From Mobula hypostoma (lineage: Eukaryota), in assembly GCF_963921235.1 (NCBI RefSeq), contig NC_086097.1, positions 120,282,001 to 120,346,000 on the forward strand: DNA of 64,000 bases. Direction: 5' to 3'. Below the pieces are notes generated by a model. It saw only the letters and a program-made list of their open reading frames with translations, searched no databases and was not told the DNA's origin. Below are positions 1 through 64,000 of the stretch, one piece after another (position 1 is the first letter of the stretch; the number at the start of each line of letters is the position of its first letter). A program made the translations under genes and the position numbers.

Positions 1-229
1 ATGTCCGTGTGGCAAATAGAGCTAATCTTTTCTTTTGAAGGAAGAGTTGTGTAGAGTGGACCGAGAAAACAGGGAAAGGTCAGTAGGTAAAAAATAGCAT
101 ATATTAAAGCAGCTGTTTAATGATCCTCAGCAGAAATTTATCCCAATTAGAAAGATGGGACTCAATAAGAAAAACAAAGCATTAGGTTTAACAAATAATG
201 CCGAGGGAAGTATTGAATCAAATCAAATC

Positions 230-545
230 AAAATGAATGCATACAAAGAAGCAAAATCCAGTGGTGGGCTGGAAGTGTGGGATTTTTTTCATAAGTAGCA
301 GCAAGAGACTGAAAATCTAATAAGGCAGCAGAATATTGATTGTAAAAGAAAACTTTAAGTAATTACAAAACAAACAGTGGGAGTTTGTGTGAATATATAA
401 AAATGAAGAGAGTAGCTATGGTAAGCATGGGATCCCTACAGGGTGAGAACGAGGAATTAATAAGCAAGAAAATAGTAGATAATTTAAATGAATACTTTAG
501 ATCAATCGGCACAGTGTAGGACACTGCAAATATGAAAAAGGTAAG
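230..545 (+). mobile_element. Highly decayed CR1 LINE ORF2 fragment (endonuclease-RT linker)
   Basis: Degenerate similarity to the CR1 segment encoding 'GEFIMGNKEMADELNRYFGSVFT' seen at 5370-5440. Confidence 0.5.
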
Positions 546-552
546 AAATATA

Positions 553-2270
553 AAAACATAGAAAACCAACAGCACAATACAGGCCCTTCAGCCCACAATG
601 CTGTGCCAAACATGTACTTACCTTAGAAATTAGGTAAGGTTAACCATAGCTCTTTATTTTTCTAAGCTCCATGTACCTATCCAGGAGTCTCTCAAAAGAC
701 CCTATTGCATCCGCCTCCACTACCATCACCGGCAGCCTATTCCACGCACTCACCAATTTCTGCGTAAAAAAAACTTACCCCTGGCGTCTCCTCTGTATCT
801 ACTTCCAATCACCTTAATACTGTGTCCTCCCGTGATAACCATTTCAGCCCTGGGCCTCTGACTATCCACATGATCAATGCCTCTCATTATCTTGTACACC
901 TCTATCAGGTCACATCTCATCCTCTGTAGATACAAGGAGATAAGGCCAAGTTCACTCAACCTATTTTCATAAGACATGCTCCCCAATCCAGGCAACATCC
1001 TTGTAAATCTCCTCTGCATCCTTTCAATAGTTTCTACACCCTTACCGTAGTGAGGTGCAGGGGTGCAGTGCTAATTTTTTAGGTGCCGGAGATGACAAAT
1101 TCAAAATCAAAAGCCACTTCCTATATCCTCTCTATATATATGTCATACCCAATTTGTGTACCAGCCGTGATACGGCTCAGGATTCCACTGAACTAGAGGA
1201 GGTCCGTGTAGGTTAACAAACATAAGTGATGATACATGCTCTATGAGAATTCTTGAGCGTGTTGTTATTATCCAGTTCTAGTGACTGAATCCTCTCTCAC
1301 ACTCATCAGAACTAATAGGAATAACTTGTGAACAGCTGAGTAATGGGCATATATCTTGGGGGATGCGGCGTCCACGATCCGCCACATAATCTCTGAAGGC
1401 ATTTATTGCAGAGGAAGAAGAAAGCTGAAACCTCTTACAGAGAGATGATATTGCAGCTTCTTCATAATTAGGTGGTATTTCAGCAGGCCAGTTATTTTTA
1501 TCAAGGACACACATTTCATTTAGCAGGGATTTATACATACTTTGAGGTTTAGAAGTTTGAGAATCTTTCAAAGATGTTGCCGTGAACATACAGTGCTGCA
1601 AATTGTTTATAAGACTAGTAAGAAATTGTAGATAAAGGTTACAGCTCCAGGATTTCACCAAAAACAATCAAAAATCCTAATGTAATTAGTGGTATTTTCC
1701 CCACCAGCCACCATCCCCTATCCCCAACCCCCACTTCTGTAAAATTCCCTTTATTTAATATGTGGCCGCTGTTAAATTCCCCGCTTGTTTATTTTGACTT
1801 TTTTTTACAGTGGTGCCGGTGCAGTGCTCCGGTGAGCTCAGGCAGCACTGCACCCCTGGTGAGGTGACCAGATCCAAGCACAGTACACCAAGTGGGGTCT
1901 GACCAGGGTCCTTTATAGCTGCAACATTATCTCTCAGCTCCTAAACTCAATCACACAATTAGTGAAGGCCAATGCACCATTTGTTTTCTTAACCACAGAG
2001 TCAACCTGCACAGTAGCTTTGAGTGTCCTATGGACTTGGACCTTAAGATCTCTCTGATACTCCACACTGCCAAGAGTCTTACCATTAACGCTATATTCTG
2101 CCATCATATTTGACCTACCAAAATGAACCACTTCACACTTATCTGGGTTAAACTCCATCTGCCACTTGTCAGCCCAGTTTGCATCCTATCGATGTTCTGC
2201 TGTAACCTCTGACAGCCCTCCACACGATCCACAACACCCCCAACCTTTTTGTCATTAGCAAATTTACTAA
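553..2270 (-). mobile_element. 5'-truncated CR1 LINE (3' part of ORF2 plus tail), split by a hAT insertion
   Basis: Minus ORFs 750-1019 (QRRFTRMLPGL..DLIEVYKIMRG), 1934-2158 (MEFNPDKCEVVHFG) and part of 2104-2409 (KFANDKKVGGVV); CR1 tail 'aacatagaaa..cagcacaatacaggccc' near 555. Confidence 0.9.
1058..1858 (-). mobile_element. Non-autonomous hAT DNA transposon (internal deletion derivative)
   Basis: Perfect 15-bp TIR caggggtgcagtgct (1058-1072) / agcactgcacccctg (1844-1858); 8-bp TSD gtgaggtg (1050-1057, 1859-1866); minus ORF 1278-1667 ends in the hAT dimerisation motif VIPISSDECERGFS. Confidence 0.93.
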
Positions 2271-2400
2271 CCTTTTCGCAAAATTGCTTGGAGTGTTCTT
2301 TTGTCTTCATGATGCAGTTTTTGCCAGGATACTGACTCTCCAGCAGTTGGACCTCTATCAGATATTTTTTTAGCTTCAAACAGCATGTAGGTACCTGAAT
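2268..2400 (-). mobile_element. Tc1-like transposon 5' fragment
   Basis: Minus strand reads MKTKEHSKQFCEKV, resembling the N-terminus of fish/amphibian Tc1 transposases; abuts the truncated CR1 5' end. Confidence 0.55.
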
Positions 2401-2414
2401 CAATCCCATTCATG

Positions 2415-2598
2415 AGGAACCAGAGATAAGGTACTCAATTTCTCACTTATCACACTGATTAAAGTGTCGAGGAAAATTGAAATCAATGAGAATGAGAGTG
2501 GAAGGCAGGCGGGTGTTCAGTGAGGTCTACCTGTGTGTGATCAGTCGACTCTCATCCCTTTGCCTGCTGCTCCTGGAAGAAAGTTCCTATGTTCAACT

Positions 2599-2662
<64 letters not shown>

Positions 2663-3127
2663 CCCTCTCGCTCAATGTCGCCAGAGGAGGGTGCGGGTGT
2701 CTTCGATCTTGTTGAAGGTTTAATCGATGCAGTTTGTTCATTGGAATCAGTAGTTCATGTTATGATGTGTTTCTGGTTTCAGGTCACACCTTTTTTTTGT
2801 TGTTATTTTGTGTGATTTTGATCGGGGAGGACTGGATCTGTGGCCTACAGCCAATGAACGATACAGCTCTAGAACTGAACTGAGCTGAACTGAATATGCC
2901 CAGACTGTTTTGATGACTTTGTGGTTTGGTGTTTTATATTCTGTGTTTATCACTCTTTTTTTGCCATTTGTATGATTTGTTCTTTTTCTGCACATGGGGG
3001 ATTTGATGTTTTTCTTTGAATGAGTTCCATGGTTTTCTTTGTTTTGTGACTGTCTGTGGGGAAGACAAATCTCAGGGTTCTATACTGAATACATACTTTG
3101 ATAATGAATGTACTTTGAATCTTTGAA
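2415..3127 (+). mobile_element. Non-coding SINE-like element with a Rex1/Babar-type 3' tail
   Basis: Homologous to 23800-24630 (gattaaagt..gaaatcaa..gtggaa..gggtgttcag; gaactgaactga); ends aatctcagggtt..actttgaatctttgaa. Confidence 0.6.
2601..2661. repeat. (CT)n microsatellite
   Basis: Direct dinucleotide run. Confidence 0.98.
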
Positions 3128-3844
3128 CAGGAAAACTAATGGGATTAAAGTTACCAGAACTCATCGGCTTTGATCTATGTGGTTTAGGTAAGTGGATGTA
3201 TAGGCAGTATAGCATTGGTTAAAATGTATCAAAGCTGATGAATTCTAGTCCACAAATAGATAAGAAATCCACAAATATGATTCCCTTGTTCGATAAAAAC
3301 AGAATGCAAAAAGCAGGAAATTCTAAATAGGGTAGCTTCAATTACGCTATCAGATGGATTGTTGACCCTATTACTGCCATAGAGTATCATCTGATGTGTC
3401 AAATGAAAGACTCCAAAACAAGGTTTAGTATAAATTAATATTTATTAGCACTTGGTTACTTAAAAAAAGCATGCAAACCACTTACTTATTACTTGTGAAT
3501 GAAATCACAGGACTCGCGGATAGGACTTAAATAATTCCTGTTTGATATTTAACTGGCCACGTTCAATCCAGCAGGTCATTTTCTCTAAGTGCCAAACTCA
3601 GGGCCCTGCTTCTTATGATTATTGTTCTCAGTCTTTTGTACAAATATCTAAAAAAACTCTTCTTCTATGTTCAATCTTCCTGAACCTTTTCTTTGTTCTT
3701 AACCCAGTCCAGGAGCTCACAGCTCTGAAGTCAATCAGTCAAGCTGTCATTCATTCCAGGGCAGAACAACAAGATACATTTAATTCCTTTCCTTTTCTCT
3801 ATCCTCATAATAGGCCTAGGCCTATAGCATGTCACCTAAAACTA

Positions 3845-4385
3845 TGACAAATTTCTATAGGCACAAGTGAAGAGTATTCTGACTGGTTGCAAACCAACCT
3901 GATATGGAAACATCAAAGCCCAGGAATGGAATAGTCTACAGAAGGTGGTGCATACAACCCAGTCCATCAGAGGCAAAGTCCTCCCCACCAGTGCGCACAT
4001 CTTCAAGAAACATTGCCACAAAAAAAGCAGCATCCATCATCAAGGACCTCCACCATCCAGGCCATTGAGTAGGAGGTACAAGAGCCTGAGGTCCCACACC
4101 ACCAGATTTAGGAACTGTTATTACCCTACAACCATCAGGCTCTTGATCCGGCATGGATAATTCCACTTGCCTCAACTCTGAATTAATTCTACAACCTACA
4201 GACTCACTTTTCAGAACTTCACAACTCATATTCTCAGTATTATGCATATTTTATTTGCACAATTTGTCTTCCTTTGCACGTTGGATGTTTGCCAGTCTTG
4301 GTTTATGTTTAGTTTTAATAGGTTTTCTTATATTTCTTGTAAAAGCTTGCAAGAAAATAAATCTCAAGGTAATATATGGTGTGTG
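3845..4385 (+). mobile_element. Rex1/Babar LINE 3' fragment
   Basis: gagtattctgactggttgc..., aggaggtacaagagcctgagg..cacaccaccagatttaggaac, and tail aatctcaaggtaatatatggtg; matches the Rex1 copies at 49980-50550 and 53960-54300. Confidence 0.8.
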
Positions 4386-4393
4386 CTTGTGGA

Positions 4394-4397
4394 TATG

Positions 4398-4429
<32 letters not shown>

Positions 4430-4452
4430 TACACATTTATATATATATATAT
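4394..4452. repeat. (TA)n/(CA)n compound microsatellite
   Basis: Direct sequence. Confidence 0.95.
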
Positions 4453-5000
4453 AAAAATAAGTCCTCAAACATCCTCATTTACCTATTCTTCTCTCTGCAT
4501 GGTTCAGAGTGGAATAATATACAGTGACATAGTTCACAGGGCTTTTTCAGCACAATCTACTTACTCACTTTGATTCTGACCAAGCGTAGATTTCATGACT
4601 TTTCTTCATTGTGTTCTTTTTTATATAGTTCCCAGCACCTCTTTCCAGTCAGCCTGTTCTCTCAAAGGGGCACATAACATCTTATCTCCAGCTATGGGAT
4701 ATAACAAAGGATGGAAAAATAGTTAATCATCTGAAAAACTCAATCCAAACAAACCAATTCAAAATGTTTTTTGAGACTTACAGTCTTAGGAAGACGCAGC
4801 ACTGAAACAGGCCCATCCATCCAACAAGTCCATGCCAAATGTGATGCCCATCTATGTTTATCCTGTATGCTTGCATTAGGCCTGTAGCACTCTAACTTCC
4901 CTATTTAAATACCTGCGCACATGACTTTTAAACATTGTAATTGTTTCTGCCTTAACAATCTCATCTGGCAGCACATTCCACATAGCAACTATCTGCTGTG

Positions 5001-7131
5001 TGAGTTTGTGGAGTCCCTCCGAGATGGATTCTTAGAACAGCTTGTACTGAAGCCCACCAGAGAGAATACAATTCTGGATTTAGTGTTGTGCAATGAACTG
5101 GATTTGATCAGGGACCTCGAGGTAAAGGAGCCATTAGGAGGTAGTGACCATAATATGATGTTTTAATCTACAATTTGAGAGGCAGAAGGGAAACTCGGAA
5201 GTGTCAGTATTACAGTTGAACAAAGGTAACTAAAAAGGCAATACGCTGAGAAAATGAGGTACGAAGGTAAACTAGCCAAGAATACAAAGGAGGATAGTAA
5301 AAGCTTCTTTAGGTATATGAAAAGGAAAAAAAAAATAGTTAAGACCAAAATTGGGCCCTTGAAGACAGAAGCGGGTGAATTTATTATGGGGAACAAGGAA
5401 ATGGCAGACGAGTTGAACAGGTACTTTGGATCTGTCTTTACCAGGGAAGACACAAACAATCTCCCTCATATTGTAGTGGCCAAAGGACCTAGGGTAATGA
5501 ATGAACTGAGGGAAATTTATATTAGGCAGGAAATGGTGTTGGATAGGCTGTTGGGTCTGAAGGCTGATAAGTCCCTGGGACCTAATGGTCTGCATCTCAG
5601 GGTACTTAAGGAGGTGGCTTTAGAAATCGTGGACGCATTGGTAATCATTTTCCAATGTTCTATAGATTCAGGATCAGTTCCTGTGGACTGGAGGGTGGCT
5701 AATGTTGTCCCTCTCTTCAAGAAGGGAGGAAGAGAGAAAACAGGGAATTATAGACCGGATAGCCTGACGTCAGTGGTAGGAAAGATGCTGGAGTCAATTA
5801 TAAAAGATGAAATTACGACACATTTGGATAGCAGTAACAGGATCGGTCCAAGTCAGCATGGATTTACGAAGGGGAAATCATGCTTGACTAACCTTCTGGA
5901 ATTTTTTGAGGATGTAACCATGAAAATGGACAAGGGAGAGCCAGTGGATGCAGTGTACCTGGACTTTCAGAAAGCCTTTGATAAAATCCCACATAGGAGA
6001 TTAGTGGGCAAAATTAGGGCACATGGTATTGGGGGCAGAGTACTGACATGGACTGAAAATTGGCTGGCTGACAGAAAACAAAGAGTAGCGACCAGTGGGG
6101 TACCGCAGGCTTCAGTGCTGGGACCGCAGCTGTTTACAACATATATTAATGATTTAGATGAGTAAATTAAAAGTAACATTAGCAAATTTGCGGATGACAC
6201 AAAGCTGGGTGGCAGTGTGAAATGTGAGGAGGAAGTTATGAGAATGCAGGGTGACTTGGACAGGCTGGGTGAGTGGGCAGACACATGGAAGACGCAGTTT
6301 AATGTGGATAAATGTGAGGTTATCCACTTTGGTGGTAAGAACAGGAAGGCAGATTATTATCTAAATGGAGGCAAATTAGGAAAAGGGGAAGTACAACGAG
6401 ATCTAGGTGTTCTTGTACATCAGTAACTGAAAGCAAGCACGCAAGTACAGCAGGCAGTGAAGAAAGCTAATGGCATGCTGGCCTTCATAATAAGGGGAAT
6501 TAAGTATAAGAGCAGACAGGTCCTTCTGCAGCTGTACAGGGCCCTGCTGAGACCACACCTGGAGTACTGTGTGCAGTTTTGGTCTCCAAATTTGAGGAAG
6601 GACATTCTTGCTATTGAGGGATTGCAGCATAGGCTCACAAGGTTAATTCCCGGGATGGTGAGACTGTCATACCTTGAAAGATTGGAACGACTGGGCTTGT
6701 AGACTCTGGAATTTAGAAGGCTGAGAGGGGATCTTATTGAAACGTATAAGATTATTAAGGGATTGGACACACTGGAAGCAGGAAGCATGTTCCCGCTGAT
6801 GGATGAGTCCAGAACCAGAATAAGGATAAGTTTAAGAATAAGGGCTAGGCCATTTAGAACGGAGTTGAGGAAAAAGTTTTTCACCCAGAGAGTGGTGGAT
6901 ATATGAAATGCTCTGCCCCAGAAGGCTGTGGAGGCCAAGTCTCTGGATGCTTTCAAGAAAGAGATGGATAGAGCTCTTAAAGATAGCGGAATCAAAGGTT
7001 ATAAGGACAAAGCAGGAACTGGATACTGATTGTGGATGATCAGCCATGATCACAGTGAATGGCGGTGCTGGCTCGAAGTGCTGAATGGCCTACTCCTGCA
7101 CCTATTGTCTATTGTCTATTGTCTATTGTCT
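5001..7131 (+). mobile_element. 5'-truncated CR1 LINE with internal deletions
   Basis: End of APE domain (PLGGSDHNM), RT ORF 5254-6165, later pieces 6217-6426 and 6457-6702, and 3' tail ggcctactcctgcacct(attgtct)n. Confidence 0.95.
5254..6165 (+). pseudogene. CR1 ORF2 reverse transcriptase fragment
   Basis: Motifs NYRP.SLTSVVGK, QHGFTKGKSCLTNL, YLDFQKAFD, GVPQ.SVLGP; stop just before the FADD motif. Confidence 0.93.
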
Positions 7132-7639
7132 AAACTTGCTCCTCAGGTCCCGTTTAAATCTCCCCCTCTCCTCTCAAGCCTATTCCAGCTGGTTTTAAAA
7201 ACAAGATATTCAGCACATATTGCAAATTAAGAGTAATACACACAAAGTGCTGGAAGAACTCATCAGGTCAGGCAACAGCTATGAAGAGGAATAAAGAGTT
7301 GATAGTTCTGGCCCAAACCTTTTACCTGAACCCTCCAATTTTAGACTCCGCTACCTCGGGTAAAAAGGCACAATTGATATTTTGTTTTAATACTCCTTAA
7401 AGCCTTATAAATCTCTATGTCACCCTTCAGAACTCTGTACTCCAGTGAATATAGCACTCTATCCCATATCTCCTTTTGACTAAAGCACTCCATTCCAAGC
7501 AACATTTATGAAAGGAATTCATTTTTGACCATTTAGCATGAATTTGCTTAGCGTATAACAAGTAGAGACATAAGAAGGAAAACTCCTTAATATACACACA
7601 GTGGCTGCTTTATTAGGTACACCCCAGACATTTCCAAAT

Positions 7640-7742
7640 GGTTATATGCTAACGATGGAGCAATGTGGAAGGGAGAAAGGAATATAACGCATATAGTTAG
7701 GAAAATGCAGACAAAAATTGATGAAATAAAAGAATGGTGACA

Positions 7743-7790
<48 letters not shown>

Positions 7791-9230
7791 GGGGGTGGTT
7801 AAATGTTCCACTGCAAAGACTCCAGTTATTTATTTTGCTAAAAGGAACGTTCCCCCTACAGTTGATCTCATGTGTTATGATAAACCTCTTAAACAAGTCA
7901 GTTTCTAGATATATGGATGTACCTAAGACTACCTGCAAAGAGCATGGGAATAAAATTATAGAGGAGCATAAAAAATGCCTTTAATGTGCTCAGGTGCTAG
8001 GTTGGGTACGATTGGGGTGCAAATAGGAGGTCACTTAAACAAATGTATTATTGCTTTAATCAGATAATGGATGTGATGGTTTTCGGTCAGCCTCACTAGT
8101 GGTCTTAAAGCCCCTAAATATAGTTCAAGCTCAAGCATTGAGATTATGTTCTGGTGCTATTAAATCATCCCCAATTTAGGCAATACTGGTAGAAATGGGT
8201 GAAGTACCTTTACATCAGTGTAGATTACAGTTAGCAATGGTTTATTGGGTTAGTGTAGGAGGACATAAAGTTAGTAATCCCATATTGGCAACATTAGTAG
8301 AGTGTTGGGAACACTGCATTCATAATGGCTTCTGTTTTGGGTGGATGGGAAATGAACGAGCACAAATTCTTGGGCTGTTTAATGTGGATATGGTACCCCC
8401 TTCTGCCATTCCTCCATGGTTTTTCCCTTTGCTTGGGTTTGATTTAGCTTTCAAGAAAAGATCAGGAAGTTCAGCAATATATGCAAGGCAGATATTATGG
8501 CTTCTTACATATCTATACAGATGGTTCAAAAGATCCAGTGGCAGGTCATTCAGGTGTTTCTGTTTACGTTCGCAAGTTTCACGTGACTATTGAAAAAAGA
8601 TTATCAGACAAAGTATCAATATTCACGTCTGAGATAGTTGCTATCATTTTAGCCCTGGAATAGTTCAAAACAAGTACATCCTGAATATGCATTTCTATGC
8701 TCTGATTTGTTCTCATTTTGACATTTATTAAAACAGGTATTTCAAATTGTAGGCCAGGCGTTCTTCTTGAAATTGGACAATATCTATTAAGGCGGCAGGG
8801 TATAGGTTTGTGGTGTATATATTTCTTATGGGTCCTTGCTGATGCTAGGGTTGAAGGCAACGAGGTGGCAGAATTTTTAGCCAGGCAATCACTTAAAATT
8901 TATGATGTAGATGTAGCGGTGCCTTTGCATAAAAGGGAGGTGAAAGCCATAATCTATTCGATCACTATGGCAGCAATCTTGGGAAAAGATAAAGTAAGGA
9001 CAGCATTTATATAAAATTCAGAGGATGGTGGGACCTCAGCTGGGAGATGGTTATAAAAGGAGGGAAGAATTTATATTTACACATTTATGTATTGGATATA
9101 CAAGGTTGAATTAATATACATGATACAAGGGAGTACACTTGTCAAGAAACAGTTCAGGATATATTGTTTGAATACAGTTCCCATGAGGTCCAAAGGAAAC
9201 ATCGAATTGCTAAGTTGAGATGTTTGGGGC
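7640..9230 (+). mobile_element. Decayed RNase H-bearing LINE (I/Nimb-like)
   Basis: CSGAIKSSP..VEMGEVPL (8145-8215); RNase H motifs IYTDGSK, SIFTSEIVAI (8481-8663) and FLWV.A...VEGNEVA (8718-9014); downstream RREE..THL.IGYTRLN. Confidence 0.8.
7746..7788. repeat. (TG)n microsatellite
   Basis: Direct sequence. Confidence 0.98.
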
Positions 9231-9384
9231 AGACACAGTTCTGAGCAAGTTAGCTGAGGAGATCATGAAGGCAGTAGTAATGATCTTCCAAGAATCACTA
9301 GATTCTGGAATGGTTCCAGCGTACTCAAAAATTGAAAATGTCACTCCACTCTTTAAGAAGGAATAGAGGCAGGAAAATAAATAA

Positions 9385-10065
9385 TTCGGAAGGTGTGTAT
9401 CTCGGATGGTTAATGTCTGGGTTGAGTTGGTCTCCAATCTTGGCAAGTTACATGCAAACATTTCATCATTATACGAGGAGACATTATCAGTTGCTAATTG
9501 TGCTGTGTCCTCCAAATGCTTGGCCTTTTCATACTTATCAGTCAGCTGATTGAAGCCAGCCCGTGGGGCAGTGGCATCTGCACTGGACTTTAGGGTAAGT
9601 GGTTCTGGGTTTGAATCTGGCCGCCTCCTTGCATGCTTTCCATCCATGCTGGGTTGACAGTTGAGTTAGCAACTTGGCATCGTAAAAAACTGACAAATGC
9701 TAAAGAAGCAGCAATTGCCACCCTATGTGCCACTAGGCATGGAGACGACCAAAAAAAAAATCAGCTGACTGGTCATCATTATGAAAACTCAATTGTGATA
9801 TAGGGAGGAAATCTCATCACTGATAGGTTGCATGGCAAATTTCATGCATTGTGGTCTGGTATTGGTCATGCCTCTTTACAGGCAGTTGATGTCCATGGAT
9901 AGTTTTATCCCACTTTGGCCAATGCTGTCGTCCCTGCATTGGATTTTCTGGACCAACAGCGATGTTGAGGAGAGCACTTTGCAAACTAAAAGAACAAAAC
10001 AAGCTATTGGACAAGACCAATGTGATCTACAAAATCCAATGTGGGGACACAGAAAATATTACGAC
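9385..10065. mobile_element. Decayed Penelope-like fragment with segments in both orientations
   Basis: Plus 9960-10065 encodes KTNVIYKIQC (GIY-YIG N-terminus); minus 9385-9950 resembles the C-terminus/3' end (ctgataatgtctcc..gatgaaatgtttgca). Confidence 0.5.
9553..9760 (+). mobile_element. tRNA-derived SINE
   Basis: A-box-like gtggggcagtgg, B-box-like ggtttgaatc, A10 tail; TSD tcagctga(t/c)tg at 9542-9552 and 9761-9771. Confidence 0.8.
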
Positions 10066-10702
10066 AGCCAGTTATAGACCAGTTAGCCTGACTTTAGTGG
10101 ATGGGAAGACATTGGAGCCTATTATTAAGGATGAAATTTTGGGGTACTTACAGACACATGATTCTTAAGGAGAAATCCTGTCTGACAAATCTGTTGGATT
10201 TAATTGAGGAAATAACGGGCAGGATGGACAAAGGAGAGCTATCTGAAGTTGCTTACGTGGATTTTCAGAAGGCTTTTGTCAGGGTGCTAAATATGAGGTT
10301 GCTTAACAAAATAGGAGCTCATGATATTGCAGGAAAGGTACCAGTATAGGTAGAAGATTGGCTGACTGGCAGGAGATGAATGGGAAGAAAGGAGTCCTTT
10401 TCTGGTTGGCAGCCAGTGACTTTGGACTGCGTGCTTCACATTATACGTCAATGATTTGGATGACAGAGTCGGTGGCTTTGTGGCCAAGTTTGCAGATAAT
10501 ACAAAAATAGGTGGAGGAGCAGTTCTGAGAAGCAGGCAGTCTGCAGAAGGACATAGACAGATTAAGAGAATGGGCAACGAAGTGGCAGATGGAATACAGT
10601 GCAGGGAACTGTATGGTCATGCACTTTGTTAGAAGCAATAAAGGCATAGATTATATTCTAAATGGGGAAAAAATTCAAAATTCAGAGGTACAAAGGGACT
10701 TG

Positions 10703-11548
10703 ATGTGGATGACACTGTGTTAACTGCAAATGCGGAGGAAGAACTACAAAACTTAAATGATAGTGTTGTTGAAGAAACTGCAAAAATGGGTCTATCTATC
10801 AATTGCAAAAACACAGAATGTATGGTAATATCTAAAAAGAAGGAGAATCCTATCTGCAGGCTGAGAATAAACGGGGAAGACATAAAACAAGTACAGAAAC
10901 CATAGAAACCATAGAAACTACAGCACAGAAACAGGCCTTTTGGCCCTTCTTGGTTGTGCCGAACTTTTGCTACTTAGGAGGCTGGGTAACATGAGATAGC
11001 AGGTGCAACATGGACATCAGAAGAAGAATAGGGATGGCAAAAGACACCTTTACAAGAATGAAGAGTATACTGACCGACATTAAACTAGGCATGACAACCT
11101 GCCTCAGAGCAATGAAATGTTACGTTTATCCAGGTATGTTATGTGACTGAGAATGTTGGACAATATCTAGTAACATGAGGAAATGAATTGAAGAAGCAGA
11201 GATGTGGTTTTTGAGGAGGATGAAAAGAGTATCATGGAAGAAATGAATATCTAATGAGGGTGTCATGAACAGAGCAAGCACAAAAAGAGAAATAATGTAT
11301 GAGATCATGAAAAGGCAACATAACTTCATTGGACATGTGATTACGAAAGAGGAGTTAGAATGCACGGTAATTATGGGAAAGATTGAAGGGAAGAAAGCAA
11401 GAGGAGGACAAAGACAAATGATGATGGAGACAGCAGCTAGGGAACTGGAAATGAGTACCAATGAATTGATCCACTTGACCCGAAACAGGAGTGTGTGGGC
11501 CATGGCGGTCAAAGCTCAAACTGGGCGCGGCATCTGATGATGATGACG
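10703..11548 (+). mobile_element. 5'-truncated RTE-clade LINE
   Basis: DDTVL..EEELQNL..GLSINCKNTECMVI and IMGKIEGKKARG; (tga)n tail; 11-bp TSD aaagggacttg (10692-10702, 11549-11559). Confidence 0.9.
10897..10962 (-). mobile_element. ~65-bp CR1/SINE 3' tail inserted in the RTE
   Basis: (ccatagaaa)2 ctacagcacagaaacaggcc interrupts the RTE reading frame at ..KQVQ|NFCY. Confidence 0.75.
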
Positions 11549-11879
11549 AAAGGGACTTGGGAGTCCTCATGCAAAGCATAATGCTGAGATTTTATAGGGC
11601 ACTACTCAGATTGCCGTTGTAGTATTGTGAGCAGTTTTGGGCCCATTATGTAAGGAAAGATGTGCTGCCATGGGGGAGGGTCCGGAGTTGGTTCACAAAG
11701 ATGATTCCAGGAATGAAAAGGTTATCATATGAGAGTTGTTTGATGGCTCTGAGCCTGTTTATGCTGGAGCTTAGAAGAATAGGGGGAGTCTCTTCAAAAC
11801 CTATTGAATATTGAAAGGAACATACATCAAAGTTGCTGGTGAACGCAGCAGGCCAAGCAGCATCTATAGGAAGAGGCGC

Positions 11880-11915
11880 AGTCGACGTTTCAGGCCGAGA
11901 CCCTTCGTCAGGACT
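11880..11915 (-). ncRNA. Minimal type I hammerhead ribozyme motif (Penelope-associated)
   Basis: Minus strand: agtc-CTGACGA-agg(gtctcgg)cct-GAAAC-GTC-gact, giving stem I agtc/gact, the core, stem II agg/cct and a GUC cleavage triplet. Confidence 0.8.
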
Positions 11916-12208
11916 AACTGAAGGAAGAGTGAGTAAGGGATTTGAAAGCTGGAGGGGGAGGGGGAGATGCAAAATGATAGGAGAAGACAGGAGGGGGAGG
12001 GATAGAGCCGAGAGCTGGACAGGTGATAGGCAAAAGGGGATACGAGAGGATCATGGAACAGGAGGTCCGGGAAGAAAGACGGGGGGGGGTGACCCAGAGG
12101 ATGGGCAAGAGGTATATTCAGAGGGACAGAGGGAGAAAAAGGAGAGTGAGAGAAAGAATGTGTGCATAAAAATGAGTAACAGATGGGGTACGAGGGGGAG
12201 GTGGGGCC

Positions 12209-12706
12209 TTAGCGGAAGTTAGAGAAGTCGATGTTCATGCCATCAGGTTGGAGGCTACCCAGACGGAATATAAGGTGTTGTTCCTCCAACCTGAGTGTGG
12301 CTTCATCTTTACAGTAGAGGAGGCCATGGATAGACATGTCAGAATGGGAATGGGATGTGGAATTAAAATGTGTGGCCACTGGGAGATCCTGCTTTCTCTG
12401 GCGGACAGAGCGTAGATGTTCAGCAAAGCGGTCTCCCAGTCTGCGTCGGGTCTCACCAATATATAAAAGGCCACATCGGGAGCACCGGACACAGTATATC
12501 ACCCCAGTCGACTCACAGGTGAAGTGATGCCTCACCTGGAAGGACTGTTTGGGGCCCTGAATGGTGGTAAGGGAGGAAGTGTAAGGGCATGTGTAGCACT
12601 TGTTCCGCTTACACGGATAAGTGCCAGGAGGGAGATCAGTGGGGAGGGATGGGGGGGACGAATGGACAAGGGAGTTGTGTAGGGAGCGATCCCTGCAGAA
12701 TGCAGA
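12209..12706 (-). CDS. Penelope GIY-YIG endonuclease domain (5'-truncated, no start of its own)
   Basis: GVIYCVRCSRCGLLYIGETRRRLGDRFAEH..LEEQHLIFRLGSLQPDGMN; the frame stays open upstream through the Cys linker CKRNKCYTC to the element edge. Confidence 0.9.
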   Translation of the reverse strand, partial: SAFCRDRSLHNSLVHSSPPSLPTDLPPGTYPCKRNKCYTCPYTSSLTTIQGPKQSFQVRHHFTCESTGVIYCVRCSRCGLLYIGETRRRLGDRFAEHLRSVRQRKQDLPVATHFNSTSHSHSDMSIHGLLYCKDEATLRLEEQHLIFRLGSLQPDGMNIDFSNFR

Positions 12707-13069
12707 GAGAATATTGAAAGGCCTATGTGGAGTAAATGTGGAGAAGATGTTTAGGACCAGTGGACACAGCTTCGGAAAAGAGAGATGTCTGTTTAGAACA
12801 GAGATGTAGAGATGAGGCTAATTTCTTTTTTTTATCCAGAAGGTAGATATTCTGAAAATTATTGCCACAAAAAGTTGTCAAAGCCAAGTCACTGGGTGTA
12901 TTTAAGGCAAAGGTTGATAGTTCCTGATTAGTCATGGGATCAAAGGTTATGGGGAGAAGTAAGGAGAATGGGGTTGAGAGGGAAAAAATCAGCCATGATA
13001 GAAAGTTGGAGCAGACCTGATGTGCCAATTGGCCTAATTCTGCTCCTACGTCTTATAGATCTATAGTCT

Positions 13070-13432
13070 TCACATGTTGTTCAGACCAAACAACAGAATA
13101 GGGAAGAAATGTGATCTAAGTGACTTTGATTGTGGAATGATCATTGTTGCCAGTCGGGGTGGTTTGAATTTCTCAGACACTGCTGATCTCCTGGAATTTC
13201 ATGCACAACAGTCTCTAAAGTTTACAGAGAATGGTGTGAAAAATAAAAAAAAATCCAGTAAATGGCAGTTCACATTAAAAGGCCTAGTTTATGAGAGGTC
13301 AGAGGAGAATGGCCAGACTGGTTCAAGTTGACAGGAAGGCAATAATAACTCAAGTAAACACATGTTACAACAGTGGTGTGCCGAAGAGCATCTCTGAATG
13401 CATAGCATGTTGAAATTTGTAGTGGGTGGACA
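13070..13432 (+). mobile_element. Tc1-derived non-autonomous element fragment
   Basis: GKKCDLSDFDCGMII.A..GLNFSDTADLLEF (Tc1 HTH region); matches copies at 28835-29387 and 41550-42110. Confidence 0.85.
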
Positions 13433-14108
13433 TCAGGCCTGTACTTGGACTTGACTTGGACACCGAGCCTGGACTTGGACTAGGACACAGAGCCGGGACT
13501 CGGAACTTGGACACGGTGCTTGGACTTTGACTTGGACACGGAGGCGACAACACCATACAATGACAGACAATTCATATCGTGGTTTGGAGCAGCAGCAAAA
13601 GGCCAGCAATACTCAGCCGGACACAAGATGACATAAACAAACAACGACAGACAATTAGTATCGCAGCTCGGAGTAACAGCGAATGGCCTACAATACTCAG
13701 CCAGGCATGAGACGACAAAAACCAACAACCACAGTCTATTCATATCTCGACTCCAGGTAGCTCATGAAGCGGTAAACGGCCGGCAAACTCAGCTGGACAG
13801 CAGGCTCTCGACTCAACCCAGGAACTTCGGATGACAGGCTCCCAACTCGACCCAGGAACTGCAGATGACGGACTCTCAACTCAACCCAGGAACTGTGGAC
13901 GGCAGGCTCTCGATTCGACTCATTCTCGGTGGCCCAGAACCAGCATAGCCACACTGTTGAGGTGACAAACCAGCCACAAGTAGATGTAAGCCAGAGTTCT
14001 TATGTTGCTGGTTCGAATGAGAATCAGGTGCCCTAATCAAGGGGCCCAGTGGAACATGGGGAAAAGGAAATTAACTGAAATGAGGAGTCAACGGACCGGA
14101 CTGTGACA
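13433..14108 (-). mobile_element. Partial LTR with internal short tandem repeats
   Basis: Minus strand starts TGTCACAGTCCGG at 14108; arrays of (cttgga)n, two ~70-bp repeats and three or four ~33-bp repeats. Confidence 0.55.
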
Positions 14109-14539
14109 CATTTATAAAAAGCATGAAGAGTAGGTGTCGAAGAAAAGATCCCTGAGGCACACCACTGGTCATCGACCTCCATGCAGAATATAGGGCTAAA
14201 CTATAAGTTATCGAATAATCAAAGACAGTGCTTGTGAGCAATATTCAGTGTGTGGTCTAAATGGCCATTCATGTTCTGACTCAGAATGCCATGATCTACC
14301 TAAAAGTTTTGCAAGCAAGTTTTAGTGCTCATAAGTGTTGGCCCTTAACATGAACAAGGAAATCCTGAACTAACTGGATGAGCTCTGTTAGCAATTTTCA
14401 TAAATGTCCTGTCAGGGGACTTCCCATGGAGTCCAACTGCAAAATAGATGTTTTCTGAGATTCCTTGCTGTTTTGCTGGGGAATTTTCTCTCAGATCCTA
14501 AGCCAAGTTTGACTCGTGGAGGATTTTCAGGTCCTATAT

Positions 14540-14680
14540 GTTGATAGGAATTGTGGGACTCAGGGAAACCCATGTGGAAATAGAGAGAATGGACAAGACC
14601 CTTGCAAACGGCACTGGAATTAAACTCCAAACTCTGATGCCCCAAGTTGTAATAATGTCTCAGTAACCGCCACGCTACCC
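14540..14680 (-). mobile_element. Decayed V-domain SINE
   Basis: gggaaacccatgtgg..gagagaatggacaagaccctt..ggaattaaactc resembles the copy at 18825-19020. Confidence 0.5.
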
Positions 14681-14879
14681 TGATCACCTGATGTTGAATT
14701 TGTCCCCGTAGATATCGGTAATAGTGAATAGGAACAGGACTCACACTATTCATCCAGGTAACTGATTCATTTTATAATTCAGGGAAAACATGAGACACTA
14801 AAACTCTATCATCATGTTGCCTAACAGTTCAGATTGCTGAATATATTAGCAATGACAGTAAAAGCATAGAACATACCAA

Positions 14880-15070
14880 GTCAGAATCAGAATCAGAATC
14901 AGGTTTAATATCACTGGCATATTACATGAAGTTTGTTAACTTTGCAGCAGCAGTGCAGTGCAATGCATGATAAATATAAAAATAAACTGTGAATTACAGT
15001 AAGTATATATATATATGCATATAGTTAAATTAAATAAGCAGTGCAAAAACATAAATTAAAAAATTAAATA
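14880..15070 (-). mobile_element. Rex1-type 3' tail with (atcaga)n
   Basis: Reverse complement matches the tail at 54440-54535. Confidence 0.75.
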
Positions 15071-15266
15071 TAAAAAACAAAATATTGCAATATCGACAAT
15101 ACTTACACAACACGTGTATAATCACTATAGCTTTTGTGTATATTACACGCATTGTTCAATTTTACAATGAAATAAGATAAAAAGGAAAGTTGTGGACTAA
15201 CTCTAAATTGCTTGATTTCCATATTTTTTTCTTTATTGCAATGCATGTTGGATATGCTAATGTATG

Positions 15267-16137
15267 TGTAAGCAGTTTCTTCTTTGTTATGTTAAAATTA
15301 ATATGGCTTCTTTGTTATGTTAATCTTTTATGTTACTGTGTATGTGAATTAAAATGTCTTCTTTGTTCTGTTAAATGCTGAGAGAGTCTCTAGCTAGCAC
15401 TTTGCTTGGGTTATAACAGATAATCAGAGTACTATGAACCAATGGGTGTCCATGTTATTCTTTCTTGGGGTCATATTGCTGGGAACCAGGGGCTTCTGGT
15501 GGGGAGTTGGAGGAGAGACCATGAGGATGACGGACTTGCAGGAAAGCTCAGGTTGATCACTCCGGGCAGGGAGTCAGTGGAGAGACTGTGAGGACGATGG
15601 ATGTACGGGAAAGCTCAGGTTGATCACTCCGGGCGGGGAGTCGGAGGAGAGACCGTGAGGACGACGGACGTACTGGGTTTCGGTGGGGAGTCGGAGGAGA
15701 GACCGTGAGGACGACGGACTTGTGGGAAAGCTCAGATTGATCACTCCAGGCGGGGAGTCGGAGGAGAGACCGTGAGGACGACGGACATGAGGGAAGGCTC
15801 AGGTTGATCACTCCGGGTGGTCACGAGCTGCGAGTCGACGGGGTCCGAGTGGTCCCAAAGAGGTCCCCGAGCTCCAACGTGTGCATGAAGAAATTGAACT
15901 TTGATAAGTCTGGTGCCTTTTCCATTCCTTTTTTGTATTGAACTTCTATTAATCTCATAGACTTAGTAATATCTATAAAGTGTAATTGGTAAAACGTACA
16001 TTGTGTGCTGGCTGATGATTAATGTTTGAAGCTGAATCAGGTGGCAGTGGTACAGCAACCGACGTAACCGGAGACAAGGCGGGCGGCGGACGGTGTTTCC
16101 CTGAGATAAATACGAGCCAATATATCTGAGTGTTAAA
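15267..16137. mobile_element. Solo LTR
   Basis: Starts TGTAA and ends TTAAA (probably a mutated TTACA); 4-bp TSD tatg (15263-15266, 16138-16141); contains a ~67-bp tandem array. Confidence 0.72.
15500..15816. repeat. ~67-bp minisatellite, about 5 copies with one truncated
   Basis: Unit gggagtcggaggagagaccgtgaggacgacggac..ggaaagctcaggttgatcactccggg. Confidence 0.9.
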
Positions 16138-16304
16138 TATGAAAGAGAAGGAGTGTTGTCATAAGGTGTAGATTATGGGTGCTGTGCCATACAGAGGATG
16201 GCCATCACTATGCCTATGAAACTTGCCTCAACGTTACTTCAAGAGTAACACACACAAAACGCTGGAGGAACCCAATGGATCTGGAAGCATCTACGAAGAA
16301 GAAT

Positions 16305-16866
16305 AAAGAGTCAGTGCTTCGCTTCATCTGCAACCAAGAGGATTTCCCAGTGGTCAACCATTCCAACATGTTGTTCCATGGCCCCTCTATTGCTATGATG
16401 AGGCCACCCTCAGGTTGAGGGAGCAGCACCTCATTCCTTTTGGGTAGCCTCCAACCAGACTGGATGAACATCAATGTCTCCAGCTTCTGGTAATTTCTCC
16501 CCTCTCCCTCTTCTCTCCATTTTGGCTACTCTCTTCTATCTTCTCTTCTACTCACCTGCATATCACCCCCTCTGGTGCCCCTCCTCTATCCATTTTTCCC
16601 ATCATCCACTCTACTCTTCTATATAATTCTTTCTTCTTCAGCCCTTCGCCTTTTCCACCTACCACCTCCCAGCTTCACACGTCTTCCTCTCCTCCCCTCC
16701 CCACTCAACTAACTACCACTTCACCTAGGCTTCATCTATAATTTTCCAGCTTTCACTTCTTCCCCTGCTCAACCACTATATTCTGGCTTCTTCCCTCTTC
16801 CTTTCCTAGTGAAGGGCCTTGGCCCAACACGTTGACTGTTCATTTGTTTCCATCGATGCTGCCTGG
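16305..16866 (+). mobile_element. Decayed Penelope 3' fragment
   Basis: Homologous to 11819-12440 in reverse: ctcaggttgagggagcagcacctc..ggtagcctccaacc; pyrimidine-rich UTR; degenerate hammerhead near 16805-16837. Confidence 0.85.
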
Positions 16867-17039
16867 AGTCAGTCTTAGAATAAAGGCTCAAGCAGTGAGG
16901 ACTGAAATTAAAATAAACATCCTTAGTTCAAATGTGCTGACTGTTTAGAATAGAGAGTTGCCGAGTTTAGGTTCTTAGCATATTATTAATATGAATGTTA
17001 AGAACTTAAAGCACTGCAGATCTATCTCATCAGTGAGTT

Positions 17040-18068
17040 GCTCGCTGGTGGAGAAAACAAAGGAGTTGCACATCGTGCTGCTTCCTGAGCCGAAGGAGAT
17101 GTACGGTCTAATAGTGGCTGACCATCTTGGGTGCTTTTCTTGTGATCACTAAATACCTTTTTGAACATTGTTAATGTGGACTGTCGCAAGTTCGATTCAC
17201 TGATTTATTGACTGAGCCCAGGGGTGGTTGGTGGAGAAGCTGTGTGGCCTCAGTTGTAGCGAGAACTAGGCCTCTAGCTGTGGTATCACCTGTTTACAGC
17301 TGGCGAGAGTGAGGTGTCAGAGCCAATACACTCCATTGGGGGCAGTGTGGCAGAGCGTCCAGGCTGGAGTAACCGCTGCCCCACCAGTGCTTGCTCAGCG
17401 GAACACAAGCTCTATTGTGTTCGACTGCAAATTTTGCAGGCATTTATTTGGACTAAGGGCCCCAAGGCAAGGTACCACCTGCTTACAGCCGTTGGGTGAG
17501 AGGCATCAGAACCAGTGCAGTCCATCGGGAGCAGTGTGGCACAGCATTCAAACTGGAGTTGGAGCTGCAGCCCCCACCCCCAATGTCTGCTCGGCAGAAC
17601 AATGGACAGGGTCTGAACTATATACATATATATTTTATGTGATTGTATAAGTGATATCCAATATGTGCTTGCTCTCTTGTATGTGTGAGGACTAGGCCTC
17701 AAGCAGTGGTGTCGCCTGTTTACAGCTGCTGCGAGAGAGACATCAGTACTGGTGCACTCCGGGGGTAGTGAGGAGTGCCGTCCAGGCTGGAATAGGTGCT
17801 GCTCTCTCAGGTATTCACTTGGCAGAAGACAATCTCTGTTGTGGTTGTCTGCAGATTATGATGGTGTTAGGTAGCTTAAACTTGGATTCTTTTACTGAGT
17901 GGCTGTATCGTTCTATCTTGTGCCTGCTATGTGTGATTTGTGCTGTGTGTGACTGTTGCTGCTGCGATTTGCAACTTGACTCCAGAGAAACGCCGTCTCT
18001 TTTGGCTGTAGTCATGAATATTCATGTATGGTTGAATGGCAATTAAACTTGAATGGAATTGAATTGAA
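17040..18068 (+). mobile_element. Unclassified non-coding retroelement with three ~190-bp internal repeats and a (gaatt)n tail
   Basis: cacctgtttacagc..ggggcagtgtgg..tccaggctgga recurs near 17270, 17460 and 17695; ends aattaaacttgaatggaattgaattgaa. Confidence 0.55.
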
Positions 18069-18202
18069 TATTTAAGGCCCAAAGGTAACAAATGAGAGAT
18101 GACAGATGTTTGACCAGTAAGAATATCAAAGGATGAGGAACTAGGTGTAAAGTTAGGAAAGTAACTAACTTTCTCTTAACAATCATAGTCTTATTGATTA
18201 CT

Positions 18203-18624
18203 CTTCTCTGTGGATTGTCACCTTGTTGTGGTGGAGAAGCTTGTGTGGTCCTCTGATCCCGAGAGCGATGCTGTCTGGAGCTATGCTCCTGGTAGGGTCA
18301 CCCATGGTGGTAAGGTCGAGGGTGAGGAACCTGACAAAGAACAATCCAACCAAGACCTCAACGGTGGAACAGGTGGACAAAGTTACTTCGAACTCAACGG
18401 CTGTGAAGGCGGATGAAGGCTGCAACAAATCCATCAGCTCCAATCATCGTGGTTTCCATGCCATTGGAATCAGTTGGTTGATTTGTGAAGTATCGTGTCC
18501 TTCTTGGAGTGCAACATCAAGTACACATTAAACCAACACATGCACAGGTGTCTTAGCTCTGTGAGCCACTTCTTCAGAAAGAAGACCATCATCCTTAACC
18601 TCGAGGGATAGCCACGACGATGAC
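18203..18624 (+). mobile_element. Short non-autonomous RTE (Expander/Rex3-like) derivative
   Basis: 5' end gtcaccttgttgtggtggag..ctggtagggtcaccca resembles RTE 5' UTRs; (gac/gat)n tail; 8-bp TSD tgattact (18195-18202, 18625-18632). Confidence 0.75.
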
Positions 18625-18824
18625 TGATTACTAAAGTAGGCTCAATGGGACTAGTGACTTATCCCTGTTCATATCTCCTATGTTCCATTATCACTTTGCA
18701 AAGTAAATTATCCCAATCTCCTTGCTAGGAACAGTAAGGAATTAATGATTCAAAATGTGCAAGGAATTCTCAGAAGAAATAATTATTAAAATAATTATTT
18801 TATTTTATTCTTATTTTTATTTAC

Positions 18825-19022
18825 AGATACAGCACGGTAACAGGCCCTTCTGCCCAACGAGCCTGTGCCACCCATGTGACCAATTAACCACAGGTCTTTG
18901 GAATGTGGTAGGAAACCAGAGGAAACGTGCGGTCATGGGGAGAATGTACAAACTCCATACGGACAGCGGCAGTACGTGAACCTGGGTCATTGAAGCTAAG
19001 TGCTCTACTACCGTGCTGTCCC
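18825..19022 (-). mobile_element. V-domain SINE (HE1-like) with CR1-type tail
   Basis: Minus strand ggagtttgtacattctccccatgaccgc (V domain); tail cagcacggtaacaggccc. Confidence 0.75.
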
Positions 19023-19134
19023 CTCTAATTATGATAACTTAAATTTCTTTCAAATTAAAAGCAAACAAAATGGATCCTTAAAGAAAAGTATATCCTCAAA
19101 TACAACATATGAATCACACTTGGTGGCTTAAGAT

Positions 19135-19327
19135 ACAGGAAGCTGACAGGAAGGCGACAGTAACTCGCATAACCAGGCATTACAACGGTGGTGTGCAGAA
19201 GAGCATCTCTAAATAGACAGCATGCCAAAACTTGAAGTGGATGGGCTACAGAAGCAGAAGACCAGGAACATGCACTCAATAGTCACTTTATTAGATTCAG
19301 GAGGTACCTAATAAAGTGGTTACTGAG
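19135..19327 (+). mobile_element. Tc1-derivative terminal fragment
   Basis: aagctgacaggaaggcgacagtaactc..gtacctaataaagtggttactgag (terminal repeat). Confidence 0.8.
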
Positions 19328-19979
19328 CAATGTTCCCTCTAAAATGTGTATGCACACATCTTTTGCTACTAGCACACAAAGGAATTTAAACTTCACACAA
19401 AAGGTTGTCACCCTCCACCTTGTTGGCATGTTAAGTATATTTCACAATCGTACTCAATTACATTTCCTTTGTAGGTTTCTGATGCGGACTGTGTTGTCAA
19501 GGTGGAGTTTGCAATGGCTCAATCCACAGATTTTTGAAATGGCTGTTTTTTAAAGGCATCTGTTAGTCTTGCGAGACCATGGATCTGCACCTGGAAAGTC
19601 TTCACTCTCCAGGGTGCAGGCCTGGGCAAGGTTGTATGGAAGACTGGCAGTTGCCCATGCTGCAAGTCTTCCCTCTCCAGGACACTGATGTTGTCCAAGG
19701 GAAGGGCATTAGGACCCATACAGCTTGGCACAAATGTTGTCACAGAGTATGATTAAGTGCCTTGCTCAAAGACACGGCTGGCGCTTGAACTCACGAACTT
19801 CAGATCACTAGTTGAATGCCTTAACCACTTGGCCACGTGCCCACACACGAACTGGCTTATTTATACTGTTTTTATTGAAAAAAAATTTTCAGTGTGCACA
19901 TGTTGTTGTCACTGGGCAAAAAATTGCACAGCACAAGATTTTTGTGCACACTGGTCATTACAAATTAGAGAGAACATTG
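19328..19979. mobile_element. hAT-type MITE containing a nested SINE
   Basis: 15-bp TIR caatgttccctctaa / ttagagagaacattg (1 mismatch); 8-bp TSD ttactgag (19320-19327, 19980-19987). Confidence 0.88.
19550..19845 (-). mobile_element. tRNA-derived SINE (same family as 50794-51066)
   Basis: Minus head cacgtggccaagtggttaaggc..tgaagttcgtgagttcaag; tail ggcatctgttagtcttgcgagacc. Confidence 0.8.
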
Positions 19980-20074
19980 TTACTGAGAATATGTTCTGAT
20001 GGCTTTCTGTGTTTGTTTCAATTACTAATAACAGAGGGCTTAGAATTCATGGTGAAAGGCCTCGAAAGAGACCC

Positions 20075-20420
20075 TTTCAATATGGAGAGGATGTTTCCTA
20101 TGGTGGGAGAGTCTAAGACCAGAGAACACAGCCTCAGAATAGAGGAGCATCCTTTTAGAATGGAGATGAGGAAGAATTTCATTAGCCAGAGAGTTGTGAA
20201 TCAGTTGAATTCTTTGGCTCAGGAGCTGTGGAGGCCAAGTGTTTATGTATATTGAAGACAGAGATTGATAGGTTCTTGATTGGTCAGGGCATGAAGGGGT
20301 ACAGAGAGAAGGCAGGAGTCTGGAGATGAGGGGAAAATTGGATCAGCCATGATGAAATGGTGGAGCACATTCAATGGTCCAAATGGCCTCATTCTGCTCC
20401 TTTATCTTATGGTCCTAATG
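20075..20420 (+). mobile_element. CR1 3' end
   Basis: ERMFPMVGESKTREHSLRI..FISQRVVN; tail ctgctcctttatcttatggtc. Confidence 0.85.
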
Positions 20421-21049
20421 TCATCAGGTTTCCATCAATTGTTTGACAAATACCATATTTTAATGGACACTCCAACTATGTCTAGAAATCAGCATTTAAA
20501 ATATTTTACAGATTGCACGCAAGTATCAATATCCTAAACATGACTGCATTTAAAAAATAAATTTTAACCTACCACCTAAAACATTATGTCTACTATCTAA
20601 TCTGTCATACTATTCATGTCACAATTTCTTATTTTTAGCCGCTTCATGCAACCAGTTTAAAAAAGCAGAGAAATAATTGCTTATTGAACTGATGCTTATC
20701 CTTTTGGTCATCACCATAACCTTCCCTCGTTGAAATTCCCCTGACTGATGTAACTTATCCTGCAGCAGATGCATTCTTATTGATGTTCCAATGCCATATG
20801 TCAAAGCTTATCACTTGCTGAGTGGAGCTACATTTTTTTTGTTAGCTCCTAGCAACAGCAATATACATTGTTGGTGGTCAAAGCACACTGTACATTAAAT
20901 TCATGCAGAAAATACTGTGGCCTTCAGCTTCAGTTTCTTCCAAAGCTGCATGTAGCTTGCAGCTTTCCAGCCTGAACTTACAGTCTTCCTGCATAACATT
21001 CGATGTAAAGTTGGTTTTTTTCACTGAAACAGTTATTGAGGAGATATTT

Positions 21050-21395
21050 AAACGTAAGTAAGCCAGATACTAACAGCTGGTAGAGCAATGCCAGAGACAG
21101 TGATGGAGGGCATGGTGTGAGCCTACAGAGTGTAGTGTAGAGATTTTACTGGCTGCTCACTGTCCCAAACTTACGCTCTGCTTGACATTATCGGGGCTGC
21201 GAAGAAAAGAGCCAGCAGAACCGTCACAGAGGCTTTTGAGCAAGCCTCCAGATGGATATGGATCAAGAGATGTGGCCTGTGGACCAGTGCTGCTGGGACA
21301 CCAGCTAGGGTCTGATGAACCTTGGCAGGGTGGCCTGGCCAGGCATGTCTGATGTTGAAAGATCCAAAACACCCGAAGACCCCAGGTTATATGAT
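21050..21395 (+). mobile_element. Hero/R2-group (REL endonuclease) retrotransposon 3' relic
   Basis: EAFEQASRWIWIKR plus 3' UTR gtctgatgttgaaagatccaaaacacc, homologous to 61415-61805. Confidence 0.65.
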
Positions 21396-22490
21396 GAGGG
21401 GTGTTGCAAAATCAGTCAAAGAGGAAAGGCAAGCATACGTAAGGTTTAAGAAACTAATATTGGACAGGGCTCTGTCCAATATCAAGGAAACAGGAAATAA
21501 ACAGACAATCATGAGTTCTGAAAGGGGCCATGAAATTTCCTAGGCAAGTAGGATTTTTATATGCATTAAAAACGCAAGAAAAGCTGGGGTACAAATAAGA
21601 GAACATCTGCAGATGCTGGAAATCCAAGCAACACACACAAAATTCTGGAAGAATACAGCAGGCTATGCAACATCCATGGAAAAGAGTAAACAGTCGACAT
21701 TTCAGGCCAAGACCCTTCATCAAGACAGGAGAGAAAAGATAGGGTGATGGTTGGTCCACTCGAAGACAAAAGTGGAAATTTAGACCTGAAGCCCAAAGGA
21801 GTGGGAAAGGTACCAAAAGAGTTCTTTGCATTGGCATTCATTAAGGAGAAGGATATGGATGATGGCAAGATTAGCAATGGGAATGCTGATATTCTAAGTC
21901 ATTTTAATGCCAAGAAGGAGGATTATGGCATGTCTTGAAGATCATTAAGCTGGATCAGTCCTAAGTGCCTGATGAGATTTATCACAGGTTATTGAGAGGC
22001 AATGGAGGAGATTGCTTATGGTTTGACAAAGTCCTTTTGTTTTTTTAGCTACAAGCATGGTTCCAAAGGACTGGAAAATAAGCAATGTTTTTCCATTGTG
22101 AAAGGGCAATAGGGATAACTCGACAAATTACTAGCTATGAGCCATTCATCAGTGTGAAAGGAGATAGTCCTGTTGAAGGGTCTCAACCTGAAAAGTTGGC
22201 TCTTTATTTTTTTCCATAAATACTGCCTGTATTTTGTGAAGCACAGTTTGTTATTCCAGGGAGAGAAGTGTAAGTGCCTGTAATGTGCTACCAGCGTAAG
22301 TGTGGTGAAAGCAGATATGAGAGCAACACTTAACAGACATTTAGATAAACATATGAACAGGCAGTGAATGAAGAATATAAACTGTGTACAGGCAGGTAGG
22401 ATCAGTTCTGTTTGGATTCACAGTCAGCATAAACATAGTGGGTTGAAGAGCCTGTTCTTGTGTTGTACTGTTCTCTGTTCTGTTCCTCAG
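21395..22490 (+). mobile_element. Very decayed CR1 pieces with Penelope-tail insertions (21590-21730, 22165-22235)
   Basis: GPLEDKSG..EFFALAFIKEKD; 3' tail at 22300-22485. Confidence 0.65.
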
Positions 22491-23040
22491 TATTGCTTAC
22501 AGAGCATTGTATAATCCTTGAATTTGTAAAACACATGGGGCTGGAAGAACACTGCAATGTACTTGAACAACACCACAAGTATTTCCTTTCTGTGCGATAA
22601 TGGCATCTGCTACACCCCAGTGCACAACATGTAAGCAATCTGCTCAAGGTGTTTCTTCACACCTGAGTTCATATTCATTGGCAAAGATCAAGGACATAAG
22701 CCAAACATAATATAATGTGGTAGTTAGCATTCAGAAATAAATTACGATGCCCAGGGAAGTGACTGTGCATTAAGTCACCACATCAATACTAATTCTGAGC
22801 TGCATTGGCTAAATATGTGCAACATATTGCTGACAGTTTGCTTTGTTCCTGAAATTACATTCAATTAGTAACCATTAAGAACTGAATGCTTTTTGTGTCA
22901 ATAAAAAATGTCCACATAAAATTACATACTTTGTAAAAGTATATAGATTACTTTCCCTTACCATTAGTTATTTCTAACATTTGGGGAAAGCAAAGAACTC
23001 TTAGGATGTTGAAGGATCAAGGAACAAATTTTTTGCCATC

Positions 23041-23730
23041 CACACTCAGTAGCCACTTCATTAGATACAAGAGTGTACCAAATAAAGTGGCCACTGAGTA
23101 CATGTTTGTGGTCTTTTGCTGCTGTAGTCCATCCACTTCAAGTCCAACATACTGTGCATTCAGAGATATTCTTCTACACACCATTGTTATAGAAACATAG
23201 AAACATAGAAAATAGGTGCAGGAGTAGGCCATTCGGCCCTTCGAGCCTGCACCGCCATTTATTATGATCATGGCTGATCATCCAACTCAGAACCCCGCCC
23301 CAGCCTTCCCTCCATACCCCCTGACCCCCGTAGCCACAAGGGCCATATCTAACTCCCTCTTAAATATAGCTAATGAACTGGCCTCAACAGTTTCCTGTGG
23401 CAGAGAATTCCACAGATTCACCACTCTCTGTGTGAAGAAGTTTTTCCTAATCTCGGTCCTAAAAGGCTTCCCCTCTATCCTCAAACTGTGACCCCTCGTT
23501 CTGGACTTCCCCAACATCGGGAACAATTTTCCTGCATCTAGCCTGTCCAATCCCTTTAGGATCTTATACGTTTCAATCAGATCCCCCCTCAATCTTCTAA
23601 ATTCCAACGAGTACAAGCCTAGTTCATCCAGTCTTTCTTCATATGAAAGTCCTGCCATCCCAACATGTTTGAGTTACTGTAGCTTTCCAATCAGCTTGAA
23701 CCAATCTGACCATTCTATTCTAACCTCTCT
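23041..23730 (-). mobile_element. Tc1 derivative split by a young CR1 fragment
   Basis: Terminal cactcagtagccacttcattagatac at 23043; sequence resumes at ~23661 after the CR1. Confidence 0.8.
23188..23660 (-). mobile_element. Young CR1 3' fragment (~470 bp)
   Basis: ORF 23287-23658 intact (AGLSYEERLDELGLYSLEFRRLRGDLIETYK); (catagaaa)n tail; nearly identical to 34970-35437 and 46050-46520. Confidence 0.95.
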
Positions 23731-23799
23731 TGGGTAATTTTGTTGTGTCTGAGGGAATTTGGGGTGGTTGAGAAATGATTGTGCGGCCTACTGGCAGAG

Positions 23800-24630
23800 C
23801 ACGAACCTATGATCAGTTCCAATTCTCAACCAACTTGCTGATTAAAGTTTAAGCAAGATTGAAATCAACAAGGATGACAGTGGAAAGCAATTGGGTGTTC
23901 AGCACTGTTTGTCTCTGTTTGACCAGTCTTCCTCTCCCTCGTTTTGATTTTGATTGGGGTGGACTGGCTCTTCAGCCTACTGTCTGTAAACGACACAGCA
24001 CGAGATTGAACTGAACTGAACTAAGTTCGACATTCCTAAACTGTTTCAAGGACCCCACAATTTCATTCTTAATATTTTGTGTGTTATTTGCTCATTTTTT
24101 GCTGTTTGCACAATTTGTTCTATTTTGTTTTGCGCTTTAGATATCTGATGTTTTCTTTGAATGGATTCCATGCTGTTACTCTGTTTCGTGGCTGTCTGCA
24201 AGAAGATGAATCTCAGGGTTGTATATTGCGTACATACAAGAGGTAATTGATAAATTTGTGCCCTAAGGTAAAAAGAGATGAGTTATTATCTTCAGACTTT
24301 CTGCATAATCACTCAAGGAGTTGAACTGCACGTGCATGTCACAAGAGCTGTATAACTCATCTCCTTCTACCTTAGGCCACAAACTTATCAATCATGCCTG
24401 CTGTGGACCACTTTCTGGAGGTCCAAGATGCTGACTTCTACAAAGAAGGGATCCATGTGCTCCACAACCGCTGGACTAAGTGTGTAAATATAGGAAGGGA
24501 CTATGTTGAAAAATAAATGTGTTAGGTTTTCTAAAATTGACTCCTTCTACCTTAGGCCACGAATTTATCAATCACCCCTCGTACTGCGATAATAAATGTA
24601 CTTTGAATCTTTGAATCTTTGAATCTTTGA
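23800..24630 (+). mobile_element. SINE-like element with Rex1-type tail (second copy), interrupted by mariner
   Basis: Homology to 2415-3127; tail (ctttgaat)n at 24600-24630. Confidence 0.6.
24237..24581 (+). mobile_element. Mariner deletion derivative / MITE
   Basis: TA TSDs (24235-24236, 24582-24583); ~40-bp imperfect TIRs; retains the transposase C-terminus FYKEGIHVLHNRWTKCVNIGRDYVEK*. Confidence 0.88.
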
Positions 24631-25824
24631 AACCCACCCCTGCTGGTGAGTCTGACGGATGGTTAAATCCTAAGGCCAATGCTTCTTTGATGTACTCTTC
24701 CATAGCCATCATTGCAGGATGAGAGAGGGAAATGAGCCAACCATGGGAAGGACTAGTTCTGGGTAAGGGGTGAAATTGTGCAGTCATATGGCCAGTGTTG
24801 AGGCAAGGAGGTGGCCTTCTATTTGCTGAAAACTCAAAAAGGTCAGCACATTCAGTAACGATACTAGACAGGTCCATACCAGCAGTGGACACAGGAGGGT
24901 ATTTGTGGACAGGAGCTTGAGGTGGACCCAAAGAGGTAGACAGGCATGCTTATCCCAAATAGTGTAGCATCTTTAGGAACCAGTGAATCCATGGGTTGTG
25001 TCGAGGTAACTAGGGAAGGCCAAGCCCCAGCAGCTGTTCCGGCGATTCAACCAGATGGAAGGAGAGCTGTTCCCAAATGTTAACCTGTAAAATAAGTTAG
25101 AGGGGTTCTCTGGAAAAGTTCCCAGAGTCCGACCATCCAAGGCCTTGGCATCAATATTTGAGCCAAAGAGATATCCAAAAGGTTTCCAGCTGCCCCGGCG
25201 TCAATAAGTGCCTGAAACTCATGGGTCTAAGAGCCGCACAACAAGGAAGCTGGAAGCATTACACAATGAGGGGAAAATCCTTCCAGGGAGAATCAACCCA
25301 TCAGAATTCCCCTTCCTGTAGAAAGGTATCTTCTTTTACGGGGCATGTGACATCTTGTGGCACCCTTTCTCAGCACTACACAGTTGCCTGATTGCCAATT
25401 CAAATGGCCAGATTACTCAGGAAATCCAGGCTGACCTGCTTGTCATACACTATGATCTCATGCTGGATCTCTGTGCTTAGTTCCTGTTGGAAGGCAGTGA
25501 TGAGGGAATGCTCATTCCACCCTATCCCCACTGGAAGCATGTGGAACTTTACTGCATAATCACTTGCTGTTCCTCTACCTTGGCGCAGATTTAGGGATCA
25601 GTGCCTAGCTTCCTGATCCCATACTGGAAGGTCAATAACTCTCTTGAAATCGAAAACAAATTGCTGAATCAACTGGGCTGCGGTGCAACTTTGTTCCTGT
25701 AGAGTGTTGAACAGGCTGAGTGGGAGCCTGCCTATGTATGCCACCGAACCAACCAGGCTGGGCTTAGAAAGTCACCTCACACTGGGTAATAAAATTCCTG
25801 CAGCCGTTAAGGTCACCTGAGTAT

Positions 25825-27796
25825 GGGGGGCGTCACGTGATGACGTAGGATTGAGACGTGTAAATCCAGCTTTCCCGTAAAAAATCAGCAAAGTACTGTT
25901 TAAACAAAGTAAAATTAATAAATACTTTCCGAAAACTACTTATAAACTTTGTAAGACTACTCTACGATATGCCTCGTAAACCGCAACAGAAAAAGTCTGT
26001 TGTTGTGAAGTCGCCGCGAGATGGGAAGAAAAAAGGGCCTACTGCAGCGATGGAGCCTCGATTCAGGTTGGATCTCCTTCAGAGGAGACGCATTTTATCT
26101 CTGGCGTAGAAGAACGGGGAGCAATAGCGGCTGTAGTGGTCTCTCGGAAGAAGATGTCGGAATTGCGCATGCGCAAATCGACACAATTTAAACTACAAGA
26201 ACCGACAGCCGCTGCAACTGAAAGTGACTCAGAGTCAGAATTGGATACCGCAGAGAATACAGATGAAGAAGAGGAGGAAGAACTGGAAGAGATTGGAGGT
26301 AAAGGAAACGATGGAGACATAAGAGAGGCTTTATTGCAGTTAACGGCTGAATTAAGAAAATTAAGAACAGAGATTAGAGACATGAAGATGTGCTATGATA
26401 AAGCTATGAAAAGACAGGATAAAATGGATAAGAGACTTCAGAAGATGGAAAGAACAATGGAGCATATTAACAATAGAGTGGAAAAAACAGAAAATAATGT
26501 GCTTGTCTGGAACACGGAAAAAAATCAACTCTTGGAGAAAATGGACGTGTTGGAAAATTTTAGTAGACGTAATAACATTAAAATTGTTGGTCTCAAAGAA
26601 GGTATAGAGGGAGATAATCCAACAGAATTTTTTCAAAGATGGATCCCGAAAACGTTGCAAATGAAAGAGGAAGACCGATCAATTAAAATTGAGCGGGTAC
26701 ATAGAGCTCTGAGACCAAAACCACAAGATGACCAATATCCACGATCAATTTTAATCAAATTCTTAAGATTTCAAGACAAAGAAAGGATTCTACAGGCAGC
26801 TGCCCAAGCTGCCAAGAAGAGAAAAGGGCCACTGATGATAGAAGGGAAGAATATTTTTTTCTATCCTGATATAAGTTATGAAGTTTTGAAAAGAAGGAAG
26901 AAGTTTAATCCAGTGGAAAAAACCCTATGGAATTACGGTTATCAATTTATATTGTGTTATCTTGCAACCTTGAAGATTTTCTTGCCTGGTGGAGAAAGAA
27001 GATTTTTTTGATGATTACTGGAAAGCGGAGGAGTTTGTGCGAGATTCTTTGAATATTCACCAGATACAAGAACAAACTTAGGGGAGCGAGATGGATTGAA
27101 GATGAAGACTGGATCAAGGATTAGGCCTGTTGAATTTTTAGGTGGATGAATATATAAATATATTATTAATTACAAGAAGGAGGGGAAGAAAGGTTAAAAT
27201 TTGAGGAATATTAGTTGGGAATAATAACATTAATTTTATATATATATATAATTTTTTGTTACGGGGGAGCTGGAAGAAACATTGTCCAATTGCTACGTTA
27301 TTCATGTGTGCAAGCGTGGCAACAGCCACGACCCGCACAGTGGAGGGGGGTAGTGTTGTGTATCTTTTCATTCACAACATTAGTGGGGGGGTATCTGTCT
27401 TTTTTTTTCTTTTTGCCTGGATGATTGGGAGGGAAGCGTATAGCAACATGGTGAAGTTCAAAGAGATTCCCCAGGGAACTATGAGAGTTGAGAAGCTAAA
27501 TAATGTTTTAGATTTTAAGAGGTAAATATGTAACACTTTTGAATACTTGGAGCCCTTATTTATAGCTCCGATGATGAAGGTCTGGGTTCCTTGGGGGAAA
27601 GTAACAAATATATATTAAATTTATTTTTATCCCATGGAGCATGTGCAAACCTTCCAATATTCAGGCGGTTCCTTTATTTCTCTTTTTTTTTCTTTTCTTT
27701 TTAGGTAGGAGTATATATTGGGGGGGGGAGGGGGAGGGTAGATATTTTTTTTTCTCATGTATCACTTGAAAACTCAATAAAAATTATATTAAAGAA
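25825..27796 (+). mobile_element. ORF1-only L1 element (HAL1-like)
   Basis: 16-bp TSD aaggtcacctgagtat (25809-25824, 27797-27812); G-run 5' end; L1 ORF1; aataaa plus A-rich 3' end; no endonuclease or RT. Confidence 0.9.
25969..27081 (+). pseudogene. L1 ORF1p (coiled coil + RRM + CTD) with two apparent 1-nt frameshifts; core open at 26136-27011
   Basis: LENFSRRNNIKIVGLKEG, IERVHR, PRSILIKFLRFQDKERIL, IFFYPDIS; upstream MPRKPQQKK start and downstream DDYWKAEEF..* lie in shifted frames. Confidence 0.88.
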
Positions 27797-28834
27797 AAGG
27801 TCACCTGAGTATCTGCCTGGTGGAGGAAACTCCTTACTGGTTAGGTTGCAGTTGGGGCATTAGTGGCCTAGATTGATGAACCTTTGAAGAGGAAGATGTG
27901 GGAGATGTTAGAAGTGAGACTGACATGGCTAAAGGCTGCAGAATTGCAGCAATGTGAGTTGCAGTGGTGGTTACCTGATTCTGGCTGTCCATTGTAAGCT
28001 GTGGAACTGTGGCTGTGAGAGCAGTAATCACTGCTGCCTGATCCAGCAGTGTGCCGTGAGCTGCTGAACCATTGCTACAAGGGCTGACACCTGTTCGTCC
28101 AGCTGGGACACTTCTTGCCATTATGAAAGCACCTGCTGCTCTGTGAGAGACACACTGGCCAATCCGGCTTCTACTGATTTTAGTTTCTTCATCACAACTT
28201 TGAGTTGGACTAGCCTTGTCATTCAGAGAGCATCTGTCTCACTGCTTGAGTCTCTACTCCCAATGCAGCTTCAACTGACTGTAACTTCACTCCTATCTGG
28301 CCAATGAATGTCAGCGCCAAGGTCAGTTGTTCTCTCCCTGCTGGGTCCATTCTCTGTTGTCAAAACATTCTGACAGGGATGTGCAGTCAGAGCCCAAGTG
28401 CAGAGGGAGAGACAATGGAATGGATCAATAGTTTACTGACTTTTAATCGAAACTGTGCAGAAATAAAGGAAAAACTATAACACTAGCCCAAACTAAATGC
28501 AAATACAGCAGCTCATCAGTAGTAGCTTAATATTAAACAAGTACTGTTCTTCAGCAGTGTTAGTCTTCTTTCCCAGAACCAAGATAACAGTAAGCAGAGA
28601 GCACTGACATTGCTCTGTTTTTTGTCAAGTCTCGACAAGACTGACACAAGAGCGGGAGAGTTAAGTGTCTCCACAATAAAACACTAATTGTCTGGAACAT
28701 GCAGACTCACAAGTGTGATTGCCGAGCCCATTCCGCAGCCTGCCTGCGAGGGCACGCAGACCCCGTCTTTGTGACAAAACTAGAGAGCTGCAAAAATGGA
28801 CTTCATTGTCAGTTACACTTTAAATTTACTGTAC

Positions 28835-29387
28835 CACTTTATTAGGTACCTCTTGTACTTAACTAATTGAGCACTGAGCGTATGTTCATGGTTTTCTGCT
28901 GCTGTAGCCCATCCATTTCAAGGTTCAATGTGTATGCATTTAGAGACACTCTCTGCACACCACTGTTGTAACACACGGTTATTTGAATGACCGTTGGCTT
29001 CCTGTCATCCTGAGCCAATTTGCCCAATCTCTTCCGAACTATCTCATTTACAAGGCGGTTCCGTCCATTGATGTTCACTAGATTTTTTTTTGCTTCTTGT
29101 ACCACTTTCTGTAAACTGTAGAGATTGTTTTGTGTGAAAATCACAGAAGATCAGCAGTTTCTGAGATATTCAAATCATCCTGTCTGGCACCAACAATCAT
29201 TCCACAATCAAAGTCACTTGGGTCACATTTCTTCCCCATTCTGATGTCTGGTCTAAACAACAACTGAACCTCTTGACCATGTCTGGATGCTTTTGTGCAT
29301 TGAGTTGCTGCCACATGTTTCGCTGATTAGATATTGCATTAATGAGCAGGTGTAGAGGTGTGCCTAATTTAGTGGCCACTGAGTGTA
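28835..29387 (-). mobile_element. Near-complete Tc1-derived non-autonomous element
   Basis: Both terminal repeats (cac..tttattaggtacc / ggtgtgcctaatttagtggccactgagtg-ta); reverse complement of the 41550-42110 copy. Confidence 0.85.
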
Positions 29388-29731
29388 TGAAAGGAAATAC
29401 GTAACATTGCAGCCCCTTTCACTGATATTGTGCAGCCCACTGGCTGACAAACAGCAGAAGACTTTAGGGATTGTGCTAGGACTGAAGGTAAGATGTACAG
29501 TATCCCAGATATAGCATTGTGGATCCAGCACTCAGATTGACCAGCATGTGCAAGAAGAAAGGAAGCAACTGTTTAACCGATGAAACAAACGTAGGATGAG
29601 GTTTCTCACAGCACTGCAGCCAAGACACCATGTTCTCGATCTGCCAGAAACGTACTGATATGATAATGTGGTCAAGTTAAGATCATGTCTCCCAGATACA
29701 ATATTAAGAACTGCACCACCTTAACTGTTAA

Positions 29732-29930
29732 ACTGTTGAGGCCAGTTCATTGGCTATGTTTAAGAGGGAGTTAGATATGGCCCTTGTGGCTACGGGGGTC
29801 AGGGGGTATGGAGGGAAGGCTGGGGCGGGGTTCTGAGTTGGATGAACAGCCATGATCATAATAAATGGCGGTGCAGGCTCGAAGGGCTGAATGGCCTACT
29901 CCTGCACCTATTTTCTATGTTTCTATGTTT
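29732..29930 (+). mobile_element. Young CR1 3' tail
   Basis: gttgaggccagttcattggc..gcacctattttctatgtttctatg. Confidence 0.92.
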
Positions 29931-29931
29931 A

Positions 29932-30727
29932 GTACAGGGCTACGGTAGGAAACTTTGTCACATGGTGTGAGCAGAATTATCTGCAGCTTAATTTGAAAAA
30001 GACTAAGCAGCTGGTGGTAGACCTGAGGAGAGCCAAGGTACCGGTGACCCATGTTTCCATCCAGGGGTCAGAGTGGACATGGTGGAGGATTACAAATACC
30101 TGGGGATACGATTTGACAATAAACCGACTGGTCAAAGAACACTGAGGCAGTCTACAAGAAGGGTCAGAGCCATCTCTATTTCCTGAGGAGACTGAGGTCC
30201 TTTAACATCTGCCGGACAATGCTGAGGATGTGCTGCAAGTGGTGGCCAGTGCTATCATGTTTACTGTTGTGCACTGGGGCAGCAGGCTGAGGGTAGCAGA
30301 TACCAACAGAATCAACAAACTCATTCGTAAGGCCAGTGATGTTGTGGGGATGGAACTGGACTCTCTGACGGTGGTGTCTGAAAAGAGGATGCTGTCTAAG
30401 TTGCATGCCATCTTGGTCAATGTCTACCATCCACTACATAATGTACTGGGTGGGCACAGGAGTACATTCAGCTAGAGACTCATTCCACCGAGGTGCAGCA
30501 TGGAACGTCATAGGAAGTCATTCCTGCCTGTGGCCATCAAACTTTACATCTCCTCCCTTGGAGGGTCAGATACCCTGAGCCAATAGGCTGGTCCTGGACT
30601 TATGTCATAATTTACATATTGCTATTTAACTATTTATGGTTCTATTACTATTTATTATTTATGGTGCAACTGTAATGAAAACCAATTTCCGCCGGGATCA
30701 ATAAAGTATAACTATGACTATGACTAT
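29932..30727 (+). mobile_element. Rex1/Babar LINE 3' part, family with (ctatga)n tail
   Basis: KYLG...LDW..NT..VYKKGQS.LYFLRRLRSF; ORF 30230-30475; same family reversed at 48143-48484. Confidence 0.88.
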
Positions 30728-31386
30728 TTCCTGCTGCAATAGCCCATCAAATTCAAGGGTCGATGGTTTGAGCATTCAGAGATGACCTCCTGAACACTAC
30801 GAAATGAAGTCCAAGTTTATTTGAGGTACTGTCTCCTTCCTGTCAGCTTGAACAGTCTGGCCATTCTCCTCTACCTCTCTCATTTACTAGGCATTTTTGC
30901 CCACAGTGCTGCTGCTCATCGAAGAAGGAAGTCTGGGAATCGGAGCGGGAGTGCGGAGGAAGCCATTTTTGAATTTTTTGGTTTTTTTTCCATCGGCGTT
31001 CAGAGAGATGGGACTGCGCAGGTATGTGACGTTGGGCAGTGAAGCGCGAAAGATTTAAAAGGACAGAAATCCTGCTTTGGGTTTAATTTGAAGAAGGGAG
31101 TCTGAGAATCGGAGTGTGAGTGCGGAGGAAGCCATTTCTGAATTTTTTTTCCATCGGCGTTCAGAGAGGAGGGACTGCGCAGGCGTGTGACGTCAGGCAG
31201 TGAAGTGCGGAAGATTTAAAAGGAACAGAGCCTCATACAGTGGGCAACGGAGTTCACGGGCAGCGGAGTGAGTTGGGAGCAAAGTGAAGGCTTAAGGGCT
31301 TCGGCTCAATGGGCTTAGGCAGAAACGGGTGAGATGAGGAAGGTTTGGTATTCATTTTTTGTTGTTATTTGAGGAGAGGGCCAGTA

Positions 31387-32322
31387 TGAGTGTGAGGGCA
31401 GTTTTTTGTTCTCGGTGCCGGATGTGGGAGGCCCTGAAGTCTCCAAGCCTCCTGGACGTCTACATCTACGCCAGGCGTGCCGAGGTGCTGCTCCTAAGGG
31501 ACTGCGTTAGGGAACTGGAGCTGCAGCTCGATGACCTTCGTCTGGTCAAGGAGAGTGAGGAGTTGATAGAGAGGAGTTACAGGCAGGTGGTCACACCGGG
31601 GCCACGGGAGGCAGACCAGTGGGTCACGGTTAGGAGGGGGAAGGGGAAGAGTCAGGTAATAGAGAGTATCCCAGTGGCTGTGCCCCTTGACAATAGGTAC
31701 TCCTGTTTGAGTACTGTTGCGGGGGACAGCTTACCTGGGGGGAAGCGACAGTGGCCGTGCCTCCGGCACAGAGTCTGGCCCTGTAGCTCAGAAGAGTAGG
31801 GAAAGGAAGAGGAGGGCAGTTGTAATAGGGGACTTGATAGTAAGAGGGTCAGATAGGCGATTCTGTGGACGCAGTCCAGAGACCCGGATGGTAGTTTACC
31901 TCCCTGGTGCCAGGGTCCGGGATATTTCTGATCGCATCCAAGATATCCTGAAGTGGGAGCGAGAGGAGCCAGAGGTCGTTGTACATATAGGTACCAATGA
32001 CATAGGGAGGAAAAGGGAAGAGGTCCTGAAAGGATAATATAGGGAGTTAGGAAGGGAGTTGAGAAAAAGGACCGCAAAGGTAGTAATCTCGGGATTACTG
32101 CCTGTGACACGCGACAGTGAGAGTAGGAATGCAATGAGGTGGAGGATAAATGTGTGGCTGAGGGATTGGAGCAGGGGGCAGGGATTCAAGTTTTTGGATC
32201 ATTGGGACCTCGTTTGGCGCAGGTATGACCTGTACAAAAAGGACGGGTTACACTTGAATCCTAGGGGGACCAATATCCTGGCGGGGAGATTTGTGCGGGC
32301 TACTGAGGTGACTTTAAACTAG
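31387..32322 (+). pseudogene. CR1 ORF1 (Cys motif, coiled coil, SGNH/GDSL esterase-like domain), disrupted
   Basis: MSVRAVFCSRCRMW; VVIGD.IVRG; VHIGTNDIG; DGLHLN; frameshift near 31740 and stop at 32035. Confidence 0.9.
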
Positions 32323-32423
32323 AATGGTTGGGGGGTGGGAATCAAATTAAAGAGACAACGAGAGAGGCGGTTAGTTCACAACAGGGGAATGGGAACAAGT
32401 GCAGTGTGACAGAGGGGTGTAAA

Positions 32424-35339
32424 ATGAGGGTAGAAGCAAATCGCAGCAAGGTAAAAAGTAAGAGTGGCAGGCCGGAAAATCCAGGGCAAAAATCAGAAAG
32501 GGGCACTTTTCATCATAATTGTATAAGGGCTAAGAGTGTTCTAAAAGCGAGCCTGAAGGCTTTATGTGTCAATGCAAGGACCATTCGTAACAATGTGGAT
32601 GAGTTAAAAGTGCAGTTTGTTATTAATGAATATGATATAGTTGGGATCACAGAGATGTGGCTCCAGGGTGACCAGGGATGGGAGCTCAACATTCAGGGAT
32701 ATTCAATATTCAGGAGGGATTGACATGAAAGAAAAGGAGGTGGGGTAGCATTGCTGGTTAGAGAGGAGATTAATGCAATAGAAAAGAAGGACATTAGCCG
32801 GGAGGATGTGGAATCGATATGGGTAGAGCTGCATAACACTAAGGGGCAGAAAACACTAGTGGGAGTTGTGTACAGGCCACCTAACAGTAGCTGTGAGGTT
32901 GGGGATGGTATTAAACAGGAAATTAGAAATGTGTGCAATAAAGGAACAGCAGTGACTTCAATCTACATATAGATTGGGTGAACCAAATTGGTAAGGGTGC
33001 TGAAGAAGGTTTCTTGGAATGTATGTGGGATGGTTTTTTGACCAACATGTCGAGGAACCAACTAGAGAGCAGGCTATTCTAGACTGGGTATTGAGCAATG
33101 AGGAAGGGTTAATTAGCAATCTTGTCGTGAGAGGCCCCTTGGGTAAGAGTGACCATAATATGGTGGAATTCTTTATTAAGATGGAGAGTGACATAGTTAA
33201 TTCAGAAACAGAAGTTCTGAACTTAAAGAAGAGTAACTTTGAAGGTATGAGACGTGAATTAGCTAAGATAGACTGGCAAATGACACTTAAAGGATTGACG
33301 GTGGATATGCAATGGCAAGCATTTAAAGGTTGCATGGATGAACTACAACAATTGTTCATCCCAGTTTGGCAAAAGAATAAATCAAGGAAGGTAGTGCACC
33401 CGTGGCTGACAAGGGAAATTAGCGATAATATCAATTCCAAAGAGGAAACATACAAATTAGCCAGAAAAAGTGGCTCACCTGTGGATTGGGAGAAATTCAG
33501 AGTCCAGCAGAAGAGGACAAAGGGCTTAATTAGGAAATGGAAAAAGATTATGAGAGAAAACTGGCAGGGAACATAAAAACTGATTGTAAAAGCTTTTATA
33601 GATATCTGAAAAGAAAAAGATTGGTTAAGACAAATGTAGGTTCCCTACAGACAGAAACAGGTGAATTGATTATGGGGAGCAAGGACATGGCAGACCAATT
33701 GAATAAGTACTTTGGTTCTGTCTTCACTAAAGAGGACATAAATAATCTTCTGGAAATAGTAGGGAACAGAGGGTCCAGTGAGATGGAGGAACTGAGGGAC
33801 ATACATGTTGGTAGGGAAGTGGTGTTAGGTAAATTGAAGGGATTAAAGGCAGATAAATCCCCAGGGCCAGATGGTCTGCATCCCAGAGTGCTTAAGGAAG
33901 TAGCCCAAGAAATAATGGATGCATTAGTGATAATTTTTCAAAACTTTTATATTCTGGACTAGTTCCAGAGGATTAGAGGGTGGCTAATGTAACCCCACTT
34001 TTTAAAAAAGGAGGGAGAGGGAAACCGAGGAATTATAGACTGGTTAGCCTTACATCAGTGGTGGGGAAAATGCTAGAGTCAGTTATCAAAGATGTGATAA
34101 CAGCACATTTGGAAAGTGCTGAAATCATCGGACAAAGTCAGCATGGATTTGTGAAAGGAAAATCATGTCTGACGAATCTCATAGAATTTTTTGAGGATGT
34201 AACTAGTAGAGTGGATAGGGGAGAACCAGTGGATGTGGTATATTTGGATTTTCAAAAGGCTTTTGACAAGGTCCCACACAGGAGATTAGTATGCAAACTT
34301 AAAGCACACGGTATTGGGGGTAAGGTATTGATGTGGATAGAGAATTGGTTGGCAGCCGGGAAGCAAAGATTGGGAATAAACAGGACCTTTTCAGAATGGC
34401 AGGCAGTGACTAGTGGAGTACTGCAAGGCTCTGTGCTGGGACCCCAGTTGTTTACAATATATATTAATGACTTAGATGAGGGAATTAAATGCAGCATCTC
34501 CAAGTTGCGGATGACACGAAGCTGGGCGGCAGTGTTAGCTGTGAGGAGGATGCTAAGACGATGCAGGGTGACTTGGATAGGTTAGGTGAGTGGGCAAATT
34601 CATGGCAGATGCAATTTAATGTGGATAAATGTGAGGTTATCCACTTTGTTGGCAAAACAGGAAAACAGATTATTATCTAAATGGTGGCCAATTAGTGAAA
34701 GGGGAGGTGCAATGAGACCTGGGTGTCATTATGCACCAGTCATTGAAAGTGGCCATGCAGGTACAGCAGGCGGTGAAAAAGGCGAATGGTATGCTGGCAT
34801 TTATAGCGAGAGGATTCGAGTACAGGAGCAGGGAGGTACTACTGCAGTTGTACAAGACCTTGGTGAGACCACACCTGGAGTATTGTGTGCAGTTTTGGTC
34901 CCCTAATCTGAGGAAAGACATCCTTGCCATAGAGGGAGTACAAAGAAGGTTCACCAGATTGATTCCTGGAAAGGCAGGACTTTCATATGATGAAAGACTG
35001 GATCGACTAGGCCTATACTTGTTGGAATTTAGAAGATTGAGGGGGGATCTTATTGAAACATATAAAATCCTAAAGGGATTGGACAGGCTAGATGCAGAAA
35101 GATTGTTCTCAATGTTGGGGAAGTCCAGAATGAAGGGTCACAGTTTGAGGATAAAGGGGAAGCCTTTTAGGACCGAGATTAGGAAAAACATCTTCACACA
35201 GAGAGTGGTGAATCTGTGGAATTCTCTGCCTCAGGAAACAGTTGAGGCCAGTTCATTGGCAATATTTAAGAGGGAGTTAGATATGGCCCTTGTGGCTAAA
35301 GGGATCGGGGGTATGGGGGGAAGGCTGGTAGGGTTCTGA
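32424..35339 (+). pseudogene. CR1 ORF2 (APE endonuclease + reverse transcriptase), with multiple stops and frameshifts
   Basis: CVNAR.IRN, DIVGITE.WL, GVVYRPP, SDHNMV, YLDFQKAFD, ADDTKLG; spread over ORFs 32328-35339. Confidence 0.93.
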
Positions 35340-36484
35340 GTTGGATGATCAGCCATGATCATACTGAATGGCGGTGCAGGCTCGCAGGGCCGAATGGCCT
35401 ACTCCTGCACCTATTTTCTATGTTTCTCTGTTTCTATGAATGTTTCCTGTTTTTTGCACTATTTTCTGTAAACTCCAGAGACTGTTGTGCACGAAAATCC
35501 CAGGAAATCAGTAGCTTCTGAGATAATCAAACTATCCTGTCTTCATCAAACAATCATTCCATGGTCAAGGTCACTTAAAGCACATTTCTTCCCCTTTCTG
35601 ATGTTTGATCTGAACAACAACTACCTTTTCTGACCGTATCTGCATGATTTTATGCATTGAGTTGCTGCCATGTGATAGGATTTGCACTAACAAGTAGATG
35701 TACAATGTATCTATTAAAATGGCCACTGAGTATACTTGTGTAAACCTCTCACTGTGGCTCATAATAAACCAGGTTCTTTAGGTAACTCTGGCTAACAGTC
35801 CATGAGTCCATGACTCAGTATTGCATAGGTGATGGTGAGAAAGTCACCTTCAATAAGCAAAACATGTCTAGGGTCAGTCAATATGATTCGGCTTCAACCA
35901 AACAGGAAAGTTGGAATGTTCTGCTGAGGGAACAGAAATTATGGTGAACATGGTACAGAACTGCCCCACACAAAGTTACCCTTCACCAGGAAGTAAAGGA
36001 TCTTACACTAGCAGAAATTCATTATCTTAGTAGAAACCAAAATACTAGACTGTGAAGCTTAATGAACAAAACACACTGCATTTTACAGAAAAGCTGCAGA
36101 AAATAAACGCTGAACAGTACAACGGTAGCAATACAGTGAAACATGTTCTTAACCAGGGCAATACACTTGTAACCCAACAATCATTATTATTATTCCAATA
36201 ATTCATGGACTCCTTGGGGTTGGTATCTTTGATTTATGAAGCTAGATCAAATAATGTATCATTCCCAGCCATGGGAACACACTATAGCAAAATACACGTA
36301 ATGCATTTTACCAGCCTTTTGATATATAGCATTTTGTTAATTGAAACATTCTTCATGATTGCAACCCTTTCATAAATCAAGGAACAACTCGATTTCCTGG
36401 GTGATGTTGAAGGGAACTGAGTAAAATAACTCTAAGCAATTGATGTGCTATCACCCACAAGGCTGTGGGTCAAGTGCTAGGATC

Positions 36485-36622
36485 TGATTTCTTGTCTGTT
36501 TTTGCTTTTGTGTAGTTTGTCATTGATTCTGTTGTGTTTCTTTGTATGTACCATGAATGCCCACAAGAAAATAAATCTCAGGGTGACATAAACATACCTT
36601 GATAATAAATTTACTTTGAAAT
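36485..36622 (+). mobile_element. Rex1-type 3' tail
   Basis: aagaaaataaatctcagggtgac..gataataaatttactttgaa. Confidence 0.7.
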
Positions 36623-37221
36623 TTAAATAATTCAGTAAAACTCTTTCCCTTTAGTTCAATTGAGTATAAACAGGGAGAGGAAAGGTTGAAAACAACAAAA
36701 GCTAACAGCTTCAGAAAGAAACTTTCTTTTGGAACATATAAGCTCTAGCCTAAAAGAAAACTCACTGTTATTAAAGTTGACTATGGTGAAGATTTTTTTC
36801 CTTAATTAAATAAGATTACCATGTTACAATCTGTATTGTTCTGTAATTTTTGCAATATAACTTTGTATGATTAAAGTAATGCGACAGGTGCATGCCTCTC
36901 AGGAGCTCAGAGTTTAAATAGTATTGAAAGCTTCAACCTTTCTTTCAAGTTTGTTTCTACAGTGAGCAGCAAGCTGATTTCCTAAGCATCAGAGTCTGTT
37001 TCCGGCTTCCTTCAGACTGCATTTTCAAAATTAAGGAGCCAACTACACACAGTTAATGATTCCCAGAAATTATGCATTTTCATGAGCAACAACCTTACCA
37101 GTTCCGAGAATTCCAATCAAATGTTACAGAAAGTGCATTTCCAAAAGCTGAATTATTCAGCATGCTTTAATTCTTTGCAATGTAACTAAAGGCTTGAAGA
37201 TTTAATGACGCTAAGGTTTGC

Positions 37222-37600
37222 AAAGTTCAAAAGTTCAAAGTTAATTTATTATCAAGGTACAAGTATCTCCATATACTCCCCTAAGATTCTTTCTTTTTGC
37301 TGGTATTCACAGTAGACAAAGAAATACAATGGAACCAATGAAAAACTACATAAAAACAGTGACAAACAACTAACGTGCAAAAGAAGACAAACTGTGCAAA
37401 TACCAATAAAACAAATAACAATAATAATAAATAGTTACAAAATAACCCTGAGAACATGAGTTGTACCATCCTAGAAAGTGAGTCCATAGGTTGTAGAATC
37501 AGTGTTGAGGTGAATGAAGTAATCTACTTTGGTTCAGGAGTCTGATGGTTGAAGGGTAATAACTGTTCCTGAACTTGGCAGTGTGGTACCCAAAGCTCTT
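37222..37600 (-). mobile_element. Rex1/Babar 3' fragment
   Basis: (aaagttc)n tail; reverse complement of the 50200-50550 type sequence. Confidence 0.8.
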
Positions 37601-38089
37601 TCTTTGATGTGTCTGTAATTAAAAGTATAAGCATGCATAAAGAGTTCTGAAATCTTCCCCTGTCTTTTTGATCATAAAATTCTATTGTGCTCCCACTTTT
37701 GAGAGTCATGCATGAAAAAGCACGGCTTAATGGCCACTATTTATAACTTACGACTGGCTGTTATTAGCACTTTAGTGATGTTTAATTGTCCTTCATTTGC
37801 ATTTGCAATTTTAAACATGTTTAAAATCTATTTTAAATATTCACCTTTTATTTGTTGTTAAAACATCTGAGCACGTTTCTTCCACAAGTCATACAACAAG
37901 CTTGGAAGTACACAGCATTTCAGTTTATCTATAGAACAAGGAGAATAATATGGTTTAGCTGCTATATTTAGACAATAAAGTTTAATAAATACTTAGAAAC
38001 ATTTTAATTGCAGAAAGAATATCAAGAAACTAGTCTGCAAGGCAGAAGGATTAAAAATGAAATATCCCAATAATTGCTAATTGTTAATT

Positions 38090-38710
38090 GGTTTATTATT
38101 GTCACATATAGAGGCATAGAGCACTACAGCACAAAAAAAGGTACTTCAGCACATTTGGTCCATTCTGCCTAGTTCCATCGAACTGCACCTGGACCATAGC
38201 CCTCCATACACCTCCCATTCATGTACCTATCCAAGTCTCTTTTATATGTTGAAAACAAACCACATCAACCACTTCCACAGGCAGCCCATTCCATAATCTC
38301 ACGACCCACTGAGTGAAGAAGTTCTCCCTCATGTTCCCCTTAAACATTTTATCTTTCACCCTTAACCCATGACCTCCAGTTCTAGTCTCACCCAACCTCA
38401 ATGAAAAACGCCTGCTTGCTTTTGACCCTATCTATAGCACCTCATAATTTTATATACCTCTATCAAATCTTAACTCATTCACATATGCTTCAGCGATTAA
38501 ACTCCTAACCTAGTCAATCTTTCCCTATGACTCAGCAATATCCTTGTAAATTTACCAAGATAGAGTGAAAAGATTTTGTTGCATGCCATCCAAACAGATC
38601 ATTCCATACATAAGTACATCAAGGCAGTACAAAAGAGAATGCAATGCCTGAATATGATGTAACAATTACAGGGAAAATGCTGTGCAGGTAGACATTAAGT
38701 GTCAAGGATC
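38090..38710 (-). mobile_element. CR1 3' fragment (38112-38552) nested in an older retroelement tail
   Basis: ORF 38219-38401 (TRTGGHGLRVK..RENFFTQWVVRLWN); flanks join as ggtttattattgtcacat..accaagatagagtgaaaag. Confidence 0.75.
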
Positions 38711-39149
38711 TGATAAGAATAAGTTGAGATGATATCATTGGTCTCAACTGTTAGTTGTGCTTCCCCCTCTACAGATGCAGACTGACCTATTGAGTATTAT
38801 TGGACTGTTTTGATTTTATTTGCATCAGAGACATTGGAGTAATAAACATCTCTGGATCTTCAGATAAACCATTGTGAGTTCAACAGCCTGAACAACAACA
38901 TGGAGGGACTGGCTGTCCACCATACCTGATCACTTACCTCTTTGGCTCTTTAGAAGGATGGGGCACAGGTCTTATTCAATCATTGCATCCACCCACTATT
39001 AACTAAATAGGATCACTAGCTTGTTTCCAAGAGCCGTTCTAACTCTGTGCATTCTGTGAGAAGCACTTTTACTCAGGAGTCTCCAAAGCATTTCAGAGTG
39101 TGCTAAAATACTTTCTATTTCCTTGAATGAATGTAGTTCCAGCAATAAT

Positions 39150-39300
39150 CAAGGTAAGACCATAAGACCTAGGAGAAGAATTAGGCCAATTGGCCCCTTG
39201 TTTCTGCTCCACCATTCAATCATGGCTAATTTATTTTCTCTCTGAATACCATTCTCCTGTTTCTCCCCATCATCTTTGACACCCTTACTAATGAAGAACT
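39150..39300 (-). mobile_element. CR1 3' tail
   Basis: taagaccataagacctaggagaagaattaggcc. Confidence 0.8.
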
Positions 39301-40089
39301 CCAGGAGAAAGCAGTCGATGTAACCCACCACAAGAAACATCTGTTCCCTCCACTTTATGTGCACTGTGACTTCAGTGTTGACTGCCTTGAGGTCTTGACC
39401 TCATTGATGGAGTTGGTAAAAGAGGACGACAGATTCAATGGTAGCAGAGGAAGGTGGCAGCAGTGAAAGGTCTACAGTTGTCTTGCATTCTGTGCCACAG
39501 TACCCTGACCCCAATCTGTCACGGCCTGCGTGGTGGCTCCCCATGCATCAGCCTCCCCAGGTTAAACAAATTCCTGCACAGGCATTTTCCATTAAGGGAA
39601 TCCACCCCAATATCCTGGATTAAGTCCTATGGTAATCAGCAAAAGGCAAAGTGCATGAGATTATGAGGTCTAGGAACCCCCAGTATGTGAAAACCGGATT
39701 GGTCATTCCAGCCACCTGAGAACCACCAATAGACAAGCCCTTAGGAGAACATCATATTTGATTTGATTCATACTAATAAGTGCCCACCAGATCCACAGCA
39801 GCAACTCGCCAAGGATTGTTCAACAGTATGGCCCAGACCCAACAGAAAAAGGACACTATGAACAAGAGCAGCTGATTATCGTCTTCAAGGCACTCTATAT
39901 CACATATCAACCTAAATTGGAAATAATTTGCCGTTCCCTCATTTTCTCTGCAAATGAAACATAGAATGGACAAGGAAACATAGAATTCCTTGTCCATTAG
40001 CATTGTGGGAGTACCTGCACCGTACAGATGCCAGCAGTCCATAAAGGTGCCTCACAACCTCCTTCTCACAAGTTCTCAACTCACAACCT

Positions 40090-40640
40090 TCTCAAGCGGT
40101 GTTCATGAAACATTGAGTGTGTGTCTTCACACTCCTGGTACCTCCTCCCCAATGGAAGTAATAAGAAGAAGCATGTTCTGAGTGGTGTAGATCCTTAATG
40201 ACAGATGCTACCTTCCTGAGGCATTACCTTTAGAAAATGTCCTCGACGATGGGGAAGCGAGTGTCCAATGATGGAACTGGCTAAGTTTACAATGCTTTGC
40301 AGCATTTTATGGACCTGTGCGTTGGCGTTTCCATAACAGACGGTGATGCAATCAGTCAGAATGCTCTTCACGGTACCTCTACAGGAATTTCCTAGAGTCC
40401 TTGGTGACATATCAAATCTTCTCAATCTCCTAATAAAATATAGCAACTGGCGTGCTTTCATTGTAATTAGATCAGTATGTTTGTCTCAGAATAGGTCTTT
40501 AGAGAAGTTGAACCCAGGAACTTGAAGCTGCTCATACTTTGATGAGGACTCGTGTGTGTTCCCTCAACTTTCCTTTCCTGAAGTCCTCAATCAGTTCCTT
40601 TGATTCACTGATGTTGAGTGAGAGGCTGTTGTGTTGATAG
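40090..40640 (-). mobile_element. Rex1/Babar fragment
   Basis: ORF 40195-40461: KARQLLYFIRRLRRF..TVKSILTDCITVCYGN. Confidence 0.88.
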
Positions 40641-41549
40641 CCTTGATTATTGTTTATTGTAAATGTTTATTAACAATAAGCATCATGGGTGATAACAATG
40701 AGGCTCAATCTAGTGGAAAGAATTTTATAGGTTTTCAAATTTCCAGCAAAGAAACAAAAAGTTTCTGTGATGACATTATCTAAACATAATCACTTTGATT
40801 TCTGCACCTTCATTTTCTGGAACCCCAAAAATGAGGGAATGAATTCTACCATTTGGGAGGAGGGAGGGATGGCAGATCCTCATGGATTAAGGAGGCAAGC
40901 AGTGGCTGTTATTATTACTTTGCATGAAGAGGTATGATGCTGAATCGAAATGGTAAAACAAAGGTATACAGGTTCTATTCAGATCAAGTGAAGGAAGAAC
41001 TTTTAAATCATTATTCTGTGAGAGCCACCAACATGCAACATGAATCAAGGTGAACAATATCTACAGTATATTCACTCACATCAGAAAGTCAACATGTGTT
41101 GCAGGTTGAAATGAAAACAAACGATAACCAGCCTACTTTTCTTTATCAGAGTAAGGCTCATTTTCCAACAAGGCTCTGTGAAGGGGTAGGATGGCAGCCA
41201 GTGTCAATACCACACACCTCTCTGGTGCTGGTGCTCTCAACATGCTATCCTCACATGGACACCAAGGATTTTCTCTCTCCAGCTACATTCCCCATCAAAC
41301 TGGTCCAGTCCTGGTCCCTTTTGTCCAGATGAGAATAAGATCATCCTCAAAGGCTTAAAACTATCCATAGATTTATAATGATTGCAGATCACAAAACATT
41401 TGTCTCCAGGCAAGAGGGTAAACAGACCATTTTGAATACGGTGAGAACTAGTTTTGTAAGGATTTAAATTTAAAATTTTAAAATTATAGGACTTTCCTGT
41501 TGCCTTTTTCAATGATTGTAGATTATGAAGTGAATGTGAATCCTAAACA

Positions 41550-42110
41550 TGTGGCCACTTTATTGAGTACACCTATAAGTGACTCATTAATGCAAATACC
41601 TAATCAGCCAATCATGTGGCAGCAACATAATGCATAAAAACATGCAGATATGGTCAAGAGGTTCAGTTGCTGTTCAGACCAAACATCAGAATGGGGAAGA
41701 AATGTGATCTAAGTGACCTTGACCATGGAATGATTGTTGGTGCCAGACAAGGTGATTTCAGTACCTCAGAAACTGCTGATCTCCTGGGATTTTCACACAC
41801 AACAGTCTCTAGTGTTTACAGAGACTGGTGTGAAAAACAAAAAAAAAGCATCCAGTGAGCAGAAATTCTGTAGGCAAGTATGGTCAGACTGGACAGGAGA
41901 ATGGCCAGTCCGGTTCAAGCTGACTGGAAAGTGACACTAAATCAAAGTACCACGTGTTACAACAGTGGCGTGCAGAAGAGCAGCTCTGAATGCACAACGC
42001 ATCGAACATTGCTTTGGATGGGCTATAGCAGCAGAACACCATGAACGTACACTCAGTGTCCATTTTACTTGGTACTGGAGATATCTAATGAAGTGGCCAC
42101 TGTGTGCATA
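41550..42110 (+). mobile_element. Near-complete Tc1-derived non-autonomous element
   Basis: gtggccactttattgagtacacc ... ctaatgaagtggccactgtgtg; MGKKCDLSDLDHGMIVGARQG..SETADLLGFSHTTVS. Confidence 0.88.
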
Positions 42111-42154
42111 TACCAGCGGTAATGAAGTTTCATTTTCAAATAATTTGTGTAGGT

Positions 42155-42285
42155 TTGAAAGGAGAAGAAGGAAGAAAAGAAAGATGATGATAAGGAAAAA
42201 GAATTGGAGGAGGGGAAGAAAACAAGTGAGGAGGAGGAACATAAGAAAGTGGAGTAGATGGAATAAATAGGACAGAAGGAGGATA
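42155..42285. repeat. Purine-rich low-complexity tract
   Basis: GA-rich run; explains the R/K-rich tail of ORF 41965-42270. Confidence 0.8.
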
Positions 42286-43214
42286 AGTCAGAGCATGTGC
42301 TTTTACTTGTTTCAATGTCTCTAAAAGCTCACTAGAGTCAATACTGGATATTGGCTGAACTTACAAAAGTAATTTTCTTGACTTATTTTCAGCAATCTGT
42401 AGCAGTATCAATTTACATCTCAATGCACAAGTTGTTTGTCGACATCATTATTCAAAAGCCTGTCTGTTCAGTGCTTTTACAGCTTACCAAATGGTTACTG
42501 CACAACCCTGTTCTCATTGTCTAAATAAACTCTCAGAAGATGAAGTCTCTTTTCCAGTGTCATTTTAAATTACTATTAAAGCTGCTCTGGTCTCCTGTCT
42601 AACCCTTGGATCTGCAGGCTGTCAGAATGTGATATTTGCTTCAACAGTAAAAGCACTGGACAGTTCTAAGCTGCCAATGTGTGGCGTGTGAGGGCTATTG
42701 CAATGATAGCATTTGACTGAATTGTGCAGAATTGGGCTTTGCAGTCTTGGACTTTGTTTCACCTGACTGACTATGGATTGTCATTATACTAATTACTTGT
42801 GATGGACAAAACTTCCAGCATTCTCGAATGCCATTTCCATCAACACAGTCATTTAACATGCAAGTTTGAATGTCAGGTCTGCATACTCAATAGCTTTGAT
42901 TGAACTTCTTCACTTACTAGTCCCCACACAAATCTGTCACAGAATGAAAAATAAAAAAAAAACACTAAGATTGCAATACAGCAATACATTCTTTAATAAA
43001 ACAATCTACTAAGTAATAATCACACCATGAATATTGTTCCTGGCCAAAACCTATAACCTTCAGTTATGCTAACAGCTTTGGAGCAAAGTGATCTAATTCC
43101 CGCAAAAATAACTTTGAACAAGATACCTTCTGCCCCATGTGATTCCAGTTTAGTTGCCATCAGTAATGTTTTCTAAGCTTCCATATCATTTTGGTTTGGA
43201 CTCTCGTCAGGATA

Positions 43215-43515
43215 CCTTCTTTTACTTTTACACATTTGCCTTGCAGCACCTAGGATCACCCATGGGTGTTCAAGTCATGGGCTGCCTGTGAGGACCATGT
43301 ATGTTCCCCATGACAATGTGCATTTCTTCCAGGTGCCCCAGATTTCTCTCACGTTCCAAAGACGGTTAGGGTTAGTAAGTTGTGGACGTGCTATGTTGGC
43401 ACTGGAAGTGTGGTGACACTTGGAAGCTGTCAAGCACCATTCTCGCTGATTTGATTTGACACAAAGGATGCATTTCACTGCATGTTTCGATATACACATG
43501 ACAAATAAAGCCAAT
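43215..43515 (+). mobile_element. V-domain SINE, decayed
   Basis: gggtgttcaagtc..tatgttccccatgac..ttcttccaggtgccccagatttctctcac. Confidence 0.65.
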
Positions 43516-43924
43516 CTTTCTTTGATCATCTTGTAAAACTCCTAAGTTATTGTCCTGTTTATAGATTGTGTCCATTTGTTTAAGCCAGTAAGTTTTTCTT
43601 CTGTTCAGTCAAACATCCACAATGCAGTGTAGACATGTTATCTTCTACCTATTCAACAATTACTTGGTCAACTACTGTTCTCATCAGACAATTGATTAAT
43701 CAACACAATCACCCTGTTTGCTGACTGTACATATGATAACTTTGTGAAATGAGTTTTTGTGTGAATGGTCTCACGAAAATGCTGAGAAAAATCAATGTTG
43801 GTGCTGCAAGCACACCTTTGTGAGAGTAACTAATACATGTTAATATATCTGAAGGGAAGTTTTAGTCCTTGCCTTTGATGTGCAATATTTTCAGAATCTA
43901 TTCAGACATTACACAGGAGTTCAG

Positions 43925-44060
43925 AACACAATGGATTCTGCAGATGCTGGAAATCCAGAGCAACACACACAAAATGCTGGAGAAACACAGCAGGTCAGGC
44001 GGCATCTATAGAGAGGAATATAGAATCAACATTTCAGGCTGAGGCCCTTCATCAGGACAA
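43925..44060 (-). mobile_element. Penelope 3' terminal piece with degenerate hammerhead
   Basis: aacacacacaaaatgctggag..; minus gtcCTGATGAagggcctcagcctGAAAtgttgat. Confidence 0.8.
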
Positions 44061-46047
44061 ACTAATCACAGAAAGAGTCGGAGACAGTTCCAGATATTGG
44101 GAAGTACTTTCCTTCTCATCTTAAAAATCGATCCATCAGAAGTGAAAGTGTAACAATTCTTGATGAGAAGAGAAATTCCACTCAAAAGACATTGAGAAGG
44201 AATATTTTGACCACAGGAAAGTTCACAGATGCTGAGAAACTCCTTCTCTTTTTAACTGGGCATACAATTAGTTTTAATCACACTTCATTTCAATCATGCT
44301 AAAGAGATTTTTTTCATAATGGATGGAAAGTGCAGAGGAGTGGCTATAGGATTGATTCAAGTTGCTGGTCTAGGCCATGTTCAAGGACCAATCAGAGAAC
44401 ATGAATGAATACACCATGTTTGTCATGGACTTTAGAAAGACACTTGTGGATGATCTGTGTCCTCACAAAATGATTCAGGTTCTTCCCCAACCAGAGCCCT
44501 GGAACAACCACGAGATTCACAATCTGCTGAGGGCCAGATCAGTGTTGTTCAGGACTAGTGATCCAGGAAAGTACAGGGTGTGATCTCTGGAAAACCATCT
44601 GAGATGAAAAGTGGAATCAAAGAAGGATGCTCGATAGCTGTGTCAAGGCTTGAGTGCCTTCACCTCCCCCCCAAAACAAAACAAATGACATAGGTGACAA
44701 CAGGCTTCTGGGAATAGTTCACAAGGCACAGGATAGATATGTCTGCTAGAGGAAGAAGTTCTCAAATGGCAGGGATAGGAACTGTGCCTGACAACGGAAG
44801 TTAAAGACTGCATAAAAGCCAAGGAAAGGGCATTTAAGGTTTCAAAAGTGAATGGGAAGCTGAATGACTGGAAGACTTTTAAATTCCAACAAAAGGCAAC
44901 TAAGAAGCTATAAGAAGGGTAAAGATAAAATATGAGGGTAGACTAGTCAATAATATAAAGCAGGATACCAATAGATTTTTCAGTTATATAAACAGTAAAA
45001 TGAAGGTGAGGATTGATATTGGACCACTGGAAAATGCTGCTGGTGAGGTAGAAATGGGGGTGGCGGGGGGGGGAAGAAATGGCAGAAGAACTTAATGGGT
45101 ACTTTGCATCTGTCTTCACTGTGGCAGACACTAGCAGTGTGCCAGAGGTCCGTGAGTGTCAGGGAGCAGGAGTGAGTGTCCTTGCTATTGCAAAGGAAAA
45201 AGTGCCAGGCAAATGCAAAAGCCTTTAGGTGGATAAAGCACATGGGCCAGATTGACTACATCCCAGAGTCCTGAGAGAGGTTGTTGAAGAGATAACGGAT
45301 GCATTGGTCATGATCTTTCAAGAATCACTTGATTCTGGCATGGTCCTGGAGAACTGGAAGGTTGCAAATGTCACTCCACTCTTTAAGAAAGGAAGAAGGA
45401 AAAAGAAAGCAAATTATAGGCCAGTTAGACTAACCTCAGGGGTTGGGAAATTGTTGGAGTCTATTATTAAAGCTGATGTATTGAGGTACTTGGAGACTAA
45501 TAATAAAATATGTCAACGTCAGCATGGTTTCTGTAAAGGGAAATCTTGGCTGACAAATATGTTAGAATTCTTCAAGGAAGTAACAAGCAGGGTGGACAAA
45601 GCAGAGGCAGTGGATGTCACTTACTTGGATTTTCAGAAGGCGTTTGATAAGATGTCACATATGAGGCTGCTTAACAAGATAAAATCCCATAGCGTTACAG
45701 TATAGATTCTGGCATAAATAGGGGCTAGGGTTAGGGTTAGGGATAAGGATAGGCAGGAGGCAGTGAGTGGGAATAAACAGAACCCTTCTTAGTTGACTGC
45801 CGGTGACCAGTGGTGTTCCTCAGGGGTCAGTATTGGGACCGCTGCTTTCCACATTGTTTGTCAATGATTCAGATAAAGGAATTGATGGCTTTGTGGTAAA
45901 GTCTGCAGACGATACAAAGACAAGTTGAGGGGTAGGTAGGGCTAAGGGAGGCAATGTGATTGCAGAAGAACTTAGACCAATTGGAAGAATGGGCAAAAAA
46001 GAGACAGATGGAATAGTGTTGGGAAATGTATGATAATCCACTTTGTT

Positions 46048-47735
46048 AAAACATAGAAAACATAGAAAACATAGAAAATAGGTGCAGGAGTAGGTCATCC
46101 GGCCCTTCGAACCTGCACCGCCATTCAGTATGATCATGGCTGATCATCCAACTCAGAACCCTGTACCAGCCTTCCCTCCATACCCTCTGATCCCACAAGG
46201 GCCATATCTAACTCCCTCTTAAATATAGCCAATGAACTGGCCTCAACTGTTTCCTGTGGCAGAGAATTCCACAGATTCACCACTCTCTGTGTGAAGAAGT
46301 TTTTCCTAATCTCGGTCCTAAAAGGCTTCCCCTTTATCCTCAAACTGTGACCCCTCATTCTGGACTTCTCCAACATCGGGAACAATCTTCCTGCATCTAG
46401 CCTGTCCAATCACTTTAGAATTTTATACGTTTCAATCAGATCCCCCCTCAATCTTCTAAATTCCAATGAGTATAAGCCTAGTTCATCCAATCTTTCATCA
46501 TATGAAAGTCCTGCCATCCCAAGAATCAATCTGGTGAACCTTCTTTGTACTCCCTCTATGGCAAGGATGTCTTTCCTCAGATTAGGGGATCAAAACTGCA
46601 CACAATACTCCAGGTGTGGTCTCACCAAGGCCTTGTACAACTGCAGCAGTACCTCCCTGCTCCTGTACTCGAATCCTCTTGCTATAAATGCCAGCATACC
46701 ATTCGCCTTTTTCACCACCTGCTGTACCTGCATGCCCACTTTCAATGACTGGTGTATAATGACACCCAGGTCTCGTTGCACCTCCCCTTTTCCTAATCAG
46801 CCACCATTCAGATAATAATCTGTTTTCCTCTTTTTGCCACCAAAGTGGATAACTTCACATTTATCCACATTAAATTGCATCTGCCATGAATTTGCCCACT
46901 CACCTAACCTATCCAAGTCACCCTGCATCCTCTTAGCATCCTCCTCACAGCTAACACTGCTGCCCAGCTTCATGTCATCTGCAAACTTGGAGATGCTGCA
47001 CTTAATTCCCTCATCCAAATCATTAATATATATTGTAAACAACTGGGGTCCCAGCACTGAGCCTTGCGGTACCCCACTAGTCACTGCCTGCCATTCTGAA
47101 AAGGTTCCATTCATTCCCACTCTTTGCTTCCTGTCTGCCAACCAATTCTCTATCCACATCAATACCTTACCCCCAATACCATGTGCTTTAAGTTTGCACA
47201 CTAATCTCCTGTGTGGGACCTTGTCAAAAGCCTTTTGAAAATCCAAATATACCACATCCACTGGTTCTCCCCTATTCACTCTACTAGTTACATCCTCAAA
47301 AAATTCTATGATATTCGTCAGACATGATTTTCCTTTCACAAATCCATGCTGACTTTGTCCGATGATTTCATCGCTTTCCAAATGTGCTGTTATCACATCT
47401 TTGATAACTGACTCCAGCAGTTTCCCCACCACCGATGTTAGGCTAACCGGTCTATAATTCCCTGGTTTCTCTCTCCCTCCTTTTTTAAAAAGTGAGGTTA
47501 CATTAGCCACCCTCCAATCCTCAGGAACTAGTCCAGAATCTAAAGAGTTTTGAAAAATTATTACTAATGCATCCATTATTTCTTGGGCTACTTCCTTAAG
47601 CACTCTGGGATGCAGACCATCTGGCCCTGGGGATTTATCTGCCTTTAATCCCTTCAATTTACCTAACACCACTTCCCTACTAACATGTATTTCCCTCAGT
47701 TCCTCCATCTCACTGGACCCTCTGTCCCCTACTAT
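46048..47735 (-). mobile_element. Young 5'-truncated CR1
   Basis: ORF 46797-47708 holds a complete RT core ([23 protein letters not shown]); (catagaaaa)n tail at 46048-46078. Confidence 0.95.
46797..47708 (-). pseudogene. CR1 reverse transcriptase domain, open for 303 aa
   Basis: All RT motifs present; premature stop at 46797-46799. Confidence 0.93.
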
Positions 47736-48142
47736 AGTGCAGACTATTATCTAAATGGGGAGATAATTCAAACATCGGAGATGCAAAGGGACTTAGGAGT
47801 CCTTGTGCAATACTCCCAGAAGGTTAATTTGCAGCTTGAATCTGTGGTAAAGAAGGCAAGTGCAATGTTAGCATTTAATTCAAGGGGAATAGAATAGAAA
47901 AGCAAGGAGATAATGTGGAGCCTTTAAAAGACACAAGTCAGGCTGTACTTGGAGTATTGTCAACAGTTTCCGGCCCCATATCCCAGAAAAAAATGTACCG
48001 TCATTGGAGAGAGTCCAGAGGAAGCTCACGAGGATAATTCCAGGAATGAAGGGGTTAACATGAGAGGAGTGTTGAGCTTATTTGGGCTTTTACTTACTGG
48101 AATTTAGAAGAATGCAGGGGGATCCCATTGAAACCTACCAAA

Positions 48143-48484
48143 TAGTCATAGTCATAGTCATAGTCATAGTCATACTTTATTGATCCCAGGGGAAATTGGT
48201 TTTCGTTACAGTTGCACCATAAATAATAAATCCATAAATAGTTAAGTAGTAATATGTAAATTATGCCAGGAAATAAGCCCAGGACCAGCCTATTGGCTCA
48301 GGGTGTCTGACCCTCCAAGGGAGGAGTTGTAAAGTTTGATGGCCACAGGCAGGAATGACTTCCTATGACGCTTTGTGTTGCATCTCAGTGGAATGAGTCT
48401 CTGGCTGAATGTGCTCCTGTGCCCAACCAGTACATTATGTAGTGGATGGGAGACATTATCCAAGATGGCATGCAGCTTGGACAA
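48143..48484 (-). mobile_element. Rex1/Babar 3' fragment with (tagtca)n tail
   Basis: Reverse complement of 30395-30727. Confidence 0.9.
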
Positions 48485-50793
48485 TGTTGGAAGGACTTGA
48501 TAGGGTGGAGGTGGAGAGCATGTTTCTTTATGGTGGGGATATCCAGAACTAGCGGGCACAGCCTCAAGATTGAGGGGCGACCATTCAGAATGGTGGTAAG
48601 GAGGAATGTTTTAGCCAGAGAGTAGTAAATCTGTGGAATGTTGTGCCACAGACTGCAGTGGAAACCAAGTCCATGAGTATATTTAAAGTGGAAGTTGATC
48701 GTTTCCTGATTGGTCAGGGCATCAATGGACATGACGAGAAGTCAGGTGTATGGAATTGAGTGGAATCCAAGATCAGCCATGATGGAATGGTGGAGCAGAC
48801 TCGATGGACTGAATGGCCTAATTCTGCTCCTATGTCTTCTGGTCTTATGGTCTCAGCTATTGCTCCCAGGTGAACTCAATGTCTTTTATGCTCACTTTGA
48901 CCAACAGAACATGGAGTCACTTTCATGAAACCCCATGGCCCACTACCACCTTGAGACTTCAGTCTCGAAAGCTGACCTGAGAGTATCCTTCAGGGGAGTG
49001 AATCTATAGAAAGCATTAGGCTCAGGCGGCATATTGTCTGAGTACTGAACACCTAATCAACTGTACTAACCAACTGACTTACAGACATCTTTCAACCTCT
49101 TGCTTTGGCAGTCTGAGGTGCCAACCTGCTTCAAACAGGCTTCAATTATACCTGTGTCCAAGCAGAATGTGGTAACTTGTCATACTGATTACTGTTAAGT
49201 TGCACTTACATCTATTGTGATGAAGTACCCTGAGATATTGTTCATGAAGCATATCAACTCCTTCCTGAGATGTGACCTGGATCCTCTCCAATTTGTCTAC
49301 TGTTACAACCACAGATGTCTTTTCATTGGTTCTTCACTCAACCCTGAATATATGGGCAGTGAAGATGCATGCATCAGGATGCTCTTCATTGACTACAGCT
49401 TAGCATTCAATACTTTCATCCGTTCAAAACTAATCACTAAGCTCCGAGATCTAGGCCTCAGTACCTCTCCATGCAAATGGATCCTTGATTTCCTCATTTG
49501 CAGACCCCATTTAGTACTACTTGGCAACAACATCTCACCCACCATCTCCATCAGCATAGCTGCACCAAAAGGCTGTGTGCTTAGCACCTGCTCTACTTGC
49601 TTTATATCTTTAATTTTGTGGCTGAATACAACTATAATGCCATATTTAAATTTGAAGATGGCACCACCTTTGTTGGCTGAAGCAAATATGGTGACAAATC
49701 AGCTTAAAGGAGGAAGACTGAAAATCTGATTGATTGGGGCCACAACAATGTCCTCTCACTCAATGCCAGCAAAACCAAAGAGCTGATTAATGACTTCAGA
49801 ATGAAGAAGCCGGACATCTGTGGGCAGGTCTTCATTAGAGGATCAGAGGTAGAGAGGTCAGTAACTTCATATTTCTTGGCATTATCATTTCAGAAGATCT
49901 GTGCTGGGACTTGCACATAAGCAGCATCACAAAGAAGGCTTGACAGTGTATCGACTTTTGCAGAAGTTTGCTTAGATTCGACATGTTATCTAAAACTTTT
50001 ATAAACATTTATAGATGCACAATAGAGAGTATCCTGAATGAACAGCCCTGTCCATCATGCACAAAGTCCTTTCCATCACTGAGATTATTTACAAGGAGCA
50101 CTGTCACAGGAAACAGTACCTATCATCAAGGATCCTGCATCATCCGAGTCATGCGCTCTTCTCACTACTACCATCACCAGGAGGTACAAGAGCCTTAGGT
50201 CCCAAACCACCAGGATCAGGTCAGTTATTATCTTACAACCAATAGGCTCCTGAACCATCATGGATGACTTCACTCACCTCAGCTTTGAACTGATTTCACA
50301 ACCTGCAGACTCACTTTCAGGGACTCATTAACTTATGTTCTCAGTGTTATTTTTTATTTGCACAATTTGTCTTCTTTTCCATTTTGATTGTTTGTCTTTC
50401 TTTCTCTATGTATAGTTTTCATAAATTTGATTGTGTTTCTTTATTTTCCTGTAAATGCCTGCAAGAAAATGAATCTCAAGGTAGCATATCATGATGTATA
50501 TGTACTTTGATATCAAATTTACTTTGACTTTGACTTTGACTTTGACTCTGACTTCTCAGGACTATCTTGAACCTTGAGAGCACAGGGGGCTATAATTATC
50601 ACAGAAATAGTTCCACCCAGAGATATCTCTGAAAATTGTTATATTTAGAGCCAAATGTTGTTACATTGGCAATCCATTCCCAAAAATCCTGTTTAAATTA
50701 AAACTATTTAACTGATCCCTGTGGAAAATAAGGGATCAGAAATTGGTACTAAGGTTAGATTCCATAATAAAATTATATTTAAACCTAACATAT

Positions 50794-51066
50794 AGGCATC
50801 CATTAGTCTTGTGAGATCATGGATTTGGGCAAGGTTGTATGGAAGCCGGCAGTTACCCATGCTGCAAGTCTCCCCTCTCCACACCACCAAAGTTGTCCAA
50901 GGGAAGGGCATTAGGACCCATACAGCTTGGCACCAGTGTCATTGCAGAGCAATGTGTGGTTAAGTGCCTTGCTCAAGGACACAATACATTGCCTCAGCCA
51001 AGGTTCGAACTAGCGACCTTCAGATCACTAGACAAACGCCTTTACCACTTGGCCACGCACCAACAC
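50794..51066 (-). mobile_element. tRNA-derived SINE
   Basis: 13-bp TSD aaacctaacatat (50781-50793, 51067-51079); minus head gcgtggccaagtggtaaaggc..agttcgaacc. Confidence 0.88.
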
Positions 51067-51384
51067 AAACCTAACATATCAGAATTAATAAACATATAAA
51101 ACATTTAATTATAAATTACAAATCAAAATTATAAAATTAACATATGCGAAGCTTGAAGAAGGAAGCGGCCATCTGCAACTCCAAAAAGAGCTGACCAGGA
51201 AGGTCAGCTCCTGTGAAGCTAATTATAACATGAAATAAGTTTATCTGAGTCTGACTTAAAGTTGAGACTAATTTCAAGTTGGGCTCAAGGTCTTGATTTT
51301 TTTTCACTAAGTGTTTGCCAATCACGCAGGAATCCCTGGAGAGCCTGAGGAGATTTTGAAGAACAGAGCTTTTGCTTGAGAAGG

Positions 51385-51592
51385 GAAAGGTTTAAATGAG
51401 GTTTATGTGGCAATTTTGTTTCACACAGAGAATGATGGAAGCTGATACAACAATAACATTTAAGGGGCATTTGGATAGGGAGGAAGTGGAGGGATATAGA
51501 TCATGAACTGGAAGATGGAATAAGCTTGGATTGACATCGTGCTCAACATAGATATTACAAACTGAAAGGACTGTTTTCATGCTGTACTGTTT
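51385..51592 (+). mobile_element. Decayed CR1 3' tail
   Basis: tttcacacagaga..catttaaggggcatttggat..gaaaggactgttttcatgctgtactg. Confidence 0.65.
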
Positions 51593-52194
51593 TCTCGCCT
51601 GCTCAGGGTCTCATTTCCTCCTCTTTCTCACTGCTGCTGCTGATGCAGTAACTTATTAAAGTTCTTCACTAGCTTGATCCTGTCGATGGGAATCAATCAC
51701 ATCAGCCAATTCACATTCACAATCTCTTCAAATCTCCCTCCTCCAGCCCTTTCAGCAATTCAGCAATTCAGCAATCCTGCCTCACAGTGTCAGTGACTTG
51801 ATTGCCATTGGTGAGGAAAGTCCCTGTAGTCATGGACAATCTCAGGTTAGAATTTGTCCCAACAAGCATTCAGGGATGAAGGTCTGCCCACTTTCCTGGC
51901 CCCCTGGATTAAACTGATGCAACCTGAGATTCTGTACTGTCTCGAATTTATATCAACCTGAAATTGGCATACTACTATTGTCTTCTCTTCACTCTTTGGG
52001 GTTTTCTGTTATCTGGGCCAAGGTATTGGGATTAATGCTCTTTGGGATACAACATCAAACTTTTTTTTAGTTGCACTTTCAGAAGTATTGAAGTTGAAAA
52101 TGAGTTAACTGTGATTTTGATACTCAATTAACAAACATATGGGAAGCTAAGAATTGTGCGAGTTGATCACTGAACAAAAAGCACATGTGTATAT

Positions 52195-52320
52195 TAATGA
52201 TAGAGAAATGGAGGCTATGTCAATGGGAAGGGTTAGATTGATCTTGGAGTAGGTTAAAAGGTTGGCATGACATCGTGGGCTGAAGGGCCTGTACCGTGCT
52301 GTAACATTCTATTTTCCATC
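52195..52320 (+). mobile_element. CR1 3' tail
   Basis: gggttagattgatctt..gggctgaagggcctgtaccgtgctgtaa; similar to 62990-63098. Confidence 0.7.
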
Positions 52321-53409
52321 TATATGAAGCAGTGTATCCAGTGGACCAACTGTAATTTGAATTCTCAAAAGAGTTTCTTTCATTAATAATAAAGCTACAT
52401 GGGAGGGTGAATGAAAGCGGGTATAAATTGGCATTAGGCTATGTCATAATTTCAGAGCATATATTGCTAGATCATATTTTACTTGAATTTGTCTGAATAA
52501 AAAGAAACAAATTGCAAGATGAGCTTTCAAAAATCACTCAAGTGCAAGGTGGACTTTATTCTCCTAAGCAATCTGTCTCCTAAATAATGCCAGGGCCCTT
52601 GGTTAAGTTCTCAAGTGCAGCATGTTTTGAAGCAGTTCCCAGTAATTTCATTGCCTGCAGATTTTTATCCCTGTCAATGTCTGGACAACTCTTCTCCTGG
52701 GAATACGTCTGAGTATTTCTGCATTTCTAGCATTGGAATCTGCAGAGGCACATTGGGGGAGTAAGCTCTACAATTGTCATCAGGTTTAGATATGGCCCAA
52801 GTGCGGAGTGAGAGGCACGAAGTGGGTCGATATTTCACAGACTTTAATGCGAACAGTCTTAAAGGGAGAGCAATAAACTCTAGGCCAAACAAGAACGTTA
52901 GCTAAAACTCTCAAATGGTGAACAAAGCCTACTCTGCGGCTGAAGAGAACAACTAAGAATAAAACAAATACCGCTGGTCTTCAGAGTCAGTTGACCTGAT
53001 TGTCTGATTTCTCAGGCAAGGCAGAATGCAGGCAGCAAAGTGTTGCTGTGTCCTGTCCAGGTCTCGACAAATACTACGGCAGAATGAATGGAATTAAATA
53101 CTATCACAATGAAGTAATAATTAGCTGACATGTGCATATTCACGAGCAAAATTGCCGTATCTGCTGCGCTGCCAAATCCGTGGTTGTGACAGGGCCCCTC
53201 CCCGGCTTGGACCCCTCTCTAGGCGCAGCCCCTGAGGTGCCACAGACCTGTATCTGCTGGAAGTCCCAGGTGAGGGACTTGCCAAAGATGTCCTTCAGTG
53301 ATGCTGATAGATAGGTGCCATGGTGCACTGCCAATACCAGAGCCAAAGACTCCCATGTACAGACAGAAACAAGAGCTTACACAGAGGTAGCTCGATCAAG
53401 TGACACCGT

Positions 53410-54535
53410 GAGAACCTGGGCCTCTGTTCCTCCCTCTGCAATTGGATCTTCGACTTCCGAACTGGAAGACCACAGTCTGTGTGGATTGGTGATAACATAT
53501 CCTCCTTGCTGACGATCAACACTGGTGCACCTCAGGGGTATGTGCTTAGCCCACTACTTTACTCTCTGTATACACATGACTGTGTGGCTAGGCATAGCTC
53601 AAATACCATCTATAAATTTGTTGACGAGACAACCATTGTTGGTAGAATCTCAGGTGGTGACGAGAGGGCGTACAGAAGTGAGATATACCAACTAGTGGAA
53701 TGGTGCCACAGCAACAACCTGGCACTCAACGTCAGTAAGATGAAAGAGCTGATTGTGGACTTCAGGAAGGGTAAGAGGAAGGAGCACATGCTAATTCTCA
53801 TAGAGGGATCAGAAGTGGAGAGAGTGAGCAGCTTCAAGTTCCTGAGTATCAAGATCTCTGAGGATCTAACCTGGTCCCAACATATTGATGTAGTTGTAAA
53901 GAAGGCAAGACAGCGGATATGATTTATTAGGAGTTTGAAGAAACAAATACACTCAAAAACTTCTATAGTTGTATCGTGGAGAGTATTCTGACAGGCTGCA
54001 TCACTGTCTGGTATGGCGGGGGGGGCGGAAGGGCTACTGCACAGGATTGAAAGAAGGTGCAGAAGGTTGTAAATCTAGTCAGCTCCATCTTGGGCAGTAG
54101 CCTATGAAGTACCCAGGATATCTTTAGGGAGCGGTGTCTGAGAAGGTGGTGTCCATTATTAAGGACCTCTGGCACCTAGGGCGTGCCCTTTTCTCACTGT
54201 TACAATCAGGTAGGAGATACAGAACTCTAAAGGCACACACTCAGCGATTCAGGAACAGCTTCTTCCCCTCTGCCATCTGATTCCTTAATGGACCTTGAAG
54301 CTTTGGAAACTACCTCACTTTTTTAATATACAGTATTTCTGTTTTTGCACATTCTTTTAAATCTATTCAATATACATAATTCATTTACTTGTTTATTTAT
54401 TATTATGTTTTATTTTATTTATTATTATTTTTTTCTCTCTCTGCTAGATTATGTATTGCATTGAACTGCTGCTGCTAAGTTAACAATTTCACATCACATG
54501 CCAATGATAATAACCTGATTCTAGTTCTGATTCTC
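53410..54535 (+). mobile_element. 5'-truncated Rex1/Babar LINE inside the LTR element
   Basis: ORF 53479-53922: [37 protein letters not shown]; tail aataacctgattct. Confidence 0.92.
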
Positions 54536-54835
54536 ATAATGAGGACCCACCGATTGGAGCTAATCGGGCATCTGCTTCACCAATAAAACTAGCACAGAAT
54601 CCCTGAGGCTATCAAAATAAACTTAAAGAGCAAACACCAGGAAACCGTGTTACAAAGTGAGTCGCTCAAGAAAAACACAAGGAACTCTTAAACCATTAAT
54701 AACTGTTAACTAACAGTTAACCAATTCAGGTGATCCAAAAACCTCAGAGCCTGATGCCCTTCACAGGTCTGAGGAAGTCACTACAGGACCTCCCTTCTAT
54801 AGCTGGAACCTGATGACACAGGAAGACCTGAAAAC

Positions 54836-55048
54836 CTGAGAGACCTGGGGAACCTGAGAGAGGGGTCTGGGAGCCCCAACAGACTGAGAAACCTGGGGAA
54901 CCTGAGAGAGGGGTCTGGGAGCCCCAACAGACTGAGAGACCTGGGGAACCTGAGAGAGGGGTCTGGGAGCCCCAACAGACTGAGAGACCTGGGGAACCTG
55001 AGAGAGGGGTCTGGGAGCCCCAACAGACTGAGAGACCTGGGGAACCTG
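54836..55048. repeat. 48-bp minisatellite, about 4.3 near-perfect copies
   Basis: Unit acctggggaacctgagagaggggtctgggagccccaacagactgagag. Confidence 0.95.
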
Positions 55049-55681
55049 GAGTGAGATCAAGAAACCTCGGGCAAGGCTGAGAGGAGAGGAAGGCTTGGGA
55101 GTCCTCGAGATGGGGAGGACATTGAAAAACACTAAACAGATTGAATAAGCCTTGGAAACCTTGAAACCATGAAACTTGAAACCTAGGGAAGGAACCTTCT
55201 CAAGTTTTACTCAGTGTTTTATCTTTCATAATTTTTCCAGAGGCAATTAGGACATACTCTCAATTTTACAGAGCAAGACAGCAGAGACAGGTTTCTTTTG
55301 TCGCTAAGCTAACTAGTTCTCTGTAGATCTGTTTAATTTGTCACACAAAAGTTCAATTTTCCCAGTCTGTACCATGACTTTCATCAAGAGGTTAAAAATA
55401 CTCTTGACAGGGTTAATTTACTTGTGTATTGGCACACTCCAGCCAGGGATCAACTTTTGGAGTAGAGCTCTCCCAGGAGTTACACTATTGACTTGAAAGA
55501 TGATTTGTTGAAATAATTGAAAAGTTTGCTTGAAGCACTCTTTTGTTATGCAAACCTGGGTCATGGGAACACAATGCTGGGAACCTGGGTATTTGTGACT
55601 TGAAAAGCTTGGAATGGATATAGGAGAAACTCAGTGTAGACTAGAGAAGCTTAGTATGTAGACTCGGGACTCCTGGAATGT

Positions 55682-55920
55682 AGAGTGGTGAACCTGTGGA
55701 ATTCTCTGCCACAAGAAACAGTTGAGGCCAGTTCATTGGCTATATTTAAGAGGGAGTTAGATATGGCCCTTGTGGCTATGGGGATCAGCGGGTATGGAGG
55801 GAAGGCTGGGGCGGGGTTCTGAGTTGGATGATCAGCCATGATCATAATAAATGGCGGTGCAGGCTCGAAGGGCTGAATGGCCTACTCCTGCACCTATTTT
55901 CTATGTTTCTATGTTTCTAT
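55682..55920 (+). mobile_element. Young CR1 3' tail inside the LTR element
   Basis: Near-identical to 35200-35437 and to 23188-23430 reversed. Confidence 0.93.
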
Positions 55921-56709
55921 AGTCAGGACATGCACTGAGGATAGAAGGCACGCTCTTCTCAAGCCACCAATGTCAAAATGTCATTGGTCAAACTTTGCTG
56001 GGTCCATTATTTGGCAAGATCCTTCTGTCTTGATGGAGACAGAAACAAGAGTTTCAACAGAATAGGAATTCCAACAGAGCATTGTTGCCTGAACGAATCA
56101 CTCTGACCAATGAATTTCATGGCCAAGGTCAGCTGCCCTCTCTCTCTGCTGGGTCCATTTTTGTGTGGTCGAGACTTGCTGTCACCAGGTTCAGACATGG
56201 CCCAAGTGCGGAGTGACAGACACTGAAGCGGGTCGATAGTTCCCAGACTTTAATGTGAACAGTGTTAAAGGGAAAACAATAAACTCTAGGCCATACAGGA
56301 CCCTTAGCTAAAACTCTCAAATGGTGAACGAAGCCTACACTAGAACAGCTAAGAATAAAACGGATACCGCTAGTCTTCAGAGTCAGTTGACCTGACTGTC
56401 CGATTTCTCAGGCAAGGCAGAATGCAGGCAGCAAAGCTTTGCCGTGTCCTGTCCAAGTCTCAAAAAATACTACGACAGAACGAATGGAGTTAAATACTAT
56501 CACAATAAAGTAATAATTAGCTGACACGTGCATTTCACGAGCGCAATTGCCGTATCTGCTGCGCTGCTGCATCCGTGGTTGTGACAACAATGGGCTGGAC
56601 TCTACTGGGTACAGTAACATTTCTCACTTCCCTGCTCCACCAATACCAAGAAGAATTATCAGTGAGCTATCGTGAGGTAACCATAAGCTTCCAAAGTAAC
56701 CATTAAAAA

Positions 56710-57170
56710 TGTCAAAGTTCAAAGTAAATTTATTAACAAAGTACGTATACACCACTGAGATTCATATTCTTTCAGGCATTCACAGTAGAACAAATAAATT
56801 CTACTGAAACAGAGAAAAACTATACACAAAGACTGTCAAACAATAAAACAGGCCAAACTATGCAAATACAAAAAAAACAATAAATAAATAACACTGAGAA
56901 TGTGAGTTTAAAGGTCCTTGAAAGTGAGCCTGTAGGTTGTGGAATCAGTTCAGAGTTGAGGTGAGTGAAGTTATCCACAGTGGTTCAAGAACCTAATGGT
57001 TGTAATTGGGTTGTGATTGCTCCTGACCCTCGTGGTCTAGGACATAAGGCTCCTGTACCTCCTTCCTGATGGCAGCAGTGAAAAGAGAGCTTGGCCTGTT
57101 TGGTAGGGGTTGTTGATAATAGATGCTGCTTTCTTGTGGCAGTGCTCCTTGTAGATGTGCTTAATGGTGC
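56710..57170 (-). mobile_element. Rex1/Babar 3' fragment
   Basis: tcaaagttcaaagtaaatttatt tail; reverse complement of the 3990-4380 type sequence. Confidence 0.8.
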
Positions 57171-58054
57171 ACGTCTACTTTATTAAAGAATAAAACAAAG
57201 TAAAAATATTCTAAAATATTAAATGTACTTAAAATACATTTACAAACACCAAAATCAAATACCAATAAGGTCAAAAAATAATTTACCCATGTTTTCCTAT
57301 CAAGTACTGACTCCATTCACAAAGACATATGCCAGTCAAGAATCAAGGCTGTTAGAACCTCTTAGCTCACGGAAGCTTCTACCAAATTCAGAGCTGAATC
57401 CAGTAGAGACAGAATGTGTTCCTGAATTTTGCTCTATTGTGTGTACAGGCACGGAAGTTGTGAATGTGCGGATTCAGGCACTACAGTTAATTAGTAAATC
57501 TCCAAAGGCTCTCTGGTTGTTTCCTGTCACAGTTTTCTACATTATGCAGACTGCTCCAATTTCTGCCCTTTGTAATGTCACTTCCCATTCTGGAACACTT
57601 TTGCTTCTCTTTTATTGTAATTGTTTAAGTGGCTGTCATTAACCAAGCTTCCAGATGCACTTTTTCACCTCACTATTTTTTTATGTTCTTCTGTTCTCAC
57701 ATTTCTAATTGGTAAAATCATTTCTAAAAATTGAACTAAGGGTGCAGGAAATATCATCCAAAGAATGGCCAATTATAATGGAATAGTTGCTATATTGATG
57801 AAATTATTAATAAGCCCTTTTTGCCTATTCCTTGATCTTTGCCCTTTGTAATAGCACATTTGGTAAAGTGGTAAATTATTTTCCTATACTCCCCATCTTC
57901 CTAGTGTATTGGTTCTCTTCCCTGGCATTCTCCATTTCCTTATCTAACCTGCTGCATTTAGAGGTGAATTATAAACACTTAGACAATAGAGTGGAGAGCA
58001 TCAAGATGAAGCCCGGCAAAGTCCTGGAATACCAATTAAGCAACCAGTTATGAT

Positions 58055-61000
58055 TGTTCTTGTTAAAAGGCAAACAGCGCAGATAAGACTAACAAATTTT
58101 AAATCGGGATTCTCCTGGCTGTGATGAGTGTGTGCAATCAGGTCACCAACATCACTTCTAGTTCAGGGTGAAGCAACCACATTGCTCACTGGGACCTTAA
58201 GTTCTTTATTATGTACACCCATAACAACACATCTTCTCTCTTTAAAGAAGAAGCAAACACAATAGTATGTCCTCATGAACCTTCAAGAAACAATAATGCT
58301 TTCCAACCCAAATATTTACATTAGCTTCTATTGAAACGTCCCTGATTCACTCATCAACTCTCAATCAGTTTTTGAGGTGGTTTGATGATCCTTTTTGGTC
58401 TGTTATTTGCCTCCACATATTTATTGCTTTCACTTCAACACACACAAAATACTGGAGGAACTCAGCAGGTCAGGCAGCATCTATCGAAAAAAGTACAGTC
58501 AACATTTTGGGCCAAAACCCTTCAGCAGAACTGCAGATAAAAAGCTGAGGAGTAGATTTAAAAGGCAGGGGGAGGGGAGAGAGAACCACTTTTCGCTCTG
58601 CGCAGGGATCTCTCACTACATGACTCCCTTGTCCATTTGTTCCTCCCCACTGATCTCCCTCTTGGCATGTATATGTGCAGGTGAGAACCTCTTTCTCTGT
58701 TTGTGCATAGTTGGCTTTCACACTTGTTAAAGCTCTTGATACATAGGCCACAGATTGCCATGCGCCATCGTGCTGCTGCGGTAGTATCACTGCAAGGTCG
58801 TATCAGGACACAACAGCTGAGATCCTAGTACACTTTTCCTGATCATAAAACTGCAGCATAGATCTTTTTCAACCTCTGGAAACACTCTTCTTGCTTGTGA
58901 GACCATATCCACTCATTTCACTGCTCAGGAAATGACCTAAGTGATACTGACTCTGTAGACAGTTGTGGGATGAACTTAGCTAGGTTAGTTGCCATCCACA
59001 GGAAATTTCTCATCTCCTTTTTGTTTTGGGACCTCTCTTAGTTCTCAATGTCTGACGTCTTTTTTTGGGTCAAGCTTCACTCCAATATGACATCTCCTAT
59101 GAAAGTCAGTGTCTTAACACCAAATTCACATTTCTCTTTACTTAGTTTCAAAGTGACATTCCATGTCATGTCAAACAACTATCTCAGTTGTGCATCATGT
59201 TCTCCCTTGGTACACCCTCAAATAATGATGTCATCCATCATGGTCTCAACACCAGGTATGCCCTCAGTGATCATGTGGATGGTTTTATGGTAGGCTTCTG
59301 GTGCAGTCAGAATCCCATACAGTAGCCAAAGAAAGTTATATCATCCCTGTGGTGAGTAAAAAGTACACAGTCTCAAACTTGTCTCCTCAAGCTTCATCTG
59401 ATGAAAGCCAGATGATGCGTTGAGTTTGCTAAACCACTTGGCACCTGCAAACCGTGACATGACCACTTCCCATGTTGGCGATTTAAAATGTTTTCTCATG
59501 ATAGCTTTATTGAGATTTCTTGGATCTAAACATATCTGCAATGCTGCATTTCTTTTCCACAATGACCAGTGAGCTCAACCAACCTGTCACTTCTTCAATT
59601 TTCTGTATGACATTTATCCATTCCATATCTGCTAGTTCTTGTTTGAGTCTGTCTCTAAGCGCAAACTGAACTTTACTAAATGCCTGAACAACAGGAGCTA
59701 CTGTCTCATTTTGTGTACACCAGGTAAGCACCCGAGCCCCTGAAAGACATCTGTGGACCTTTCTGTAAGTGAAATGTGGTCATCTTTGGTCTGTGAAGAC
59801 ACTACAAAACTCTTCGAAAGGTTGAGCTTTTCACATCCATTAGACCGAATATTGGCTAATTACTCGCTTTTCTGCAATCGGTAGCAGTGTCTTTAGGACC
59901 TACCCTTGTGTTTGAAGTTCTCTATACAGACCGTTTTACTAGAATATTCTCCCCAGTACAGCCTGTCACTCCTAATTTTGAAACAGATTTATCTGGGCTC
60001 CAGTGTCAAGCTTGAATGGAATTACTATCTCATTCACAGTCACTGGAACAAGCTGTTCTGTTTTATCAGCACAAGCAGTCAGCAGAGAATCCATAAAGGC
60101 TTCTTCCATTTCCTCAGCAACAGTGTACACATTTCTCTTAGTAGCCCCACTTTGCAAAATGATTCTTCTTCCCACAATAATGTGCCTACCTCTATATTTG
60201 CTGCATTTACTGATTGAGCCTACCTCTTTTCTATGCGGTTGCTATTGGAAACACCTTGTACTCTGCCCCTCTTTTCACAGTATGTGCTGTGGTTCCTGCT
60301 CTGTGCAGCTCCTTAGCTTGTGCTTGTGTGATCTCTGCTGCCCTACCCTACACATATTCACAGCCTTTTCCAGTGTCAAATCATTTTCATGGAGCAATCA
60401 TTCTCTGAGCCCATTATTTGAAGGTCCACAAATTGTTTTGTCTCTAACTAGTGAGCCACTCAAATCTCCAAGCTCACAGGAATTGCTCAATGTATAAAGC
60501 TCAGCTAAGTATTGGTCAAAGCTAACACCTTGTTTCCTGTCACAGGAAAAAGACTTACATCTTTGAAATGTGATGTTTTTATTTGGGCAAAATACTTGTC
60601 AAATTTTGTCATCAGAGTTTCCAATGTCAAGGCTGTCTCATCAATTTCAAAGCTGTTATAGATGTCTAAAGCATATTCATCAGTTACATGTAGAAAGATA
60701 GATACATTCAATACTTCCTCCACCCTTCCAGTTTTGCTCGCCACTAAATATATATTGAAGTGCTGTTTGAAGCGTTTCTAGTTTTCAGTTAGATTGCCCA
60801 TAAGTTGCCTAGGTGTGGGAGAACTTTGCTGATCCACTGTGGAGTTTTCAGGCTTCTCTCATCTGAACGTCTCTTGCTGAATTTGGTGAACAACGGCAGC
60901 CTCAGGACATAATGTGGACTCTAGCTGGAAGCTTCTCTCCATCAGAAACTAGCACTTCTTTCTTAATCGCTCGCAGTACATTTACTCTTTGTGTTTAGTC

Positions 61001-61191
61001 CTCATGCTTGCTTCTTATTCTTGTTAAAAGACAAAAAGCGTGGGTAAAACTAATATATCTTTAATCAAGACACTCCGGCCAACACAAATGCGTGTGACCG
61101 GGTAGACAATGTCACTTCCCATTCCGGGTGAAGCACCCACATTGCACACTGGGAAATGAAGTTCTTTATTATGTACACACATAATAAAACA
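58055..61191 (-). mobile_element. Old Gypsy (K02A2.6-like) LTR retrotransposon with short LTRs; integrase not seen
   Basis: Diverged LTRs ~58055-58231 and ~61016-61191; gag (ALDIYNSF), protease FKLDTGAQINL, RT (CLDPRNLNKAI, FSKLNASSGFHQ, MMDDII), RNase H (VAYVSRALT..NYAQTEKE). Confidence 0.88.
58436..58680 (-). mobile_element. Rearranged Penelope piece inserted in the Gypsy element
   Basis: aacacacacaaaatactggaggaactcagcagg.. (3' end) joined to an oppositely oriented coding segment at 58590-58680. Confidence 0.75.
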
Positions 61192-61211
61192 CTGCCAATC
61201 TCAGCTGAAAT

Positions 61212-61412
61212 CGGAATCAGAACCAAGTTTAATATCATTGGCTTACATTGTGAAATTTGTTGTTATGTAGCAGCAGTACTATATAATACATAGTAAAAAA
61301 AACTGTGAATTACAGTAAGTGTACATATCTATTAAATATACAGTAAGTATACATACATATATATAAACACAGTATATATATTAAAACATTAAATTAAATA
61401 AGTAGTGCAGAA
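61212..61412 (-). mobile_element. Rex1-type 3' tail
   Basis: Homologous to 14880-15070. Confidence 0.7.
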
Positions 61413-61414
61413 AA

Positions 61415-61805
61415 GCTGGAGGAGGCCTATGAAAAGAAAAAGTTGAAGTACTAAGACTAGGTGGAGGAGTGCTGCAGCAGGTGCTGGTGGGCACACTGCA
61501 TGCCCTTAGAGGTGGGCTGCAGAGGCTTTGCTGGTCAATCCCTCTGTCAAGTCCACAGCCAGATGGGCACCTCAGGAGCCCAGAAGAGGCAAGCCGTCAG
61601 GAGCACCATAGAGGCATCAGAGTGAGCCTCGAGACGGCTGTTGATCAGGAGGAGTGGCCGGGGCAGAATGCTACTCAGACACAAGTCGGGGCCTGATCAA
61701 CCCTGGCTGGGTCGCCCAGACGTGGATGTCTGATGTTGAAAGTCCTGAAACACCCTGTGATCACAGGTTGCATCACTGATGATGGGTCTGAGCGCATCGC
61801 CAGAA
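61415..61805 (+). mobile_element. Hero/R2-group retrotransposon 3' end
   Basis: LEEAYEKKKLKY*..PLEVGCRGFAGQSL..ASRRLLIRR (REL endonuclease C-terminus) plus 3' UTR. Confidence 0.8.
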
Positions 61806-62719
61806 GTACCATTCTATTGATCGTATGCATTGCCCCTCACCGTACCAGATGGTGATGCAGGCAGTTAGAAGGCTCCAACCACTTTTATCCTTAGATGCGT
61901 TTCTTTAATTGTGATCAATATTTGGATGCCTTCCTGATCCAAAATCTCAAGCTTTCTCCAGAACAACTTTCATTCTAATTCCCTCCCTTGCACCAGTCAT
62001 GCCTCGCCCCAATATTTTCAAGATAATCCAGTTATTTATAACTCACATTTTGTTGATTTAAATACTAGGCGATAATTAATAACCAACACTGCCAAGGAGC
62101 AACTGAGCAACAGAAGGTGATGCAACTATTTGCTTTCATTGTACCTGCTGTTTGTGTTCTCCATTTACCTATTTGTCTTCTTCATGATCTCTGTTTACTT
62201 GGACAGTTTTACCAATGTATTTTTATTTTATTTCTGTCCTTTATACAAAAAACCCCTCCATCCTCTGAGATTCATATCACACTTAATTGAATTTATCATT
62301 GAATGCTATTTGCATCTACTTGTTCCTCACCGCCCACATATGTCAGCATTTGCTGAATTAACAGATGCCTACAAACTGCTGGATTTCCATCAACATATTC
62401 CAAGTGCTTCTCTCGTCCTTTCAACCTTCACAGAGAGATAAACAGATCAACAAGGGTTGGGTTATAAGATGCTTCTAATTAAAAAATGACTCATTTCTAC
62501 TTCAGCCAATTCATTTTCTTTTTGGTCAAAAAAAAAAATACATTTAACATCTGAACATTTAGATCGCTAATAATGCAGCCAGTTACGTGAAATTAATTAT
62601 CAAGTCAGTTTGCATAGAATGTAAACCAAAGTTTCCACTCTCACTAAATTATTCAGAGGCAATTAAGGAGTAGAACATAAAAATAATACAGTATTTATTT
62701 TCTTCCTGTTGCCTTTGTC

Positions 62720-63100
62720 TGCATGTAACATTTATAATGAAGGCACCTGGACAATTGTTGTAGGAGTTGTGGTACAAGATGATAAGAGGCATGCAGTATA
62801 GAATAGATAGTCAGAGACCTTTTCCCGGGATGGAAATGGCTAATACAGATGGGGTATAATTTTCACTGGAGGAAAGTGTAGAGGGACATCAGAATTAAGT
62901 TCTTTACACAGAGAGTGGTGCGTGCAAGGAATGCCCTGCCAGTGTGGTGATAGAGTCAGTTACATGAGGGCATTTAAGAAATTCTTAGATAGAGGGCTAT
63001 GTAGGAGGGAAAGATTGGATTGATCTTAGTGTAGGGTAAAAGGTCAGCACAACACTGTTTGCCGAAGGGCCTGTACTGTGCTGCAAAGTTCTATGTTATA
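62720..63100 (+). mobile_element. CR1 3' end, decayed
   Basis: tttacacagagagtggtg..gaagggcctgtactgtgctg. Confidence 0.8.
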
Positions 63101-63489
63101 ATTTTTAAAAATTAAAAAAGTGCTTTAGATGCTTTAGCATGTTAAGATTAGGTATTGCATAATATAGCAGAAATGGTAATCAGGATTGTCAAACTGGGAA
63201 GATAATTGTTTTAAATCTGTATTATCTAGATATTTCTAGTGGCAAATGTATTGTGTTATCACGTTGTCACATGCTTTCACACAGAGTTATGAACAAAGTG
63301 CCTTCACATGAAAATCTTATTACCTTCACTTCACAAAATCCAACAGACAGATCTGACATCTTGTCAAAATCCATCAGTAGCAACAGGAAATCTTCAGAAG
63401 GTCAGATAGCATCTTCACAGAGTGAAACAAACTTGGATATTTAGTTTGAAGACCCTTCATCAGAACTGGGAAGGGTAATGTAAGGCCAC

Positions 63490-64000
63490 GAACATGAAAT
63501 AGTACCCACACACTCACACAGCTTTAGATCATCTAGACAACACAAACACCTATATCAGGATGCTGTTCATCGACAATAGCTCAGCATTTAATACCATTAT
63601 TCCCACAATCCTAATTGAGAAATTGCAGAACCTGGGCCTCTGTACCTCCCTCTGTAATTGGATCCTTGACTTCCTAACCGGAAGACCACAGTCTGTGTGG
63701 ATTGGTGATGTAGTCATAAAGAAGGCAAGACAGCGGCTATACTTTATTAGGAGTTTGAAGAGATTTTGCATGTCAACAAATACACTCAAAAACTTCTATA
63801 GTTGTACTGTGGAGAGCATTCTGACAGGCTGCATCATGGTCTGGTATGGAGGGGCTACTGCACAGGACCGAAAGAAGCTGCAGAAGGTTGTAAATCGAGT
63901 CAGCTCCATCTTGGGCACTAGCCTACAAAGTACCCAGGACATCTTTAGGGAGCAATGTCTGAGAAAGGCAGCGTCCATCATTAAGGACCTCCAGCACCCA
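63490..64000 (+). mobile_element. Rex1/Babar LINE with internal deletion; runs off the window
   Basis: [17 protein letters not shown]; near-identical to 53410-53493 and then to 53886 onward. Confidence 0.9.

Follow-up and report, generated by a model that had tools for sequence, protein, structure and literature searches.

The question that this locus raises is whether an L1 retrotransposon of a ray that has lost nearly all of its ORF2 is an isolated damaged copy, or one member of a family that was multiplied in this shortened form. The initial annotation of the window (the whole 64-kb stretch of Mobula hypostoma DNA analyzed here) had read it as an ORF1-only L1 with authentic ends, near-total loss of ORF2 and perhaps a repeated family behind it. 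This reading is supported by the target-site duplication (TSD), the relic of ORF2, both ends of the element and the depth of related sequences in public contigs. We consider with good confidence that the element represents a HAL1-type non-autonomous L1 family of rays, derived by near-total deletion of ORF2 and moved by ORF2p provided in trans. The features found are collected in Table 1.

Table 1. Coordinates of the element, its duplicated target site and the surrounding host repeat in the window.
Feature	Positions	Strand	Remarks
Host repeat, left part	25400..25808	-	Decayed retrotransposon gag-like frame, interrupted by the insertion; repeated in public contigs
Left TSD, 16 bp	25809..25824	+	Preceded by TT, begins AAGG; identical to 27797-27812
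L1 5'UTR, 144 bp	25825..25968	+	G-run start, GTCACGTG motif at 25832, 7 CpG
L1 ORF1	25969..27099	+	Basic N-terminus, acidic stretch, coiled coil, RRM, CTD; broken in this copy
Inter-ORF spacer-like segment, 415 bp	27100..27514	+	T-, G- and AT-runs
Deletion junction	27514..27515	+	ORF2 similarity begins at 27515
Relic, last 16 codons of L1 ORF2 and stop	27515..27565	+	Pairwise and profile match
L1 3'UTR, 231 bp	27566..27796	+	T-rich, G-run; AATAAA at 27776-27781; short A-rich end
Right TSD, 16 bp	27797..27812	+	Exact repeat; an X1 contig over 27768-28033 has 0 differences
Host repeat, right part	27813..28200	-	Continuous with 25824 in other copies (contig joints, loose ends)

A complete unit inserted into an older repeat

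The element is a unit of 1972 bp on the + strand (25825-27796), flanked on both sides by an exact direct repeat of 16 bp, just as the initial annotation had described it. The 16-mer is found at only these two places in the whole window, and the chance of such a match is about 3e-10 per pair of positions, or about 3e-6 over 100x100 placements. The empty site was also detected. In 32 contigs of the run X1 and 38 of the run X2, which are public contigs placed on positions 25400-28200 and correspond to other members of the flanking repeat, position 25824 is joined straight to sequence like that found from 27813 onward. Given this empty site, the 16-bp repeat is a genuine target-site duplication; the element was inserted as one piece into an older repeat. 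The L1 endonuclease has the consensus site TT/AAAA, to which the insertion site, TT followed by AAGG, is a loose fit. Regarding the 3' terminus, the polyadenylation signal that had been noticed is in place, and the A-rich end is present but short, about 6 nt ahead of the right TSD. The TSD and the A-rich end indicate insertion as a unit by target-primed reverse transcription, one of the features of HAL1-type elements. The contigs of X1 agree with both flanks and with the 3' junction with 0 differences. In X2, a contig that starts at 27772 (covering 27772-28200) has 25 letters inside the element, below the threshold of 31 letters for a bridge, a hint that the same insertion may be found at this site in a second organism.

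The left part of the host repeat gave an E of 0.024 with Pfam Retrotrans_gag, below the cut-off, and its first match in the Atlas (0.96) was a gag cluster with PF03732 on 12% of its members. Over a wider span (24575-25808 plus 27813-28359, minus strand) the repeat looks like a decayed gag-protease-RT region of the Ty3/Gypsy type, a reading in which the gag part is weakly supported and the other five frames are without Pfam match. The window contains other retroelements. Related LINE copies with RVT_1, 75-94% alike, are located at 31338-35438 (+), 46052-47753 (-), 5230-7112 (+) and 23189-23663 (-), and we take them to be CR1-like; in the first of them the RT is preceded by a GDSL esterase frame (32038-32319). 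Another type of LINE has left RT fragments at 53404-53919, 63503-64000 and 40198-40485, two of them with an ALKBH8_N match. There is also an RT RNase H match at 58473-58802 (-) and, on the minus strand at 12212-12817, a frame of 202 aa whose GIY-YIG domain (E 8.6e-5) is characteristic of Penelope-like elements.

As in HAL1-type elements, the protein encoded is an L1-clade ORF1p with coiled coil, RRM and CTD, though the frame is broken here. That it is a recognizable L1 ORF1, as claimed at the outset, is borne out by the match to human L1 ORF1p (2ykp; E 1.2e-8, or 4e-13 with a profile), which spans the end of the coiled coil, the RRM and the CTD. Pfam Transposase_22 alone was not significant on this ORF1 (E 0.48); Tnp_22_dsRBD was above the cut-off in two open full-length relatives of it, P0001 and P0002. 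By tblastn the frame was recovered in three pieces (25969-26061, 26064-27008 and 27004-27096), the reading frame shifting near 26060 and again near 27005; a stop at 27079, probably premature, comes five codons short of the likely end at 27099. At both frameshift sites, one-letter indels distinguish other contigs from this copy. Among the differences listed (40 of 620 rows), 7 of the 23 that are near-fixed in ORF1 were synonymous, compared with the 33.5% expected for random transitions (p 0.83), a measure that covers the decay of this very copy and not the source lineage. This copy is dead and its ORF1 is decaying neutrally.

The search for homologues of ORF1 returned 14 proteins, the named ones coming from Mobula, Hypanus, Hemitrygon and Narcine, and 13 of these 14 nearest matches were batoid-named or close relatives. 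The best two, 90% and 78% identical, are both from Mobula hypostoma. In a tree of 28 ORF1s the sequence of the window was sister to Mobula P0003 plus P0001 (support 100/100) and fell inside a clade of 19 rows holding all the batoid-named ORF1s (support 100/99), far away from the mammal-type ORF1 P0014, whose row is long and half filled. The position among batoid ORF1s supports the previous assignment of the element to a cartilaginous fish.

Related ORF1s are also found in ray gene models. RefSeq models of Hemitrygon akajei and Hypanus sabinus (P0015, P0164 and P0165) join a TRIM RING-B-box N-terminus to a related L1 ORF1 that is nearly whole and open, the proteins of the two species being 95% identical; they could be a domesticated fusion, or only an exonised insertion in the gene model. 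In addition, isoforms of TADA1, ADAT1, STXBP6, FAM122B and TEFM in ray RefSeq (P0001, P0004, P0005, P0012 and P0166) match ORF1 over most of the query, and, judging from these isoforms, gene models of rays often incorporate copies of ORF1.

The CpG observed/expected ratio was 1.5 in 25825-25969 compared with 0.28 for the window, in agreement with the G-run and CpG-rich 5' end described initially. In the available text of PMC5381506, fish and frog L1 5'UTRs are 0.14-0.16 kb long with about 7 CpG. The GTCACGTG motif (11-12 nt) was found as well near the 5' end of two of the six fish-type loci compared (L004 and L006), and the 5'UTR is probably an internal promoter. At the other extreme, the final 40 nt gave an alignment with the 3' end of the fish-type L1 L004 that scored 38 (0 of 500 shuffles), the best of five loci. 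The element has therefore, like those of the HAL1 type, an L1 3' end with polyadenylation signal and an L1 5' end, the match at the 5' end being the short motif shared with those two loci. The length of the 415-bp segment after ORF1 fits the spacers of 499, 794 and 1020 nt measured in three fish-type loci; vertebrate L1 inter-ORF spacers are of 257-1032 bp in the part of PMC5381506 available. The segment had no sequence similarity to those fish L1 spacers, so its assignment as spacer is based on position and length.

The relic of ORF2 and the deletion junction

We found no L1 ORF2 in the window, where P0162, a fish-type ORF2 of 969 aa carrying RVT_1, gave only distant RT matches of 22-30% identity (the Pfam scan of the window took in 146 of 174 frames of at least 78 aa outside or opposite the element). 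There was no second copy of the element in these 64 kb either. Within the element, P0162, a query without EN, had no significant match (best E 0.28), no Pfam match to EN appeared in the three element frames scanned, and the longest frame in the 697 bp that follow ORF1 was of 106 aa, without Pfam match. These data uphold the original statement that endonuclease and RT are missing. As in HAL1-type elements, ORF2 with its EN and RT is absent, leaving a C-terminal relic of 16 codons. An autonomous vertebrate L1 is ruled out, a complete ORF2 with EN and RT being absent.

A resemblance to the extreme C-terminus of ORF2 had been pointed out near 27520. Residues 943-958 of P0162 align there without gaps to 27515-27562, with 7 of 16 identical. 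With a single sequence the test was weak (128 of 200 shuffles with the whole P0162, 55 of 1000 with its last 60 aa), and since the comparison to the whole ORF2 was not significant a profile was used instead. The profile was made of six fish-type ORF2 C-termini, all from non-ray L1s (the full L1 loci came from metagenome contigs), and it was the initial hint that directed it to the C-terminus. Its best match was again 27515-27562, with a score of 29.5, the best of 64 window tiles; shuffling 27100-27796 gave as high a score 3 times in 2000, and shuffling the whole element 3 times in 1000. The resemblance thus holds. True ORF2 C-termini, left out in turn, scored 25-39 on the same columns, and the value of the relic is within this range. 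Three differences are listed for the relic in other copies, with effects on the profile score of -5.8, +3.8 and +6.0 (net +4); one of them affects the column that is F in all six ORF2s.

Just upstream of the relic, the conserved E-K-L-x-Y columns of ORF2 are unmatched at the junction. After 27514, 8 contigs of X1, one of X9 and one of X11 continue as loose ends up to 30 letters long. At the end of these extra 30 letters there is a start codon followed by two more codons, all in the frame of the relic, and this suggests that the start of ORF2 was fused to its end over 19 codons; the N-termini of fish ORF2s are too variable to judge the three codons at the junction (that of L041 begins MSNL, others differ). 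Thirty more nucleotides at the junction, kept by at least some other copies, have disappeared from this one. From 5' to 3', the element is composed of 5'UTR, ORF1, spacer, 16 terminal codons of ORF2 and 3'UTR, so that ORF2 has lost about 3.7 kb.

A probable family of copies and the alternatives to it

The evidence for a family comes from the public contigs of four runs (X1, X2, X9 and X11) placed on 25400-28200. X1 and X2 are DNA runs with two organism labels; X9 and X11 are guessed to be RNA and, being contigs, are silent on transcription. X1 agrees with the flanks at 0 differences and may be the source of the window itself, so it does not count as independent here. Over the 2801-bp stretch we placed 3286 contigs of X1 and 2819 of X2, mostly 90-99% alike. 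The mean summed depth in X1 was 16.0k at the 5' end, 16.9k in ORF1, 15.4k in the spacer, 16.8k in the junction bin and 8.3k in the 3'UTR; the corresponding values in X2 were 45k, 48k, 33k, 30k and 15k. The contigs of this locus itself have a depth of about 10 (X1) and 38-70 (X2), and the flanks of 0.5k and 1.7k. Summed depth is inflated by overlapping contigs and is no copy number; read in this way, the whole unit including the spacer is about a thousandfold deeper than the locus in two organisms, with no excess at the 3' end, and it is likely that there are hundreds of copies or more. Ordinary 6-kb L1 families are dominated by 5'-truncated copies and are much deeper at the 3' end. The absence of a 3' excess here is not the shape expected of such a 5'-truncated family. 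Full-length L1s are rare in fish, according to the available part of PMC5381506. Actually, the depth of the 3'UTR was half (X1) or a third (X2) of that of ORF1, in part due to the skipped repeats at 27672-27707 and to the last bin, half of which is outside the element; some copies bearing ORF1 may have other 3' ends.

The junction itself is bridged by a contig of X2 (242 nt on 27350-27561, with 30 gaps) that passes without ORF2 from 165 nt on the left to 47 nt on the right. It differs at 14 of 212 letters, compared with 3 of 182 for the left-flank contig of X2, a divergence that makes it probably another copy, i.e., a paralogue. It was the only bridging contig among those listed (32 of 6926 pieces and the best 24 of 845 loose ends), and none of these showed another copy with a TSD of its own. 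Overlapping contigs of other copies cover 26982-27172, 27180-27452, 27262-27454, 27350-27561 and 27629-27793.

Alternatively, an ordinary autonomous L1 of the ray may have given rise, once or rarely, to an internally deleted copy, whether while being reverse transcribed, through splicing of its RNA or subsequent to insertion, and the relatives seen in many copies would be normal L1s that carry ORF2. We regard this as unlikely. An ORF2-bearing parent would show the same loose end at 27514 finishing in a plausible ORF2 start, the bridging contig is a single one among those listed, and related ORF1s (P0009 and P0163) are carried by two ENA contigs whose sizes, 7616 and 6025 bp, agree with those of full L1s. 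However, these two are just about 45-50% identical to the ORF1 of the element, and no ORF2-like loose end enters at 27515 among the best 24 of 845. The same join without ORF2 is found in another organism in a contig 6.6% divergent, the depth lacks any 3' excess, and it would be uncommon for a fish to have L1s by the hundreds at full length and few truncated ones, judging from the portion of PMC5381506 at hand.

Searches for a parent gave the following. Proteins with ORF1 and ORF2 fused were absent among 6899 candidates, which is weak evidence, and no EN or RT Pfam match appeared in the 29 representatives scanned of the 150 listed; in one of them, P0136, a piece of ORF2 was seen by eye. Related ray loci were found neither in viral contigs nor, by ORF1 alignment, in metagenome contigs. 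A scan with ORF2 returned 80 of 252 loci, and none of the 14 compared had a significant blastn match to the element. In summary, the protein, viral-contig and metagenome-contig searches yielded no ray ORF2 or parent L1. One side product was an L1-like ORF2 fragment (L081, 6746-8227), 40% identical to P0162, in a 208-kb viral contig of IMG/VR, where it is surrounded by large viral-looking frames. In X9 and X11 there is a deep, diverged subfamily over 26583-27140. It is about 85% alike, the sequence that follows its ORF1 is a different one (joint at 27076-27140), and it could represent either the parent L1 or another ORF1-only family.

That subfamily also suits the possibility of an ORF1-only family of chimeric origin, in which 5'UTR, ORF1 and spacer would come from one L1 family and relic plus 3'UTR from another through a template switch; several families with different tails might then share this ORF1. 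The lower depth of the 3'UTR relative to ORF1 points in the same direction. Against it, the terminal 3' bin is about as deep as ORF1 once corrected for half coverage, and the start codon in the extra 30 letters is in frame with the relic, as fits a simple deletion (the chance would otherwise be 1/3), so that we give this origin little credit. As to wrongly joined L1 pieces or a chance repeat mistaken for a TSD, no single listed contig spans the whole unit, but the exact TSD with its empty site, the X1 contigs that match both flanks and the 3' junction without differences and the overlapping contigs from other copies along parts of 26982-27793 make such an artefact extremely improbable.

Under the HAL1-type reading, this copy is most likely a full-length (about 2 kb), now dead member of a family of myliobatiform rays. 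A single internal deletion, from just past the ORF2 start or inside the spacer to 16 codons before the ORF2 end, would have removed about 3.7 kb of ORF2 from an ancestral ray L1. The shortened element would then have been transcribed from its own 5'UTR and have made an ORF1p that coated its own RNA; the endonuclease and reverse transcriptase needed for target-primed reverse transcription would have been borrowed from an autonomous L1. Its shortness would leave most copies complete and with the promoter kept. Later, frameshifts, about neutral substitutions and the loss of 30 nt at the junction would have accumulated in this copy. Mobilization in trans by the ORF2p of an autonomous L1 is proposed by analogy with mammalian HAL1 and with the ORF1mneoI reporter, which moves when given ORF2p in trans and a functional ORF1p (PMC11260458, in the text available); in guinea pig, HAL1 has kept its ORF1 over a long time (PMC3627910, available in part).

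A bolder version goes further, and we put it forward tentatively, as somewhat short of an even chance. The family would be independent, number from hundreds to a few thousand copies and be the first of its type described in non-mammalian vertebrates; a single deletion would have fused the ORF2 start codon in frame to the last 16 codons; it would far outnumber its autonomous partner, and would be the source of the L1 ORF1 exons joined to host genes in RefSeq models of several ray genera. If this is true, its paralogous copies allow a test of selection on cis-made ORF1p in a non-autonomous element outside mammals.

Comparison with known ORF1-only and deleted LINEs

Mammalian HAL1 (half-L1) elements were reportedly the subject of work by Bao and Jurka in 2010. 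In the accessible parts of the sources, HAL1 has ORF1p as its sole protein and originated several times among mammals (PMC5753468), is present "throughout mammals" (PMC13756887), reaches about 7500 copies in rat (PMC2241872) and is found in bats (PMC3342881), with further accounts in PMC8535693 and PMC4859970. Since HAL1 arose several times in mammals, a separate origin would belong to a known pattern. The literature on HAL1 and non-autonomous L1s that we consulted has no report of HAL1 from non-mammalian vertebrates. There is no mention of it in the available part of PMC5381603, nor any occurrence in the main text of the manta genome and Squalomix preprints, whose supplements or repeat libraries may list the family. 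A survey from 2016 found L1 in Chondrichthyes as fragments only (PMC5203782, in its available part).

Like the HAL1 of mammals (rat RNHAL1, bat HAL1-1A_ML, guinea pig HAL1), the ray element derives from L1, keeps the 5' end and ORF1 and has lost ORF2, and it has an L1-like 3' end and a TSD and is apparently repeated. In contrast, its ORF1 is placed among the L1 ORF1s of batoids, far from the mammal-type P0014, and it has a fish-type 5'UTR of 144 bp, a complete inter-ORF spacer and the 16 final ORF2 codons. Descent from mammalian HAL1 is ruled out, given that its ORF1 nests with those of Mobula and stingrays. With the autonomous L1s of fish and frogs (PMC5381506, in part, and the loci L001-L007, L021 and L041) it shares the short 5'UTR with about 7 CpG, an ORF1 of about 1.1 kb, a spacer of several hundred bp, the C-terminal F-x3-W-x-P of ORF2, the T-rich 3'UTR and the AATAAA end, but it is without some 3.7 kb of ORF2 (EN, RT and cysteine-rich region), measuring 2.0 instead of about 5.8 kb.

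Similar situations are described in other LINE clades in the available text of PMC5786205. HeT-A (Jockey, Drosophila) and Ag-Sponge (CR1, Anopheles) encode only the ORF1 protein too and borrow the RT, although they belong to other clades and hosts, and no telomere role is suggested for the ray element. The bipartite LINEs without ORF, such as coelacanth RTE-N2_Lch and Bov-A, were likewise formed by an internal deletion that joined 5' and 3' parts, and the host of RTE-N2_Lch is a non-mammalian vertebrate; they differ in being of the RTE, Ingi, Vingi or R2 clades, a few hundred bp long and without protein (PMC5786205, same part). The ORF1-only design is one already known that recurs in other LINE clades, and what would be new is the cartilaginous-fish host. 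This bears on the repeat annotation of ray genomes, in which gene models absorb ORF1 exons. HAL1 elements are natural evidence that an RNA that makes its own ORF1p is a favored substrate for borrowed ORF2p. If true, a separate origin in cartilaginous fish, with another type of promoter and a long spacer, would make this route general to vertebrate L1, and would provide the outgroup to mammalian HAL1 for testing selection on the ORF1p encoded in cis.
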